The notes below the pieces were generated by a model that worked only from the letters and a program-made list of their open reading frames with translations, was not told the DNA's origin and did no database searches. Shown in pieces: positions 1 to 64,000 of a stretch of 64,000 nucleotides of DNA. The DNA is taken from the sequence record PQ850622.1. One strand, written 5' to 3'. The DNA is from Escherichia phage OliverMaurmann_Bas86. The position numbers and the translations under genes are program-made. Position 1 is the first letter of the stretch. Every line of letters begins with the position of its first letter.

Positions 1-1542
1 ATGTCATTAGATAAAGAGATTTACGAAGCTCTAACTGGAGATAAATTGAGTGTAGAGGAAAAGAAAGCTTTGCTCAATATGTTAAAAGAAAGGGACCAGT
101 GGAGAAAATATAATAAGATGTTAGCTTTTAAAGCTTACGATTTTCAGAAGAAATTCTATGCAGCAGGGTTGAAGCATCGCTTTCGATTCCTGTGCGCAGC
201 TAACCGTGTTGGTAAATCATACAGCGAGGCATACGAGTTTGCTTGTCATGTCACAGGTCGCTATCCAACTTGGTGGACAGGTTACAGATTTAATCGACCC
301 ATATTGGCTTGGGCGGTAGGGATTACAGGGGACTCTACAAGAAAGGTATTGCAAAAGGAATTGTTTGGAACACCTATCGGAAAGGATATGAATCTAATAG
401 GAACAGGTGTTATTCCTCGTGATGCTATCGTATTGGACACGATAGAACGAGATGGGAACAAATTACAGATTGTACAGATCAAGCATCAAAACGCGAGAGG
501 CGAGTTTGACGGTTTAAGTACACTGGAGTTCCGTTCTACCCAACAGGGTGAACATACATTGATGGGTGCTACGGTTGATTACATTTGGCTGGACGAAGAA
601 GATCCATACGAATCTATGGCAATCTTCTCTCAGTGTGTAACACGTACACTTACAACTAAAGGTTTAGTTACTATTACAGCTACACCAGAAAACGGTTTAA
701 CAGAGCTGGTGGATAAGTTTATGAAAGGTGAAGGAGACGAGAACACAGGTTCTCTGTATTTCCAGAACGCTTCTTGGTGGGATGCTCACGTAGATTTAGG
801 TGGACACATCACTGACCAAGATATTAAAGATATGACTGAAGGTATTCCAGCATGGCAGTTAGAGATGCGTTCAAAAGGTATGCCGTTGCTTGGTTCTGGT
901 TTAATTTATGATGTATCAGATGACATGGTTAAGTGCGATCCTTTCGAAATACCTGATACGTGGAAACGTGTTTGTGCTATTGATATTGGTATTGATCACC
1001 CGACCGCTGCTGTTTGGACAGCATATGATGCTAACACTGATACGATTTATGTTTATGACTGCTATAAAGAAGGTGGGTTTACTCCAGTGTATCATGCACC
1101 AGCTATTAATGGTCGTGGTCAGTGGATTCCAGTTATTCTTCCTCATGATGCCGATAACATTGAGAAGGGAAGTGGTTCATCTGTTGCTCAATTCTACAAG
1201 AATGCAGGAGTTAACGTACAGAGTGAGACCTTCTACAACAAGATTGGAATGGATGGTAAGAAGAACTTCTTTGTAGAGCCGGGAATTACTGATATTCGTG
1301 AACGTATGATGTCAGGTCGTTTCAAAATCTTTAACATTGCTTCGTGTGCTAAGCTCTTTGAAGAGAAAGCTCGCTATCACCGTAAGGTTGGCAAGATTGT
1401 TAAGGAACATGATGACTTGATGGATGCTATGCGATATTCAGCTTGTTCTGTAACACATCGTGGACGTAGTAAGCATGATGCTAGTTATGGTAGTTCATCG
1501 CTTTATCAAGACAATATTAACAGATGGAATCAGACCTACTAA
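1..1542 (+). CDS. terL: Terminase large subunit
   Basis: 513 aa; Walker A-like LCAANRVGKS near N-terminus; immediately upstream of portal-sized gene. ORF begins at window position 1, so the true 5' end may lie upstream. Confidence 0.8.
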   Translation: MSLDKEIYEALTGDKLSVEEKKALLNMLKERDQWRKYNKMLAFKAYDFQKKFYAAGLKHRFRFLCAANRVGKSYSEAYEFACHVTGRYPTWWTGYRFNRPILAWAVGITGDSTRKVLQKELFGTPIGKDMNLIGTGVIPRDAIVLDTIERDGNKLQIVQIKHQNARGEFDGLSTLEFRSTQQGEHTLMGATVDYIWLDEEDPYESMAIFSQCVTRTLTTKGLVTITATPENGLTELVDKFMKGEGDENTGSLYFQNASWWDAHVDLGGHITDQDIKDMTEGIPAWQLEMRSKGMPLLGSGLIYDVSDDMVKCDPFEIPDTWKRVCAIDIGIDHPTAAVWTAYDANTDTIYVYDCYKEGGFTPVYHAPAINGRGQWIPVILPHDADNIEKGSGSSVAQFYKNAGVNVQSETFYNKIGMDGKKNFFVEPGITDIRERMMSGRFKIFNIASCAKLFEEKARYHRKVGKIVKEHDDLMDAMRYSACSVTHRGRSKHDASYGSSSLYQDNINRWNQTY

Positions 1543-1548
1543 AAATAG

Positions 1549-1569
1549 GGGAGGCTTTGTCCTCCCTTT
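1549..1569 (+). terminator. Hairpin (GGGAGG / CCTCCC, 6-nt loop) followed by TTT; possible attenuator between terL and portal
   Basis: Inverted repeat read directly in sequence just after terL stop. Confidence 0.35.
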
Positions 1570-1607
1570 AGTAGTTCCTTCCAAGCTATCACCGAGGGAG
1601 AGATTAG

Positions 1608-3851
1608 ATGGCTAAGAAGAAATTTAGTGAAGATGTTTTGGATGAATTACGCGTTGACCTTCAACGTCGATTCAACTATGCTCAAGGTTATGTAGACTTA
1701 GCTGTAAAAGGCTATGCTCGTGAAGCTTGGGAATACTTCTACGGGAACCTTCCTGCTCCAGTTACTGCTGGTAGCTCTAGTTGGGTAGACCGTACGGTAT
1801 GGGAATCAGTGAATGGTACGCTCCAAGATATCATTAACGTGTTCTGTTCTGGTGACGAAGCGGTAACTTTCGTAGCCGATAACCAAGAAGATAGTGATGC
1901 TGCTGATGTAGCCACTAAACTTGTCAATCAAATTTTGTTACGTGATAATCCGGGATACAATATTATCTCTTCAGCGGCACAAGAGTGTCTGGTTACACGT
2001 AACTCTTTTATTAAATACTATTGGGATGAACAGACTTCTACTCAAACAGAAGAAGCAGAGGGTGTTCCTCCGGAAGCTTTGGCTGCATATGTCCAAGGTT
2101 TAGAAGCTGGTGGGCTTCAAGATTTAGAAATTTTTACCACTGACAATGAAGATGGTACAGTGGACGTTAAAGTAACTTACAAACAAACAGTAAAACGTGT
2201 TAAAGTAGAATATGTTCCTTCAGAGCAGATATTTGTTGATGAACATGCTACCTCTTTTGCAGATGCTCAGTATTTCTGTCATCGCACACGTAAATCTAAA
2301 GAAGATTTGGTTGCTATGGGCTTCCCTAAAGATGAAATCGAAGCTTTTAACGACTGGACTGACACAATGGACACCACTCAGTCTACTGTTGCATGGTCAC
2401 GTACTGACTGGAGACAGGACACTGATGCTGATATCGGTGTTGATACTGATGATATTGCAAGTATGGTATGGGTTTATGAACACTATATCCGTACTGGTGT
2501 ACTTGATAAGAATAAAGAATCAAAACTCTACCAAGTCATTCAAGCAGGTGAGCATATTCTCTCTTGTGAGGAAGTAACTAGTATTCCTTTTGTAACTTTC
2601 TGCCCTTATCCTATTCCGGGTTCATTCTACGGACAGTCGGTTTATGATATTACTAAAGATATTCAGGATTTACGTACCGCTTTGGTCCGTGGTTACATTG
2701 ATAACGTAAATAACGCTAACTATGGTCGATACAAGGCGCTTGTAGGCGCGTATGACCGTCGTTCTTTGCTAGACAACCGTCCGGGTGGTGTAGTAGAAAT
2801 GGAGCGTCAGGATGCGATTGATCTCTTCCCATACCACAATTTACCTCAAGGTATCGATGGCTTGCTGGGAATGTCTGATGAGTTGAAAGAAACTCGTACT
2901 GGTGTTACTAAACTCGGTATGGGTATTAACCCTGATGTGTTTAAGAATGACAACGCGTATGCAACCGTTGGGTTGATGATGAATGCTGCTCAGAACCGTC
3001 TCCGTATGGTCTGTCGTAACATTGCTCACAACGGTATGGTTGAATTGATGCGTGGTATTTATAATTTAGTCCGAGAAAATGGTGAAGTTCCTTTACAGGT
3101 ACAAACCCCTCGTGGTATGGTTCAGGTTCACCCTAAACAATTACCTGCTCGTCATAACTTAGAAGTAGTTGTAGCCATCTCTCCTAGCGAGAAGTCAGAA
3201 CGTGCACAGAAACTCATTAGCCTGAAGCAATTGATTGCTGCTGATGCTCAGTTAGCACCTCTGTTTACTCTGGAACAGGATCGTTATATGACTGCACAGA
3301 TCTTCGAGTTGATGGGAATTAAAGATACTCACAAATACTTGATGCCTCTGGAACAGTATCAACCTCCAGAACCTTCTCCGATGGAAATCCTCCAGCTTGA
3401 GATGACTAAAGCACAGGTTGAGAACGTACAGGCTTCTTCTCAGAAGATGATTGCTGATGCATTCGACCAGCGTGAACGCACTACGTTTGAACAGCAGAAA
3501 GCTGCGGACGAGTTTAGCTTACGTCAAGAAGAACTGCAATTTAAGCAAGAGAATGCTGCTGATCAGATGACTCTGGAGAATCGTAAAGAAGATAACAGTG
3601 CTACACTTGAACAAGCTAAGCATAAGTTGGCTTTACTCCAGCAACAGGTCCGTCAGTATGAATCTGTACTTAAAGAATTGCAGATGACTCTTAATCATCA
3701 GGTCGATGTTGAGAAAGTTGCAAATCAGGCTAAAATTCAAGATAAGACTTTGGAACTCCAAAAGAAAGAAGCAAATGAAACTAAGAAAGAACAGCAAAGT
3801 TCAATCAAAGATTCACGGATTCCTAACCGTCGTCTTGGTAGTAGAAAATAA
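1608..3851 (+). CDS. Portal protein (putative)
   Basis: 747 aa ORF directly after terL and before scaffold/capsid; C-terminal Q/E/K-rich coiled-coil tail. Assignment by gene order and size. Confidence 0.65.
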   Translation: MAKKKFSEDVLDELRVDLQRRFNYAQGYVDLAVKGYAREAWEYFYGNLPAPVTAGSSSWVDRTVWESVNGTLQDIINVFCSGDEAVTFVADNQEDSDAADVATKLVNQILLRDNPGYNIISSAAQECLVTRNSFIKYYWDEQTSTQTEEAEGVPPEALAAYVQGLEAGGLQDLEIFTTDNEDGTVDVKVTYKQTVKRVKVEYVPSEQIFVDEHATSFADAQYFCHRTRKSKEDLVAMGFPKDEIEAFNDWTDTMDTTQSTVAWSRTDWRQDTDADIGVDTDDIASMVWVYEHYIRTGVLDKNKESKLYQVIQAGEHILSCEEVTSIPFVTFCPYPIPGSFYGQSVYDITKDIQDLRTALVRGYIDNVNNANYGRYKALVGAYDRRSLLDNRPGGVVEMERQDAIDLFPYHNLPQGIDGLLGMSDELKETRTGVTKLGMGINPDVFKNDNAYATVGLMMNAAQNRLRMVCRNIAHNGMVELMRGIYNLVRENGEVPLQVQTPRGMVQVHPKQLPARHNLEVVVAISPSEKSERAQKLISLKQLIAADAQLAPLFTLEQDRYMTAQIFELMGIKDTHKYLMPLEQYQPPEPSPMEILQLEMTKAQVENVQASSQKMIADAFDQRERTTFEQQKAADEFSLRQEELQFKQENAADQMTLENRKEDNSATLEQAKHKLALLQQQVRQYESVLKELQMTLNHQVDVEKVANQAKIQDKTLELQKKEANETKKEQQSSIKDSRIPNRRLGSRK

Positions 3852-3860
3852 GGATACTGA

Positions 3861-4097
3861 ATGAATACAAGACAGCAATTCAATAAAGAGCACGCCGCCG
3901 CTTTGGCGGCTCTCAATCACAACGGCATTCTTGACGCAGCATTAGAGGCATTGAAAGAAACCCTCATGAAAGATATCGTACTAACCGAGGCTCATGAGAA
4001 TAAGAAACGCGAAGAGTGTTATCAAAAGTATAAAATGGTTGGTAGCTTAAAAGAGGTCATAAAAGCTGCTATCAATAATGCAGGAGATAATTCCTAA
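3861..4097 (+). CDS. Small hypothetical head-module protein
   Basis: 78 aa ORF with RBS, between portal and scaffold. Confidence 0.4.
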   Translation: MNTRQQFNKEHAAALAALNHNGILDAALEALKETLMKDIVLTEAHENKKREECYQKYKMVGSLKEVIKAAINNAGDNS

Positions 4098-5179
4098 TGG
4101 CAAATGATTATATTGACCCGAACGATTTTAAATCTTTCCTCCAACTAGACGACTTAAAAGGTTCCTTCAAAGAAGAGCTTAGTCAATTAGAATCAGAACG
4201 TGAACCAGAAGTGAACATTGATGATGAATTCCCAGAACAGTCTGAGACTTTTGATCTTGATGCTTCCGACCTTCTCGGTGATGACGATACGTTAGCGTTC
4301 GAAGATGAAGATGGTTGGGAAGATCGTGAAGAGGAAGGCGAAGAAGAAGAGGAAGAGTCTGAGTTCTCTGATGAAGAAGATGAAGAAGATGATTCCGGTG
4401 AAGCAGGTCACGATGAAGCTGCTAACAGTGATGAAGATGGCGAAGAAGGCGAAGTCTTTGACGTAGATTACGAAACTGTTATCACCCTTCCTGATGGTCG
4501 TGAGATGACTATTGAAGAGTTGTCTAATGGCTATCTGACTGGTGCAGAAATGTCCGAACGTGAGACTACTTTGCAGCGTCATGTTGAAGCTTTTGAAGAA
4601 CGTGTTTCTGGTTTGGGTGATGTATTAGAACTAGCTGCCCTAGAAGCAGACCGAGTAATTGAAGATTACAACGGTTTTGATTGGGACAAACTCGCACAAG
4701 AAGATCCTCAAGCTTATGTAGAAAACAAACGTTTCTTAGAAAAGTATACAGCTCGTCGCCAACAGCTTGAACAAGCTCAGCTTAAAATCAAGCAGGAAGC
4801 ACAAGCAAAAGAACAACAGCTCTTCCAAGCTAAATGTACCGAATGTGTAAGCGTACTTAAACGTGAGATTCCTAATTGGGATGACAACTTGTATCAGAAC
4901 CTGATGCAGTATGCAATCGACTTAGGTGCTACAGAAGAAGAAGTGCTGAAAGAGAACCGTCCGTCAATTTTCCTAGCTCTGCACAAAGCATACCAATTTG
5001 ATAAAGGTAAGCAGCAAGTGATGGCTAAGATTAAACGTCCCGGCTCTCCACGCAAGGTTGTGAAGTCCGATGCTTCTAAGTCTCGTTCTTCCAATACGCC
5101 AGACAACGCTAAGGTTGCCAAGGCATTCTCAGAGGGTCGCATTCGTCACGAAGACGCATTTAAGTATCTCGTAGATTAA
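4097..5179 (+). CDS. Scaffolding protein (putative)
   Basis: 360 aa, strongly acidic (long E/D runs), helical/coiled-coil C-terminal half, immediately upstream of major capsid gene. Confidence 0.6.
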   Translation: MANDYIDPNDFKSFLQLDDLKGSFKEELSQLESEREPEVNIDDEFPEQSETFDLDASDLLGDDDTLAFEDEDGWEDREEEGEEEEEESEFSDEEDEEDDSGEAGHDEAANSDEDGEEGEVFDVDYETVITLPDGREMTIEELSNGYLTGAEMSERETTLQRHVEAFEERVSGLGDVLELAALEADRVIEDYNGFDWDKLAQEDPQAYVENKRFLEKYTARRQQLEQAQLKIKQEAQAKEQQLFQAKCTECVSVLKREIPNWDDNLYQNLMQYAIDLGATEEEVLKENRPSIFLALHKAYQFDKGKQQVMAKIKRPGSPRKVVKSDASKSRSSNTPDNAKVAKAFSEGRIRHEDAFKYLVD

Positions 5180-5219
5180 TCGACAAATTTATTTTTAATA
5201 GTATAGGAGCTAATATAAC

Positions 5220-6278
5220 ATGGCAAATCCAACTTTATTTGTATCGTACGACCAGAATGGTAAAAAACTTTCTTTTGCTAACTGGATTTCTGTCCTGTCT
5301 CCGCAAGACACTCCGTTTGTGTCTATGACTGGTAAAGAGTCTATTAACCAGACTATTTTCAGCTGGCAGACCGATGCTCTGGCGAGCGTAGATGCTAACA
5401 ACGCCCACGTCGAAGGCTCTCGTGCTGAAGACGGTGAAATGAAACCGACTGTAATCAAGTCCAACGTTACTCAGATTCTGCGTAAAGTTGTTCGTGTTTC
5501 TGATACTGCTAACACCACCGCTAACTACGGTCGTGGTCGTGAGCTGATGTATCAGCTGGAGAAGAAAGGTAAAGAGATTAAGCGTGACCTCGAGAAAATC
5601 TTGCTGTCCGGTCAGGCTCGTACCGACATTCTGGCAGACCAGTATCTGACTAACTCTGCAACTGATCCTGCTGTTGTAGGTCAGAACGATACTTCAGCTG
5701 CACGTAAGACTGGTGCTTTCCAGTTCCTGTGTGCACACAATGGTGTTGCTGGTGGTGTTGTTAAGAAAGAAGATGGTCCTGCTGACCCGGATACCGGTGC
5801 AGTAACTGTTAAAGTTGCACAGAATGCTTCTAACCCGACTTCTAACATCGGTTTTGATGAAGCTGACATCTTTGATATGACTCTGCAATTGTATACCGCT
5901 GGTTCTGAAGCAGACATCATCATGATTAACCCTGCTCACGCTAATATCTTTGCTAAGCTTCAGGAAAACTCTGTTGGTTCTCGTCAGCGTATCTTTGAGA
6001 ACACCAAACAGTTCATCTATGAAGTTAACAGCATCACTGACCCGCTGGGCCAGAGCTATAAAATCATCGTTAACCGTTGGATGCCTGCTGATGCAGTTTA
6101 CTTCTTCCGCAGCTCTGACTGGACTCAGATGGTTCTTCGTGCTCCGAAACGTACTGAACTGGCGAAAGATGGTTCTTACGAGAAATGGATGATCGAAATG
6201 GAAGTTGGTCTGCGTCACCGCAACCCGTATGCTTCCGGTGTACTGTTCACCGCTGCGGGAAAGGTGGAAGCGGCGTAA
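5220..6278 (+). CDS. Major capsid protein
   Basis: 352 aa ORF following scaffold; strong RBS (TAGGAGC); size and position typical of HK97-fold capsid protein. Confidence 0.8.
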   Translation: MANPTLFVSYDQNGKKLSFANWISVLSPQDTPFVSMTGKESINQTIFSWQTDALASVDANNAHVEGSRAEDGEMKPTVIKSNVTQILRKVVRVSDTANTTANYGRGRELMYQLEKKGKEIKRDLEKILLSGQARTDILADQYLTNSATDPAVVGQNDTSAARKTGAFQFLCAHNGVAGGVVKKEDGPADPDTGAVTVKVAQNASNPTSNIGFDEADIFDMTLQLYTAGSEADIIMINPAHANIFAKLQENSVGSRQRIFENTKQFIYEVNSITDPLGQSYKIIVNRWMPADAVYFFRSSDWTQMVLRAPKRTELAKDGSYEKWMIEMEVGLRHRNPYASGVLFTAAGKVEAA

Positions 6279-7642
6279 CAGTAGATTCCGTAACTGTTAG
6301 TCCTTCGTCGGTTGCAAGCCTTCCGACGGGGGCTACTCAGCAGTTTACAGCTACAGCAGAAATGAGCGACGGCTCCACAAGCACAACCGGATTTAATTGG
6401 TCCGTTGAAGGCGGTGGGGCTGTTTCTGTTTCTGGGCTATATACTGCACCGAGTGCGTCGCAAGAAACCCCAGCAACTATTACGGCAACTAAGGGCAGTA
6501 AAACAGGTACTGCTACAGTTCAATCTGTTTTTGAACCTGCTACTATCGAAGCTAAAGCCAACATCACAGGCAAGGTTGGTGGAAGCACTACAGCCTTTAC
6601 TACAATGTTCACATCAACTAATTCTTCGGCAGAAGATTATTCTTTTGTTGTGTCTCCAACATCAGCAGGAACTGTCAGTGCAGCAGGAGTTTTAACTTTG
6701 AGTAACAATGCAACAGGTACAGTTACTGTTAAAGCTACCCATAAAACTCAATCAGGAGTTGAAGCCACTGTAACCTTTACAGGTGTTGTTGCCAAAGCGG
6801 CTATTACTGGAAAAACAGTCACGGGTAAAATTGGGGGCGATACTGTTGCGTTTGCTGATCTATTTACAGCAACAAACTCTTCCGCAGCCAATTACAACTT
6901 CGTAGCTAACCCTTCTGGGATGACTACCTCTATCAACACTAACACTGGACTTGTTACTTTATCGGCTAATGCTACAGGTGATGTAACAATTACAGCTACC
7001 CACAAAACTCAAACCTCAGTTACTGCTACAGGGACCATCAGTGGTGTAGTCCCTAAAGCCACTATCACAGGTAAATCTCTTACCGGTAAAGTTGGTGGTG
7101 ATGTGATTCCTTTCGCGGACATGTTCACCAGTAACAAACCAGCATCAGAATTCAACTACGTGTTGACTCCGACTGGTGATGTAGGTGAAATTAACACTAC
7201 TACAGGTGCACTGACTCTCTTAGATGCTCCTACAGATGAGCTTATTAGTGTTAAAGCTACCCATAAAACTCAAACTTCTGTAACGGCAACCGCTACAATC
7301 ACAGCTACTCCGAAACTTACGGGCCTCGTTGCTTCTAGTGTTTCTAATACTGTGGTCGTAGGTGCTCCAGAGAACCCTCTTGCTACAGACTCCATCACAA
7401 TCACTGACTCTACTCAACCGGGTGTAGTTCGTTTTGATGGTGTACCTCAGGGTTCAGTAGTTGGTGCTCTGTCTTATGACGCAGAAGGTACTGATGTGGG
7501 TTTGATGGAAGTTGATTTAACAGGTCAGGTGTTGACAATCACTTTATCAGCTCCGATTACCAGTGAAGATACTAAAATCTCAATCAGAACTAACCCAGCC
7601 TCTACAATATTCCGTACTTATGTTGTCAAGTCTGGTGCTTAA
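5220..7642 (+). CDS. Capsid protein with C-terminal Ig-like (Big_2-type) extension, predicted product of -1 programmed ribosomal frameshift at GGGAAAG (6257-6263)
   Basis: Slippery heptamer G_GGA_AAG lies in the capsid frame 5 codons before its stop; the -1 frame is open to 7642 and encodes Ig-like repeats (VTVDSVTVSPSSV...TGATQQFTATAEMSDG...). Confidence 0.5.
6550..7320 (+). repeat. Three tandem coding repeats (~80-87 codons each) inside the Ig-like extension
   Basis: Protein repeats each ending ...ATHKTQ(S/T)(G/S)V(E/T)AT... and beginning (A/P)KA.ITGK...; in-frame, not CRISPR-like. Confidence 0.6.
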
Positions 7643-7647
7643 AACTA

Positions 7648-7675
7648 AGGCTGCCTTCGGGTGGCCTTTTCTCAT
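7648..7675 (+). terminator. Rho-independent terminator (UUCG tetraloop hairpin + T-run)
   Basis: AGGCTGCC-TTCG-GGTGGCCT followed by TTTTCTCATTTT, just after the Ig-extension stop. Confidence 0.55.
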
Positions 7676-7742
7676 TTTAAGACCCTTATAAGGAGATATG
7701 TAATGTATTCTCTTTGTCTATACACAACTAGGAGGACAAGTT

Positions 7743-8255
7743 ATGGCAATGCCTGACTTAAAGGGTGTTTTTACTTATAACCAAGACACTGGACACCTCT
7801 TTTGGTCTATGAGTAATGTTTATAATAAGAAGAAAGGACAGAGAGCTGGTTGCATTAATAACAAAGGCTACAGAGTTCTGACCTTTAAAAATAAATCTTA
7901 TTTAGAGCACAGAATCATTGCAGAGTTATTCTTACCTAAAGTGGAAGGAAAGAATCAGATTAATCATAAGAATGGGATTAAGGATGACAACCGCCTAGAA
8001 AACTTAGAATGGTGCACAGGTAGTGAGAACTGCTTACATGCTATTAGTATAGGTCTTAGAGAAGTGAAAAGTTTAGAGGAAAATCCAAACGCTAAACTTT
8101 CTAAAGAGGATGCTCTATTCTGTCTTCAGAACTATAAGCCTAGAAGCCGTCAGTTCGGAGCTAGAGCATTGGGTCGAAGATTTGGAGTATCTAAAAGTAC
8201 AATCAGCCTTCTTGTGAAAGGCGAAAACTGGAAGGAGTTATTATATGATGCCTGA
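7743..8255 (+). CDS. HNH homing endonuclease (HNH_3-type with N-terminal Y..DTG.L.W motif)
   Basis: 170 aa; motifs GYRVLTF...HRIIAELF...INHKNGIKDDNRLENLEW; preceded ~40 nt upstream by TAATGTATT. Confidence 0.8.
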   Translation: MAMPDLKGVFTYNQDTGHLFWSMSNVYNKKKGQRAGCINNKGYRVLTFKNKSYLEHRIIAELFLPKVEGKNQINHKNGIKDDNRLENLEWCTGSENCLHAISIGLREVKSLEENPNAKLSKEDALFCLQNYKPRSRQFGARALGRRFGVSKSTISLLVKGENWKELLYDA

Positions 8256-8988
8256 TGTTCAATATCCCATCAATACCTACGGATGGCTCAAGAAAGCTGT
8301 GTCCCTCTGGGCTGACAGGGATGATGATGAATTTGTTAATCAGATTCCAAACTTTATTAACTTTGCAGAGAAAGAAATCTATCGTAACTTACGAATTCCT
8401 CCTCTGGAAAAAGAAGTATATTTAGATATTAAAGATGGTGTGGCTTTTATTCCACCAGACTACTTAGAAGCTCAGTGGATGATGAGAGCAAGTAATGGAC
8501 ATATGTTCCGAGTAACTTCTCCAGAAGAGTTAGATTGGCTGAAAAGAAATAACTCAGTAAACCCAACTAACTGGAATCAGGGAGAAGTGAGTTTTACTAG
8601 GTTGGGAAGTCGGTTCCTGTTCTACCCAGCCATCAATGCTGATACTCCGGTCTACCCTGATGATGGAAGCCCTCTTATTCCAGCGGAGAATTCGGTAATT
8701 CTTAGCTATTATGCAGACCCTCCGGAGTTTCATGAGGATTCTGATACAAGTGCAATTTTAACAATAGCTCCAGAGCTTCTTCTATATTTCACATTACGTC
8801 ATGCAAGCTTATTTGTCCAAGATGATAATGGGGTTCAGAAGTGGTCTGCTTTAGGGAAAGCTATTCTAGATGAGGTAGTTGAGCAGAGTAAGAAAGCTGA
8901 ATACTCAGGCTCTCCTCTAGTTATTCCTAGAACTATTGACCGTCTTCACAGCTCTCGTGAGTTGTATGGAATCAAACACTACAGTTAA
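8245..8988 (+). CDS. Virion structural protein (function unassigned)
   Basis: 247 aa ORF with GAAGGAG RBS, between HNH insert and tail fiber genes. Confidence 0.45.
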   Translation: MMPDVQYPINTYGWLKKAVSLWADRDDDEFVNQIPNFINFAEKEIYRNLRIPPLEKEVYLDIKDGVAFIPPDYLEAQWMMRASNGHMFRVTSPEELDWLKRNNSVNPTNWNQGEVSFTRLGSRFLFYPAINADTPVYPDDGSPLIPAENSVILSYYADPPEFHEDSDTSAILTIAPELLLYFTLRHASLFVQDDNGVQKWSALGKAILDEVVEQSKKAEYSGSPLVIPRTIDRLHSSRELYGIKHYS

Positions 8989-8997
8989 GGAGAGATT

Positions 8998-11568
8998 ATG
9001 ATCGTTTATAACAACCAAGCACCAGCTAATCCTAATAATGTTGGTCAGTTTGGTGCTACAGAAGGCTCTATCGGAGCCTATAAACAAGCAGCGGAATATG
9101 CTGCTGATTCTAAATATTGGGCACTTTTAGCAGAATCTAAGTTTGGGACAATTGATGACCTGATTGCACAGGTAGAGCGTCTATACCAACAAGGTGTTTT
9201 ACTCCGAGAAGATATTGAAGATCTGAAGCAGGATTTTGCTGCTCAAGACGTTCGCTTAATGAACCTGATTGCTCAAACAAACGCTGCTGTTGCAGATGCC
9301 AATAACTCAGTTGCACTTATTGATCAAAAGATTGTAGAAGTCCAGAAGCAATTGGATATTCTAATGGATATGAAGGTTACTGTCACTACCCTGCCTCCGG
9401 GTTCTCAAGCTACTGGCTCTTTTGATAACCAAACTGGTGAGATTAAGCTGGGAATTCCTGAGGGTGAAAAAGGTGCAGATGGCTCTGTAACTGACTTATC
9501 AACAGTATCTTCTGGGGTTCCCGAGTTAGGGGATTTAGGTTTTTATGTAGACAAAGATAATAACACTGTACATAAAACCACTCTAGAAAACATTGCTAAC
9601 CTGATTCCTTCTGTTCGCTCTATCTCTGTCAATGGTGGAGAGGCTCAGGATGGTGACGTTGCTTTGGATATTAATAAAACCACAGTGGGTTTAGGTAATG
9701 TTCTTAACGTAGCTCAATACAGTCGTCAAGAGATTAATGATAAGTTTGACAAACCTGTTAAGATTTATCAATCCAAAGCAGAAGCAGATGCAAATGCCCA
9801 ATATCGTCAAGAGGGTGAATCTGTTTTAGTTTGGGAAGATACTCGGTATGTGTTCTACACTGTTGCTGCGAATAAAACCTTAACTCCGGTTAAGTCGGAA
9901 AGTCGTATCTTGACAGTAAACTCAAGATCACCTGACTCTACAGGTAATATTGATATTACAATACCTACAGGGAACCCTTCTCTATATTTGGGTGAAATGG
10001 TAATGTTTCCATATGATCCTAATAAAACTGTATCATACCCCGGTGTGTTACCTGCTGATGGTCGGTTGGTTTCTAAAGAAAACGCCTCTGATTTAGGTCC
10101 ATCTCTTGTCAGTGGACAATTACCAGTAGTTAGCGAGACTGAATGGCAAGCTGGTGCTAAGCAGTATTTCTCTTGGGGTAAATTAGCTGATGGCGTTACT
10201 GATGCGGATTCTACTAACTACATCAATATTCGACTTCCTGATTGGACTGGAGGGGAGGCAATAAGAGCACCAGATTCTGATAAAGATTCTCAGTACAATG
10301 GGGCTGTACAAGCTCAGAAACCTTATGTTGTCACGGTAAATAACCAAACTCCTGATGAGATTACAGGGAACGTAAACCTCTCCAGATCTATCTTAGGAGC
10401 GGCTTCTTCTGGTGCAAACTCCGACATTACATCTTTATCTGGACTCACAACGCCGTTATCCATCTCTCAAGGCGGGACTGGATCTACAACCGTAGACGGG
10501 ATTCGTAATGCTTTAAAAATAACCCCATTTACCAGTGAAAATAATCACGCATTTATCTTCTCACCGAACTTGTTAAACAGGGCTGTGTTGAGGGATGATG
10601 GGTACTTTATCATACAAGAGAGAAGCAGTACCTCATCTGATAGCTGGGAGCCTAATCCGATATCTATAGAAGCGGGTGGTACTGGAGCATCTACAGCCAG
10701 TGAGGCACTTGTTAATCTTGGTTTAGGTCCAACAGCTACTCTCAACGTCATACCGGTTGCCAATGGCGGTACTGGAGCAACTAATGCTGCTGGCGCTCGT
10801 TATAATTTAGGATTGGGGAGCGTTTCTACTCTTGATAATGTACCAATCGCCAGCGGTGGTACAGGTGCTGGGGATGCCGCTGGTGCCCTAGGCAACCTTG
10901 GAGCATTGAGTAACACTCCAGCAAATACAGGTACAGGTGGTACTGGTGCGCGAGTCCAACATGCCGCCGGAAGTGGCCTGTTTACTTTAGACATGTTTAA
11001 CTGCTACTGGTATATGCAGCCAGAGGATACTAACTTCTGGGTTGCCCACGGTGTGTCATATGCAGGAGCTGGTGGCGAAGCCTCAGGTTATGGTCGTATA
11101 TCTTACGCAATAAAGATTGCAGATGGAACAACAAAATATGTCCATTGTCTTACAAACAAAAACACTATTATTGATACAGGCGGGTTTATCAAAGCGGCAT
11201 CTCCGGTAGTTAATATTTATGCCAACGGTCAATATGAAACGAATGATGAATCTGAGGGGGTTAGTGTCATCCGGCAGGGTATTGGTGAATATCTGATTAC
11301 TGGTTGCCTCGGTCTTAACTCTGATGCAAGATGGGGTGGGGTGGATGGTGGGTTTGAAATCCCAACAGATCGCAATAAGCAGCCTAGGATTTGGCTGGAC
11401 TATGAGGTTAAAGAAGATGGTTCTATTTCAGTTAAAACCTATCACAGAACTCACCCAACCTCTCCAGTTTTTGCTAGAAATGAGATAGAAGGTTTTGCTG
11501 ATGGAGACCCTATTGATATTCCAAGTGATGCTTTTATCTCTGTTCGTGTAGAGATGCCATCCAAATAA
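8998..11568 (+). CDS. Tail fiber protein with Gly-rich phage-fiber repeats
   Basis: 856 aa; N-terminal coiled coil; repeated (A/S)xGGTGA..A....NLG(L)G motifs in residues ~470-640. Confidence 0.65.
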   Translation: MIVYNNQAPANPNNVGQFGATEGSIGAYKQAAEYAADSKYWALLAESKFGTIDDLIAQVERLYQQGVLLREDIEDLKQDFAAQDVRLMNLIAQTNAAVADANNSVALIDQKIVEVQKQLDILMDMKVTVTTLPPGSQATGSFDNQTGEIKLGIPEGEKGADGSVTDLSTVSSGVPELGDLGFYVDKDNNTVHKTTLENIANLIPSVRSISVNGGEAQDGDVALDINKTTVGLGNVLNVAQYSRQEINDKFDKPVKIYQSKAEADANAQYRQEGESVLVWEDTRYVFYTVAANKTLTPVKSESRILTVNSRSPDSTGNIDITIPTGNPSLYLGEMVMFPYDPNKTVSYPGVLPADGRLVSKENASDLGPSLVSGQLPVVSETEWQAGAKQYFSWGKLADGVTDADSTNYINIRLPDWTGGEAIRAPDSDKDSQYNGAVQAQKPYVVTVNNQTPDEITGNVNLSRSILGAASSGANSDITSLSGLTTPLSISQGGTGSTTVDGIRNALKITPFTSENNHAFIFSPNLLNRAVLRDDGYFIIQERSSTSSDSWEPNPISIEAGGTGASTASEALVNLGLGPTATLNVIPVANGGTGATNAAGARYNLGLGSVSTLDNVPIASGGTGAGDAAGALGNLGALSNTPANTGTGGTGARVQHAAGSGLFTLDMFNCYWYMQPEDTNFWVAHGVSYAGAGGEASGYGRISYAIKIADGTTKYVHCLTNKNTIIDTGGFIKAASPVVNIYANGQYETNDESEGVSVIRQGIGEYLITGCLGLNSDARWGGVDGGFEIPTDRNKQPRIWLDYEVKEDGSISVKTYHRTHPTSPVFARNEIEGFADGDPIDIPSDAFISVRVEMPSK

Positions 11569-11578
11569 ATTTAAGAAT

Positions 11579-11598
11579 GCCCTCTTCGGAGGGCTTTA
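11579..11598 (+). terminator. Hairpin GCCCTC-TTCG-GAGGGC followed by TTTAT
   Basis: Read directly; lies between tail fiber genes. Confidence 0.5.
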
Positions 11599-11611
11599 TG
11601 GAGGATTATAA

Positions 11612-13759
11612 ATGTCTAGAGAATTAATGCCCAAATCTGGGATAATGATGCCTCACGTGGTAGTTACTAGAGATGCCGCAGTAGTGGGTGTATCTACTGT
11701 AGATGGGGCCGCTGGTGCTATCAACTTAACAGAAAAATACCTTCAGAAATCTGACGCTGAAGCAACCTATCAAACGAAAGCAGAAGGGGCTACTAAGCAA
11801 TATGTAACCGATGCTATTAACCCCATTATGACGAATGCTCTTTTTAAAGATGACCCCTTTGTCAATAATGACACACCTATCCGCTCCGGTGGTGGTAATG
11901 GTGTTGAATCGGTAGATATGATTAAAGTCACCCCTGAGAACACCATCAAACTAGGGAGCTATGCTTCTTCTGTTCAGGGGGTTGAGATTCATTCTGCTGG
12001 TCGTCTTCAGGTTGTTGATCAGAACGATTCTGGAGTCGAAACTAAATATCCGGTATACTCCAAAAGATATCGCCCAGAAGTTGAGGATTTACCTTTCGCT
12101 TCAATCGGTTCCTACGTCAAAGATTCCAAAGGACGCACTATTGGTGTAACTCGTACTGGTATCAACTCTGATATCAAACAGTTTACGCAGAAGGTAACTT
12201 TCCAGCAACCTGTTACTGTTCCTGATGCTGTAGGTGATTATGATGCAGTTACACTGAGACAGCTTCGTAACAGTAGTGGAGGTTCTGGTGGTCCTACCAT
12301 GAGCGGTATCTCCAACTTTGGTATTGGCGATTTCCATCTTCGTGATAGTCGTGCTTTTATCCCAGCTTTTGAAGTTTTGTCTGACGGGCAGCTTCTGAAT
12401 CGTGCTGACTACCCAGATCTGTGGGCTTATGCACAATTATTGTCACCTATAGAGGATTCAGAGTGGGTAGATGACATTTACCAACGAGGTAAATACTCTA
12501 AAGGAGATGGCTCCACTACTTTCCGTGTTCCAGACCGAAATGGTATTCAGCTTAACTCCCTTCCGGCGCTTTATGGACGAGGTGATGGTGGAGCTTCGGC
12601 TGCTAATGGTCTAATATTTGATGCTGCTGCTCCTAATATTTATGGGGATATTGGTGGTGTTGTTGCTTATGGTCAGACTGGAGCTATCGCCAGAGGGCAG
12701 GAAGAAACGGCTCTCGCCCCTCAACCTAGCACTGGTAATGGTGTCTTGAGGGTTAGTTTAAATGCCTCACTAGTCAGTCCTGTTTATGGTCGTTCCACTG
12801 ATGAAATCCTAACCCGTAACTTTGTAGGCGTTTGGACTATTCGTGCGCATGGTGGTTTTACTGCTGCTAATACTTCTTGGTCAGTTATTAATAGTGATGC
12901 AAACCGTCCTGCTGGTGGAACTCGAGCAACTAGTGGTTCTATTATTGCTGAATATAAAATTGGTTCAGAAGTAGAGGCTTCTACTACGCTCCAAACTGAT
13001 GCTTATATCGACGGAGCTTACTATGGGGTTATCAATGTTTATAATAAAACCAAAGGAGTTACCAAGCAACTATCTTTTGACGATTCTGGAACCCTGAACT
13101 CTGATAGATATGCTGCTCGGTTTGGGACATTGATGACTTGGAGCGAAACAGGAAGTCGCAGAGGTACTTTTTCTATAGACAACCAAGGGATAGGGACTAA
13201 CTTCTCCTTCAACTCCATACTAAGTGCCTCTCAAGCAACTAGTGGGGGGTACAAAACTACCACCCATGTTGGCATGATTCACAACGATACTGGATCTTTT
13301 GCTGATTCCTGCTGGCATGTTGCAGGGGATGAAGACAACAAATACGGTTGTCGTTTAACCCTTAGACCAAGCAGGAATGAGATTTATTACTACACTTGGC
13401 AGCCCGGCTCCACTGGAACTTACACTCTTGCTATGAATCCTGTGTCAGATGAAAGGTTGAAACACAACATTCAAGACCTCTCGCCTGATGAAGCAATTCG
13501 TGCGATTAAAGGTTTGGACTTCAAATCGTTTGTGTACAACAATGATAATCAAGGAAGAACTCGTCGTGGTATCATTGCACAGCAGGCAGAGAAAGTTGAA
13601 CCTCTTTATGTTAAAACTCGTAAATTCCATGACAACGATGGGGTAGAGCAGGAACAGAAAGAGTTGGATGCAACTCCAATGCTTTTAGATACCATGCAGG
13701 TTGTTCAAGATCTGCTGAAGCGTATTGAAGTTCTAGAAGCGAAGTTAGCAGAGAAGTGA
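11612..13759 (+). CDS. Tail fiber/spike protein with C-terminal intramolecular chaperone (peptidase S74-like) domain
   Basis: 715 aa; C-terminal ...NPVSDERLKHNIQDL...GLDFKSFVYN...GIIAQQAEKVEPLYV... resembles the auto-cleaving chaperone domain of endosialidase-type fibers. Confidence 0.7.
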   Translation: MSRELMPKSGIMMPHVVVTRDAAVVGVSTVDGAAGAINLTEKYLQKSDAEATYQTKAEGATKQYVTDAINPIMTNALFKDDPFVNNDTPIRSGGGNGVESVDMIKVTPENTIKLGSYASSVQGVEIHSAGRLQVVDQNDSGVETKYPVYSKRYRPEVEDLPFASIGSYVKDSKGRTIGVTRTGINSDIKQFTQKVTFQQPVTVPDAVGDYDAVTLRQLRNSSGGSGGPTMSGISNFGIGDFHLRDSRAFIPAFEVLSDGQLLNRADYPDLWAYAQLLSPIEDSEWVDDIYQRGKYSKGDGSTTFRVPDRNGIQLNSLPALYGRGDGGASAANGLIFDAAAPNIYGDIGGVVAYGQTGAIARGQEETALAPQPSTGNGVLRVSLNASLVSPVYGRSTDEILTRNFVGVWTIRAHGGFTAANTSWSVINSDANRPAGGTRATSGSIIAEYKIGSEVEASTTLQTDAYIDGAYYGVINVYNKTKGVTKQLSFDDSGTLNSDRYAARFGTLMTWSETGSRRGTFSIDNQGIGTNFSFNSILSASQATSGGYKTTTHVGMIHNDTGSFADSCWHVAGDEDNKYGCRLTLRPSRNEIYYYTWQPGSTGTYTLAMNPVSDERLKHNIQDLSPDEAIRAIKGLDFKSFVYNNDNQGRTRRGIIAQQAEKVEPLYVKTRKFHDNDGVEQEQKELDATPMLLDTMQVVQDLLKRIEVLEAKLAEK

Positions 13760-13763
13760 GATA

Positions 13764-13783
13764 AGCCCCTTCGGGGGCTTTTA
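13764..13783 (+). terminator. Rho-independent terminator (GCCCC-TTCG-GGGGC + TTTT)
   Basis: Read directly after tail fiber stop. Confidence 0.6.
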
Positions 13784-13848
13784 GGAGTGAAACTGGTGAA
13801 TAAGTAATGAAACTACTATATCCAAAAGGAAAATGAAAGGAGAAGAAA

Positions 13849-14067
13849 ATGAAAATGATGAAACAGGTAACTTATGGTCTAGCTTGCTTAGGGACAGGTT
13901 TTGTGATTTCCACAGCAGTACCTGTAAATGCAGTAGGCTCTCATTCTATTATAGAAGCTCCTGTAGAGAAGCTTAGTTCTCAATGTAAACAAAGGACCAT
14001 TCAAAATAATTTGGTTGTTATTTGCCCAGACGCTCAATCTTCAGCTCTGAGAAAAATTCTTCCTTAA
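13849..14067 (+). CDS. Small protein with one N-terminal hydrophobic segment; holin candidate or secreted periplasmic protein
   Basis: 72 aa; MKMMKQ then ~20 hydrophobic residues, possible cleavage at VNA/VG; two Cys in C-terminal part; directly upstream of lysozyme gene. Confidence 0.4.
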   Translation: MKMMKQVTYGLACLGTGFVISTAVPVNAVGSHSIIEAPVEKLSSQCKQRTIQNNLVVICPDAQSSALRKILP

Positions 14068-14100
14068 TTGACCTAAAATAACAACAAAAGGAGGTCAAAG

Positions 14101-14592
14101 ATGGACGCTATCGCATTGCCGCCTGTACAGATGAGCCTAAGTCCGGCTGGTATGGAGTTTATCATGAAGCATGAAGGCATGAGAACTAAAGCCTATAAAG
14201 ACTCCGCTGGAATCTGGACTATATGTGTAGGGGCTACGCGCGATATGAATGGGTATCCAGTAAGACAAGGATTAACGTATTCTATAGAGGATTGTCTAGC
14301 TCTGCTAGATAGAGACACACAAGACTCTGTTCGTGCTACTCAGAAAAACATAAGAGTTCCTATGCTAGCTCATGAATTTGATGCTGTCACTTCTTTCAAC
14401 TTTAATGTTGGTGGTGGTGCTTTGTCAGCTTCAAAACTTAGGAAAGTGATCAACGGAGATGTGAAGGGTGATGTTTACTCAGAGTTCTTACGTTGGGATA
14501 AGATAACTGTTAAAGGTGTAAAGCAGCGGAGTCCGGGACTTCACAATCGCAGGGTTGCAGAAGCAAATCTATACACTACAGGAAAATATTAA
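14101..14592 (+). CDS. Endolysin, T4-type lysozyme (GH24-like)
   Basis: 163 aa; FIMKHEGMRTKAYKDSAGIWTICVG matches the E...G...Y.D..G..TIG.G lysozyme signature; no N-terminal hydrophobic segment. Confidence 0.85.
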   Translation: MDAIALPPVQMSLSPAGMEFIMKHEGMRTKAYKDSAGIWTICVGATRDMNGYPVRQGLTYSIEDCLALLDRDTQDSVRATQKNIRVPMLAHEFDAVTSFNFNVGGGALSASKLRKVINGDVKGDVYSEFLRWDKITVKGVKQRSPGLHNRRVAEANLYTTGKY

Positions 14593-14604
14593 TGGAGGTG
14601 CCTT

Positions 14605-15408
14605 TTGGCTATCGAAACAACTGCGGTAGTTACTACCGATTTAAACCCCCTATACCCACGGGACAGGGACTACCTTTATGAAGGGGCTGCCCAGATACGA
14701 CTGGTCAAACAAGTCTTAATTAACACTTTCCCTAACATCACAGAGCCGGTTCAACTTGACTCAGATTCTTTCAACATCCTAGCAAACAAGGTCTCTTTTA
14801 CTGGAGACTCTATGGACGTTGGTGGTTTGATGATTAAGAACCTAACTCCGGGAACTGGTGATAAAGATGCTGTAACCAAAGGTCAGATGGAAGCTTTCAT
14901 GTTGAATTGGATGCAAAATAAACTATACCGTATTGGTTCTTATTACATCACTGAGGAAGATATTAATCCGGGAGACTCCAGCTCTCTTGGCTTCGGTTCT
15001 TGGGCTAAAGTAACTGGTGTTGTTATGGGTACTGGTGTTGTTAACCCTGACGGTTCTGTTCCTAACGCCCAGCGTGTGGAATTCCAAGCAGGTGGTACAG
15101 GAGGTCGTGTATTCAACACAATCCGTGCTGATAATATGCCTCTTACTACAATCAATGGTTCTAGTTTCCAAGTCAGTTCTTATTCCCACTCGCACAACAT
15201 CACGATGGGTCGAGGTGATGCTAGTGGTCACAATAGCAGCCCTAATTGGTATAGTCCGGGTGGTGGTTACACTCAGGTAACTGACACCAACACTCACTCC
15301 CACTCAATCACAGGTTCTGTTAGTTTTGGGCGTGATGATGTATCAAGACAACCTATCAACACTTTGCCGCCTTTCAGAGCAGCGCATATTTGGAGACGTA
15401 TTAGCTAA
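14605..15408 (+). CDS. Tail fiber-like protein with HxH motifs (putative receptor-binding tip)
   Basis: 267 aa; apparent TTG start with GGAGG 7 nt upstream; two HSH motifs (SYSHSHNIT, THSHSITG). Confidence 0.45.
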   Translation: MAIETTAVVTTDLNPLYPRDRDYLYEGAAQIRLVKQVLINTFPNITEPVQLDSDSFNILANKVSFTGDSMDVGGLMIKNLTPGTGDKDAVTKGQMEAFMLNWMQNKLYRIGSYYITEEDINPGDSSSLGFGSWAKVTGVVMGTGVVNPDGSVPNAQRVEFQAGGTGGRVFNTIRADNMPLTTINGSSFQVSSYSHSHNITMGRGDASGHNSSPNWYSPGGGYTQVTDTNTHSHSITGSVSFGRDDVSRQPINTLPPFRAAHIWRRIS

Positions 15409-15417
15409 GGAGGAATC

Positions 15418-18400
15418 ATGGCGCTTTATCCAATAAAATCTTTAGGGGCTGTAGGGGTTATTGCTGACCAAGCTCCAACTGATTTAGCACCTAATGCTTT
15501 CACTAATGCTATCAATGCCCGCTTTGTAGAGCAAAGAGTTTTTAAGACGGGGGGCAATGCCCCTCTTTCTTATGTAGAAGAAGATAAAGAGATTACACCA
15601 CTCTCTTTTATCTCAATGCCTTTTGACTACTACAGTGCAGGTAATAGCTTTCTGGTTGTTGGTACAGACAAAAAGCTATATAAGTTGACAGATGAAAGCT
15701 TGACAGATATCAGCCGTAAGGTTGCCACTGTCACAAAAAGAGCTTCTGCTTCTATTAAGATTTATCCGGTTGTTTCTCAGATTGTTCCTAAAGAGACTTC
15801 CATTTCAATGAATTTCAACCAAACTAAAACTTTGGAAGTTTCTGTTCTTCCGGAAGATGCTAATAATACATCTCTGGTTTGGGAAGTCAGTAATTCCTCT
15901 TATGGTAAGGTAGAGGTTGATCCTAGTAATCCTAAAATTGCAACTCTAACTTCTTATGAAAGAGAGGGGAATTTAGTAGTCACTGTATCAACAGCCGATG
16001 AATCTATCAGCGCTCAGATTGCAGTAAACATTATAGATGGTGATTCTGGTATCTTCTTAAGCCAAGACACAATAACCGTTCGTAAAGGTGGTAACACTAC
16101 AATAACTGCTGTTACTGGAAAAACCCCTGTAACTTGGACTTCTAGTAACAATTCAATCCTCTCCATCACACCGAACACTAACACACTAACGGCATCCTTA
16201 TTTGCAAATGGAGAAGGCAGTGTTACTGTAACAGCGGATAATGGCGTGAAGAGTGCTTCGTGCCAAGTTAATGTTATACCACAGATTGACAGCATCACTC
16301 TAAGTCAGACTGATGTCCAAATGAGCAGAGGTACTCAGTACGTCCTGACTGCTACAGTTAATCCTTCAGATGCTCCTAATAAGACGATAACTTGGACTTC
16401 CTCTAACCCTAATATTGCTACAGTTTCCGGAAACAGTACAGAAGCAGTAATCACTGGACTACTTGCTGGGTTTACTGAAATCACAGCTGTTACCCAAGAA
16501 GGAAATAGAGCAGCAACTTGTACGGTAAGGGTAGACCTAGGTGGAAGAATGATGCGAACTTCTGCAATGTCTTTTTCGGAACCTATGGTTAAGGAGGTAC
16601 AGTCAGAGGTTGACAATACCTATGCCCCTGCTGAAACAGAAGAGGTTTTGTATTTTGTAAGTGAGCCTTCTGGTATAGACACTTCAGGTATGTACGAAGG
16701 GAACAACTTCTACGACTACTCAAACGTCAATGACATGGAAGGTTTTGCACGGGCTGCACTTTTGGCTAACGATGCTCCTTTACAGTCGCTCTCTTTAGAT
16801 ATTATTAATGCATCCCTTGATGTTGGAGAAGACATTGTAATCACAGCTAATGCTTTACCTGAGGGAGAGTATTTCTACCAGTGGACAGTAGACAAAGCAG
16901 GTTATGTTTCAACTACATCTACTACTGGAAAATCTCTAAAACTGACAGCTATTCGTAAAGGTGAGATCAAAGTTACTTGTACTGCTAGTCAAATGACTCA
17001 GAAAGATTATGATGCTTTTGACGACTATCCTTGGTATCACACCATAATCTCTAACTGTGCAGTGGCTACCACTCATTATGAAACACCACAGGTCAAAGAG
17101 TTTGAATCTGAGTATTTCGTAGATCTTCCGGGATGGGGTGAGCAAACAGTCGTTGATAATGATGGCAATCCTTCTGTTAAGAAATTTAACTGGAAGTGTG
17201 AGCGTATTCGTGCATTCAACAACAGACTTTTTGCTCTGAATATGAGGGAATCTAATGCATCTGGTGTAACTACTCACTACCCTCTAAGACTTCGGTGGTC
17301 GAATTTCGCTAACGAAAACAAAGCTCCATCTCTTTGGGATGATTATGCTTATGATCGTTTAACAACTTCAGACCTATCAGCAAACATTGTTGGTCAAACT
17401 GAGGCTTTGGAAAATGGGTACGCTGGGTATATAGATTTAGCAGATTCTAACGGAAGTTTGATTGATGTACTTCCTCTGAAAGATTACCTTTTTGTTTACA
17501 CGGAGTTCGAAACCTACATTGGTTCTCCAACCAATAACACATATCAGCCCCTTATGTTTAAGAAGCTGTTTAATGACTCTGGCATACTTGCTCCTGAGTG
17601 TGCAGTTGAAGTCGAAGGTGGACACTTCGTAGTAACTCAAAATGATGTGATCTTACATAATGGTGCATCTAAAAAATCTATAGCATCTAACCGAGTCAAG
17701 AATCTTCTCATTAATGAGATCTGTCTAGTAAACCCTCTAGCTACTAGAGTTCACCTACACCAAGACAAGAAAGAGGTTTGGGTTTTATATGTAGGTCCGG
17801 GAGAGCCTAAAGAGAGTTTTGCTTGTAATAAAGCCGCTGTTTGGAATTATGAGTTTGACACTTGGTCTTTCCGTACAATACCATATGCTCAGTGTATTGG
17901 GTTAGTCGATCCACCAGTTCTTGAGAGAGGTCCAATCTGGGCAGATTTTCAAGAGATCACTTGGGATGATCCCTCTATTAACCAATTAGTCTGGAGAAAG
18001 GATGCTAATAACTTCCGTCAAAGGATTACAATAGTTGGCTCTTTCCTGAAGGGATTCTATCAAGTGGATGTTGGTGCTCTGGACTACATCTATGATAGAA
18101 CCAATGATAGGATTATAGAAAAACCTTTAGAAATGAGGCTAGAAAGAACTGGTATTGATTTTGATAATGTCACTAATGAGTGGAATCAAAAACATATTAA
18201 TAGATTTAGACCTCAAGTTACTGGTACAGGTACTTATACTTTTGAAGTCGGTGGAAGTCAATTCTCAAACGAGTATGGACACAATCACTCAACTAAAGAG
18301 TTTAGGGTAGGCTCAGATCGTCATGTATCCGTGAGACTGAACCATCCATACCTATTCTATAATGTTATAGATAATGATGTTAACAGTAATGCTTCTATGA

Positions 18401-18441
18401 ATGGTTTAACCATAGAGTTTAGTGTTGGCGGTCGAAGATAA
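15418..18441 (+). CDS. Large tail structural protein with Ig-like (Big_2) domains
   Basis: 1007 aa; residues ~120-370 contain tandem Ig-like segments. Confidence 0.55.
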   Translation: MALYPIKSLGAVGVIADQAPTDLAPNAFTNAINARFVEQRVFKTGGNAPLSYVEEDKEITPLSFISMPFDYYSAGNSFLVVGTDKKLYKLTDESLTDISRKVATVTKRASASIKIYPVVSQIVPKETSISMNFNQTKTLEVSVLPEDANNTSLVWEVSNSSYGKVEVDPSNPKIATLTSYEREGNLVVTVSTADESISAQIAVNIIDGDSGIFLSQDTITVRKGGNTTITAVTGKTPVTWTSSNNSILSITPNTNTLTASLFANGEGSVTVTADNGVKSASCQVNVIPQIDSITLSQTDVQMSRGTQYVLTATVNPSDAPNKTITWTSSNPNIATVSGNSTEAVITGLLAGFTEITAVTQEGNRAATCTVRVDLGGRMMRTSAMSFSEPMVKEVQSEVDNTYAPAETEEVLYFVSEPSGIDTSGMYEGNNFYDYSNVNDMEGFARAALLANDAPLQSLSLDIINASLDVGEDIVITANALPEGEYFYQWTVDKAGYVSTTSTTGKSLKLTAIRKGEIKVTCTASQMTQKDYDAFDDYPWYHTIISNCAVATTHYETPQVKEFESEYFVDLPGWGEQTVVDNDGNPSVKKFNWKCERIRAFNNRLFALNMRESNASGVTTHYPLRLRWSNFANENKAPSLWDDYAYDRLTTSDLSANIVGQTEALENGYAGYIDLADSNGSLIDVLPLKDYLFVYTEFETYIGSPTNNTYQPLMFKKLFNDSGILAPECAVEVEGGHFVVTQNDVILHNGASKKSIASNRVKNLLINEICLVNPLATRVHLHQDKKEVWVLYVGPGEPKESFACNKAAVWNYEFDTWSFRTIPYAQCIGLVDPPVLERGPIWADFQEITWDDPSINQLVWRKDANNFRQRITIVGSFLKGFYQVDVGALDYIYDRTNDRIIEKPLEMRLERTGIDFDNVTNEWNQKHINRFRPQVTGTGTYTFEVGGSQFSNEYGHNHSTKEFRVGSDRHVSVRLNHPYLFYNVIDNDVNSNASMNGLTIEFSVGGRR

Positions 18442-18447
18442 CAAATA

Positions 18448-18475
18448 GGGGCTTCGGCCCCTTTTATTGTTTTTA
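18448..18475 (+). terminator. Rho-independent terminator (GGGGC-TTCG-GCCCC + TTTTATTGTTTTT)
   Basis: Read directly after 1007-aa gene stop. Confidence 0.6.
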
Positions 18476-18488
18476 ATTGGAGGTACTT

Positions 18489-19457
18489 ATGGGTGCTGGA
18501 GGTTTTCGAAAGAATACTGGTAGAAACAACACCACACTTCCGTACAATGTTGGTTTTCTAAACAATGTGCAGGATACAGAAACTTACAACGTTGCCGTCT
18601 ATGATGAACTACAAAAAGTTAGTACAGCAACTAATCAGATGTTTCAAGCCATTGATGAAATACATGAAGAAATTGATGTTAGGATTAAAGCTCTTAATGC
18701 AATGAATCTTCAATTTGATGAACTTGAAAACAGAATTACTACAGAGATCGAAACAGCTATTGCTGACATTCAAACACAGATGGGCAATCTGTCCACTGAA
18801 GATATTTGGGATAATTCAGTACAACCGCCAGTTAAGCTAGAAAGTTCTATGGCAGGGTTTAAAACTTCTATAGAAGGTAATGAGGTTAAGATACAGTCTG
18901 TTGAGGGAATCGTAAACCAGCAGGGAGAGGAAATTGGCTTAGTTCAAACAGAGATCTCCAACATTAACAGCAGTCTATCTTCTTATATGAAGCTATCTGA
19001 CTACGAAGCTACGTGGGGAATTAACTCAAACGTCAACGGCAGGTATGCTGGTGTCAAACTAACTAACAACGGCACGAATAGTCAGTTCCAAGTTACAGCT
19101 GATAAGTTTGTTGTAGGTGATGGTAACTCGGGTAATACACCTTTTGTGTTTGAAGGAGGTCGAGCTAAGATAGAGTTTGCTGATATTAAGAACGTCAATA
19201 TCACAACTGCTCAAATTGCTAATGCTCGTATTCAGTTTGCTCAAATAGATAACGTGTGGATTACTGATGGTCAGATTGCCAATCTTACAGCTAACAAGAT
19301 CACTGCTGGCTCTATGAGTGGTTCAAACTGGAGACTTACTGTTGGTGGGGATTTTGTGATGGGTGGCACAGGTGGGGCACAGCTCTGGATGAATGGTAAT
19401 AGAATTGATTTCTATGATGGGAGCGGTGCACTGAGAATCAGAATAGGGAGTTGGTAA
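18489..19457 (+). CDS. Virion structural protein (putative tail component)
   Basis: ORF track starts at TTG 18477; ATG at 18489 has GGAGG 5 nt upstream, so the ATG start is preferred; N-terminal coiled coil. Confidence 0.5.
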   Translation: MGAGGFRKNTGRNNTTLPYNVGFLNNVQDTETYNVAVYDELQKVSTATNQMFQAIDEIHEEIDVRIKALNAMNLQFDELENRITTEIETAIADIQTQMGNLSTEDIWDNSVQPPVKLESSMAGFKTSIEGNEVKIQSVEGIVNQQGEEIGLVQTEISNINSSLSSYMKLSDYEATWGINSNVNGRYAGVKLTNNGTNSQFQVTADKFVVGDGNSGNTPFVFEGGRAKIEFADIKNVNITTAQIANARIQFAQIDNVWITDGQIANLTANKITAGSMSGSNWRLTVGGDFVMGGTGGAQLWMNGNRIDFYDGSGALRIRIGSW

Positions 19458-19458
19458 T

Positions 19459-20490
19459 ATGGCTTATGGAATATGGTGTCAACCTGTAGGACCGGGACCA
19501 GCTTCCCCAGCTCCTCTCTTTATTGATAGCGGAAGCACTTTTCCTCAAATAAAAAATTCAATAAGTGGGAGTTTCAACTTTAACGGGGCTGGTAGATCTT
19601 TTCCTATTAGTGGGTGGGATGGGAGTGGTCAAATAGTGATTGTACCAACAGGCTCTCTTTGTTGGCAATGGGAGGTTCCTCCTAATTTAGTTCCTGATGT
19701 ATATTGTGTCAACAATATCTATGTAGAGAATAACACATCATTCAGGGTTACATTAAACCAAAACCCGGGAAGCAACCCTTTGTTTGACTGTGGTTTCAAT
19801 GTATATCAAATCTACCCAAGAGCTGATAGGAACTATGGAATAACCTTCTCTAATACAGCTGATTATTTCTCTATCTCAGATGCTGGGATTGTGGGTCAAT
19901 GCATCTGGGCTTGGCAAGGAACTATAAACAACGCTCTACAGATACCTGATATTGGTGGTTTCTATATGCCTAATGCTGTAGTTTTTGCTAACTGGTCTGA
20001 TGGTGGTGTTGGTTTATCTTATACATCAGGAGATAGGGTGATTCGAGTTTATCAAAACAGGTCTTATAACAATGGCAACACTAATGAAGGTGGTTCTGTG
20101 TTTGCTAGGGTTGCTGTATTTTGTAATGGTGCTGGGGTTCCTGAACACAACGGCGGTTTAAATATATACTCTCCCGGAACTACTCAGTGCGTATTCTCTA
20201 CTTATAGGTCTCCTTTTACAGTAGACACTTTCGTAGGCTCAGCAGGTGGAAATACTGGCTTAGCTTATCCTATGATTCCTCTGTCTTCTGGAGTTGGAGC
20301 TATCAGAGGAAGTGGGAGTGGTTGGTATTATCAACAAATGCGTTCTCATACCATGTCAGGGTCTTCAATAGGAACTGGATATGGTAGATATATGTTCCAA
20401 TGGTCTAATAGTTATGACTTAGGTTCTAATGCTGCTGTTAATATCTCCATCCCTGTAATCAACGCTGCTAAGATTTTTGCAGGTTTATGA
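19459..20490 (+). CDS. Virion structural protein, Gly/Ser/Asn-rich
   Basis: 343 aa ORF tightly packed after the previous gene. Confidence 0.45.
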   Translation: MAYGIWCQPVGPGPASPAPLFIDSGSTFPQIKNSISGSFNFNGAGRSFPISGWDGSGQIVIVPTGSLCWQWEVPPNLVPDVYCVNNIYVENNTSFRVTLNQNPGSNPLFDCGFNVYQIYPRADRNYGITFSNTADYFSISDAGIVGQCIWAWQGTINNALQIPDIGGFYMPNAVVFANWSDGGVGLSYTSGDRVIRVYQNRSYNNGNTNEGGSVFARVAVFCNGAGVPEHNGGLNIYSPGTTQCVFSTYRSPFTVDTFVGSAGGNTGLAYPMIPLSSGVGAIRGSGSGWYYQQMRSHTMSGSSIGTGYGRYMFQWSNSYDLGSNAAVNISIPVINAAKIFAGL

Positions 20491-20502
20491 TAAGGAGTTT
20501 TT

Positions 20503-21300
20503 ATGACAAAAATAATGGGAGTGTCAGAGCTTGACCCTTTGGTCCAACAAGCTTCTAAGAAATATGGCATTCCTGCTGCTCTTATACATGCAGTGATTCA
20601 GAGAGAGTCTAATGGAAGACCTTCTGTTGAATCTGGTACAGGACCAGTAGGTTTAATGCAAATCAGTAAGGGGTTGGCTAAAGATTATGGATATAAACTT
20701 GAAGATAGGTTAGACCCTGCAAAGAATATTGACATGGGTGCTAGATATTTAAGAGATAACCTGAAAGCTTTTGATGGTGATGTGAGGAAGGCTTTGGTGG
20801 GGTATTCAGAAGGAACTGGTGGTGCTAAGCAAATGTTTGCTGGTAAGAGAGGGTTTACACCTCAAGCTTTAGATTCAATGAATAATAAGCTGTTCCTACC
20901 ATTCTTTGATAAGAACACAGCAGCGGCACAAGTGGCTAATCCTGTAGGTGCTTTGAAAGCAGTTCAGCCTGTGGACCAGTTTGATTCTAATACGCTGACT
21001 AGAGAAGGTGCTGCAAACGCTCCTACTCAAGCAGAGATAGCTGCAAGCAAGGCTGGAGCTTTAGGTGGTCGTCCTGTAGAGTTTTACTCTGATGAACAAT
21101 CTACTGGGGAAAATCAAAAACCTCAACAGAACTTTGGAAATGCTGTATTGGCAGCTGCTTCTATGCTTGCAGGAAAACAGCCTAACTCTCAAACCGTACA
21201 GAGAGCACATGCCCCTACTCAAGCAGGTTCTCGATACAGTCCACAAACACAAGCCGTGCTGAGACGTTTGTCTAGCATAGGTACTGATATTTACAGATAA
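20503..21300 (+). CDS. Virion-associated lytic transglycosylase (SLT domain) protein
   Basis: 265 aa; RESNGRPSVESGTGPVGLMQI matches the SLT catalytic region (ES...G.MQ). Confidence 0.8.
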   Translation: MTKIMGVSELDPLVQQASKKYGIPAALIHAVIQRESNGRPSVESGTGPVGLMQISKGLAKDYGYKLEDRLDPAKNIDMGARYLRDNLKAFDGDVRKALVGYSEGTGGAKQMFAGKRGFTPQALDSMNNKLFLPFFDKNTAAAQVANPVGALKAVQPVDQFDSNTLTREGAANAPTQAEIAASKAGALGGRPVEFYSDEQSTGENQKPQQNFGNAVLAAASMLAGKQPNSQTVQRAHAPTQAGSRYSPQTQAVLRRLSSIGTDIYR

Positions 21301-21309
21301 GGAGGACGT

Positions 21310-22362
21310 ATGTCTCTTTTCGGTTCTGCTCCTAAATCTAAGACTACGGTAGCTCCGTCTTCTCAGGTTGATGCTCTTCTGAAACAGATTGTAGCAAATG
21401 CTCAGGCTATGAATCAAAACGATCAAGGTTTTATTGGTCGTAACGTAGCGGGTTTTAATGAAAACCAAACAGCAGCTCTTTCTAATTTAGCAAATTCTAA
21501 CACACTCAACCAACTCAGTCAGATGTACACCCCTAGAACTCAACAAGGGTTGGACCAGATGAATGAGTTGGCTCAGAAATATCAAAACCTAGTTAATAAA
21601 GGTGGTATCACTGCTCAGGATGTTAATAATTTTAGCTCTGGATTGAATAGCTCTGCTTTAGCTAAGTCTACAGGTAAAGCTGCTGCTAATGTATCTCTTG
21701 GTAATGGTTCTGATTCAGGTTCTCTTAGACGTGCTGCTGCTCAAGGTGCTGCTCTTTCTTCAGCGAACACTAATCTCTCTCGCTCTATTCAGGGTAAAAA
21801 TATGGGTGTTAACACTCTTCTGAATAACAACTCTTATCAGCAAGGTTTGCTAAACGCTCAATCTGGTTTAGCAGGTCAGAACTTGAATCTAGGTGCTGCT
21901 GGAGTACAAGCTGGTCAACAGGCAATACAGAATCAGCTTACTGCTGGTAATCTTCAACAACAGCAAGATCAACTCCAAGCTAACAACAATTGGGAGAATG
22001 CTATTGGCAATCAACAGTACGGTTGGAATCAGCTTAACAATCAGCTTAATGTATTAAACTCAGTAAGCCCTATGGCTGGATACACTATTACTAATAAAGG
22101 TGCTGCCCCTAGTGCTTCGCAACAAATCCTTGGTGCTGGCGTTACAGGTCTTGGTATTGCTGGTCGTTTAGGTGCTTTTACCCCTAACCAGCAAACTACT
22201 AATGCTTGGAACTCATACAATGCTTCTGGAGGTCAAGCCGGATTGGCTGGTCCTATGATTGGTGGCTCAAACCTGTCTCAACAGAATGGTCAGAGCAACT
22301 GGTTATCTACCGCAGGAAGTAATATCTTAGGTGGTGTTCTAGGAGCCTTTGGAGCAAATTAA
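21310..22362 (+). CDS. Gln/Asn-rich low-complexity virion protein
   Basis: 350 aa, very Q/N/G/S/A-rich; N-terminus MSLFGSAPKSKTT parallels the next gene. Confidence 0.5.
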   Translation: MSLFGSAPKSKTTVAPSSQVDALLKQIVANAQAMNQNDQGFIGRNVAGFNENQTAALSNLANSNTLNQLSQMYTPRTQQGLDQMNELAQKYQNLVNKGGITAQDVNNFSSGLNSSALAKSTGKAAANVSLGNGSDSGSLRRAAAQGAALSSANTNLSRSIQGKNMGVNTLLNNNSYQQGLLNAQSGLAGQNLNLGAAGVQAGQQAIQNQLTAGNLQQQQDQLQANNNWENAIGNQQYGWNQLNNQLNVLNSVSPMAGYTITNKGAAPSASQQILGAGVTGLGIAGRLGAFTPNQQTTNAWNSYNASGGQAGLAGPMIGGSNLSQQNGQSNWLSTAGSNILGGVLGAFGAN

Positions 22363-22371
22363 GGAGGAGCT

Positions 22372-23340
22372 ATGGCTTTATTCGGTGGTGGGAGTAGCAA
22401 GACTACTTCTAAAATGACAAGACCTGACTACATTCAGTCCTATATTGATCAGTTGGTCAATCAGGTTAATAACACTAGTTCAGGCGATTATGTGTATCGA
22501 GAAAATGTTGGACTTAATCAAAACCAGCAAGAAGCTCTGAACAATCTATCACAATCTGGTGCATTAGGTGCACTTTCTTCTCAGTATATGGATGCTGCTC
22601 AATCTGGCTTAGGTTATCTAGATAATGCATACTCTGGATATAACAACCTGTCTAACTCTGGTCAAATCACTGGGGAACAGATTGGTGCTCTTGCAGGCCA
22701 GCTCTATGACGATGAGGCTGTGCAAGCAGCTATTGCAGCGAATAATGAACAAACCCAACAGAGTTTGGCTAGGAATGCACTTCCTCAAATCTCTCAGCAG
22801 TTTGCTGGTCAGCAAGGTTCTGGTGCACGTATGGCTAAATCTTTTGCTCAAGGTGATGCTCTGAACCAGATGCAGAACACAGCAACCAATATTACTAATA
22901 GTGCTTATGACTCCGCTCTAACTCAAGCACAGAACATTCTTTCTGGTAATAGACAAACACAAGCATCTGCTTTGGGTGGTTTATCTAACATTGGCTCCAA
23001 TCTTGCTAATCTAGGAAACCAAGCTGGTCAGTTATCACAACAGCAAATGATGAATCAGTGGAATGCAGGACTGCAACAGCAGCAACAACAGCAGTCTGAT
23101 TTGAACAATGCTTATGAGAATGCTCAGAATGCCGCTAATTGGGGTTGGCAGGATATTAACAATCAACTAGGTGCTGCTGGGGTTCTTAATGGAGCTTTAG
23201 GGACAACCACAACTACTAAAACATCTGGTGGTAGTGGAGGCTTCCTAGGTGGTGCTGCTAGCGGTGCTGCTGCTGGCTCAGCTTTTGGCCCTTGGGGTGC
23301 TTTAGCTGGCGGTGTTATCGGTGGCTTAGCTAGCTCTTAA
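22372..23340 (+). CDS. Gln/Asn-rich low-complexity virion protein (paralog of 21310-22362)
   Basis: 322 aa; N-terminus MALFGGGSSKTTS; Q-rich with a poly-Q stretch; Gly-rich C-terminus. Confidence 0.5.
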   Translation: MALFGGGSSKTTSKMTRPDYIQSYIDQLVNQVNNTSSGDYVYRENVGLNQNQQEALNNLSQSGALGALSSQYMDAAQSGLGYLDNAYSGYNNLSNSGQITGEQIGALAGQLYDDEAVQAAIAANNEQTQQSLARNALPQISQQFAGQQGSGARMAKSFAQGDALNQMQNTATNITNSAYDSALTQAQNILSGNRQTQASALGGLSNIGSNLANLGNQAGQLSQQQMMNQWNAGLQQQQQQQSDLNNAYENAQNAANWGWQDINNQLGAAGVLNGALGTTTTTKTSGGSGGFLGGAASGAAAGSAFGPWGALAGGVIGGLASS

Positions 23341-23354
23341 TTAGGAGAATAATT

Positions 23355-25022
23355 ATGCAACAAACTTCTTATGCGTATCTTCGCAGTCAAGACCCAAGAA
23401 ATCAGATTTATGGTGTTAAACAAGGGGCCGCTTCGGCCTCTCCATACATGGCAAGACCTGCTTACCCAGCTGCTGATGTTTCAATGTATAGTCAGAGACC
23501 TCCTGCCTCTCCTGTAGGTTTATCCTCTCTTGTTGCTACTGCTCAAGAAGACCAAGAAGCTATGTTAAATCCGGGATTTAGGCAGCGCCTTATGGAAGCA
23601 GAGAATCAAGGGACTCCTACAAGCCTTCAGGGTATTGATATTGGCGAACCAGCTCCTGCTATGAATAACCCAGATCTATCCTCTGATGAGGGTCTACAAG
23701 CTGCTGGGTTGATGCCTAGTGACCCACTTCCTGTTACTCCTCCTCGTAAACCTCTGGAAGAAACAGATAAAGAGTTCTCTCCAGTTCAGGTGGAACAGGC
23801 TCAGAATGTTATTAACACTTTAGCTAATAGTAATCCAGCTCCTGAAGGTATGGCTGGTGCAACTCGTGCTAAAGACCAAGAACGTATTAATAATGATATT
23901 ATGGAAGTAGCTAAAGCTAAAGATCCAGCACAAGCTTGGAATGAGCTTCAGAAGCAACCGTTCTACCAGAAGTCTAGTTTCTATACTGGCTTAATGGGTG
24001 TTGGTCTTTCTATCATGTCAGGTAAATCCCCTATTGAAGCTTTCCAGATTGGTTCTGGCTTAGCTGCTCAGGATGAAACTAAACAACAACTAGAAGCCAA
24101 CCGTGATGCTCTGTTAGAACAAGGCTATTCTCAAGATTCAGTTGCTGCTGCAATTGCTTCGGGAGATCCCTCCCTTCTCAAAATGCGTCAGATTAGTCCT
24201 CAGGAGAAGATGGCTCTTGCTGCTCAGGATGAAGAACGTGCTAATCGTGAGTGGGATAGACGTCAACAGATTCAAGAGAATTCGATGCGGGAACGTGCTG
24301 CTGAAACTCGTCGTGCTGCTGAAGAACGTGCTAATGCTCAGTTCGAGAAACAGAAAGAACTTATTGGATATCGTGATCAAGTTAAAGCAGAGCGTGCAGA
24401 GAAGGCTGCTCAGAGCTTTACTTTCAACCCTAAAGAAGTTCGTCTGGCTCAGAACACAGCAGAAGGTACAGTTGCTAAGCAGTGGGCAGAGAAAGCAGGT
24501 CTGTTCAACCAGTCTCATAAGGACTTGGATTTAGCAGACAAAGCTGTTAAGGATAAGGATTACCAAACTGCTCGTTCTGCTTACATGCAGGCTATTATGA
24601 ACTCCGCAAGGGCAGAAATTGGTGCTAACCGTTCTCTCCAAGCTGATGACTTGGCTCACTTTGCAGAAGACCCGTCAATCTTCGTTAAGGTTGGTAATAC
24701 TTGGTCCCTTAAAGCAGGCTATCGTCCTTCTGATGCTGCTCTGTCATATGCTCGTAAGCAGGCAACTGTTGGTGCTACTTCCGCTGAGAAAGGTGTGAAG
24801 GATGCTAAGAAAGCAACAATTGAGGCATATATCGGTTCTGGTATGGATAAGAAAAGAGCTACAGCTCTTGTCAACCGTGCTATCCCATCTGCTGGTTTCT
24901 ATGACCCATTCGGTACGTTTGAGAGTGAAGCTGAAGCAGCTGTTGGTGGAGATACTACAAATCCTCGCTTAACAGGTGCTCTTTCTTCTTCAGCGGCAGA
25001 TACGAGTTGGATGTTCCAGTAA
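23355..25022 (+). CDS. Internal virion protein (putative)
   Basis: 555 aa ORF in late block; Pro/Ala-rich N-terminus, charged helical middle. Confidence 0.45.
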   Translation: MQQTSYAYLRSQDPRNQIYGVKQGAASASPYMARPAYPAADVSMYSQRPPASPVGLSSLVATAQEDQEAMLNPGFRQRLMEAENQGTPTSLQGIDIGEPAPAMNNPDLSSDEGLQAAGLMPSDPLPVTPPRKPLEETDKEFSPVQVEQAQNVINTLANSNPAPEGMAGATRAKDQERINNDIMEVAKAKDPAQAWNELQKQPFYQKSSFYTGLMGVGLSIMSGKSPIEAFQIGSGLAAQDETKQQLEANRDALLEQGYSQDSVAAAIASGDPSLLKMRQISPQEKMALAAQDEERANREWDRRQQIQENSMRERAAETRRAAEERANAQFEKQKELIGYRDQVKAERAEKAAQSFTFNPKEVRLAQNTAEGTVAKQWAEKAGLFNQSHKDLDLADKAVKDKDYQTARSAYMQAIMNSARAEIGANRSLQADDLAHFAEDPSIFVKVGNTWSLKAGYRPSDAALSYARKQATVGATSAEKGVKDAKKATIEAYIGSGMDKKRATALVNRAIPSAGFYDPFGTFESEAEAAVGGDTTNPRLTGALSSSAADTSWMFQ

Positions 25023-25047
25023 TCTAAGACCTAAGTCCTATCTCTTA

Positions 25048-25056
25048 TAATGTATA
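25048..25056 (+). promoter_or_regulatory. TAATGTATA motif, candidate phage sigma-dependent promoter element
   Basis: Exact 9-mer ~37 nt upstream of the 25093 ATG; reverse complement also found upstream of the SSB gene. Confidence 0.35.
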
Positions 25057-25092
25057 TAGGAGGTAGGACATTTTTATTTATAAGGAGACGTT

Positions 25093-28000
25093 ATGGCTAA
25101 TTTAAAATCGTGGGAAGAAGCTTCCAAAGCTCCTGCGTATCTGAATGCCTCTCCAGAGCAACAGGCTCAAATGAGAGAACAATACAAGGCAGCAGGGGGC
25201 ACTATTCCTGAGACTCAACCACAAGAGCAACCACAACAAGAAGAACGAGGTGTTATTGGGGAGTTTGCTCAAGGTGTGTCTAACGCTCTTCAATCAGGTG
25301 GTGCTAACATTGCAGCTAGTGCTGCTAAAGGTTTAGGTGGGCTGGTAGAGATTGGTGAAAACCTAACTGGTTCGGAAACAAGCTATGGTAAGCGCATTCA
25401 AGAGAACTCTAAGCAATTGCTGGAAGAACGCTTATCCAAGATAGAAGATGGTTTTGGTAAAACAGCTGGTCAGTATGCTGGTGTTGCTGCTGATATTGGT
25501 TTGACAGTTGCAAACCCTGCTGTTGCTGCTGCTGTTATCGCAGCTCGTGAAACAGGTCGTGCTTATGCTGATCAAACTCCTAAAGAAGATGAAGATAAGT
25601 CAATCTTAGATGCTGCTCTTGTTGGTGGTGCTAACTACGCTGCTCAGAAGATACTTCCGGGCATGACTGGTACAGCTTCTACTACTCTAGGTCGTGTAGG
25701 ACAAAGCGTAGCCTCTAACGCGGTTGCTGGTGCTAAGGGTGGTGCTATTGTTGGTGCTGCTGAAGCTCAGAACAAATATGGAGATGATACTACTCTAGCT
25801 AATGTCTTAGAAGGGGCTATTGAAGAAGGTGCACTCGGTGCCGCTTATGGTGGGGCGATTGGTGGGGTTCATGGGTTAATAAGTCGTCCTAGTCCTCAAG
25901 TGTTTGATCGTACTCCTGAGCATGTTAAGACTGACATTGCTGCTGAAGATGAGGCTATTCGTAAAGCTGCTAACGCTGATGAACTTCGTGAAGCCTATGC
26001 TAAAGCTGAGAATGCTAATGCTGCCTCTGCTTTAAACCTTCTGGATGAAAATGGTTTCCGAATCACAGATGCAGTTGCTATGGACTCTCCTGCTGTTCAA
26101 CGTATATTAAATACAGATCAAAATCGTGCAGAGAAGGCTGCTACGGTTCAGAAAGATAGTTCTAACGTTCCCGGTCTTAATCCTTTAGCTTCTCCTAAGA
26201 AGACTCAAGGTAAAGCTTTTGCTGACAATGAGTACAACCAGAAACAAGCTGTGGCAATGAAAGATGCAATGGCTGACTACACTAAAGATAACACCAAAGC
26301 CCTTACTGATGTTCTAGACAATCTAGACCGAGAGTTAGTAGCTCTGAGAGCAAGTGGTGATTTTACTGGTAGTGCTATTGACATTAAAAACCGTACTCAA
26401 GCTGATCGTGATTTTATTGATGCTTATAAAACTTTTTACAGTGAAGCTAATCGTTTCAAAGCTCGTGATGGTGAAGACCTAAACAACTTCATTGATAAAG
26501 CTACTCAGTTGCAGAAGCTCTCTGAAAATGTTTCTCCAGAAATGAAGAAGGCCATTGGTGGATTAAAGAAACTAAAAGGTATGCCTGAAGGTTTTAACCC
26601 TATCCAAGATGCTTTCACTCTGAATAATACAGCTAAGTTCATGAGTAACCAAGACCGTGGTTGGACCTCTCTGACTGATGACGGTTTTCGTGAAGCTCCG
26701 GCTCCTGTGTTAGTTAAGAATCCTCTCGGTGCAGCCAAGTATGTACTTAACCGCTTTACTTCCGATCGTGCTCGTGCTCAACGTGAGAAGCAACAGTCAG
26801 CTAATAGCGAAGCTATCCGCTCTTTGGCTAGGGCTGATTTAGAAGTACAACGAGCTAGGACTCAGGCTGAAGAAGCAAGAGCAAAAATGGAAGAAGAACC
26901 AACCACAGAAGACATCAAATTCCGTACTCAAAATGATGCACCTTCCGAACCGGTTCGTGAGGAGCCTTCTGCTACTACTGTGACAGAAGAAATTCCTTCC
27001 TCTCCAGCTCCAACTGAAACACCTCTTACTGCGAGGGATCTAGTTGCTCAAAGACGTGCTCTCCAACAAGCAGAGCTTAGACGTCAAGAAACTGAAGCTG
27101 CTCAGGCTCAAGAAAGTGCTACACCAGAACCTGAACCACAGCAAGAAGCTCTTACAGCTAGAGAATTAGTAGCTCAGCGTAGGGCTGTAGCAGAGGCTAA
27201 GAAACGTCAAGAGGCAGAGGAAGCAGAACGTGCTAAAGAAGCTCCTGAGGAGGCCGTAGAAGAGCCTAAAGAGAAACCTGAGCCATTACCTGCTCGTGCT
27301 CCTAAAGCTCCTGAGAAGGCTCCTGAGCCTGTTAAACCATCACTCGGTGTAGAGCGTCTGGCTTCTATGTCAACTGCTGCCCGTCAGGCAACAAAAGATC
27401 GTGCTGACCGATTTGCTCGTTCTTTGTATTCGGCTGCTGCTAAAGCTAAAGCTACTGCGGAAAACTTCCTTTCTTATAAAGGAGACCCTAAAGAGCTTAT
27501 GCGTCGTATCCGTCAGGAAGACCAAGCAAACAACACACAGCGTCATGAAGAGATGGCTAGAAATCAACTGGCTTCCCAGCAAGGCATTGCTTCTGCTAAA
27601 TCTCAACATGTTCGTGCCTCTTTTGCTGATTGGGTAAAAGAACGTGGGTTGCCTTCTGATATCGCTACTAAAGCCTTACGGGCTGAAGAGAAAGGTTTAG
27701 GTGGGAACGTCACAAGCCTAGATTCACTGAAACGAAGAGCTGAACGTTTATATCAGAAACAGAGAGATGATGAATTTGACCGTCTCTATCGAGAGGCTCT
27801 GGAAGAGAATAAAGCGTTTGACAAGAAAGATGCTCCTAAACTGGTAGATCAGAAGAAAGAACTTCAGGATGAAATTGGTACACTGCTTGATGCAGAACCT
27901 TTACGTCCTGCTCAGAAAGATGCTATGCGTAAGATCATGGAAGACTTTGTGGAGAGTAAGTTTAAATCTTCAGAGAAAGCTGGAAGGGTTGAGGCTTTGG

Positions 28001-29538
28001 AAGTTGGTCAAATGAAGGATGTGTGGGATGGGTTTATTAATACCTATAACCGAGAAGTTAACATGTTCAACAAGGCTAACAAGAACTCTCAATACGAAGC
28101 AGCGGCTAAACACTTGCAAGCACGTCAAGAACGTCTTGAGACGCTCCGTAACAGAGCTAAGGCTCGTAATGATGCCAAGGCAGCTATGGAAGCTGAAAAG
28201 CAGTCATTGGAAGCTATAGCGGCTCAGAAATCCGAGATGGAGAAGATGTTCAAAGAGTTGCCTGAAAGTGTCAGAGAAGCTCAGGAAGGTCGTACTTTGA
28301 AACAGCTTGCTGCTCACCACGATAAAAACTCTCCAGTACCACCAGAGCGTTTCCGTAGTATTATTGAACGTATTCACAACGCTGAGAGTGATTACCTCGA
28401 TCGCAAACGTCGTTTGACCGAAGCAGAGGAAGATGCTCGTGAGGCTAAGTGGAATAGGATGTATGAACAGGCTGAGGAAATGAACCGTAGGTTTGATATT
28501 GATTCTAGAGTGAAGAGAGACAAGGCTCTGAAAGAAGCTCAGGAACGAGAGAATGACCTAATGGCAGTTCAACGTCAACGTGATGACATTCATAAACGTT
28601 TAGTCAACACTCTGGAAGAGAAGGGGGTTTCTAGAGAGGATGCTGAAGCGTATGCTGGTTCTTATATGGACAATCGGTATGCTTTGTTAGAGAAACCTAT
28701 GACTCCAGTGGAACATCAGAATGCTCGTGCTCGTATCGAATCTGACGTAGAGAAGTTTGTTAAGAAGTATGAAACAGCTACTCCAATCGAAAGAGAGATT
28801 GCTAAGGCAACTGGTGATGCAGATGGGAAAGCTTCTGACCTTGATGCAGAAACAGCAAAAGCTATCGAAGATGCTCGTAAAGTTGATTCTGATTTTAAGA
28901 AACTTTTAGATGAAGAGAAAGAAATGGAGAAGATTCGTTCGGCTCTACCTGAGGATGAAAGATCTCAGGCTAACTCTGATATTCTTGAAAGTATTAAGAA
29001 GCAGGAAGATGACTTTGCTAACAAAGCAGAGAAAGCTTTTATTGAAGGGAAAGACTTGCAGGAGTTGGCGAGTGTTGCAGAGGTTCTAGATAGGGTTCAT
29101 GGTGCAGATAAGGCTGGTAACAACCGTCGATTTGTACGTGCTCTACAGACTGCTGCTGAGAACAAGAAACGTTATGGAGATAATCCAGTGGCTTGGTTTA
29201 GTGCTGATGATTATTCTGCTATTGCGAAACTTGGTGCTGCTTCGGCAGGTGGTAACAAATCTCGAGCACTTGAGAAAATCTTTGGTTCTACAGCAGAACA
29301 AGCTAAAGGGAAACTTTTAGGGAGGGATGATGTAGCTAAGATTAGACGTGTGATTGAAGCGAATCCTAATGCTAAGATTCCTTCTTACAAGACAACTACT
29401 CGACAAGAGTATTTACAGTTCTTGGAGAAGTATAATGATGAGGGAGAGTTGAAAGTCAAACGTGGTTCTCTGTCTGACAAGTTAGAAAGGGGTAAGCGTC
29501 AAGCTAAACTTCGTGTTAGAGTTCGAGCTAAGGAGTAA
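25093..29538 (+). CDS. Large internal virion/ejection protein (putative)
   Basis: 1481 aa; Gly/Ala-rich N-terminal region, long E/K/A/R-rich coiled-coil middle; last gene of + strand block. Confidence 0.5.
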   Translation: MANLKSWEEASKAPAYLNASPEQQAQMREQYKAAGGTIPETQPQEQPQQEERGVIGEFAQGVSNALQSGGANIAASAAKGLGGLVEIGENLTGSETSYGKRIQENSKQLLEERLSKIEDGFGKTAGQYAGVAADIGLTVANPAVAAAVIAARETGRAYADQTPKEDEDKSILDAALVGGANYAAQKILPGMTGTASTTLGRVGQSVASNAVAGAKGGAIVGAAEAQNKYGDDTTLANVLEGAIEEGALGAAYGGAIGGVHGLISRPSPQVFDRTPEHVKTDIAAEDEAIRKAANADELREAYAKAENANAASALNLLDENGFRITDAVAMDSPAVQRILNTDQNRAEKAATVQKDSSNVPGLNPLASPKKTQGKAFADNEYNQKQAVAMKDAMADYTKDNTKALTDVLDNLDRELVALRASGDFTGSAIDIKNRTQADRDFIDAYKTFYSEANRFKARDGEDLNNFIDKATQLQKLSENVSPEMKKAIGGLKKLKGMPEGFNPIQDAFTLNNTAKFMSNQDRGWTSLTDDGFREAPAPVLVKNPLGAAKYVLNRFTSDRARAQREKQQSANSEAIRSLARADLEVQRARTQAEEARAKMEEEPTTEDIKFRTQNDAPSEPVREEPSATTVTEEIPSSPAPTETPLTARDLVAQRRALQQAELRRQETEAAQAQESATPEPEPQQEALTARELVAQRRAVAEAKKRQEAEEAERAKEAPEEAVEEPKEKPEPLPARAPKAPEKAPEPVKPSLGVERLASMSTAARQATKDRADRFARSLYSAAAKAKATAENFLSYKGDPKELMRRIRQEDQANNTQRHEEMARNQLASQQGIASAKSQHVRASFADWVKERGLPSDIATKALRAEEKGLGGNVTSLDSLKRRAERLYQKQRDDEFDRLYREALEENKAFDKKDAPKLVDQKKELQDEIGTLLDAEPLRPAQKDAMRKIMEDFVESKFKSSEKAGRVEALEVGQMKDVWDGFINTYNREVNMFNKANKNSQYEAAAKHLQARQERLETLRNRAKARNDAKAAMEAEKQSLEAIAAQKSEMEKMFKELPESVREAQEGRTLKQLAAHHDKNSPVPPERFRSIIERIHNAESDYLDRKRRLTEAEEDAREAKWNRMYEQAEEMNRRFDIDSRVKRDKALKEAQERENDLMAVQRQRDDIHKRLVNTLEEKGVSREDAEAYAGSYMDNRYALLEKPMTPVEHQNARARIESDVEKFVKKYETATPIEREIAKATGDADGKASDLDAETAKAIEDARKVDSDFKKLLDEEKEMEKIRSALPEDERSQANSDILESIKKQEDDFANKAEKAFIEGKDLQELASVAEVLDRVHGADKAGNNRRFVRALQTAAENKKRYGDNPVAWFSADDYSAIAKLGAASAGGNKSRALEKIFGSTAEQAKGKLLGRDDVAKIRRVIEANPNAKIPSYKTTTRQEYLQFLEKYNDEGELKVKRGSLSDKLERGKRQAKLRVRVRAKE

Positions 29539-29546
29539 ACAAGAAA

Positions 29547-29584
29547 AGCCCCCAACCTGAAAAGGAAGGGGGCTTCTTTATTTC
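29547..29584. terminator. Candidate bidirectional terminator between convergent + and - gene blocks
   Basis: GCCCCC ... GGGGGC inverted repeat with T-rich tracts on both strands. Confidence 0.4.
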
Positions 29585-29635
29585 TAGATGTTAGAATCCA
29601 TCGAATTCATCATACATCCCAATTTTCTTCTTCAA

Positions 29636-29902
29636 TCACAAGACCTCCCAATCATCTGCAAACAAATCACCCTGAGATGGAACCCATCCGGGTTGCATAA
29701 TACCCTGAGCATTCTTTAAGTCTAAATGAGGGGCGATGACGAATCGACCAGTGATGCCAGCTTTTTCATAATCAGAACCCGGTCGAGCTTCTTCTACTTC
29801 ATATCCACCTTCTTTGATGATGAACTGATTTGCACCATTCCAACCAGAGCGAGCAATCCTCTTCCCTTCTTTTACTTTAATAAGCGCTGAACTGAAATCC
29901 AT
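29636..29902 (-). CDS. DUF2829-like small protein (possible Tad2-type anti-defense sponge)
   Basis: 88 aa; N-terminal FSSALIKVKEGKRIARSGWNG and C-terminal DWEVL resemble the family as recalled from memory. Confidence 0.4.
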   Translation of the reverse strand: MDFSSALIKVKEGKRIARSGWNGANQFIIKEGGYEVEEARPGSDYEKAGITGRFVIAPHLDLKNAQGIMQPGWVPSQGDLFADDWEVL

Positions 29903-29910
29903 TTGTTCTC

Positions 29911-30213
29911 CTAGATTAAATCGTAATACTTAATAATATCAGAGAGCTTAAACTCTCGAATGTCATTCTTATCATTGTCCCAAGCGGTCATTATCCAACA
30001 AGGTTTGCCCCCATTATGATAACGGGAAGAAGCAACTGAGGTTCGTAAAGGAATAACGGAGCGGTCTGCAATCTCGCCTCTCCAATTACGATAGCTAAAG
30101 CGAAGAACTTGTTTCGTAGATACTTGATCATGTGTGTTTTCCTTGTTCATAGATTCAAAGATTTCCCTTTCTTCAGGAGTCTCTAGATTTTTTAAATTCG
30201 CGTCTTGCATCAT
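29911..30213 (-). CDS. Hypothetical protein
   Basis: 100 aa ORF; no recognised motif. Confidence 0.4.
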   Translation of the reverse strand: MMQDANLKNLETPEEREIFESMNKENTHDQVSTKQVLRFSYRNWRGEIADRSVIPLRTSVASSRYHNGGKPCWIMTAWDNDKNDIREFKLSDIIKYYDLI

Positions 30214-30577
30214 TCTCTTCCTTAGTTTTTATCTTATGGCAAGGCTCTTTGCATAAGACTTGAAAACCATCTTTCTCAACTAAAGCCCTCTCGATGATTT
30301 CATCCCAAGTAGCTTCATGGTCCACTGGGACAATAGGCTCTATATGGTCTACTGCTACGTCTTTAAGAGGAGAATCATTACCACACATAGCACACTTATA
30401 GTGCATTGCCAGTTTGCCAGTTTTAGGGTTGATTTTACGTTCTGTCTGAGCCTCTTTGAGAGAATCAAACATAGGTTTCCATTTCCTAGTCAGAGAACGA
30501 ATCCCTGACTTAATGAAGGAGTTATAACGTGCTTCAGTCCACTGACCAGAGCATCTTGTCTTCTCAGCTTTCGCCAT
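30173..30577 (-). CDS. HNH endonuclease
   Basis: 134 aa; CAMCGN...VDHIEPIVPVDHEATWD...LCKEPCHKIKT. Confidence 0.7.
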   Translation of the reverse strand: MAKAEKTRCSGQWTEARYNSFIKSGIRSLTRKWKPMFDSLKEAQTERKINPKTGKLAMHYKCAMCGNDSPLKDVAVDHIEPIVPVDHEATWDEIIERALVEKDGFQVLCKEPCHKIKTKEENDARREFKKSRDS

Positions 30578-30755
30578 AACCTACATCCATATCAGCGTCT
30601 TCCCAAATGCGTTTATTGACTCGGTGTGATTCTTTATCAGCACGAGGGATACGACCTGTGCGACGATCAAATGCTTGGTGCTTAATCTTTTGATCTTTAC
30701 GAGATTCACGAGTAGAGGAGTTTTCATCATACGAACGATAGTCAAATTTACCCAT
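30564..30755 (-). CDS. Small basic hypothetical protein
   Basis: 63 aa, Arg/Lys-rich. Confidence 0.3.
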   Translation of the reverse strand: MGKFDYRSYDENSSTRESRKDQKIKHQAFDRRTGRIPRADKESHRVNKRIWEDADMDVGYGES

Positions 30756-30768
30756 TATAATATCCTTA

Positions 30769-31587
30769 TTACCAAGTTTTATCTAACCATGACCAATCAA
30801 AGAGGTCACCTTCAGCTTGTCCAACGAAGAGCAATCGAGCATTTTCTAACATCTTAGCTTCTGCTTCTTCCTCGAACCTTTTATAGTATTCCATTCGTAT
30901 AATATGATAAAGAGTCCACTTATCGAATACCTTCTCAATAAGTTTGATTGCAGCCTTACTACCAATGCCTTTACGACGCATTACTAGATTGCCACCCCAC
31001 ATCATTTCAACCTTCTCACCGCATCCGGGAATGTTATCTGTGCTATCCCCGATCAGCATCTGGTAGAAGAAGTTCTGCCATGCTACTTCTTCTGATACAT
31101 AGTGAGGAGGTACTTCTTTCTGTCTCTCCCCGCAAGCCCAACGGTAATGCCATCCGGGAGTGATTAACAAGTCTTTATCACGGGTGCAAATGATAGTGTT
31201 CTTATCACGTCTCTGTCTTTCAGCTAGGGCATCATCCGCCTCTCTCCCAAAAACTTCTACGTATTCGTAATTCTCTTTAATGTAATCACTGACATTTTGC
31301 CAGTGGTGAGGTCTTTCTCCCGGTGGTCGATTAGCTTTATAACCTTGCTGCTTAGCAATATCAAACCGAAAATTACCACCTTCGCTGAAGTAAAAGATTG
31401 TTTTCTCACAACCAGACCTTGCAATGATTACATCTATTTTATGTTGAAGTCGTTCAATCAAGAATCCATAATCAACTGGAACACGACCTGTGTCTAGAAA
31501 AGGATGCTCTTGTGTAAGAGCACCGACTTCATATCGCAGAACATCTGCATCCACAATTGCTACTTCAGGATAGATTACATCAGACAT
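30769..31587 (-). CDS. 5'-3' exonuclease / flap endonuclease
   Basis: H3TH-type motif LIGDSTDNIPG; ORF track begins at TTG 31611, but ATG 31587 (MSDVIYPEVAIVDADVL) has a GGAGAG RBS and is preferred. Confidence 0.8.
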   Translation of the reverse strand: MSDVIYPEVAIVDADVLRYEVGALTQEHPFLDTGRVPVDYGFLIERLQHKIDVIIARSGCEKTIFYFSEGGNFRFDIAKQQGYKANRPPGERPHHWQNVSDYIKENYEYVEVFGREADDALAERQRRDKNTIICTRDKDLLITPGWHYRWACGERQKEVPPHYVSEEVAWQNFFYQMLIGDSTDNIPGCGEKVEMMWGGNLVMRRKGIGSKAAIKLIEKVFDKWTLYHIIRMEYYKRFEEEAEAKMLENARLLFVGQAEGDLFDWSWLDKTW

Positions 31588-32176
31588 AGAGATCTCTCCG
31601 TGTCTCTTCAATAATCCACTCTAAATCATCAACTGCCTCTTCTACAGAACGGTCATTAAAGAGGAGGTAGGTTGGTAGGTTTGTTCCTTCAATATAAGAA
31701 CGGGAGTCCCCTTCAAAGGAGCAGCCATCTCGGAGAATCTGAACTACTCGAACATAGAAGTGTTTCTCTAGTTCTTCAACTTCAGCTTTGAACCCACCAT
31801 CAGAGAAGACGATAACATCATTCTGTGATGGGATACGTTGTTGAATACTGCTAACAGCAAGTTTACCCATGCAGGTCTCACCAAACATAGGTTTCAGATA
31901 ATCCTCACTAGTTGCAATCATCAAGTCTCGAACTGACTTACCGCCCCATTCAGGACGGATATGTTCTTTCCACTCACGGTCGTTGTACAGCTCCATGAAC
32001 TTATAAAGAGGGAGACCTAATGCAGCAGCAGCCACCCGATACATAGGCTCCTTAAAAGCCTTTACATGCGGTCTAAACTCAGTGTTACCAGCGGTCTTCT
32101 CTAACCAAGCATTAGCGATTGTATCTTTACCACAACCCGGAGGTCCATTTAGAATTACTACTAATGGTTTACTCAT
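31580..32176 (-). CDS. P-loop nucleotide kinase (dNMP kinase-like)
   Basis: 198 aa; Walker A VVILNGPPGCGKDT near N-terminus, resembling phage dNMP kinases. Confidence 0.55.
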   Translation of the reverse strand: MSKPLVVILNGPPGCGKDTIANAWLEKTAGNTEFRPHVKAFKEPMYRVAAAALGLPLYKFMELYNDREWKEHIRPEWGGKSVRDLMIATSEDYLKPMFGETCMGKLAVSSIQQRIPSQNDVIVFSDGGFKAEVEELEKHFYVRVVQILRDGCSFEGDSRSYIEGTNLPTYLLFNDRSVEEAVDDLEWIIEETRRDLYV

Positions 32177-32826
32177 TATTGAATCATCCCTTGAAGATCT
32201 TCTTTATCAAAGTGCTTCTCTACTACCGCTTCATACAGATCACGATTCTCCGAATAACGGCGATAGAAGGTTCCGTGTGAAATTCCCAGCTCTTGTTGGA
32301 TGTGATCATGAGGAATACCGAGGAAGAGCATTGAGAACATACTTGCCATCTTGCGGTTTTCCATAATATCACTTAGGTCTTGGAAGAAGAAAAAGATTCT
32401 AGATTCCAAGAATGGGTCTCCAGTAGAATCATGCTTATCCATAGCAATCTCTAAAGGACTTTCCCATGAATTCATCTCGGGAGGTCTAAACATATCAGCC
32501 TCTGGAATAGAATAGATACGTCTGTCTCCAACTGTCTGACGATTAGAACGAATCGACCAGATGATATTCTTCACACGATAAGTCATGTGTTCAATATCTT
32601 TTTCATCGGTAAGCAGTAGTTCTTCTTGCTTTGCAAATACAAAACGCCAAGAGTTCAGTAACACTTCCTGAGCAACATCCTCTGCTTCGTGATAATCTTT
32701 AATGTCGTACATAAAATACTTATGCACAACTTTCCAATTCTCTCGATAGAATTCATCGAAGGTTGGGTAGTACTTAATAGGTATGCCATGAATACGATAG
32801 CGTGTGGGTGTTGTCTTTTTCTTCAT
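32176..32826 (-). CDS. Phage-encoded sigma-70-family sigma factor
   Basis: 216 aa; region-2-like [12 protein letters not shown] and C-terminal HTH-like [16 protein letters not shown]. Confidence 0.7.
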
Positions 32827-32850
32827 AAGTCATCCTTAACTTACTTTACA

Positions 32851-33075
32851 TTAAACTACACAGAATAAATACATTGCTGTTTCAGGGGAAGGTATGTGGT
32901 CACTAGGATATCTAACCCTAATCCACTCATCATCTTCTGCTACATAATAAGCCCAATAAGACCCATTTTCATTAATAAAGAACTTGAAGGTACAACCAAA
33001 GATTTGGTTATTGTGTTCCCATACTGCATGAAACTGAGTAACACCTTCTGGTATTGTAAGTTCCGCTCTGATCAT
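32851..33075 (-). CDS. Hypothetical protein
   Basis: 74 aa ORF. Confidence 0.35.
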   Translation of the reverse strand: MIRAELTIPEGVTQFHAVWEHNNQIFGCTFKFFINENGSYWAYYVAEDDEWIRVRYPSDHIPSPETAMYLFCVV

Positions 33076-33371
33076 TGTATTCCTCTCTCCTTTAGAGCTT
33101 TAAGCAAACCGTTGTGGTTAGCGGCACAGGTTGTATAATTGTCCTGATACCACTCGAGTGTTGTTGCAAGTGCTACTCCCTGTCCACTCTGAAGTAAAGG
33201 GAGGTCTACATCACATTCAGCTTTTAGGTTTGTTGGTAAGGGCATTAGCTGCCTGCTGTTGTCGCTCGTTGAACAAGCCATCAAACTAGAAGCGAGCAAA
33301 ATCACCAAACAACTCTTTTGCTTTTTCTTTGTAAGCATTTTCTGCACCTTCTTGAGTGCTATGATAACCAA
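33072..33371 (-). CDS. Lipoprotein (o-spanin candidate); true start probably the internal Met (MLTKKKQK...)
   Basis: Signal peptide with lipobox L-M-A-C (KKKQKSCLVILLASSLMAC); small mature domain with 3 Cys. Confidence 0.4.
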   Translation of the reverse strand: MVIIALKKVQKMLTKKKQKSCLVILLASSLMACSTSDNSRQLMPLPTNLKAECDVDLPLLQSGQGVALATTLEWYQDNYTTCAANHNGLLKALKERGIQ

Positions 33372-33780
33372 GCCAAATTACTTTGTTTTGATATCCGATA
33401 CGAGCACTCCATTTATTAATATCTGACCTGTATCCTACACCTTTTATTCCAGTTAAAGAGTTCTTTTGAACTATTTTATTGGCATTGTTGAGGACAGGTG
33501 TTGCTTTTCTTAGATTGCTCCAAGAGTTATTAGACTTATCTAAATCTTTATGGTCTATTTGGAAATCGGGAATTTCTCCAGTTTTTATATACCAAGCAAC
33601 TCGGTGAGCTTTGTATGTCTTTCTCTGAAAATTCAATGTTACATAACCAGCTTTTGTTTTACACCCTGCAACCTTTCCTGCGAGTCTTGAGTTCCACTGA
33701 GCGCTCTTATCTTTAGAATGTTTCCAGTACAGAAGACCGGAAGCCTCGTCATAAGACAGATATTTAATTAATTCTTTAAT
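33286..33780 (-). CDS. HNH homing endonuclease (HNH_3 + AP2-like), predicted ATT start
   Basis: ORF track starts at TTG 33636, but the frame stays open upstream and encodes the conserved N-terminal YLSYDEASGLLYW module; only candidate initiator is ATT 33780-33778, 7 nt after GGAGG. Confidence 0.55.
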   Translation of the reverse strand: MKELIKYLSYDEASGLLYWKHSKDKSAQWNSRLAGKVAGCKTKAGYVTLNFQRKTYKAHRVAWYIKTGEIPDFQIDHKDLDKSNNSWSNLRKATPVLNNANKIVQKNSLTGIKGVGYRSDINKWSARIGYQNKVIWLGYHSTQEGAENAYKEKAKELFGDFARF

Positions 33781-34109
33781 TTCAGTGCCTCCGCTGCTTG
33801 TTGTTGTCGTTCATTGAAAAGTCCTACATACTCATCACTAGCACACACATTGTAAAAAACTGGCTTAGTCTTTTCATAATGCATCTCTTTGTAAATAGTT
33901 TCCGTGTTCTTCTTCCAGTTAGATAAACCAGTCAGAACTTTCTGAGCCACTTCATCAGCAGCCTTAGCTCTCTCAACCTCAATCTCTTGCTGTTTCTTCT
34001 CTTGGTCAAGAGCATTACTATCACTTCTGTATTGCTCAAACTTGACACCACCAAAGAAAACCAGAGCTGTGAAGATTAAAAAACCTATATTGTTTTGAAG
34101 CTTTTCCAT
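33768..34109 (-). CDS. Membrane-anchored coiled-coil protein (i-spanin candidate)
   Basis: N-terminal TM segment IGFLIFTALVFFGG then charged coiled coil; ATG 34109 with GGAG RBS preferred over the GTG 34133 of the ORF track, which lies inside a terminator hairpin. Confidence 0.45.
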   Translation of the reverse strand: MEKLQNNIGFLIFTALVFFGGVKFEQYRSDSNALDQEKKQQEIEVERAKAADEVAQKVLTGLSNWKKNTETIYKEMHYEKTKPVFYNVCASDEYVGLFNERQQQAAEALKLKN

Positions 34110-34122
34110 TTTAACTCCAACG

Positions 34123-34145
34123 AAAAAAGCCACCCGAAGGTGGCT
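34123..34145 (-). terminator. Rho-independent terminator after SSB gene (AGCCACC-UUCG-GGUGGCU + U6 on - strand)
   Basis: Read directly; near-identical hairpin recurs at 37031-37054. Confidence 0.6.
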
Positions 34146-34167
34146 AAGCTATTACAAGGAGAGATTC

Positions 34168-34908
34168 TTAGAATGGGCTATCATCTTCTTCAAAGGTTGA
34201 TTGCGGCTCTTCGTTAATGGTAGGAATACTTGGAGTAGCATCTTTCTGTTCAGTGTCAGAAGCTTTAGTAACTTCACGACCAGCCAGAGGGATATTCTTA
34301 GCATCGTTAGCTTGAGTCAAGAGGTTACGTTGGAATGGGAAGATTGCTTGATAAGCAGCTAAGTTAGCGTCAGTCTCAGCATACGGTTCGAAGAAGATCA
34401 ACTCACTACGAGGAGCACCTACCGCGTCACGATATTTAGTCGGGATTGGAGTGATGCTTTTAATGGAGTTTTTCTTCTCACCAGCTTTATTGGTGTAAGA
34501 GTTAACCAGAATGTTAACAGGCTGACCTAACAGCATATCTTTAAACCAACCCAAATCACCTTTCAGTGCTTGAACACTTGGGTCGATCATTTTAATCAGA
34601 TTTAGAATACCAGAGTTCTTAGCTCGTGGGTTTACATCAAAAGATTTAAACTGGCAAGCAGGACGAGGGTCCAGAGGTTTGCCTTCATTATCAGTCCCTG
34701 TTGCATCTACGCCAATCAGCTCAAAAGCTAAGTCCATACGGAAAGCTGGGTTCTTAGGAGTAACTGCTTTGGTTTTAGGGTCAATCCAAGGGTCACGATT
34801 GTGAACACCCAAACCTACAACACGAACAATACGTGCTTCGTACTCACCATCAGGGATTACATCGTAGTTGGATTTACGGGATACAGACAGTTCAGGGATC
34901 ATAGACAT
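34168..34908 (-). CDS. ssb: Single-stranded DNA-binding protein
   Basis: 246 aa; acidic C-terminal tail ending EEDDSPF, like the SSB C-terminal DDDIPF-type interaction tail. Confidence 0.65.
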   Translation of the reverse strand: MSMIPELSVSRKSNYDVIPDGEYEARIVRVVGLGVHNRDPWIDPKTKAVTPKNPAFRMDLAFELIGVDATGTDNEGKPLDPRPACQFKSFDVNPRAKNSGILNLIKMIDPSVQALKGDLGWFKDMLLGQPVNILVNSYTNKAGEKKNSIKSITPIPTKYRDAVGAPRSELIFFEPYAETDANLAAYQAIFPFQRNLLTQANDAKNIPLAGREVTKASDTEQKDATPSIPTINEEPQSTFEEDDSPF

Positions 34909-34967
34909 ATTAATATTTCCTTATATAGATTTAAGATTGTTGCTCTCTTTGAGCGGTTTGTATACTA

Positions 34968-34976
34968 TATACATTA
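34968..34976 (-). promoter_or_regulatory. TAATGTATA motif (on - strand), candidate promoter element for SSB
   Basis: Exact 9-mer in coding orientation ~60 nt upstream of SSB ATG. Confidence 0.35.
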
Positions 34977-35243
34977 CACTTATACAGATAAGGTTCTATT
35001 ATACTATAACCTTTTTGGTAGTAGATAATGACAAGTAGTAATGTATATATGGTATAGCTAGTAAAGCTATTGCAGGCTTGTATATTGGGCAATCATTGTA
35101 ACCCTTGCAAGTACCGAAGGGCAGGAGACACCTGCGAGATAAAAATAGAGAATTAAGGAATCCTTGATTTAGGTTGTGGGGACTCCTAGGGACTTTGATT
35201 CTCTATTAAAATCAAAAGAAAACTTAACTTAAAACAATAACTT

Positions 35244-35882
35244 CTACCATTCTAAAAGACCTTTAAAACTAGTTTGTTCTACTGTTCTCTGATAAGGTAA
35301 GTTAGATTCTGCTTGTTTGCTTAGCATCTCTTGTACTTTATCAGTAATTGGATAATCTTTTTGTAATAAAGAAGCTACCCACTCTTTCCTACTTTCCAGC
35401 TCTTTTCTAATTTCTTGCAGAGACACAGCTCTGTAATCAATTTGTTCCATAGAGGTACAAAAATATCTCCAATCTTTGATAGTAGAATTATGAGTATGAG
35501 CATAGATATTATACTTTCCTCTCATTTCATCAGAGTGAATAGGGATATGAGTTACCCAAAATTCTTTGTATTTATAATCACCACTGATGTGTCTAAAGAC
35601 TTTCATCATATCAGGTAGAAGTTCTAATCTATCATGGTTCCCTAAGACAAGATGTTTCTCTCCCTTTATTTCAGCGATAATATCAAGTGCATACTTCTCA
35701 AACACCCAGTCACCTGTAAAGAAAGTTTTATCACGTTTAGTAACATGATCAAACGCTGCTAAGATAGCTTTATCATGTTCTTCAATACTACTAAACTTCT
35801 TCCTAAAGTTACAGATATTACGATGGCCTAGGTGACCATCACCTGCAAAATAAACTTCAGCCACTTTCGTATGTGTCCTCAT
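35244..35882 (-). CDS. Calcineurin-like metallophosphoesterase
   Basis: 212 aa; motifs GDGHLGH, TGDWV, LGNHD, HTHN. Confidence 0.8.
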   Translation of the reverse strand: MRTHTKVAEVYFAGDGHLGHRNICNFRKKFSSIEEHDKAILAAFDHVTKRDKTFFTGDWVFEKYALDIIAEIKGEKHLVLGNHDRLELLPDMMKVFRHISGDYKYKEFWVTHIPIHSDEMRGKYNIYAHTHNSTIKDWRYFCTSMEQIDYRAVSLQEIRKELESRKEWVASLLQKDYPITDKVQEMLSKQAESNLPYQRTVEQTSFKGLLEW

Positions 35883-36007
35883 AATATGAGTAGTTGAAGG
35901 ATTCAGCTTTCGTTTCAGCCTCCTCCATATCGTCTGTTTCCAGAATCACTCTCCAGCCAGAGCCGTTAGGGTATTCAGCTCCCTCATCTAGCCAGACTTT
36001 GTATCGT

Positions 36008-36211
36008 TTAGATTGTGCAACCATCGCAGATGTAATCTCCACTGAGAGACTCTTGTAGGAGTCGAGATTGCTCATCGGCATACAGAGCATCAATTTCTTC
36101 CTTGAGCTTTGCAAGTTCTACGAAGTTTATCAATTGACCATAATCCGTCGCATCAGTGACGAATTGAAACAAACCTTTACCTTCAGCTTTAATAATATAC
36201 TCTTTAGACAT
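36008..36211 (-). CDS. Hypothetical protein
   Basis: 67 aa ORF. Confidence 0.3.
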   Translation of the reverse strand: MSKEYIIKAEGKGLFQFVTDATDYGQLINFVELAKLKEEIDALYADEQSRLLQESLSGDYICDGCTI

Positions 36212-36435
36212 TATAAGATCTCCCTTTGTTTGCTGTTAATGACTGTCATCGCTGTGACTGGATTGTTTGTTCCAAGATATTCTAGAACAGGGACACCCTT
36301 AGTCGGTTTATCAGCCTCTATGTAATTCTTAACCTTGCCACCAAGAACCGCTAGAGAAGCCTGAGCTTCCGCTTCATCATAATGAATTCGGTCAACTGTT
36401 TTCTTTCCAATCTTATAAGTGTGAACGTAAATCAT
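36211..36435 (-). CDS. Hypothetical protein
   Basis: Start refined to the internal ATG (MIYVHTYKIGKK...) with AAGGA RBS; the longer ORF-track start overlaps the upstream small ORF. Confidence 0.4.
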   Translation of the reverse strand: MIYVHTYKIGKKTVDRIHYDEAEAQASLAVLGGKVKNYIEADKPTKGVPVLEYLGTNNPVTAMTVINSKQREIL

Positions 36436-36446
36436 TTTAATCCTTA

Positions 36447-36626
36447 TTAACGAGTTGTAGTACGACTCCAACCTTCAACATAGCAATGACCGCCTACAAA
36501 CTTAGTAGGTGCATTAAATTCTTTTGATATTCGTGTCTCACAATCTTCTTTGCTGAAGTCTCCAAAAATATCTATTACCCAAAGAAACAAAGCAAAAGCG
36601 ACAGCCCAGCATATAAACTTCTTCAT
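36447..36626 (-). CDS. Small membrane protein (59 aa), absent from ORF track
   Basis: MKKFICWAVAFALFLWVIDIFG... ; start overlaps the stop of the upstream gene in an ATGA arrangement. Confidence 0.35.
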   Translation of the reverse strand: MKKFICWAVAFALFLWVIDIFGDFSKEDCETRISKEFNAPTKFVGGHCYVEGWSRTTTR

Positions 36627-37015
36627 CGTATCACCAGAGGCTCTTCAGAGTACACAGGAGAGGCTATTTCTACCGGAGGTGCTGCTCTAAGGTCATTAAG
36701 CCTTACGCCCTTCAGCATACCATCTAGGTGGTCCATTTTAGGGATACCGACAGGGAAGTCATCAATCCAAACATCCACAAAGAAACCCAAGCTCTGAGTG
36801 ACAGAATCCTTCTGAACACCGTTGCAAAAGATAACAGGAATATCTAGACTTGCTGCATCTGCTAGAAGCTCTTCATTTGAATACCCATTGGGCTGAGCAA
36901 AACGATAAGTGACAATACGAACATCGTGTCCACGAGATTTCATAAGACCTACAATGTGGGTCCACATCTCCTTGTCCACTGTAAAAGTGTCATCATAATC
37001 TAAACCAATATTCAT
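36623..37015 (-). CDS. HAD-like phosphatase (putative)
   Basis: 130 aa; N-terminal IGLDYDDTF (DxDxT-like) and later VWIDDFP. Confidence 0.45.
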   Translation of the reverse strand: MNIGLDYDDTFTVDKEMWTHIVGLMKSRGHDVRIVTYRFAQPNGYSNEELLADAASLDIPVIFCNGVQKDSVTQSLGFFVDVWIDDFPVGIPKMDHLDGMLKGVRLNDLRAAPPVEIASPVYSEEPLVIR

Positions 37016-37030
37016 ACTAGCCTCTTAGAC

Positions 37031-37054
37031 AAGAAAAGCCACCCGAAGGTAGCT
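37031..37054 (-). terminator. Rho-independent terminator (AGCUACC-UUCG-GGUGGCU + U-run on - strand)
   Basis: Read directly. Confidence 0.5.
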
Positions 37055-37296
37055 TATTTATTCTGTGTTTCCAGTTCACTGATACGAACTTTCAAACCAT
37101 TAATTTCAGCCTGAGCGGCTTCTAGCTTAATTAGGGCTTCTTCAGCGTCAGCTTCTGTTTGAAGAACCACAGTAGTTAGTTCATACAAAGCCTGACGTAG
37201 TGAATCTTTGCCCATAGAATGAATCTGTGCAACAAAGAATTGCTTACCTTCAGTTGTTTCTAGAGTCTCTTTCAATTCTTTAGATGTTAAAGTCAT
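37054..37296 (-). CDS. Coiled-coil hypothetical protein
   Basis: 80 aa, helical heptad-like sequence. Confidence 0.4.
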   Translation of the reverse strand: MTLTSKELKETLETTEGKQFFVAQIHSMGKDSLRQALYELTTVVLQTEADAEEALIKLEAAQAEINGLKVRISELETQNK

Positions 37297-37654
37297 TATT
37301 ACTCCCTTTCATAAATTTTGAGAACTGTACCACCATCCGCTTTAATCTGAGCAGCGACTTCATCGCGTTCTTCATTAGAATAAACCAGTTGGTTGTGAAA
37401 TTTTCCTGTAGCATCTTGGAAATATACATTCCATTTTGGAGCAGGTTTACGAATCAAATCCATCATTGATCTTTCTCCTCTCGTTCAACCCATGTATGAA
37501 AAAGCTCCCCATACACTTTGGCATCATCAAAACGTCCTTCTTCCTGTGCGAGTTTTTGTTGCTTCAAGCACCATTCAGAACTTTTTACTTCTTCCACTTC
37601 CTTGTCTCCTTAAAAAGAACTAATCAATAAGACTAGTTCATTTCGTAATACGAT

Positions 37655-37846
37655 TCAGCTCTTCCACGGGAGGTTGATGGTTAAATTCTTAATAGAGAAA
37701 TCTTTATCAGGAAACTCTTCCATTAACTCAGCCGCTTCTTGAATAGCTTTTCTTTCTGTGTTATAGATGCAGAAATGTCCATTACAGCAAACAATTGCAT
37801 CTTTTGCTCCCGTAATGGCCCATGTTTCATGTACATGTCTAGTCAT
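37655..37846 (-). CDS. Hypothetical protein
   Basis: 63 aa ORF immediately upstream of DNA polymerase gene. Confidence 0.4.
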   Translation of the reverse strand: MTRHVHETWAITGAKDAIVCCNGHFCIYNTERKAIQEAAELMEEFPDKDFSIKNLTINLPWKS

Positions 37847-37863
37847 TATTCCTCCACTACAAA

Positions 37864-39708
37864 TTAGTGAGTGTGATTCCAGTTTAACCCAATCTTACAA
37901 TCAGATGCAAGAGGACATTCCATTTTGAGGTATTCACCTGCTTTACGAACACACTCTTCAGTGAGGGTACGAAGTTTGTTAACATCGTCACGATGTACAG
38001 TGAACTGGCCTTCATCATGCATGTCAATAACCTTCGCACAACGAACACCATCACGCTCAATCCATTTATTAAGGAATAGCATTGCATACTTCATAACAAT
38101 CGCCCCAGCGCTCTGTAAGAGAGTGTTTAAGGCTTTATGAACCATAACCTTTCCAGTTGCATCTCTTCTCATTGTAATACGACGTCCATCCACACCGTAG
38201 ATGTATCCACTTTGTGCTTTCTCTGTCATACGTTCAATAAGAATTGCAATACAAGGATTCTCTGCTAAGAATCTTGCCCTCATGACAGCCCCTTCATCAG
38301 AGCCACCACCTACGATGCTTCCTAACTTAGCGTCACCAGCTCCGTAGTTGAATGCATAGATAAACGTTTTAGCATTATCACGAGTAGGAAGGCCAGCAAG
38401 TTTTTGGTTATGTGAGTGAATATCTCCTTCTAAAAGAATATCTCTGTACATAACAGCAGAAGCTAGACCGCGTTCAGCTTCTCGTTTCTTAGCTGGGTTG
38501 TTTTCCTGCTCTGCTTCAGCGAGCATCTCACGACATTCTTTGATAAGGTAATGAGCAAGCATCCTCAGCTCAAGACCAGAGCCATCGTAACCTAAGAAGA
38601 TTTCACGACCAGCAGGTACATAAAATTTATAAGCACCTATTGGTTTGTCTTTCTTGCCCGGTTTTCCCATTTCGTAGATAATGTTAGTACCCTTTCGTAC
38701 GTAACACCCATCAGGGATATGGTTGGTAATGATGAAAGGATGGTTATGACTATCGTCTGAGGAATAGTCAGATTGAAAAAGACTGCGGCACTCGTGACCA
38801 AACAAACCGCGAGAAGGAATATTAACAACAATGCGATGTTTAAAACGAAATGTCGGAGTAGCGCAGCTATTAGCTTCGGCGGACAACTTACCATCTTTAC
38901 GTTCCTTGTCGATAAGCCCGCTAATCAAACCTAGCCTGTGAGCCGCTACAACGCGTCTCTTAAGCAAACTTCCTACACCCCCTAGCTCACCCCCAAGCCC
39001 CTCTTCAAGAGTCTCCTCAAGGTTTGTAGGGGCTGTAGGCCACTTGTTTGATGTAGCCAAAGCTTTTTTGATTTCATCAAAGGTTACAGGCTTCTTCCTA
39101 TTAGGGTTGAGACCTAAACCGCTGACATAGGCTTTCATATAATTGACAGTGTGATAACGGAAGTGCTTATCCAAAAACCTTCGGATATCAGCATCTATCA
39201 TCTCTGCTGTCTGTTTCTCTTTAGCGTTACCTCGAATCCAAGCAGAATACCATGCAGAGTATGTACCATACTTCTTCATAGCTTTACGAATTTCAAAAGT
39301 ATTCCAAGGTTTCTTAGAATAATTCCACTCTGGAGGTATAAAACCTTCATCCATCAAGGCTTCTTTGATACGTGCATCTTTTGATGGGTCAAAGTCTACA
39401 TACTCAACGCAAGTAAACGCCCCACCGATATCTTCTCTTTTAAGACCAACCCTATCACAATAGAGTTGAGGCCACTTCTGCAAAGCACCGGACTTCTTAA
39501 AAGGTTTAGAATAAGTTGAACCATCCACCCGCATTTTGGGGAGGAGAGGAATCAGTTCTTTATCAATATTGACAATAATCTCTTTGAGAAGATGAACAAA
39601 CCACCGAGCGTTTCTTCTGTTGAAGTTGACTCCATGCTTCGCCTGTTTTGAGATTATATCAGCGACTGTCATCTCCGTTATGAAAGGTAACTTATCAGGG
39701 TTATCCAT
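37864..39708 (-). CDS. DNA polymerase, family A
   Basis: Motif A DGSGLELRMLAH, motif B RDNAKTFIYAFNYGAG, motif C MHDEGQF; ATG 39708 with GGAG RBS preferred over the GTG 39711 of the ORF track. Confidence 0.9.
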   Translation of the reverse strand: MDNPDKLPFITEMTVADIISKQAKHGVNFNRRNARWFVHLLKEIIVNIDKELIPLLPKMRVDGSTYSKPFKKSGALQKWPQLYCDRVGLKREDIGGAFTCVEYVDFDPSKDARIKEALMDEGFIPPEWNYSKKPWNTFEIRKAMKKYGTYSAWYSAWIRGNAKEKQTAEMIDADIRRFLDKHFRYHTVNYMKAYVSGLGLNPNRKKPVTFDEIKKALATSNKWPTAPTNLEETLEEGLGGELGGVGSLLKRRVVAAHRLGLISGLIDKERKDGKLSAEANSCATPTFRFKHRIVVNIPSRGLFGHECRSLFQSDYSSDDSHNHPFIITNHIPDGCYVRKGTNIIYEMGKPGKKDKPIGAYKFYVPAGREIFLGYDGSGLELRMLAHYLIKECREMLAEAEQENNPAKKREAERGLASAVMYRDILLEGDIHSHNQKLAGLPTRDNAKTFIYAFNYGAGDAKLGSIVGGGSDEGAVMRARFLAENPCIAILIERMTEKAQSGYIYGVDGRRITMRRDATGKVMVHKALNTLLQSAGAIVMKYAMLFLNKWIERDGVRCAKVIDMHDEGQFTVHRDDVNKLRTLTEECVRKAGEYLKMECPLASDCKIGLNWNHTH

Positions 39709-39724
39709 CACCCACTCCTTATAG

Positions 39725-40078
39725 TTATTGGTATATTAAATCTGTGAATGCTTGGTTGTCTTCAACAATATCTAAAGCTTCATATGAATCAGCCAATTCA
39801 TCCACATAAAAGACTGCTGGAACATCTTCTGCTCGCTGTCTACGAGCTTCTCTCTGTTCATTACTATCCCTCTGAACCTGTGCTAGTTTCATCCCCCACA
39901 CCTGCTCATACAGCTCTGGATACTTATCGCTAACCACCACAAAGTTTCGAGCTGGTTGGTTTCGGTTAATCTTCGCTGTCAATTCGATAAACTGACGAAA
40001 CTCTTGAATAGAGAGGTTATCATGGATATTGTCCCACTTGAGAACGCAGTGTCGTTCTAGGCGTTGAGGTACTGGCAT
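39725..40078 (-). CDS. Hypothetical protein
   Basis: 117 aa ORF. Confidence 0.45.
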   Translation of the reverse strand: MPVPQRLERHCVLKWDNIHDNLSIQEFRQFIELTAKINRNQPARNFVVVSDKYPELYEQVWGMKLAQVQRDSNEQREARRQRAEDVPAVFYVDELADSYEALDIVEDNQAFTDLIYQ

Positions 40079-40081
40079 AAC

Positions 40082-40351
40082 TTACTCCACTGTCGGGAAA
40101 GGTTTCAAATTATTCATAGCTGTACGAACAATAGCACAGATTTCAGGGTCACGATAAGAGAGGAATTTTCCATCCTTGCCACGAATCATTACATTAGTTC
40201 GCGCTGTTTTGTTAGGTAATAAAGAGATCCCTCCAAGCAGGTGGTTGGTAGGATGTTGTCCTTGATTAACTTTGTAATCATGAGTGTGAGCCTCACCATT
40301 AAAGAGATGATCACGGATTTGAATTAAACTGATTTTCATATTATGCACCAA
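40082..40351 (-). CDS. Small protein, paralog pair member (shared TARTNV..RG..GKF.S.RD...NLKPFP)
   Basis: 89 aa; clear similarity to the adjacent 83-aa ORF. Confidence 0.5.
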   Translation of the reverse strand: MVHNMKISLIQIRDHLFNGEAHTHDYKVNQGQHPTNHLLGGISLLPNKTARTNVMIRGKDGKFLSYRDPEICAIVRTAMNNLKPFPTVE

Positions 40352-40592
40352 AGTTAGGGAAAGGTTTCAGGTTTTCAATGGACTTAGCGATACGCTTAGG
40401 GACACTCTTATCGCGGAAGGAGATGAATTTGCCATTAGCACCACGAAGGGCTACGTTAGTACGAGCTGTTGTTGGATTAAACTGAATCATCTCAACAGAG
40501 CCTGTAATGTTTTCTACAGGGAAAGTGTAGCTCTCAGTTGCATTCATAGAAGGAAGGAAATCAGTTACAGTGATATAAGTTACTTTAGACAT
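40341..40592 (-). CDS. Small protein, paralog pair member
   Basis: 83 aa; see 40082-40351. Confidence 0.5.
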   Translation of the reverse strand: MSKVTYITVTDFLPSMNATESYTFPVENITGSVEMIQFNPTTARTNVALRGANGKFISFRDKSVPKRIAKSIENLKPFPNFGA

Positions 40593-40612
40593 ATTTATTA
40601 CCTTAGATTATA

Positions 40613-40643
40613 TAAAAGAAAAGGCCACCCGAAATGGGTAGCC
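40613..40643 (-). terminator. Rho-independent terminator (8-bp stem + UUUUCUUUU on - strand)
   Basis: Read directly. Confidence 0.5.
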
Positions 40644-40648
40644 TTATA

Positions 40649-40963
40649 TTAACTAGAGCTTAAAGCTCCTTTGCGACCGCCTGCTGATTTTCCAGCACGA
40701 TCTCCACTTTTGCCGCCGTTCGAGCGATTTCGAGAGACTGATTCAACACGTAAGTTACTTGACGCATTAGAACCTCCCGACTTGATTGATCGTTTATGTC
40801 CAACGTCTTTACCTCGGACAGCAGCTTTTCCATCGCGCTTTTCAACGATGCGACGTGCACGGTGGCGCTGAGCATCTCCGCTCTTGCTACCAACACCTGT
40901 CTCCCCACGTTTGATTGCGGTACGTCTTTCTTGCTCATAATCTCTTTTCGCCTTATCCGTCAT
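40649..40963 (-). CDS. Highly basic Gly/Ser/Lys/Arg-rich small protein
   Basis: 104 aa; GAGGA RBS 9 nt upstream of ATG. A 92-aa helical ORF (40660-40938) overlaps on the same strand in another frame. Confidence 0.4.
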   Translation of the reverse strand: MTDKAKRDYEQERRTAIKRGETGVGSKSGDAQRHRARRIVEKRDGKAAVRGKDVGHKRSIKSGGSNASSNLRVESVSRNRSNGGKSGDRAGKSAGGRKGALSSS

Positions 40964-41333
40964 TGTTAGTTATCCTCTGATTGAAAGTGTGAATTGCGTG
41001 GCAGTTAGCGCAGAGGATTCTGCACTTCTTCATCTCTGCCTTCACTTGAGAAATTGATCTCGTGTGACCTTGAGATAGCTCAAAGGATTTTTCAGAGGGG
41101 TTAATATGGTCAAACTGGAGAGCAGAAGCGTGTTCTTTATAGCCACACAGAGAGCATCCGTAAAAGGTTTTAACTCTTCTGATGAATACTAATTGTCGAT
41201 TTCTTCTCTCTTCATTGTAAAGCCTACGCTTCTCCCTATTAGCTGGGTCCGCGTACCTGCACCTGTCTGAACAGTATTTTTGAAATACAAACCTCTTCTC
41301 AAATACTTCTTGACAAGTAGGACAAACATCCAT
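40953..41333 (-). CDS. HNH endonuclease (zinc-binding)
   Basis: 126 aa; CPTC...C..C, then FDHINPSEK...CANCHAIH; preceded ~45 nt upstream by TAATGTACT. Confidence 0.7.
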   Translation of the reverse strand: MDVCPTCQEVFEKRFVFQKYCSDRCRYADPANREKRRLYNEERRNRQLVFIRRVKTFYGCSLCGYKEHASALQFDHINPSEKSFELSQGHTRSISQVKAEMKKCRILCANCHAIHTFNQRITNNDG

Positions 41334-41408
41334 GTTACTAACTCCTCCTTAAAATCCTTATAGGTAAGTACATTACATAGCATCAAGCACAGCTATCATA
41401 TGCTACTT

Positions 41409-42146
41409 TCATGATTTTTCAGATTCCATTGCTTTAACAATAGCTTTACAGAAACCTGAACGAACAATATCGTCTGATTCACCATCTACTAGAGCGGCAA
41501 ATTCAAATAAATTGTGACGGTATATGAAATCAGTAGCCCAATCTAGACCACTCTCACCACGCATGTCGTGCTGATTAGTGTCCCCCATACAGAACATCTG
41601 AGAGGTTTCACCAAGACGTGTCATGATTGAATATGCTTCATCAGGAGTAGTATTCTGGAACTCATCAACAATTACAATAGAATCGTTGAATGAGCGACCA
41701 CGGAGATATTCCAGAGGTACGAACTCAATGTTACCGTTGCCAATTTGACACTCATAGAAGCCTTTACCATAACGCTGAGTGATAACATCAACAATAGGCA
41801 TTAAGTATGGTTCAAACTTCTCACGAAGCCCACCGGGAAGTAATCCAAGACTGTTACCCATACCAACAGCAGGTCGGCTTAGGATAATCTTCTCAATCTT
41901 CCCACTTTTCAGAGCATCAATAACAGTTGTTGTGATAACATAAGTCTTACCACAGCCAGCAGGAGCATCTGTGAATACAACCTGTTTGGTTTTAATTGCA
42001 TCAAGCAGCTCACTCTGGAATTGGTTCTGAGGTACTACCGGCTTAGCAAGAACTACTTCTTCAAATTCCCGCTTTCCTTTCTTGGTGACGAGAGCTTCAC
42101 GACGTAATTCTCTCCGTGATGCTTTCCGAGATTCTCTACGACTCAT
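41409..42146 (-). CDS. phoH: PhoH-like ATPase
   Basis: 245 aa; Walker A FTDAPAGCGKTYV; strong GGAGG RBS. Confidence 0.85.
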   Translation of the reverse strand: MSRRESRKASRRELRREALVTKKGKREFEEVVLAKPVVPQNQFQSELLDAIKTKQVVFTDAPAGCGKTYVITTTVIDALKSGKIEKIILSRPAVGMGNSLGLLPGGLREKFEPYLMPIVDVITQRYGKGFYECQIGNGNIEFVPLEYLRGRSFNDSIVIVDEFQNTTPDEAYSIMTRLGETSQMFCMGDTNQHDMRGESGLDWATDFIYRHNLFEFAALVDGESDDIVRSGFCKAIVKAMESEKS

Positions 42147-42324
42147 TTCCTACCTCCGTGTTCTTCATATAAGAAGCTACAGGATTTACACTCTGAGCAA
42201 TGGATACCTATAACCTTAATTTCGACAAACTTCTTATTCTTCCCTTTAGTCGGGGAGCCTTTGGCAAGCTCCCGTATTACTTTCGAGTCCAAATGGAGAA
42301 GAGTTGATTCACATTTAAAACATT

Positions 42325-42645
42325 TCAGATTGATTTGTCCTTATGTAAACGGTATACTTCAGTAGTCATACAAGCTATACGCTCGTCATGTGGGAGATGC
42401 ATACCAGTAGAGCCGTTCCATCCTTCGAACTCTGAATCAAAGAATCCAATAGGCTCGGGATACATCTCTTGCAAGGTGGTTAAGTCATCAGCCACTTGTT
42501 GCCACTTATCGTCAGACCAGATTGGGTCATCCAACCAATAATACAAATAGGAGTGGATAAGCATCTGTGTTCTGTGTCGTTTAATCACTTCAGCAGGACT
42601 GATTTCATTTCCGTTACCAGTCCTAAATGTACTATCGTTGATCAT
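42325..42645 (-). CDS. Small protein resembling the N-terminal Ia domain of NAD-dependent DNA ligase
   Basis: 106 aa; HSYLYYWLDDPIWSDDKWQQVADDLTTLQEMYPE parallels E. coli LigA [35 protein letters not shown] (from memory). Confidence 0.4.
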   Translation of the reverse strand: MINDSTFRTGNGNEISPAEVIKRHRTQMLIHSYLYYWLDDPIWSDDKWQQVADDLTTLQEMYPEPIGFFDSEFEGWNGSTGMHLPHDERIACMTTEVYRLHKDKSI

Positions 42646-42831
42646 TTAGATAACCTTGTGCTCGTAGATGCTGGGGTTGAAATAATGCAACCAGTTTATA
42701 TATTGTTTCTGTTCAAGGTAGTGTCTGCAATCATGACAAAAAGCATGACCCAAACCTGTTTCCTCGTTCAGCTTGAAGTTGATAAGAAGCTTCTGCTTTT
42801 GACAGAAGCTACATGTTTTGTATAAGTCCAC
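42646..42831 (-). CDS. Small zinc-ribbon protein
   Basis: 61 aa; CSFC ... CHDC. Confidence 0.4.
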   Translation of the reverse strand: MDLYKTCSFCQKQKLLINFKLNEETGLGHAFCHDCRHYLEQKQYINWLHYFNPSIYEHKVI

Positions 42832-42976
42832 AGTTTTACCTATTCATCTGAATTGTGACTACAACAATACTCACAAACTCCGCAGCAAGGACAAATCTCT
42901 ACTGTAGGGTCGTAAGCATCATCAACTGTCATACCGCACCGTGTACAGAAAACATCATCATCGTTTTCTTCCAAAA

Positions 42977-43624
42977 TTAACTCTCCAAAGTTTTCTTCAA
43001 AGCTGCCCATGAGATTGGATAGAGTTTAGCCATCTCTTCATCTAATGACTGAGCAAATAGTCGAACTTCATATTGAGCATGGGATGATAGTCGTTGACGA
43101 CACAATTCAAACCAGCCATACAAGCTACCAGTCCAGTACCAAGTAGTTACCATACCTTGAGGTAAAACAAATCTAGCTTGTTCAGGAGCTACGAACTTAA
43201 TCAATTCGTCATAACTAGCAAGAGATGCCTCGTACGCAGAGTTAAACAAAGCTAAAGCTTTTGCCTCTTCCTCCCCTTCAAGAAGTATTCCAGAACCAGA
43301 ATGTAGATCATCTGGACGGGAGAAGATTTCTTTAGGTATGAAAATATCCACTGCTCCATCTTTATATCTACGACTCATCTCGTTCCAAGAAAAACCAACT
43401 TGATGCTTCTGTAACTGTCGTGCAATTGCTATAGGAGCTTCGCATCTGAAGCTCGCTTGTGGGTGACGAAAAGGACTTACGTGTCGTTCCCGAGCTAGAA
43501 AATTTATTAGACGAGTGTCACTTTCTTTTAATTCTTCCCTTTCTACCCCCATAGTTACACGAGCAGCATTGACTACTGTAAGATCTGAACCGAAGTTATC
43601 AATTAATGAAGCTTTGATTGTCAT
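42977..43624 (-). CDS. thyX: Flavin-dependent thymidylate synthase (ThyX)-like protein, divergent signature
   Basis: 215 aa; collinear with ThyX but the RHR....S motif reads KHQVGFSWNEMSRRY. Confidence 0.7.
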   Translation of the reverse strand: MTIKASLIDNFGSDLTVVNAARVTMGVEREELKESDTRLINFLARERHVSPFRHPQASFRCEAPIAIARQLQKHQVGFSWNEMSRRYKDGAVDIFIPKEIFSRPDDLHSGSGILLEGEEEAKALALFNSAYEASLASYDELIKFVAPEQARFVLPQGMVTTWYWTGSLYGWFELCRQRLSSHAQYEVRLFAQSLDEEMAKLYPISWAALKKTLES

Positions 43625-44090
43625 TTATGTAAGTCTCCTTGACTTTATTATATTCCCTAGAGGCTTCTTCTATGGTTGAGAAGAGTCCTATGTGCTTAGA
43701 TTTAAATACCGCCCGGTAAGCAATAGAGCCACTTTTCCTTCTATGGACAGTCACTCCAATCACTCCGGTTGATAAATTATTACTCTGAGCTACTTTGTTT
43801 AGGCCATTTCCTGATCTAGTAGTCCCCCTAAGATTCTCTCTTTTGTTGTTTATCCTGTTGCGGTCTATGTGATCTACTTCTTCAGGAAGCAATCCAGTGT
43901 CCCACCAGTAAGCAAGTCGATGAGCGTAGTATCTAGCACCTTTATAAACGATTCTCAAATACCCATTGGTATTTACAGAACCAGCTATAGACCCTTTGTG
44001 TCCTTTTCCATAAGTTTTAACCCATCGGAAATCTCCAGTCAAAGGGTCGTAATCAAGAGCTTCTTTTATTGACGGGTCAATATCATTCAT
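43599..44090 (-). CDS. HNH homing endonuclease (HNH_3 + AP2-like)
   Basis: 163 aa; YDPLTGDFRW, GYLRIVYKGARYYAHRLAYWW...VDHIDRNRINN. Confidence 0.75.
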   Translation of the reverse strand: MNDIDPSIKEALDYDPLTGDFRWVKTYGKGHKGSIAGSVNTNGYLRIVYKGARYYAHRLAYWWDTGLLPEEVDHIDRNRINNKRENLRGTTRSGNGLNKVAQSNNLSTGVIGVTVHRRKSGSIAYRAVFKSKHIGLFSTIEEASREYNKVKETYINDNQSFIN

Positions 44091-44105
44091 CCGTGAATAC
44101 CCTTA

Positions 44106-44381
44106 TTATTTATTGCCTAGAGCTGTATCCAAAAATGCTTTCAGGTTTGCTTCAGTCTGCATACCGGAGAGGCTGTAGTGTGCACCACTGTTACGGTCAG
44201 GCACAACGAAAGCAGGGATACTTCGTACACCATACTTAACAGCTTGTTCACGACCATCACCTTCAAGGATGTTAATCTCTTCCACTTCTACATCAAACTC
44301 CTTAACAACCTTCTCAAAGGTAGGAGCCATTGCTTTACATGGAGCACATGAATTACTATAAAATTTAATTACTTTACTCAT
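44106..44381 (-). CDS. Thioredoxin/glutaredoxin-like protein (CAPC active site)
   Basis: Start refined to the internal ATG (MSKVIKFYSNSCAPCK) with AAGGA RBS; CxxC in thioredoxin-fold context. Confidence 0.65.
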   Translation of the reverse strand: MSKVIKFYSNSCAPCKAMAPTFEKVVKEFDVEVEEINILEGDGREQAVKYGVRSIPAFVVPDRNSGAHYSLSGMQTEANLKAFLDTALGNK

Positions 44382-44571
44382 TCTATTCCTTGTTAATAAA
44401 CAGATTGATATGGCGCTGAGTAGCAGGGACAACAATAAAAGATTTATACTGCCCTTTTGCTAAATCATGAGCAATCTTCTTTGTCTGACCAAGACCCATT
44501 ACACAGCCACTAACAATAATGGCATGTGCTTGTAATTCTTCAGGGAGGTTTAATTTCACTCTTTGGATTCC

Positions 44572-44757
44572 TTACAGCATAACAAGAACGATAATAAGAG
44601 GTAGTGTTATAGCAAAATGTACCAGAACAACACTACCTAGCTTGATAGCTTTAACATCCTCTTCTGCTGGGTTTTCTTTAATTGCTAAATTTCGAGCTTT
44701 ATAGATAATAGTACCAACTATTAACGACCACACGGCCCACACAACCAATGAAATCAT
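44572..44757 (-). CDS. Small two-TM membrane protein
   Basis: 61 aa; two hydrophobic segments separated by a charged loop. Confidence 0.45.
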   Translation of the reverse strand: MISLVVWAVWSLIVGTIIYKARNLAIKENPAEEDVKAIKLGSVVLVHFAITLPLIIVLVML

Positions 44758-44766
44758 ATCAAACCC

Positions 44767-44946
44767 TTATGCAGTCAGAAGGTGAAGCAGGAATGGGATA
44801 ACAACAGCTACGACAACCATGATGGTTGATGCTGTTTGAATCTCACCTTTCTTGTCAGGGGTTTCTTCAATAAGCTTACCAGAAGCCCAATAGATACCAC
44901 CGCCAATAAAGATAGCCCAAATACCCCATACGATTGCTGATAACAT
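44767..44946 (-). CDS. Small two-TM membrane protein (59 aa), paralog of 44572-44757; absent from ORF track
   Basis: MLSAIVWGIWAIFIGGGIYWASGK... parallels MISLVVWAVWSLIVGTIIYKARN... Confidence 0.4.
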   Translation of the reverse strand: MLSAIVWGIWAIFIGGGIYWASGKLIEETPDKKGEIQTASTIMVVVAVVIPFLLHLLTA

Positions 44947-45007
44947 ATATCTATATCCTTATAAATGAGTTCGCCCCACCTCGGGTTAGGAGACAGGGCG
45001 GAGGTTT

Positions 45008-45583
45008 TTAGTAAGACACATCACCACTTGAGTGGGACATGTTGCTCTTGACGAAGTAACAGAACTTGCCAAGACCTTCATTAATTTCTTGAAGCATACT
45101 CTGGTCCACTGGATAGGTGCACAAGTCTGAATCAAACTCATCCATCTTCTCAATGATACACATAAGAGTCATGCACATGTCGGAAAGCATACCGTCCATG
45201 TCGAGATCAGCGTTACCTTCTCGGAACCAAGCATGGCCTAAATAATTACTAGCAGTAGCATCCACTTTAACACAATGAAAGCGCATACGCTCTGCTATTC
45301 GGTCGCCTGCCTCACGAGCATAATCTTCTAGTTCATCGAACATACCATGAACACCTTGGAAACCAGCTCCAGAGACGTTCCAGTGGTAGTTCTTTGCTTT
45401 GATGTGTAGAAGTTCAAGGTTAGCTTGCACACCACACAAGATGTGTTCTAAGCTGTTACCGCTAATCAGTTTATTCATTCCCTCAAGACGAGAGATAGAA
45501 GAGTCAGTAGTAGAGAATGGGTTGCTAGAACCCACTCGTGTTAGTTCTGGTAAGTCGAAGACATTATTATGCATTAGGTGCAT
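45008..45583 (-). CDS. Dps/ferritin-like protein
   Basis: 191 aa; KNYHWNVSGAGFQGVHGMFDELEDYAREAGDRIAERM matches the Dps ferroxidase-region pattern. Confidence 0.5.
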   Translation of the reverse strand: MHLMHNNVFDLPELTRVGSSNPFSTTDSSISRLEGMNKLISGNSLEHILCGVQANLELLHIKAKNYHWNVSGAGFQGVHGMFDELEDYAREAGDRIAERMRFHCVKVDATASNYLGHAWFREGNADLDMDGMLSDMCMTLMCIIEKMDEFDSDLCTYPVDQSMLQEINEGLGKFCYFVKSNMSHSSGDVSY

Positions 45584-45914
45584 CCCCTTCTAAGTTAGTT
45601 GAATTAGCTACATTACGAGCAATGTTATCCATGACCTGCTGGGTAATAACAATGCAATTCTGTGGGTCTACAGACTTAGAACGCCCCATTTCAGGGTCAT
45701 AAACCTTAACACGCTTGGCTGTTGAGCCAGTAACTTGCAACACTTTGAGAAGATAACCTTGGTTTCCAATAGACCATGCAACAACATCACGATTCTTGAT
45801 ATAACGACCAAGCATATCACGATGATAGAACTGCTGCATAACTTTAGCTTTGCTAATCTCTTCAGATGGCGGGGCCACTTTACTCAAATCTAACATAACT
45901 CTCTCCTGTTTCAT
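45567..45914 (-). CDS. Hypothetical protein
   Basis: 115 aa ORF. Confidence 0.4.
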   Translation of the reverse strand: MKQERVMLDLSKVAPPSEEISKAKVMQQFYHRDMLGRYIKNRDVVAWSIGNQGYLLKVLQVTGSTAKRVKVYDPEMGRSKSVDPQNCIVITQQVMDNIARNVANSTNLEGDAPNA

Positions 45915-45966
45915 ACAATATTCTTATACTGTATATACATTTGAGAGTTATCATATCTACTACCAA

Positions 45967-46173
45967 CTAGTAGTGGACCTTGCTAGTCAAGGACCCAGCA
46001 CTGTTATTATCATTTTGAAACCAGCGATGAATCTCCACTTTTTCAGCGAGTCCTAAAGCTTTTGTAGCTTTCTTAGCAAGACGAGCTTCTTGTCGTGTGT
46101 CGAATAATTTAAGACAGTCACCACCGAGATCTTTGTTAGCCCATTTAACACGAACTGCCCATAATTTAACCAT
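45967..46173 (-). CDS. Small protein, paralog pair member (W.VRV.W...TRQEAR..KK...KVHY)
   Basis: 68 aa; similar to the adjacent 71-aa ORF. Confidence 0.45.
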   Translation of the reverse strand: MVKLWAVRVKWANKDLGGDCLKLFDTRQEARLAKKATKALGLAEKVEIHRWFQNDNNSAGSLTSKVHY

Positions 46174-46388
46174 TAGTAATGTACCTTTCCGCTGATATAG
46201 AAACGACCTGATTTAAAGTCCTGAGCTTTGTGGATAGTGATCTTGTCAATAGTACTTTCGCAGCTTAATAAGAACTTCTTATGAGCGCGAGCTTCTTGAC
46301 GAGTGTTTCTGATACCCATTGACTCTGTACCACTGCTCCAGTGAACGCGGACTACCCAACGTCTTTTCATTGTTCCAAACTCCATCAA
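46173..46388 (-). CDS. Small protein, paralog pair member
   Basis: 71 aa; see 45967-46173. Confidence 0.45.
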   Translation of the reverse strand: MMEFGTMKRRWVVRVHWSSGTESMGIRNTRQEARAHKKFLLSCESTIDKITIHKAQDFKSGRFYISGKVHY

Positions 46389-46922
46389 TTATACGCCTTT
46401 AGAAGCAACAACCCCATCAGAGTTATTGTAACGACCCTTCACTGCATAGGAATCATCACCAGCGTGAGAGTGTTCAAACATAACCATTTGACCAACACGC
46501 ATCCCAGCACGAACTCGTAAGCTGTGATTGTGGGTAACGTTATGGAACTCAAAGGTTAGCTTACTGCTGTTAAACCCTGCATCAGCCCACCCAGCATGTA
46601 AGTGGTTCAAACCACAACGAGCCATTGAGGAGCGAAGTACAAACAGACTTGAGATGTTATCTGGAAGGTTAAACTCTTCCATTGAGTGCGCTAAGAAGAA
46701 TTGTCCCGGAGTGATGACAATACCATCTTCAGGGATTTTCACCTCTTTCCACTTGAGGTTTTCTTTAGCATCAATGTCAACAATGCCGTCAGCCTGTTCT
46801 TCAACAAGGATAGTATCACCAATACGGATATCCACACTAGCAGCGTTAACATATTTATGCTCCGCATCTAAAAAGCCATTATCAATAACACTGTGTAATT
46901 CTTGAGAACCTAAAAGACTCAT
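46389..46922 (-). CDS. dcd: dCTP deaminase family protein
   Basis: 177 aa; AGWADAGFNSSKLTFEFHN resembles the Dcd/dUTPase-fold GW.D.GF.G....E motif. Confidence 0.75.
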   Translation of the reverse strand: MSLLGSQELHSVIDNGFLDAEHKYVNAASVDIRIGDTILVEEQADGIVDIDAKENLKWKEVKIPEDGIVITPGQFFLAHSMEEFNLPDNISSLFVLRSSMARCGLNHLHAGWADAGFNSSKLTFEFHNVTHNHSLRVRAGMRVGQMVMFEHSHAGDDSYAVKGRYNNSDGVVASKGV

Positions 46923-48367
46923 GAGTTTCTGTTTCCTTGTACAGATGATGCCAAATTGTTAATCATGTTACGAGCTGTTTCACGAGTCAGCGTAACACCT
47001 GCTAAGTTACTATCAAGTTCACCAACTAATTCACGAGCTGTTGCTCGGAGTTCTGCACCAAGTGTAGTGTTAGAATGAGCCAGACCATTACGACGACCGA
47101 CAGGTCGAGGAGTATTGTTAGCATCATTAGCTAAAGATGCAAAACCAATACGAGCAGCTTCACGAGCGGCTATAGCTGCTACCCGATCTTCCGTAGGGGT
47201 TGGCAAATCACCAACTTCTACACGTTCTATATCACTAGAACGTAGACCCTGAACAACAGAGCTAACTGTTTCCCATGAACGACGGGAGCGCTGCAAATCA
47301 CCCATAGATGGAGAAGAAGCAGGTCGAACAGTTACTCCACCTGTATCATGAGTGACGTGCCATGTACGAGTACCCATTCCAGAAGAACGGGCACTACCAA
47401 AACTACCAGTGAAAGTATCACGAGGTGCCTCTGTAGCAGGTGCTGCGAATCTTGTCTGTTGCCAAGAGTCACGTCTGTCAGTTCCCGGAGTCCAAGGCTG
47501 CGTAATTGCTTCAGCACCTATAGTGGTTAATCCGCTAGACCATTCTGTCTGTAGATTAACTTCCTCGTCCAGATAACTACGACCCCTTTCCTGAGGAATG
47601 TTTAATATAGTTTCCATCATCTTCAGGGTATAATGATGACGCTGATTCTGATATAAATTTACACCAGCCATAGGTCCAACTAAATCACTAATCAGGTGAA
47701 CTTCTGGCTCACCGAAAGCTCCCATTGCAAGGTGCATGTATTCAGTAGAACTGCTATAAACTGCAACAGTTGCTTCAGGCCACTTCTTGTGAACATACTT
47801 CATTTCACGACTAGATACCACAGGAATGTCACGAGTGTATGACATTGCAAACAAACCTTCGTTTGACACATACAGATTACCAAGAGTCATAAACCCTTGA
47901 CAGATCATAGGAAAGCGACGGCTTAAAGTATCCATATCCAAAGGTAGATTAATCATCATCTGGATTTTAACTTGATCAATCTCAATTTCCAGAATCTCTT
48001 GGAAAGTGAAAAGCGCTTCAGCATAGGTTGTCCCGTTAACAGGCTGAATTAGTCGAGATGTAACCTGAAGCCCCTTACTTTCTGTCCAAGATAAGAAGTT
48101 GTCAAGGAATAGTGCAGCATTACCTACGTTAGCAGGGCTGTTTTCTTGACGAGTGTTCCAACGAAGCCCTCCTTGAACTAGGAAGATATCAACATCATTC
48201 GGAGTTCTATTTTGAAAGAACGTATCACGGATAGCACCACCTGCAATAACAGGATAGATGCCATCAGGGACTACGTTATCTCTGATCAAATTACGAATCA
48301 GGTCAAGCCCTACACTGAGGGCTTCTCCTTCTTGAAGGTTCAATTCAGATAGTGGAATCTTAATCAT
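46919..48367 (-). CDS. Pol-beta superfamily nucleotidyltransferase (CCA-adding/poly(A) polymerase-like head motif) with Arg/Ser/Thr-rich C-terminal tail
   Basis: 482 aa; VIAGGAIRDTFFQNRTPNDVDIF matches the GG.(V/I)RD...D.D motif; last ~200 aa low-complexity. Confidence 0.55.
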   Translation of the reverse strand: MIKIPLSELNLQEGEALSVGLDLIRNLIRDNVVPDGIYPVIAGGAIRDTFFQNRTPNDVDIFLVQGGLRWNTRQENSPANVGNAALFLDNFLSWTESKGLQVTSRLIQPVNGTTYAEALFTFQEILEIEIDQVKIQMMINLPLDMDTLSRRFPMICQGFMTLGNLYVSNEGLFAMSYTRDIPVVSSREMKYVHKKWPEATVAVYSSSTEYMHLAMGAFGEPEVHLISDLVGPMAGVNLYQNQRHHYTLKMMETILNIPQERGRSYLDEEVNLQTEWSSGLTTIGAEAITQPWTPGTDRRDSWQQTRFAAPATEAPRDTFTGSFGSARSSGMGTRTWHVTHDTGGVTVRPASSPSMGDLQRSRRSWETVSSVVQGLRSSDIERVEVGDLPTPTEDRVAAIAAREAARIGFASLANDANNTPRPVGRRNGLAHSNTTLGAELRATARELVGELDSNLAGVTLTRETARNMINNLASSVQGNRNS

Positions 48368-48369
48368 TT

Positions 48370-48918
48370 CTACATTTTCCAGTTGAGAGATGGGGGATTC
48401 TTATAATCAAATCCAGCCATTTGGCAAAGACACATGTAAACCTTAACTGTCAAGTTAACGTCTTGTTCACAATACGTGAACATGTCTTCAGTGAAAGCAT
48501 CCCATGCTTCTTCCTGTTCACCATAGTCACCCTTCAGCTCTCCCAGAAATTCGCCCCATTGCTTGAGGCCATGACCGCGAGGTCCGTGTCTAGGGTCGCC
48601 TTTGGGATATTCTGGACTGTCACCAATACGGTCAGGCTTGAGGTATCGACTCAGGCACAGGGTATCAAAGACATTAAAACGAAAAGGTATCACATGAGAG
48701 TAGAATTTAAACAAAGCAGGAAGGTCAAAATCAATAATATTGTGACCTATTACTACATCAGCTTCTTTCAGTTTGTGTAGTGCTTCTTCAATTTGGTGAG
48801 GGCGATACCCCCACCGTTCTCCAGACAGTACATCAAATATCCATATACACCAGACATTCTGAATACCATCATAGAGGTTATCACCTTCAATATCAAACGC
48901 ATACAGTTTCTTTACCAC
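48370..48918 (-). CDS. DnaQ-like 3'-5' exonuclease (stand-alone)
   Basis: 182 aa; Exo I FDIEGDN, Exo II HNIIDFD, Exo III YCEQDV; GTG start with AAGGGGAGG RBS. Confidence 0.75.
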
Positions 48919-50702
48919 GGACGTGCCTCCCCTTCTTGTGAAAGTAAGGAAGCTGCATCTTCTCCGTTGGTGACTGTAAACGGATTATCTTCATCAACTT
49001 CATGATCTTCTCGTTCCACAAGACGACCTGTTTCGTTAATGTATTTGGTATAGCAAACCCCTGTCTGTCCATAGTTACGCTCTTTGAGCAGACGTATGAT
49101 TGACAAGTTTTTACCTAACCCATCCGCTTGTTTATTACGTTCGAAACCGATAATACATTGACACCAGCGCATTAATGAACGTGAGCCAGTAAACTGTACT
49201 TCTTTAACCTGACCACCTTCTTCGTGAGGGGCACCGCCCGCCGGAGCATTCAAGTGAGATAACACAAAAGCAGTGAAGTCTAATTCCTTACACATACCAG
49301 CAAGCTCTGAAGCAATCTTACTGATTTCTGTATTCACTTCGGATGGAGTTAAGTGAGATACCAATGCAGTGATGTTATCAAGAATGATAAATTTACACTG
49401 ATTCTCAACTACCCAAAAGCGAATACACTGCTTAATGTCTTCCCATTCGTTCTGCCCAAAGTTGTCATACAAGAAAAACTTATCAGCGTATCGAAGTGCT
49501 TCATCTCGTAGCTGGCTTTCTTCGTACTCAACATCTGGTCGGTGGAAAGGTACAGATGCTGACTTACCTGCAATGTTCTTAACAGACATGCCTACCTTCT
49601 CTTCCAAGAAGAAGCCACCACCATTAAAACCATGCTCAAGGCAAAGCCATGCTACCAGTTCGTGTGCGATTAAGGTTTTACCTGAACCAACACCACCGCC
49701 GATTGCAACCATCTCTCCCCAACGAATACCGAAAGTCATGTCGTTAAGAGTTTTCCACGGATAAGGGATACCCCACTCCGCTTTCTTCAGAGCATCTTCA
49801 AGGCAATCAAAAACTGTAACAGCGCCGGCAGGAGATTCCCGCTTAGCTGAATATTTCAGATTGTTGAAAAGCTCTTGACCTCTCCCTGCAAGTAACATGT
49901 CGTTTGCATCTTTGATTTCCTTTTCTTGTCCGTTATAAGTGAACGTACCTTTTGGAATTCTTGCAAACTTGACATGTGGGTACAGAGAACGACCTTTAGT
50001 CAATGCAATCTCTCCTGCATCATCATTGTCCATGCAGAGTACAATCTCCTCGAAACCATTAATAAAATCACGATTTCTTGACAACACAGAAGAGATTGAA
50101 CCTGCACCGAACGGAAGAGAGACACAAGCAGGTTTGATATTAGTTGCGTTTGTGAACGCAGTAAGTACGTGGAATCCAGACATACAAGAGAGTGGGTCTT
50201 CGAAGATGAAGAGCTTCTTATTGTAAACATCGCCACGTTGTGCTTGAGCCATACCAAATAAGTCGGCTTCTTTCACATTACCTACATAATAGAACTTCTT
50301 GCTGTCTAGAAGTTTTACTTCATATCCAACAATATTCCCATCACGTTCACGAGGGAAGAAGTAGCTGTCAGGAGTTTGACCGTCTGTTTGACTTAAACCA
50401 ATACGGCATCCATAACGTTCAGATACAGCTTTAGGAATTAAGCGACGAGTCAATTCTCCCTGAGGAAGCTCTAAGCAATCGTCTAAGACTTCTCGGAGTT
50501 CTTCAGGGGACAGCTCTTTCTTTTCATTAGGGGTGGGCGTCGTTCCTTTCTCGAAGATTTCATACGCACCACATCTGTTACATGAACCCCACTCCTCACC
50601 GGACTCTTCATTTCGGAAGAGAATCATGTGATTGCGGGTCTTATCACGACCATGAGAGATACACTCTTTACAGCCCGTGTCTCCCAAAATGATCTTTGAC
50701 AT
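48912..50702 (-). CDS. Primase-helicase (zinc-finger + TOPRIM primase + DnaB-like helicase)
   Basis: 596 aa; N-terminal Cys4 finger, C-terminal Walker [10 protein letters not shown]; GGAGG RBS. Confidence 0.9.
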
Positions 50703-50737
50703 GCTCTATCCTCCTTGGAATTCCTTGAGCAATCTTC

Positions 50738-50944
50738 TTAGTAAAACGATCGTATTTCTTCCCACACATCATCTTGCAAGTTTCTAAAACCCTGCAAGGT
50801 TTGCTTTGTTCTGTGAATAAATTCTTCAGAGTGCTTATCAGGTGTGAGCATACTGACAAACTTTTCATAGCGATTAATCTTCCACCGCATCTTCAAGTAG
50901 TCAGATTCCAGCTTTCTTAACTTCTGCCTGTCAGTTACTGTCAT
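50738..50944 (-). CDS. Hypothetical small protein
   Basis: Start refined to the internal ATG (MTVTDRQ...) just after the upstream stop. Confidence 0.3.
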   Translation of the reverse strand: MTVTDRQKLRKLESDYLKMRWKINRYEKFVSMLTPDKHSEEFIHRTKQTLQGFRNLQDDVWEEIRSFY

Positions 50945-51362
50945 CCTTCTCACCTGCCAGATATGCTGTCCAGTCACCAGATTCAACCAGAACATCTTGT
51001 TCTTCGTCGATGTGATAAATCCACGCTTCCACAGTTTCACCGCTGTCCAATAATACTGGAATCAGCGTACGCTTATAAAAGGTGTATGGGTTATCATTGC
51101 CACGGTGACCTTCCAGACCGTCATATGGGCCTTCCAGACCAGCTTGGGTTGTTTCAAAGACTTCTACACGAACAGGCTTACCATTGCTGTCATGCTCCAA
51201 AGATACACTTGGGAAGTATGCTGTGCAATACTGATACAGGTTACAGTTGTTTACTGTCCACCCTTCACCAATAGACACACCACCTGCACGAGCATTGATA
51301 GCATGGTTGTGTTGACCTTTTCTCAAGCTTCCGTAAGTTGCAACTAGTACTTTATCAGACAT
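50931..51362 (-). CDS. Gamma-glutamyl cyclotransferase-like (AIG2/GGCT fold) protein
   Basis: 143 aa; N-terminal VATYGSLRKG (YGSL hallmark) and later acidic residues. Confidence 0.65.
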   Translation of the reverse strand: MSDKVLVATYGSLRKGQHNHAINARAGGVSIGEGWTVNNCNLYQYCTAYFPSVSLEHDSNGKPVRVEVFETTQAGLEGPYDGLEGHRGNDNPYTFYKRTLIPVLLDSGETVEAWIYHIDEEQDVLVESGDWTAYLAGEKDDSN

Positions 51363-51428
51363 TATATTACCTTTTAGTGTTTCAGTTAAATTCGAACTAG
51401 CCTCCTCTTTCGAAGAGGCTAAAGCAAA

Positions 51429-51614
51429 TTATTCTACTTCGAAGTGTTTGATCACACCAGTCAACACATCAGATTGGAATGTACCCACTAGCTCTGTACC
51501 TCGGAAGAAGTTAACACTTGTTCCAAGTGATTCAAAGCGATCTGCTTGAATGTCCAGAGATTGAATATTTCCTTCTGCTGACATTGTACGAAACATGATT
51601 GTGTATTTATTCAC
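51429..51614 (-). CDS. Hypothetical small protein
   Basis: 61 aa ORF. Confidence 0.3.
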   Translation of the reverse strand: MNKYTIMFRTMSAEGNIQSLDIQADRFESLGTSVNFFRGTELVGTFQSDVLTGVIKHFEVE

Positions 51615-51853
51615 AGACTTGTTACTCCCTTATCTGCTTGTGCAATTGCGATGATACGCTCAGCACATTCCATTGAATATTTATCACCTCGTTTGAGGAA
51701 GGTGATGATTGCAGAGAACTGATTACCAATCATTCTCTTATTTGTGATACCGAACTCTTCACAGAGTTGGTTGATAGCTTTACGAGAGCCTACAATCAGA
51801 GGCTCTTTTTCTTCGGTCATTCCACGGCTGATCAAATCTTCGATAGACAACAT
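51611..51853 (-). CDS. Hypothetical protein
   Basis: 80 aa ORF. Confidence 0.4.
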   Translation of the reverse strand: MLSIEDLISRGMTEEKEPLIVGSRKAINQLCEEFGITNKRMIGNQFSAIITFLKRGDKYSMECAERIIAIAQADKGVTSL

Positions 51854-51879
51854 TACAAATTCCTTTTTGTTTAATTTAA

Positions 51880-53115
51880 TTACAGAGTTACTGCTACTTC
51901 GCTACCTTCAACATTGACAGACTCTAACTTGCGAGGGTTATGAATCTGTACCGGATTAACCGGAACGTTCCAACCACTACGGTAGAAGTTACGACCATCA
52001 CAGAACAAAATGACATTGGCAGACATTGCATTCGGTTGCAGGTTGTTATGGACATGACGGATATCTGCAATCCAATAACCACGAGACAAAGTGTAACCAG
52101 TAGGTGCATTACGAATAGTTTGAGTATTCATCTGACCTTCCAGTTGCATCTCTTCAGGAACTACATCTACCGAATCAACTGGCTGTGCTACCTGATCTTC
52201 CAGTGCAAAGTTTTCATCATTAGCGCTTTCGCTGTCATCTACCAACTCACCGTCTCCATCTTCAATCGGAGTCTGGTAAACCACTTTATACTGAGGAGTA
52301 TAGAGAGGGTTCTGAGCTTTAACAAACTCAAGGATGTTATGGCGGTAGGTATCCAGAGTTGTACCAGTCAGGCCCGGTGCTGTATTAACTTCCAGTACCC
52401 ACGCTTCTTGACCTTTGGTGATAATATCAACTGCACCGAAATCCAGACCCATTGATTCAACAGCTTTCACCGCATTGATCAGAGAGGCGTCATTCGGAGC
52501 ATCTGTGAAGGAGCTTGAGTAAACCCAGCCAGTGTGGTGATTACGAATATCTTCACGATAGTTAGGGTCTTCGCGATAACCATTGCGACGAATCTTCTTC
52601 TGAACATAGGTGATTACACCTTTGAACACATGAACACGCCACTCACGACGTGGGCCTTGAATGCCTTTAGTGTACAGTTCAGCTCGACCAAGACCATCAC
52701 CCGGTTCTACAACAACAATACCCGAACCAGAGTGACCAGTCAGCTCATGGCGCTCATACACAATATTACCAGTGTTTGACCACTCCTGAGCAGTCTCTTG
52801 AACATCTGTGTATTCCACAGTTTTAACACCTGCTTGGTCCATCACACTGAAAGCACGACGTTTGTTCGCTGCCATATATAAGGCTGCGGTACGGTTAAGG
52901 ACGGTTGCAGAACCAAAGAATGATTCAGGATAGCGACGGTTCCCGTAGTTAACAACCACATCACCTTCACGAGAACGCCAGCGGCTATTCTCTGAAAGAA
53001 GACCCATCACGTTAGCATTGATGCGTTCATCACGGATAGTATCACTGATAGCAGATACTAGAGCGTTAACAGAATCAGACGGGCCATACGGAAGAACACG
53101 GATACGAGTAGTCAT
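51880..53115 (-). CDS. ATP-grasp enzyme (RimK-like ligase) with extra C-terminal domain
   Basis: 411 aa; ELTGHSGSGIVVV, EWRVHVFKG, WVLEVNTAPGL; acidic linker then ~120-aa C-terminal region. Confidence 0.85.
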   Translation of the reverse strand: MTTRIRVLPYGPSDSVNALVSAISDTIRDERINANVMGLLSENSRWRSREGDVVVNYGNRRYPESFFGSATVLNRTAALYMAANKRRAFSVMDQAGVKTVEYTDVQETAQEWSNTGNIVYERHELTGHSGSGIVVVEPGDGLGRAELYTKGIQGPRREWRVHVFKGVITYVQKKIRRNGYREDPNYREDIRNHHTGWVYSSSFTDAPNDASLINAVKAVESMGLDFGAVDIITKGQEAWVLEVNTAPGLTGTTLDTYRHNILEFVKAQNPLYTPQYKVVYQTPIEDGDGELVDDSESANDENFALEDQVAQPVDSVDVVPEEMQLEGQMNTQTIRNAPTGYTLSRGYWIADIRHVHNNLQPNAMSANVILFCDGRNFYRSGWNVPVNPVQIHNPRKLESVNVEGSEVAVTL

Positions 53116-53117
53116 TT

Positions 53118-53348
53118 TTAGATACCTTTTAGTTTAAGAATTTCGTTACGACAGGATTGAATTTTAGCTTCGATTGCCCAATACTCAGCGAACATTTCGT
53201 CTTCTTGGGCATCGCTTGGAGAGTCAATTAAGTTAAAAGCAAACGGATACAGCTTTCGCTGCTCCGTTACCAGTTGTTGAAGTCGGAGTTGTTGATACTC
53301 CAGCATTGTCAGGTGAGGCTTAGCTCCCTTGCTTGACATGAGGCTCAA
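53118..53348 (-). CDS. Hypothetical small protein
   Basis: 76 aa ORF. Confidence 0.35.
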   Translation of the reverse strand: MSLMSSKGAKPHLTMLEYQQLRLQQLVTEQRKLYPFAFNLIDSPSDAQEDEMFAEYWAIEAKIQSCRNEILKLKGI

Positions 53349-53553
53349 CTTTAATCCCCTTCATTTTAACATAGTCAGCCAACACGTTATTGATAACGGT
53401 TGGAAAAGGGATTTCTACTGGAGAGTCAACCAGCTTCCCAATACCTTCTTGCATCCACTTCTGGATTGCTCGGAGGTTATCACATCCTGTGCTTGTCATC
53501 GGAATACGGCGGGTAGTTACCACGTTATCCAACATCAGTTTACGAACTTCCAT
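53320..53553 (-). CDS. Hypothetical small protein
   Basis: 77 aa ORF. Confidence 0.35.
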   Translation of the reverse strand: MEVRKLMLDNVVTTRRIPMTSTGCDNLRAIQKWMQEGIGKLVDSPVEIPFPTVINNVLADYVKMKGIKVEPHVKQGS

Positions 53554-53564
53554 AACTATACCTC

Positions 53565-55598
53565 TTAGTGTTTACCTTTACAGTAATCTGAATTACAGAT
53601 CACCCTGTTTTCTTTGTTCAGTGAGCAAGTTTCTGCATCACGCCACGGAATTTGTTTATAACAGACTGCACAAAACCCAATTGAAGTCCAGAGGGCTTTT
53701 GTAAACTCAGCTGTTCGTTGTCCATCGTAACTGACAACTGTTTTTCGGAGAGAGGTTGACTTTTCTGGAAATGTCTCCGCTTTCTCAGCGGGTACCTCCT
53801 TTGGGGCATTCTTTGGACCATAAACAGAGATGGCATAAGTATCACCACCACGTTTTTCCAAATACGAATTAGGAACATCTGCAAGTGTGATGTCCCCTGA
53901 ACGTTTTGCTGAGCTGACCATTACAATCATACGGCTAAGCATACGTTCATCAACACGAACAGCTACTTCAGGACGACGTGGGTTGGTTGTGTCTACTGCT
54001 TTAGTCCAAATATAACCTTCAGATAGAGTAACATTCTTTACTTTATCTTTGATTTCTTTGGAGCAGATATAACAAACGTCTTCACCACGAAGTTTACTCA
54101 TTTCGTTGTCAAACTCGAAATCAGTCTTGACTTCACCACAGATAGCACATACACCCAAAGGCACATCTTCTTCCTCTTCAGAGGTTTTAGATAACGCTTC
54201 GAAGCATTCTGGATGCCAGTATGCCTGATAAGCAAACACAGCCTTACGAGCATCTTTCCAGTCAATGTGCTTATCACAACCACCACAGTCACCATGAGAG
54301 TGAGATTCCCAGAACTTACGAGTGACTTCTACACCATTCTTAGTGATGAAGGAGTCCTCTGCATCAAAAGGGATATCATCATCAAAATCAGCAGTAGTGC
54401 TTTGAGGCTCCTTATCTGTAGCATCAACAAACAGCCCTGAAGTTAGTACGAGGCGAATCATACTGTCCACTTCGGAGATACAAGCGATTGTCCCGCGATA
54501 TACTACCTTTGGGTTTTCAAGAGCCTTAAGATATTCATCTTTGGCTACGTTGTGAACATCCCCTTCGACATACTCTTGGGCTTTATCATCGTAGATGTAA
54601 CCAACCATCTTACCACGATCTGTGTTGTTATAAGCATGGAACTCGTGAGGAGTAATATCCACACGACCATCACGACGATAAGGAAGACCACGATCGGCAG
54701 CCAGTTTGTTCTGGTCTTCAATCGCTTTACGACGACGAATGTCTCCGCTTGTCACGCCGGGCTTGTCGTCTTTGTTTCCGTAAATGTCGCTTGTGCTGCT
54801 GCTTGGTTTGTTTGTCTGTTGGTTCTGATAAAGAGAGGAGTTCGAGTAATAGCCGCCCCAGCGACTCGTTACCGTAAAAACCGGAAGCTTGTGCTCCACC
54901 TCTTGAACCAGAGTCATACGACTGTTAGACACATCAAAGATATACTCAGTTCCCACTTTACACTCGAAGTGGTCATTGATACGGTTCTTGTGGGATTTAG
55001 AACGCTCTAAAATCCACATAAGCATAGCTTCTTCAGAAGCCCCAAACCAATCCAAACCACAGCGGGCTAGGTGGAAAGGACGCTCATCATTACGGATAAT
55101 GTGAAGCGTGTTGTCTTTAGCATCATGCCAAATCAAAGTGAATGCACCATCCAGTTTTTGGATAGTCTCTGCTGCTCCAATGGTGTTAATTGAGTGGCAG
55201 ATGTTTTCACTATCAACTTCGAAACGCTTACTGTCAGGAAGGAGATCTTGATCTAACAGGGTTCCATTATGAACCAGAGTAATATCCCCGTGAGTAAATG
55301 GGTGAGCATTTCGAGCATTGACAGCCCCACGAGTGGCATGTCGGCTGTGACCAACAATCCACGAAGGAGGAACTACGTAGTTCGTAAGCCCTTTGGTAAT
55401 ATTTGTATATTCTGTCTGGAGCATAAAAGCATAAGAAGGAAGAGCTTCTTTATAAGAGAAGACTTGCTTTTCACCTTTACGCTGACCAAACACACCAGTT
55501 GAGTGCTGTCCACGGAAAACACCAGCATACAGAAGTTGGTTGAAAATGTCCAAATCTGCTGAGGTCATGTTGCCGCCAGCTAATACGATACCACAAAT
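53565..55598 (-). CDS. Class-II (Ntn-type) glutamine amidotransferase domain protein with Cys-rich C-terminal region; predicted ATT start
   Basis: IVGHSRHATRGAVNARNAHPF resembles the GlmS-type motif. Frame is open 10 codons upstream of the ATG, encoding (start)-CGIVLAGGN; ATT at 55598-55596 sits 7 nt after AGGTGGA. Confidence 0.75.
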   Translation of the reverse strand: MCGIVLAGGNMTSADLDIFNQLLYAGVFRGQHSTGVFGQRKGEKQVFSYKEALPSYAFMLQTEYTNITKGLTNYVVPPSWIVGHSRHATRGAVNARNAHPFTHGDITLVHNGTLLDQDLLPDSKRFEVDSENICHSINTIGAAETIQKLDGAFTLIWHDAKDNTLHIIRNDERPFHLARCGLDWFGASEEAMLMWILERSKSHKNRINDHFECKVGTEYIFDVSNSRMTLVQEVEHKLPVFTVTSRWGGYYSNSSLYQNQQTNKPSSSTSDIYGNKDDKPGVTSGDIRRRKAIEDQNKLAADRGLPYRRDGRVDITPHEFHAYNNTDRGKMVGYIYDDKAQEYVEGDVHNVAKDEYLKALENPKVVYRGTIACISEVDSMIRLVLTSGLFVDATDKEPQSTTADFDDDIPFDAEDSFITKNGVEVTRKFWESHSHGDCGGCDKHIDWKDARKAVFAYQAYWHPECFEALSKTSEEEEDVPLGVCAICGEVKTDFEFDNEMSKLRGEDVCYICSKEIKDKVKNVTLSEGYIWTKAVDTTNPRRPEVAVRVDERMLSRMIVMVSSAKRSGDITLADVPNSYLEKRGGDTYAISVYGPKNAPKEVPAEKAETFPEKSTSLRKTVVSYDGQRTAEFTKALWTSIGFCAVCYKQIPWRDAETCSLNKENRVICNSDYCKGKH

Positions 55599-55675
55599 TT
55601 TCTAATCCACCTGAAGGGTAAACCCTTTCATCTAATTAACCTTTAAATGCGCCCTGTATAAGAGCGCCCGTTGTG

Positions 55676-56776
55676 TTACAGCAGTCGTTCTAATTGCATT
55701 TCCAGAAGGTCTGGAATATAACCAGTGACGTTATCATCACTGCTACCTGATTCACGCATCAATGCAAACATGTGACGAATTTCACGAACCGTTGCGATTC
55801 GAGTGCTTTCAATCTGAGGGGTGTAGTAGGTCATGATCTCTTCGTAGACACTGTTGGCATTACCGCGCACATATCCCAAGAAACCATAGAAGTCATTCAT
55901 ATCACGTAAGTTGATAAGGACTTCACCATCAGGGCCAGTCTGTTGCACACGAACACGACCAACCAAAGTCACAGATTGCTCACGACAGAAGAGAATATCA
56001 CGAGCAAGACGATACCCTTCAGTGAGATCACTGTCTCTTGGAGTATAGTCTAGGGGTAGATGTTGAATCATAGGAGCGAAGCGCAGCTCATTCAACTTCT
56101 CAACATAAGCTTCATTGTCTAAATCTGCATATTCAACAGCCAGTTTCTTGAGAACCAAGAAGCGGTTGACCAGATTCAGAAGTTGGCTCTTTTTCCACTT
56201 CGGCTCTGAGATACGGAACTCAACAGAACCAAATTGAGATAGAGGCAAAAGATTAAGGGAGGTATATTTATCCCAGCTATTAACAAGAGAGTGGAAGAAA
56301 GCTTCCCCGTCTCGGTTGAACGCTGACGAAGCATTCATAACTTGTGCTTGAACGACAGCAAAAGCTGGACAGAAGTTGCTACGATAGCGATGGTATCCAG
56401 AACATTTGAACATCATCTTTTCATAGAACGTCCATCCAAGAATAACTTTCTTAAGGATGTTACTATCAGCGTCACGCATATCCATATGAACATGAGTGGA
56501 GCAGCGCCAAGTTCCCTCGGCTCCAGAATCCTGTACTGCTTCACTCAGATTGTTAATAGCACGAAGTAATTCTTCACCGTTGTAAGGTCGTGCACATACT
56601 AATTCACAACCATCACGAAGAGAGCCATCTTCAGTACAAACCCACATATCAGCGTCAATGTCAGTTGTACCTTCGACTTCTAACTCAATACCAACACCAC
56701 ACTGAAAAGCAATACTTGGATGCGGTTCAGATAAGCGAGGGTTACGGTATCCAAAAACTTGTGCTACGGTTGTCAT
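55676..56776 (-). CDS. Glutamine synthetase-like amidoligase (carboxylate-amine ligase)
   Basis: 366 aa; GIELEVEG, STHVHMDM, GSVEFRISEP. Confidence 0.55.
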   Translation of the reverse strand: MTTVAQVFGYRNPRLSEPHPSIAFQCGVGIELEVEGTTDIDADMWVCTEDGSLRDGCELVCARPYNGEELLRAINNLSEAVQDSGAEGTWRCSTHVHMDMRDADSNILKKVILGWTFYEKMMFKCSGYHRYRSNFCPAFAVVQAQVMNASSAFNRDGEAFFHSLVNSWDKYTSLNLLPLSQFGSVEFRISEPKWKKSQLLNLVNRFLVLKKLAVEYADLDNEAYVEKLNELRFAPMIQHLPLDYTPRDSDLTEGYRLARDILFCREQSVTLVGRVRVQQTGPDGEVLINLRDMNDFYGFLGYVRGNANSVYEEIMTYYTPQIESTRIATVREIRHMFALMRESGSSDDNVTGYIPDLLEMQLERLL

Positions 56777-57399
56777 AATGATTCCACCAACTCTACATTA
56801 TATGATGACAGGTCTGAAGAAATATGCTTGAACTTCTCCAGAAGGTTTAAAGATTGACGACCATTGTCGCCATAACCAGCTTCAAGAAGCACGTTTCCAA
56901 CGTAAGCCCCTTTGTAATAAACTTTTCCATCGACAGGATTGATATAGATGAAACGAGTAACCAACCCTTCAAACTCTGGATTAAACAGGTTGTACACCAA
57001 TTCACCCGGAATCGAACGACCGAGAGAAGGAGGTGCACCGCGAAGTTTGTTTCCCATCAAACCTTTAGCTCTCTGACGAACAGGGTTGATATGGGTCCAG
57101 CTCACCATGTTATTGCCATGCTGAAGGTATCCTACATCTGGAGATTCCAGAATAAGGCTGTGATCAAACACTGGTATATTGCTAACAATCTGACGTTCAA
57201 ACTGACCTTCAGAGTTTTTAGTCCAACGTTCTGCCTCAAACACTAAAGACATTTCAGCGTCGTGTGAGTAGTCGTCGATATCAAAGTTACCTTGCTGACG
57301 AACATCAAGCACATATAGAGGGAGGTTTTTACCATCAGGTGATCGCTGAGCAATCCATGTTCCACAATAATAGTGTTGAAAATCTCTTAACAAGCTCAC
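56773..57399 (-). CDS. Hypothetical protein within amidoligase cluster
   Basis: 208 aa; GTG start with AAGGTGA RBS. Confidence 0.45.
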   Translation of the reverse strand: MSLLRDFQHYYCGTWIAQRSPDGKNLPLYVLDVRQQGNFDIDDYSHDAEMSLVFEAERWTKNSEGQFERQIVSNIPVFDHSLILESPDVGYLQHGNNMVSWTHINPVRQRAKGLMGNKLRGAPPSLGRSIPGELVYNLFNPEFEGLVTRFIYINPVDGKVYYKGAYVGNVLLEAGYGDNGRQSLNLLEKFKHISSDLSSYNVELVESL

Positions 57400-57408
57400 A
57401 ATATCACC

Positions 57409-58218
57409 TTATACAATCTGGAGTTTAGAGGAGAATTTATCCGCTTCTTTAACATCGTTGCTGTTGATGATGTTATGAAGCTTTTCGATTGGAAGACGAG
57501 AGTGAAGTGACATCAACACTTCCATATCACAGCCTTGAACAACCTTATCCACTTGCTCATAAACAAACTTGCGGGTTGACTTCTCACCAATCCAGAAGTT
57601 AGAAAGAGAACGATATTCAATACCGTAGTCCTTGTAACGAATAGCAGAAGCCTTTCCGTACAACTCTTTACGACGAGTGTCTTTATCCATGATTACAGCT
57701 GGCAAGGACAGGAAGTAATCACACAGCACACCCAACATCATTTGAGTTTGTCGATTGATCTCCAAAGTTCCAGAGACACCGAGGTGCACATGGCCCCCAG
57801 CAGTACGCAAACCTTTATCGGTTGCGACTGGTGAAGGGTTCTTTTGTCCAGTGAAGGCGTTGAAATCAGGAGTACAGCCAAATACAAAAGCTGACGGATG
57901 GAATGATTCAAGCTCTTCTGAAGTGAACACATGAGAGCTAATCCCAAGCGCTGCTTCCAGACCACGATCATTCAGGATTTTGTTAGTCAGATCAATACCG
58001 CGCTGAATATTATCATCAAACGCTTCAAACCCTTTCTGTGGGTTAATATCAAACTCAGCCAGAACGTTGTCTTCTTGAAGACGAACATCAGGAGCCAGAT
58101 CAATTTTGTTATCTTTAGAACATCCCAGCTTACCAGCCACAGAGGTGATAATACCGGAAGCAGTACGAACAAACATTTCCGGATCCGACCCTATTAAGAA
58201 TTTACGTTTAGTAGTCAT
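57409..58218 (-). CDS. Second GS-like COOH-NH2 ligase (phage amidoligase type)
   Basis: 269 aa; GSDPEMF and GGHVHLG. Confidence 0.5.
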   Translation of the reverse strand: MTTKRKFLIGSDPEMFVRTASGIITSVAGKLGCSKDNKIDLAPDVRLQEDNVLAEFDINPQKGFEAFDDNIQRGIDLTNKILNDRGLEAALGISSHVFTSEELESFHPSAFVFGCTPDFNAFTGQKNPSPVATDKGLRTAGGHVHLGVSGTLEINRQTQMMLGVLCDYFLSLPAVIMDKDTRRKELYGKASAIRYKDYGIEYRSLSNFWIGEKSTRKFVYEQVDKVVQGCDMEVLMSLHSRLPIEKLHNIINSNDVKEADKFSSKLQIV

Positions 58219-58685
58219 GCTTTAGTCCAACCTTTATGAGATAGATAGTTTTTAAATCTGCCACTGTGCACAGCGCCCATGTGGCCTTGATGTAAGTCGT
58301 TGCTTCTACAGAAGTCTCTAAGATTGTATATTGTTACAACCTCGCCATCTGGAGATCTAAACTTCCAAAATCTAGCATTCCCTTTCACAGCGTTTTCTTC
58401 ACTGGTCAGAAGTTGGAAATTACTTGGGTGGTTATTAAGTTTATCGCCATCGATGTGATCAACAGTCATACCATCCGGAATAGGCCCAATAAACAATTCA
58501 TACATAAGTCTATGTAATAAAAAGTTCCTTGTTATCTTTTCAGGAGCCTGAACTGTTGTAAACTTAAGATAACCATCTTTATCAGGAAACAGTTTCCTCT
58601 GTTTCCCTGTTCTTGCATGGAATATACTACCGTCTTCGAACACCAAGAAGGTAGCAACTCCGACTACTAACTCCCTAAATTCCAT
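58215..58685 (-). CDS. HNH homing endonuclease inserted in amidoligase cluster
   Basis: 156 aa; HRLMYELFIGPIPDGMTVDHIDGDKLNNHPSNFQLLTSEEN. Confidence 0.75.
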   Translation of the reverse strand: MEFRELVVGVATFLVFEDGSIFHARTGKQRKLFPDKDGYLKFTTVQAPEKITRNFLLHRLMYELFIGPIPDGMTVDHIDGDKLNNHPSNFQLLTSEENAVKGNARFWKFRSPDGEVVTIYNLRDFCRSNDLHQGHMGAVHSGRFKNYLSHKGWTKA

Positions 58686-58709
58686 AGAGAGCCAATAAGG
58701 AAAGCACGC

Positions 58710-59660
58710 TTAGTCATTGTAATACTCCACGAGTTCATCAAAAAGGGAAACAACACGAGCACCAGCTTCTTCTGGTGTCATTGAGGAAGGTACTGCTTGC
58801 ATCAGTCGTTCGATAAAACTGCGAACAGTGATTCTGTCCATACGCTGATCTAATACTTCTCGCTTGTGACCTGCACAAGTTGACCAGAGACGCAACCACT
58901 CACTCATACTTTCATAATGGTCAGGGTCTTGGTCACGACGGCGTGCCATACGACGGAGAACTCCATCATTATGGTTTCGTACATAACCATCTCGGTTATC
59001 ATCAACACCGAACACATTCTGAACCCATACGTTTTCAGAAAATTCATCAGTGGTGCAAATTAGTGGCAGAAATGCAATTGCACTCATGTCACCATCAAAA
59101 TAAGTCGCTGCTGACTCATCGGTTGAGTCTACGTCATTACTATAACACCAGCGACCAAAGAAGTTACGACTTAAACCAGCTAAGCGTAGAGCTAAACCGA
59201 TTCGTTGTCGCTTAAGCAACTCTTCCTTGTCTTGTACGCCTTCCTGAAGGAACTCCATTCCATTAAAATCACCATCCAAATAGCTACGGATGGTCATTAG
59301 TCCAGTAAACACCTTGTCTGCTGGATGGTTTCGAAGGTTCACGGCAATGGAGTTCACCGAAGTGACAGAGAACATATCTTTATAGCAAGACATTGAGTTA
59401 AAAATGTCTGTTGCTTCAACTAAAGCTCTTTCGATATCTTTAGCCGGCACGCCATAAAAATTGTGAGGCCAGAAGTTAATAACTTCAATTTCTGAAGTTC
59501 TGTCACGAAGGCTTGTTCGGTTACGACTTTCACCGTTAATGTCTGTAACAGAATACATGTGCATACAGTTAAAAGTACCAAAGCAAGCTCTTCCTTTGAA
59601 CACTGACTCACCGAAATCCTCTGCCGGTGTTACCGGAGCAATCGATGCGGAGATTGACAT
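58710..59660 (-). CDS. Hypothetical protein within amidoligase cluster
   Basis: 316 aa ORF. Confidence 0.45.
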   Translation of the reverse strand: MSISASIAPVTPAEDFGESVFKGRACFGTFNCMHMYSVTDINGESRNRTSLRDRTSEIEVINFWPHNFYGVPAKDIERALVEATDIFNSMSCYKDMFSVTSVNSIAVNLRNHPADKVFTGLMTIRSYLDGDFNGMEFLQEGVQDKEELLKRQRIGLALRLAGLSRNFFGRWCYSNDVDSTDESAATYFDGDMSAIAFLPLICTTDEFSENVWVQNVFGVDDNRDGYVRNHNDGVLRRMARRRDQDPDHYESMSEWLRLWSTCAGHKREVLDQRMDRITVRSFIERLMQAVPSSMTPEEAGARVVSLFDELVEYYND

Positions 59661-59668
59661 ATTCGCCT

Positions 59669-60886
59669 CTATTTATTAAAGAATAATTTTTCCATAATGG
59701 TTTCCCACTCTTCTGAGGGGAGGGTTGAGAACCCGTTTCCGTGAAGCCTGTTTGTCATGCAACTAATAATATTGTACATGTTGTAGCTTCGGGTGGATTC
59801 TGTTCCATTGTTCCAGTTATAACCGAAAACAATTTTATCGAAGGAGGTTTTATCCGTAGTTACTTCTCGGATGAACTCAACCAAGAGCGATTTCTCTGTG
59901 ATGACCGCACGTTCACCATCTGGCAGATTACAATACTGAGGAAGAAGGATTGGTAAGAACATCGAATTGTTCACTCGACAATCGCGCACACCTTCACTGC
60001 GATAGATTAGGCTTGAGAAGTCTTCATCACGCAGGTGTCCTTCACCTTCAGTGTATTCACACTGTCGCCATTTGGTCTGGCGAGGTTCAACCATTGTACT
60101 ACCAACGCCTACTGTATACAGAGACGCTTGGAAGATACATGAATCGTAATCATTCCCTGTTAAAGCAACTTGCTCATTGCCGAACACATCCACTGAAGAG
60201 TTGATCAGTCGGCTGAATGCAAGAGAGGCTAAAGGGGACCAACCTTTCTTATACATCTTGTTCAACATTTCATACACAGCAGATTTTTCATCATCTGTAT
60301 AGAATGTACGATTCAGCATCAGATAGAACAGAGCGCGATCAGCAGGACAACCATCAGTACAAACACCCATGAATCCTACTTCATGCCATACCAGACATGA
60401 GTCAGAATCCTTATCCATGAATGCTTCAAAGGCTTCCATTACAGCCCTGTCAGTAACATCAGGACGGTTGTTTTCTTCTGCCCATGTTTCTACATGAGAA
60501 GGAGGACGAGGGTCTCCATTCTCCACCCCTTCGCGGAAATATTGAGTGGTAATAGGCTTTTTATCACCATAACGTTTTACACCATAAGCGGGAAGGTGTG
60601 TACCAGAGTTCCAGATGTACTTAATTTCGGACATAGGCATCATGTTTTCAAGAACGTTCTCTTCAGCAGTGCCTTGACGAACCATCATATTTTCACTCCA
60701 CACCTTAATGCGGATATTCCAGCCGTAGTTGCTGTCATACGTGTTATAATAATCAGGATCACCATCTTCATCTTCATCATAATCACCACCCTGATAGTAA
60801 CCTGCTTTCAGGAAACCATAACAAGGAGGCCAGATGGTTACAACATCATCTGATTCTTTCCAGCTTTGAAGTGTTACAGGGAACAT
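59669..60886 (-). CDS. Hypothetical protein within amidoligase cluster
   Basis: 405 aa; acidic DYDEDEDGDPDYY stretch near N-terminus. Confidence 0.45.
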   Translation of the reverse strand: MFPVTLQSWKESDDVVTIWPPCYGFLKAGYYQGGDYDEDEDGDPDYYNTYDSNYGWNIRIKVWSENMMVRQGTAEENVLENMMPMSEIKYIWNSGTHLPAYGVKRYGDKKPITTQYFREGVENGDPRPPSHVETWAEENNRPDVTDRAVMEAFEAFMDKDSDSCLVWHEVGFMGVCTDGCPADRALFYLMLNRTFYTDDEKSAVYEMLNKMYKKGWSPLASLAFSRLINSSVDVFGNEQVALTGNDYDSCIFQASLYTVGVGSTMVEPRQTKWRQCEYTEGEGHLRDEDFSSLIYRSEGVRDCRVNNSMFLPILLPQYCNLPDGERAVITEKSLLVEFIREVTTDKTSFDKIVFGYNWNNGTESTRSYNMYNIISCMTNRLHGNGFSTLPSEEWETIMEKLFFNK

Positions 60887-60897
60887 CTTTTACCTCT

Positions 60898-61260
60898 TTA
60901 CTCTGCTACCAAAAGGCTCAGAGATTTGCGAATGTAGTCAATACTACGGAAGTTTCGATAGTTCTCTTGGAAGCGCATTTTTTCAAACTCTGCTTCCTGA
61001 AGCTCTACCTCTGCTGCTTTATATCCTGATAAAGCTAAACTTACCACATCCTGAGGTAAGGTATTACGACGGCGAATAAGATATTTATTCGCTTTTAGTT
61101 TACCTTGTGCACGAGCCATTTTGGCCTTTGCCGCCTTGATACCATGAGAAATCCAAAGCAGTTGCTGTTTCAGATCTTCCTCATCCATACCACCTAAATC
61201 ATTTGCTACTTTATGAAGCGTAGACAGGTTCACATGGCCTTTAATGGGGCGTAGGTTCAT
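60898..61260 (-). CDS. Hypothetical protein
   Basis: 120 aa, helical/basic. Confidence 0.45.
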   Translation of the reverse strand: MNLRPIKGHVNLSTLHKVANDLGGMDEEDLKQQLLWISHGIKAAKAKMARAQGKLKANKYLIRRRNTLPQDVVSLALSGYKAAEVELQEAEFEKMRFQENYRNFRSIDYIRKSLSLLVAE

Positions 61261-61424
61261 AACTTCTCCTGTTTGTCACATTGATTGGTTAGCCAGTTGT
61301 AAGACCCTCTGTTATTCTTGCTTAACTCGCAAGATGCAAAAGAGTACATCCTGACAAACCCCACAGTGGCTAAGCAAATAAAGATTGCTGCCAATAAGAA
61401 TTTAGCTTTCAACTTATTATCCAT
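61257..61424 (-). CDS. Small membrane/lipoprotein-like protein (55 aa), absent from ORF track
   Basis: MDNKLKAKFLLAAIFICLATVGF...; stop overlaps the next gene's ATG (ATGA); GAAGAGG RBS. Confidence 0.3.
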   Translation of the reverse strand: MDNKLKAKFLLAAIFICLATVGFVRMYSFASCELSKNNRGSYNWLTNQCDKQEKL

Positions 61425-61448
61425 ACAACCTCTTCTTTGAACTTAAAA

Positions 61449-61472
61449 AAGGACTCTCATAAGAGAGCCAAG
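61449..61472 (-). terminator. Hairpin + U6 on - strand (early-region terminator); shares a 16-nt motif with 63535-63555
   Basis: Read directly. Confidence 0.45.
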
Positions 61473-61665
61473 CTTTAAGGCCAATTAAATAGATATCACC
61501 CAATATCTGTGGATAACCTGCTCTTAAAATATTCTATCCGACGGATGTTCGAGGATTATTCCTCTCCCTAGCATCGGCCCCATACGGGAAAGATTAAATT
61601 AAGATTAGGTTAGTTGAGCCAGAATAGCTCACATAGCCCTCTGATACTCACGAGGGCTATAGATG

Positions 61666-61917
61666 TTACTCTGTATCTCCGTCGAAGCGGAGGATTGCTG
61701 TCGGAACAGGAATAACTGCCATGTCAATCTCTAAACGGAAGAGATGACCTGTGCTCAACTGAACTGCTGTTACCGGCTTAGCGATACCAGCAACAGAGGC
61801 AGAAGGGATTCGGATAAAGAATTCCCCCGGATATTCAACCGAACGAAACACATCTCCCGGTGTCATATCTTTTACTTGAACAGTAGGCTCAGGAGGTGTT
61901 TTATTGGAAATTTGCAT
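61666..61917 (-). CDS. Small early hypothetical protein
   Basis: 83 aa ORF; loosely resembles the ORFs at 62770 and 63037. Confidence 0.4.
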   Translation of the reverse strand: MQISNKTPPEPTVQVKDMTPGDVFRSVEYPGEFFIRIPSASVAGIAKPVTAVQLSTGHLFRLEIDMAVIPVPTAILRFDGDTE

Positions 61918-62150
61918 TACAAACCTTTCTTAGCACGATCTTTGGCAGTCTTGCCAGTGCGAATACGGTGGGAAACATTAACCAGTTCGCCGCCTTCGAC
62001 GATGGTTACGCTTTTATTTTTCGCAATATCGAATACAGTCTTCTCTGTACCGCCCAGACGAATCTGTTTAGGTTCGCTGTGGGTCTGAGTTGATTTAGAC
62101 TGGAACTGGAACGGCTGACGGATGGCATCAATTGCGCTAACTTTAGACAT
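61917..62150 (-). CDS. Small basic early hypothetical protein
   Basis: 77 aa ORF. Confidence 0.4.
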   Translation of the reverse strand: MSKVSAIDAIRQPFQFQSKSTQTHSEPKQIRLGGTEKTVFDIAKNKSVTIVEGGELVNVSHRIRTGKTAKDRAKKGL

Positions 62151-62177
62151 GCTTTATTACCTTACATTAAAGAGAGA

Positions 62178-62606
62178 TTAAACAACAAATTGGAACGCTT
62201 CGTATCCAAACTTGTATGAGAAGTCATGCTTGAATTTCACTACACGACCACGATCACGGAAAGATTTCAGACGACTAATAAAGCCAGCCATCGGCTCAGG
62301 GTCAATAGGGCTACGAATCTTCATAGCTACAGAGTGCAGCTTGAAGCGTTTACCAGTGCTACAGGCCATCATCACATACTCCATACGAGTAGTCCAGATG
62401 TTGAGCACCATGCTTGTTTTCTCCGCTGACCAACCAGTCTTGCGGGCGATTTCTTTATGGACATTAAGCTCCAAAGGAAGAGGGAATTGCTTGTTGAATG
62501 AAGCCGGATATAGCTTGACCAGAAGGTCAATGTTTTCTTTATACGTTAAGTAAGCCAATTTCTTGCTTACGTTAGGGAATTTCCCAGACATTTTTTGAAG
62601 CTCCAA
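62178..62606 (-). CDS. ProQ/FinO-domain-like protein (possible RNA chaperone)
   Basis: 142 aa; LVKLYPASFNKQFPLPLEL...GWS...VLNIWT...GKRFKL loosely follows the ProQ N-terminal pattern as recalled. Confidence 0.35.
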   Translation of the reverse strand: MELQKMSGKFPNVSKKLAYLTYKENIDLLVKLYPASFNKQFPLPLELNVHKEIARKTGWSAEKTSMVLNIWTTRMEYVMMACSTGKRFKLHSVAMKIRSPIDPEPMAGFISRLKSFRDRGRVVKFKHDFSYKFGYEAFQFVV

Positions 62607-62769
62607 AACAGCGCCGAAAAGAGAGGCGTCATAGTAGCTAAAGGGAGGAGAGAAGAGGGCTTATTTACTTGCCTTTTTCTGTCCGTTAATGTACCAGAGA
62701 ACTGAGCCATCAGGCTGTCGCTGACCGAAGCCTTTCAGGTTAACCATTTCTTCTTCAGAGTAGGCACGT

Positions 62770-63033
62770 TTATTCACTGATCTTCTCCACTAAATCCAGA
62801 GTTGCCGATTCAAACACAACACCAACTGGCATACTAGGTGCCATATTACGAACGTATCCACTCTGCATAGACACGGCTCGAGAGTATTCAGAACCGTTAG
62901 AGCTTTTGTTTACCTTCATGTAAAGGGTTTGTTCTTTATCTTCTTTCAGAGTAAAGAAAGAGCCGGGAAGAAGCCCCTGAACAGTCAGAGGGATATCTGC
63001 AACATGAGTCTTATTGATAGTAAGAACTGTCAT
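62770..63033 (-). CDS. Small early hypothetical protein
   Basis: 87 aa ORF. Confidence 0.4.
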   Translation of the reverse strand: MTVLTINKTHVADIPLTVQGLLPGSFFTLKEDKEQTLYMKVNKSSNGSEYSRAVSMQSGYVRNMAPSMPVGVVFESATLDLVEKISE

Positions 63034-63036
63034 TGC

Positions 63037-63291
63037 TTATTCCTTAATAGTTGCTTCAGCTTTAATAGGAATAACAGCAACATCTTTACGAGGTGCTGTC
63101 GCTCGGCCCGTATTAAGACAGGCTACAAGTCTGTGCTCATCCGCACCCTTAATACAGAGTCGAGTAGAGAACTCGGTAGACAATAAGATGTACAAATCAT
63201 CATCTTCACTATTAGGGAACATGAAGCAATCCCCGAGTCGTAAAGCACTGAGAGGTATTGCATTCTTACCTGCTGGTTTGTTAACTTTCAT
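63037..63291 (-). CDS. Small early hypothetical protein
   Basis: 84 aa; AAGGTGG RBS. Confidence 0.4.
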   Translation of the reverse strand: MKVNKPAGKNAIPLSALRLGDCFMFPNSEDDDLYILLSTEFSTRLCIKGADEHRLVACLNTGRATAPRKDVAVIPIKAEATIKE

Positions 63292-63534
63292 TTAACCACC
63301 TTTAGTTATGGACCGATTTATGAGAGAACTCTTGGAAGAATGCTTTCATAAATAGGGGGAGGGGACGAATCCTCCCATATCCTATTAATTAATATTGCAT
63401 GTAAGATCTAACAATTCGATGCTGTAGTGGATAGCGTAAAACGCTTACCGGCATTAAACCCAGCCCATGAGGGGCTTATGTGAATAAAATGCTCAACATT
63501 GAGCGGTTAGTTGATAGGAGATCTGAAGTCCTAT

Positions 63535-63555
63535 CTCAAAGGACTCTCGTAAGAA
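63535..63555 (-). terminator. Hairpin (7-bp stem, 4-nt loop) + UUU on - strand
   Basis: Read directly; shares AAGGACTCTC(G/A)TAAGA with 61449-61465. Confidence 0.35.
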
Positions 63556-63567
63556 TCCTTCACGATA

Positions 63568-63834
63568 TTACTTAGTAACAAAGACTGTCACCTTATCCAT
63601 TACCCAGCCTATCAACATAAGTAAAGGTAAGAAGAGGATAAAGATCAGCATAAAAGGCCAGAAGAATATCACCGTCCAAATAGAGTATTCATCAGGCTTA
63701 CCACTCCACGAGGAATGGAAGAAGTTGTAGAGTGTATTGGTTTTGAAGCACCACTTAACTACAATGGCTGCCAACCACCAACCAATAACATAAATCAGGA
63801 GGACATACGCTGCTGTAACCATTGACCGTTCCAT
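63568..63834 (-). CDS. Small two-TM membrane protein
   Basis: 88 aa with two long hydrophobic segments. Confidence 0.4.
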   Translation of the reverse strand: MERSMVTAAYVLLIYVIGWWLAAIVVKWCFKTNTLYNFFHSSWSGKPDEYSIWTVIFFWPFMLIFILFLPLLMLIGWVMDKVTVFVTK

Positions 63835-64000
63835 TGATAGTTGCGAGTGACCACGTTTCCGTGGATAAGAAAGTGCTGTCGACGAAGGGTATCTTTAACG
63901 TTGTAATAGGCAGCGTTTCCAAGATGGCCTTCTTTGATAAGCCAACGCAGGTTGCGAATACCAACTAACAACATAAGTACTTGTTGCTTGTATGAAGTTT

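Follow-up and report, generated by a model that had tools for sequence, protein, structure and literature searches.

The minus-strand open reading frame (ORF) at positions 62178-62606 lies near the end of the 64,000-nucleotide stretch analysed here (the window), which comes from Escherichia phage OliverMaurmann_Bas86 (PQ850622.1). It raises the question of whether a virulent coliphage encodes its own RNA-binding protein of the FinO/ProQ family. Among the chaperones that work with sRNAs in bacteria, FinO/ProQ proteins form the third major class, and the members studied so far are chromosomal or plasmid-borne. Phage-borne homologues appear in phylogenies of the family (PMC9977716). Furthermore, FinO-like proteins have been described as encoded "rarely in phage genomes", for instance KASIA_p031, which is also among early genes (PMC8541194). 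In the papers that our literature search turned up, no phage-encoded member of the family is characterised functionally. On the evidence given below, we consider it likely, with a probability of roughly 80%, that the ORF is a functional gene of the early cluster, and that it codes for a single-domain RNA-binding protein of the FinO/ProQ family that clamps RNA in the manner of its relatives.

The maximal ORF has 142 amino acids when it is counted from a TTG codon. Reading the sequence directly, we found that this TTG (62604-62606) overlaps a Shine-Dalgarno sequence, GGAG, at 62601-62604, and that 9 nt separate this GGAG from an ATG at 62591 on the minus strand. In addition, the annotated orthologues (SU7, Bas87, ECBP2, and others) are all 414 nt long. 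For these two reasons, the product is most likely a protein of 137 amino acids encoded at 62178-62591 on the minus strand (stop codon included), which is the same as Bas87_0089 and has SU7_91 as its orthologue. The 5′ extension from TTG to ATG (62592-62606, minus strand) holds the Shine-Dalgarno GGAG and is probably untranslated, and a ribosome-binding site is annotated at the matching place in SU7. The coding sequences of nine Suseptimavirus orthologues were also compared. Each diverged pair showed 6-23 synonymous against 1-8.5 nonsynonymous differences, dN/dS was 0.02-0.11, and residues 6-100 were nearly invariant. This purifying selection confirms the reading frame, and by its substitution pattern the ORF is a real, translated gene under strong selective constraint. 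Thus, two plus-strand ORFs that overlap the gene (62212-62553 and 62226-62429) were rejected as spurious. The predicted protein has a mass of 16 kDa and is basic (pI 10.0), with 24 Lys and Arg residues against 11 Asp and Glu residues.

Does this protein carry a FinO/ProQ domain? The Pfam family PF04352 (ProQ/FINO) aligned residues 18-87 of the 137 to profile positions 5-78 of 109, and the score of the protein alone (E = 1e-5, 25.9 bits) fell 1.1 bits short of the curated gathering cut-off of 27 bits. The initial annotation had suggested, as a weak call, that the central region follows a FinO-like pattern; the resemblance proved to be real and beyond chance. In addition, a cluster representative that is 98% identical has a precomputed PF04352 assignment, and PHROGs places the protein in phrog_18901 (function not annotated there). 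When 1.84 billion representative sequences were searched exhaustively with HMMER, 43 relatives were recovered, 11 of them below 1e-10. From these 43, 39 sequences were aligned and used to build a clade profile, and every one of the 39 matched PF04352 individually (best 1.7e-20). Furthermore, the clade profile matched all five solved FinO-domain proteins: the N-terminal domain of Escherichia coli ProQ (5NB9, 1.9e-14), RocC (7RGU, 4.9e-12; about 5e-12 for 7RGU, 7RGT, and 7RGS together), F-plasmid FinO (1DVO, 7.5e-10), the Legionella ProQ homologue Lpp1663 (6S10, 4.5e-9), and NMB1681 (3MW6, 2.3e-6). No unrelated protein of solved structure was matched by this profile at E < 0.5.

Simpler searches gave little. 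Single-sequence phmmer against the PDB returned a chance match to a mannosidase (E = 1.3), pairwise BLASTP found no match to the N-terminal domain of E. coli ProQ, and a word-indexed homologue search recovered the near-identical cluster only. The homology to FinO/ProQ is detectable only through profiles or structure. Besides PF04352, no Pfam family matched at E ≤ 0.001, and up to E = 10 there were just DUF7343 and Ribosomal_L31, both below threshold. Ribosomal protein L31 was rejected because its scores are far under the cut-offs (18.2 bits against 38 bits in NCBIfam; E = 0.079 in Pfam) and the region concerned is confidently helical in the structural model. DUF7343 was rejected as well (17.7 bits against a cut-off of 27.6 bits). 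The PADLOC defence models matched neither the FinO-domain gene nor four of its neighbours.

The structural model led to the same family. An AlphaFold2 model built on the clade alignment had a pLDDT of 91.5 and a pTM of 0.85. In a Foldseek search against the PDB, the best 26 matches were all FinO-domain structures (probability 1.00, target TM-score up to 0.74), and they were followed by a gap to E of about 1. The model shows the FinO fold, namely a bundle of helices in which helices 4 and 5 are separated by a beta-hairpin (helices at residues 10-27, 44-52, 56-66, 70-79, and 98-110; strands at 81-83 and 93-95). As a whole, it consists of one compact domain plus one extra helix, with about 9 disordered residues ahead of helix 1. 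The predicted core FinO domain covers residues 10-110 (62262-62564, minus strand), as delimited by the model, by Foldseek, and by profile alignments to ProQ, RocC, and FinO; the Foldseek alignments to RocC, FinO, and NMB1681 span about 100-113 columns. Among the predicted viral structures of BFVD, the best match was the SU7 orthologue, which UniProt names "ProQ/FinO domain-containing protein", and the next matches were proteins of Salmonella phage 7-11 and of Aeromonas, Cronobacter, and rhizobial phages. Thus the possible ProQ/FinO-domain protein of the initial annotation is supported both by the profile matches, including the search against the family itself, and by the predicted fold. Of the two outcomes that the initial annotation named as refuting it, namely a missing profile match and a missing FinO-like fold, neither was obtained.

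We then ask whether the parts of the domain that contact RNA are present. Residue equivalences were taken from HMMER alignments and from column counts over the 39 clade members, and the roles of the residues from the paper on the RocC-RocR structure (PMC9674577). Two residues of the pocket for the 3′ nucleotide are invariant (39/39). These are Tyr72 (codon at 62376-62378, minus strand), equivalent to ProQ Y70 and RocC Y87, and Arg82 (62346-62348, minus strand), equivalent to ProQ R80 and RocC R97. In RocC, the Tyr and Arg of this pocket are essential, and the mutant R97M lowers affinity more than 200-fold (PMC9674577). The beta-turn position that is nearly always Gly in the family (ProQ G37, RocC G52) is Asn43 here (62463-62465, minus strand). 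By column counts, this position is Gly in 34/39 and Asn in 4/39 members, and Asn43 is common to the Suseptimavirus orthologues. It need not abolish the pocket, since Asn may likewise take the turn conformation.

The N-cap motif region (S55-A56-E57-K58-T59-S60; 62412-62429, minus strand), which we located by the alignments and column counts following the motif described in PMC9674577, retains the position of the motif and has lost its basic side chains. The capping Ser is kept (Ser55, equivalent to ProQ S53 and RocC S70; Ser or Thr in 29/39). The N-cap Lys position (ProQ K54, RocC K71) is Ala56, with Lys or Arg in 8/39 members, and the N-cap Arg position (ProQ R58, RocC R75, FinO R121) is Ser60, with Arg or Lys in 6/39. 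The missing Arg matters, because the RocC mutant R75D loses more than 100-fold in affinity (PMC9674577). Since the basic N-cap residues and the turn Gly are replaced, the phage protein could recognise hairpins less strongly than is canonical, or in another mode. Instead, the clade conserves W66, R69 (equivalent to RocC R84), E71, K34 (Lys or Arg in 95%), and K18 (79%).

In addition, the clade has its own C-terminal extension, residues 111-137 (62181-62261, minus strand), as defined by the model, the clade alignment, and the Foldseek spans. It comprises an extra helix (114-128) and a hydrophobic tail, FGYEAFQFVV, modelled at pLDDT 96-97; the tail motif among the relatives is F-x-K-x-F/Y-x3-F/Y-G-x-P-A-F. 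The extension falls outside the stretch aligned to solved FinO domains. For example, the Foldseek alignment with RocC covers about 107 of the 137 residues, and that with the phage 7-11 protein (G0X555) covers 119 residues at an rmsd of 1.4. Judging from the alignments and the model, we regard the protein as a minimal FinO-domain protein in which the 3′-end pocket is probably intact and the surface that contacts the hairpin appears remodelled.

Such remodelling could also mean that the FinO fold has been re-used for a role other than binding RNA 3′ ends, such as binding protein or DNA. This reading accords with the loss of the N-cap Arg and Lys, the Asn at the turn Gly position, the conserved clade-specific C-terminal helix and tail, and the further C-terminal domain that some relatives carry. 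However, Y72 and R82, the residues most diagnostic of 3′-nucleotide binding, are invariant alongside W66, R69, and K34, and the protein is strongly basic. We know of no described FinO domain whose function does not involve RNA. A non-RNA function thus seems unlikely because the pocket residues are invariant, and we give this reading very little credence.

The genomic context bears on when the gene is used and whether it is needed. A 3-kb region around it is 96.7% identical to Escherichia phage AnnaHegner_Bas87, in which the gene is nucleotide-identical to Bas87_0089, and 92-94% identical to SU7, ECBP2, IME267, and other phages of the genus Suseptimavirus. Suseptimavirus belongs to the Gordonclarkvirinae, the phiEco32-like C3 podoviruses. 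In all GenBank records, the orthologues are labelled "hypothetical protein". The last few kilobases of the window contain a run of small minus-strand ORFs, the FinO-domain gene among them. In SU10 and phiEco32, the genes syntenic with this leftward cluster are early genes, and thus the FinO-domain gene is probably expressed early as well. Early genes of this class have been described as likely host-takeover genes (PMC8948821). In the annotation of SU7, the gene lies inside a six-gene unit bounded by a predicted promoter and a terminator. At the equivalent place in the window, a terminator scan found an intrinsic-terminator-like hairpin (61452-61469, minus strand; GGCTCTCTTATGAGAGTC followed by CTTTTTT), which closes the small operon with the FinO-domain gene and is a candidate ligand of the protein. 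Ten neighbouring ORFs had no matches in Pfam, and PHROGs assigned the neighbours to families of unknown function only. No tRNA genes were found in the window.

The distribution of the gene is patchy. By local blastn of the window against the Kuravirus phage Bas90, together with the Bas90 annotation, an accessory cassette of 469 bp was delimited at 62151-62619. In Bas90 it is replaced by 66 bp, and the flanking small genes are conserved on both sides. Relative to Bas90, the gene is an accessory cassette with clean indel boundaries. The FinO-domain gene is absent from Bas90, the one Kuravirus phage compared, and its lack in so close a relative speaks for a modulating role in infection and against an essential one. 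Furthermore, when 50,697 phage records were searched by tblastn, only 76 had a member of the clade, namely those of Suseptimavirus, Salmonella 7-11-like phages, Ounavirinae of Erwinia and Salmonella (Kolesnikvirus), and Aeromonas and Shewanella phages. Several homologues from phages of Erwinia, Salmonella, Aeromonas, and Shewanella have been labelled "RNA chaperone", "ProQ/FINO", or "sRNA-binding protein". There were no relatives of the protein among plasmids (tblastn) and no match to the gene in 5,426 E. coli genomes (blastn), so nothing suggests that the gene was recently acquired from either a plasmid or the host.

What might the protein do? RNA binding and the type of ligand are suggested by the studied members of the family. 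By analogy with RocC, ProQ, and FinO, the protein would most likely grip a stem-loop at its base, along with the short single-stranded 3′ tail that follows, as found in an intrinsic terminator. The turn at Asn43 would form a pocket with Tyr72 and Arg82, and the terminal nucleotide would be buried in it. The bound RNA would then be protected or remodelled: its 3′ end could be shielded from exonucleases and polyadenylation, or RNA-RNA pairing could be promoted during early infection.

A specific version of this explanation is that of a general protector. The protein would bind the many intrinsic terminators of early and middle phage mRNAs and, as ProQ does for host mRNAs, keep PNPase, RNase II, and poly(A) polymerase away from the 3′ ends, which would raise the stability of the phage mRNAs. 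The conserved 3′-end pocket points in this direction. In addition, terminator-like hairpins are enriched in the interval from 58 to 64 kb (14 against 4.2 expected), and 10 of them are on the transcribed strand. ProQ is reported to guard mRNA 3′ ends through inhibition of poly(A) polymerase (PMC12086684). However, the early region of Bas90 is very similar and lacks the gene, so the protein is dispensable for such an architecture. We find this version plausible, at somewhat less than even odds.

A non-coding stretch lies on either side of the operon, and each is unusual for its degree of structure (folding z-score -3.9 at 63345-63567 and -4.5 at 61425-61665). The DNA of both is also conserved among phages that are not related. 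The upstream element (63345-63567, minus strand, 223 nt) was found in 143 phage records, its carriers including phiEco32, the sampled Kuravirus and Suseptimavirus phages, and N4-like Gamaleyavirus phages; in the latter, it adjoins tRNA genes. It contains no minus-strand ORF of at least 30 amino acids, and it includes an invariant block, UUGUUAG(A/G)UCUUACAUG. Two of its hairpins show compensatory base-pair changes, and a GC-rich hairpin lies at its end. Rfam searches at gathering and permissive thresholds gave nothing significant; STnc100 was rejected at 19.7 bits against a cut-off of 47 bits (E = 0.18). Within the window, nhmmer detected no more copies of one of the elements (element A), and local blastn of both intergenic elements found no significant second copy. 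The stretch at 63345-63567 looks like an undescribed non-coding RNA of phages.

As a rule, a FinO-domain protein encoded on a mobile element is dedicated to one or two RNA partners (PMC9977716, PMC9674577), and the phage protein could be a dedicated matchmaker of this kind, comparable to FinO/FinP, FopA/Inc, or RocC/RocR. One sRNA or antisense RNA encoded by the phage would be stabilised by it and helped to pair with an mRNA of the phage or the host. The two highly structured, terminator-ended non-coding stretches beside the operon, 63345-63567 and 61425-61665, fit such a role, the former with its compensatory base changes. However, both are shared by phages that lack the FinO gene (Kuravirus and Gamaleyavirus), and therefore they do not co-vary with it; as strictly FinO-linked partners, they were ruled out. 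Moreover, neither element has an Rfam match, and no antisense promoter was detected when one was looked for near the gene. A dedicated partnership thus seems rather doubtful to us.

A further explanation looks to the host, as did the initial annotation with its suggestion that a phage FinO-domain protein could interfere with host small-RNA networks; such interference is one of several roles that the protein may have. The protein could act as a decoy or competitor of ProQ, holding the terminator ligands of ProQ without performing its functions and thereby perturbing the sRNA and mRNA networks of the host. ProQ is present in E. coli, its N-terminal domain is the best match of the clade profile among solved structures, and the phage protein, at 137 amino acids, is without the linker and the C-terminal domain of ProQ. 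In addition, the gene is among the early genes thought to serve host takeover (PMC8948821). However, K54, R58, and R32, on which the specificity of ProQ depends, are not conserved in the phage protein, and thus the overlap with the ligand set of ProQ is uncertain. We regard competition with ProQ as an unlikely proposal.

A more speculative combination of these ideas may also be considered, to which we attach a low probability. The early FinO-domain protein of a virulent coliphage would retain the pocket, with the N-cap surface replaced by K18, K34, R69, and the C-terminal helix, and would accordingly have an RNA specificity unlike that of the host ProQ. Its role could be that of an anti-ProQ decoy, or else that of a chaperone dedicated to one structured RNA of the phage, such as the 223-nt element at 63345-63567. 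If this were true, the protein would be the first functionally defined riboregulator of the FinO family from a phage.

Among all these proposals, our preferred reading is still the broader one, an early single-domain RNA-binding protein of the FinO/ProQ family. It is experimentally tractable. Bas87 of the BASEL collection, which infects E. coli, encodes the identical protein (Bas87_0089), the gene lies in an early cluster of the takeover type, and close natural relatives lack it, so experiments are practical. The ligand set of the host ProQ is well mapped and allows comparison. In addition, a natural variant that keeps the 3′-end pocket and has lost the basic N-cap residues is informative on the specificity of FinO domains.

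How does the protein compare with known systems? ProQ sensu stricto, of gammaproteobacteria, is a protein of about 230 amino acids with a FinO domain, a basic linker, and a C-terminal Tudor-like domain. E. coli ProQ (5NB9) is the best match by sequence profile; the order of helices and beta-hairpin is the same, and Y70, R80, and the N-cap Ser53 of ProQ correspond to Y72, R82, and Ser55. However, the identity is about 15-20%, ProQ is chromosomal and the phage protein phage-encoded, and K54, R58, R32, and G37 of ProQ are replaced by Ala56, Ser60, Leu38, and Asn43. Furthermore, the phage protein lacks the basic linker and the Tudor-like domain and adds a C-terminal helix. Because the linker and the C-terminal domain are absent and the N-cap motif is remodelled, the phage protein is not an orthologue of ProQ.

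The best structural match is RocC of Legionella pneumophila in complex with the RocR terminator (7RGU, 7RGT; Foldseek E = 3.3e-4, probability 1.0, target TM-score 0.68-0.74). Y87 and R97, which belong to the pocket of RocC, are conserved in the phage protein, and R84 corresponds to R69. In contrast, the N-cap residues K71 and R75 are missing, RocC K73 aligns with Lys58, and RocC bears a long C-terminal extension and serves a single dedicated sRNA partner. F-plasmid FinO (1DVO) shares the FinO domain (Foldseek E = 2.6e-3) and is likewise encoded on a mobile element. However, FinO carries a long N-terminal helix and has the antisense pair FinP/traJ as its target, whereas the phage protein begins with some 9 disordered residues. 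Of the traits of FinO sensu stricto, we found no long N-terminal helix, no plasmid homologue by tblastn, and no antisense partner.

NMB1681 of Neisseria meningitidis (3MW6) is similar in size and plan, a FinO domain with short extensions in about 140 amino acids. It differs in that it is encoded on the chromosome, acts as a global RNA binder, and has a canonical N-cap, and the match is weaker (E = 2.3e-6). With its 137 amino acids, the phage protein fits the minimal class in which the FinO domain is the sole domain (about 120-150 amino acids), and it matches 3MW6 both by profile and by fold.

Also comparable are the FinO-like proteins of other virulent phages, for instance gp122 of Salmonella phage 7-11, gp115 of Erwinia phage phiEa21-4, the "ProQ" of Kolesnikvirus, those of Aeromonas LAh phages, and KASIA_p031 of a Shewanella phage. 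They fall in the same clade at 28-41% identity (tblastn), have query TM-scores of 0.63-0.77 in BFVD, and share the W-x2-R-x-E-Y and FNK motifs. However, they belong to other phage families (Grimontviridae, Ounavirinae, and others), and some relatives carry the extra C-terminal domain in forms of 227-250 amino acids, gp122 of phage 7-11 having 234. Compared with these systems, the gene is not a new kind of system, and its annotation is upgraded from "hypothetical protein" to "FinO-domain protein".

The FinO gene (minus-strand CDS 62178-62591) lies in a small operon flanked by two structured non-coding stretches. The element at 63345-63567, about 223 nt on the minus strand, begins where ORF 63568-63834 stops, at the stop codon, and has the hairpin GGGAGGATTCGTCCCCTCCC at its 3′ end; an invariant block, UUGUUAG(A/G)UCUUACAUG, stands immediately 5′ of this terminal hairpin. 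We found that 143 phage records carry the element; among them are phiEco32 and other Gordonclarkvirinae, as well as unrelated N4-like Gamaleyavirus phages, where it adjoins tRNA genes. Its folding z-score is -3.9, and compensatory changes were found in 8 of the 33 pairs predicted by RNAalifold. An Rfam search with the element gave no match. We regard it as a candidate for a phage non-coding RNA that has so far not been described.

Downstream of the FinO operon, the minus-strand intergenic stretch 61425-61665 is also highly structured (MFE z-score, -4.5) and ends in the terminator at 61452-61469. It shares about 70-74% identity with non-coding DNA of Salmonella phage 7-11, where the counterpart is annotated as 'terminator', and of Gamaleyavirus PhAPEC7, where the counterpart lies about 90 nt from that of the 63345-63567 element. 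The Rfam search of this stretch returned STnc100 alone, below threshold.

Across 58000-64000 of the window, terminator-like hairpins were commoner than expected (14 versus 4.2 ± 2.0 in shuffled sequences), and matches to sigma-70-like promoters were rarer (2 versus 12.1 ± 3.0 expected). One plus-strand hairpin of this kind, TTGACCAGAAGGTCAA followed by TGTTTTCTTT at 62515-62530, lies opposite the 5′ portion of the FinO ORF, on its antisense strand. A search for an antisense promoter detected none, and so the hairpin may be a chance occurrence.

The small operon of the FinO gene also holds three minus-strand ORFs of about 85 aa each (61666-61917, 62770-63033, and 63037-63291), which match PHROG families of unknown function. 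Since the families matched overlap (phrog_7832, 12612, and 6570), the sequences suggest that these ORFs are paralogous small early proteins surrounding the FinO gene.

Bas87, to which the window's final 3 kb are most closely related, has no gene between the two genes that flank the site of the 156-aa minus-strand ORF 58215-58685. The ORF occupies the position of SU7_85, annotated in phage SU7 as an HNH endonuclease (471 nt), and is probably a homing-endonuclease insertion. OliverMaurmann_Bas86 thus differs from Bas87 by this probable insertion at least.

Homologues with a FinO domain occur in Salmonella phage 7-11 (3983-4687; 234 aa) and Erwinia phage Pistou (3001-3462). The 7-11 protein carries an additional domain at its C terminus, of unknown function, which recurs in the metagenomic relatives of 227-250 aa, and the same phage encodes a second FinO-fold protein, G0X575 (125 aa). 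Phages 7-11 and Pistou, which are unrelated, both have the homologue no more than about 1 kb from the genes for nicotinamide phosphoribosyltransferase and PRPP synthetase, which serve NAD+ salvage.
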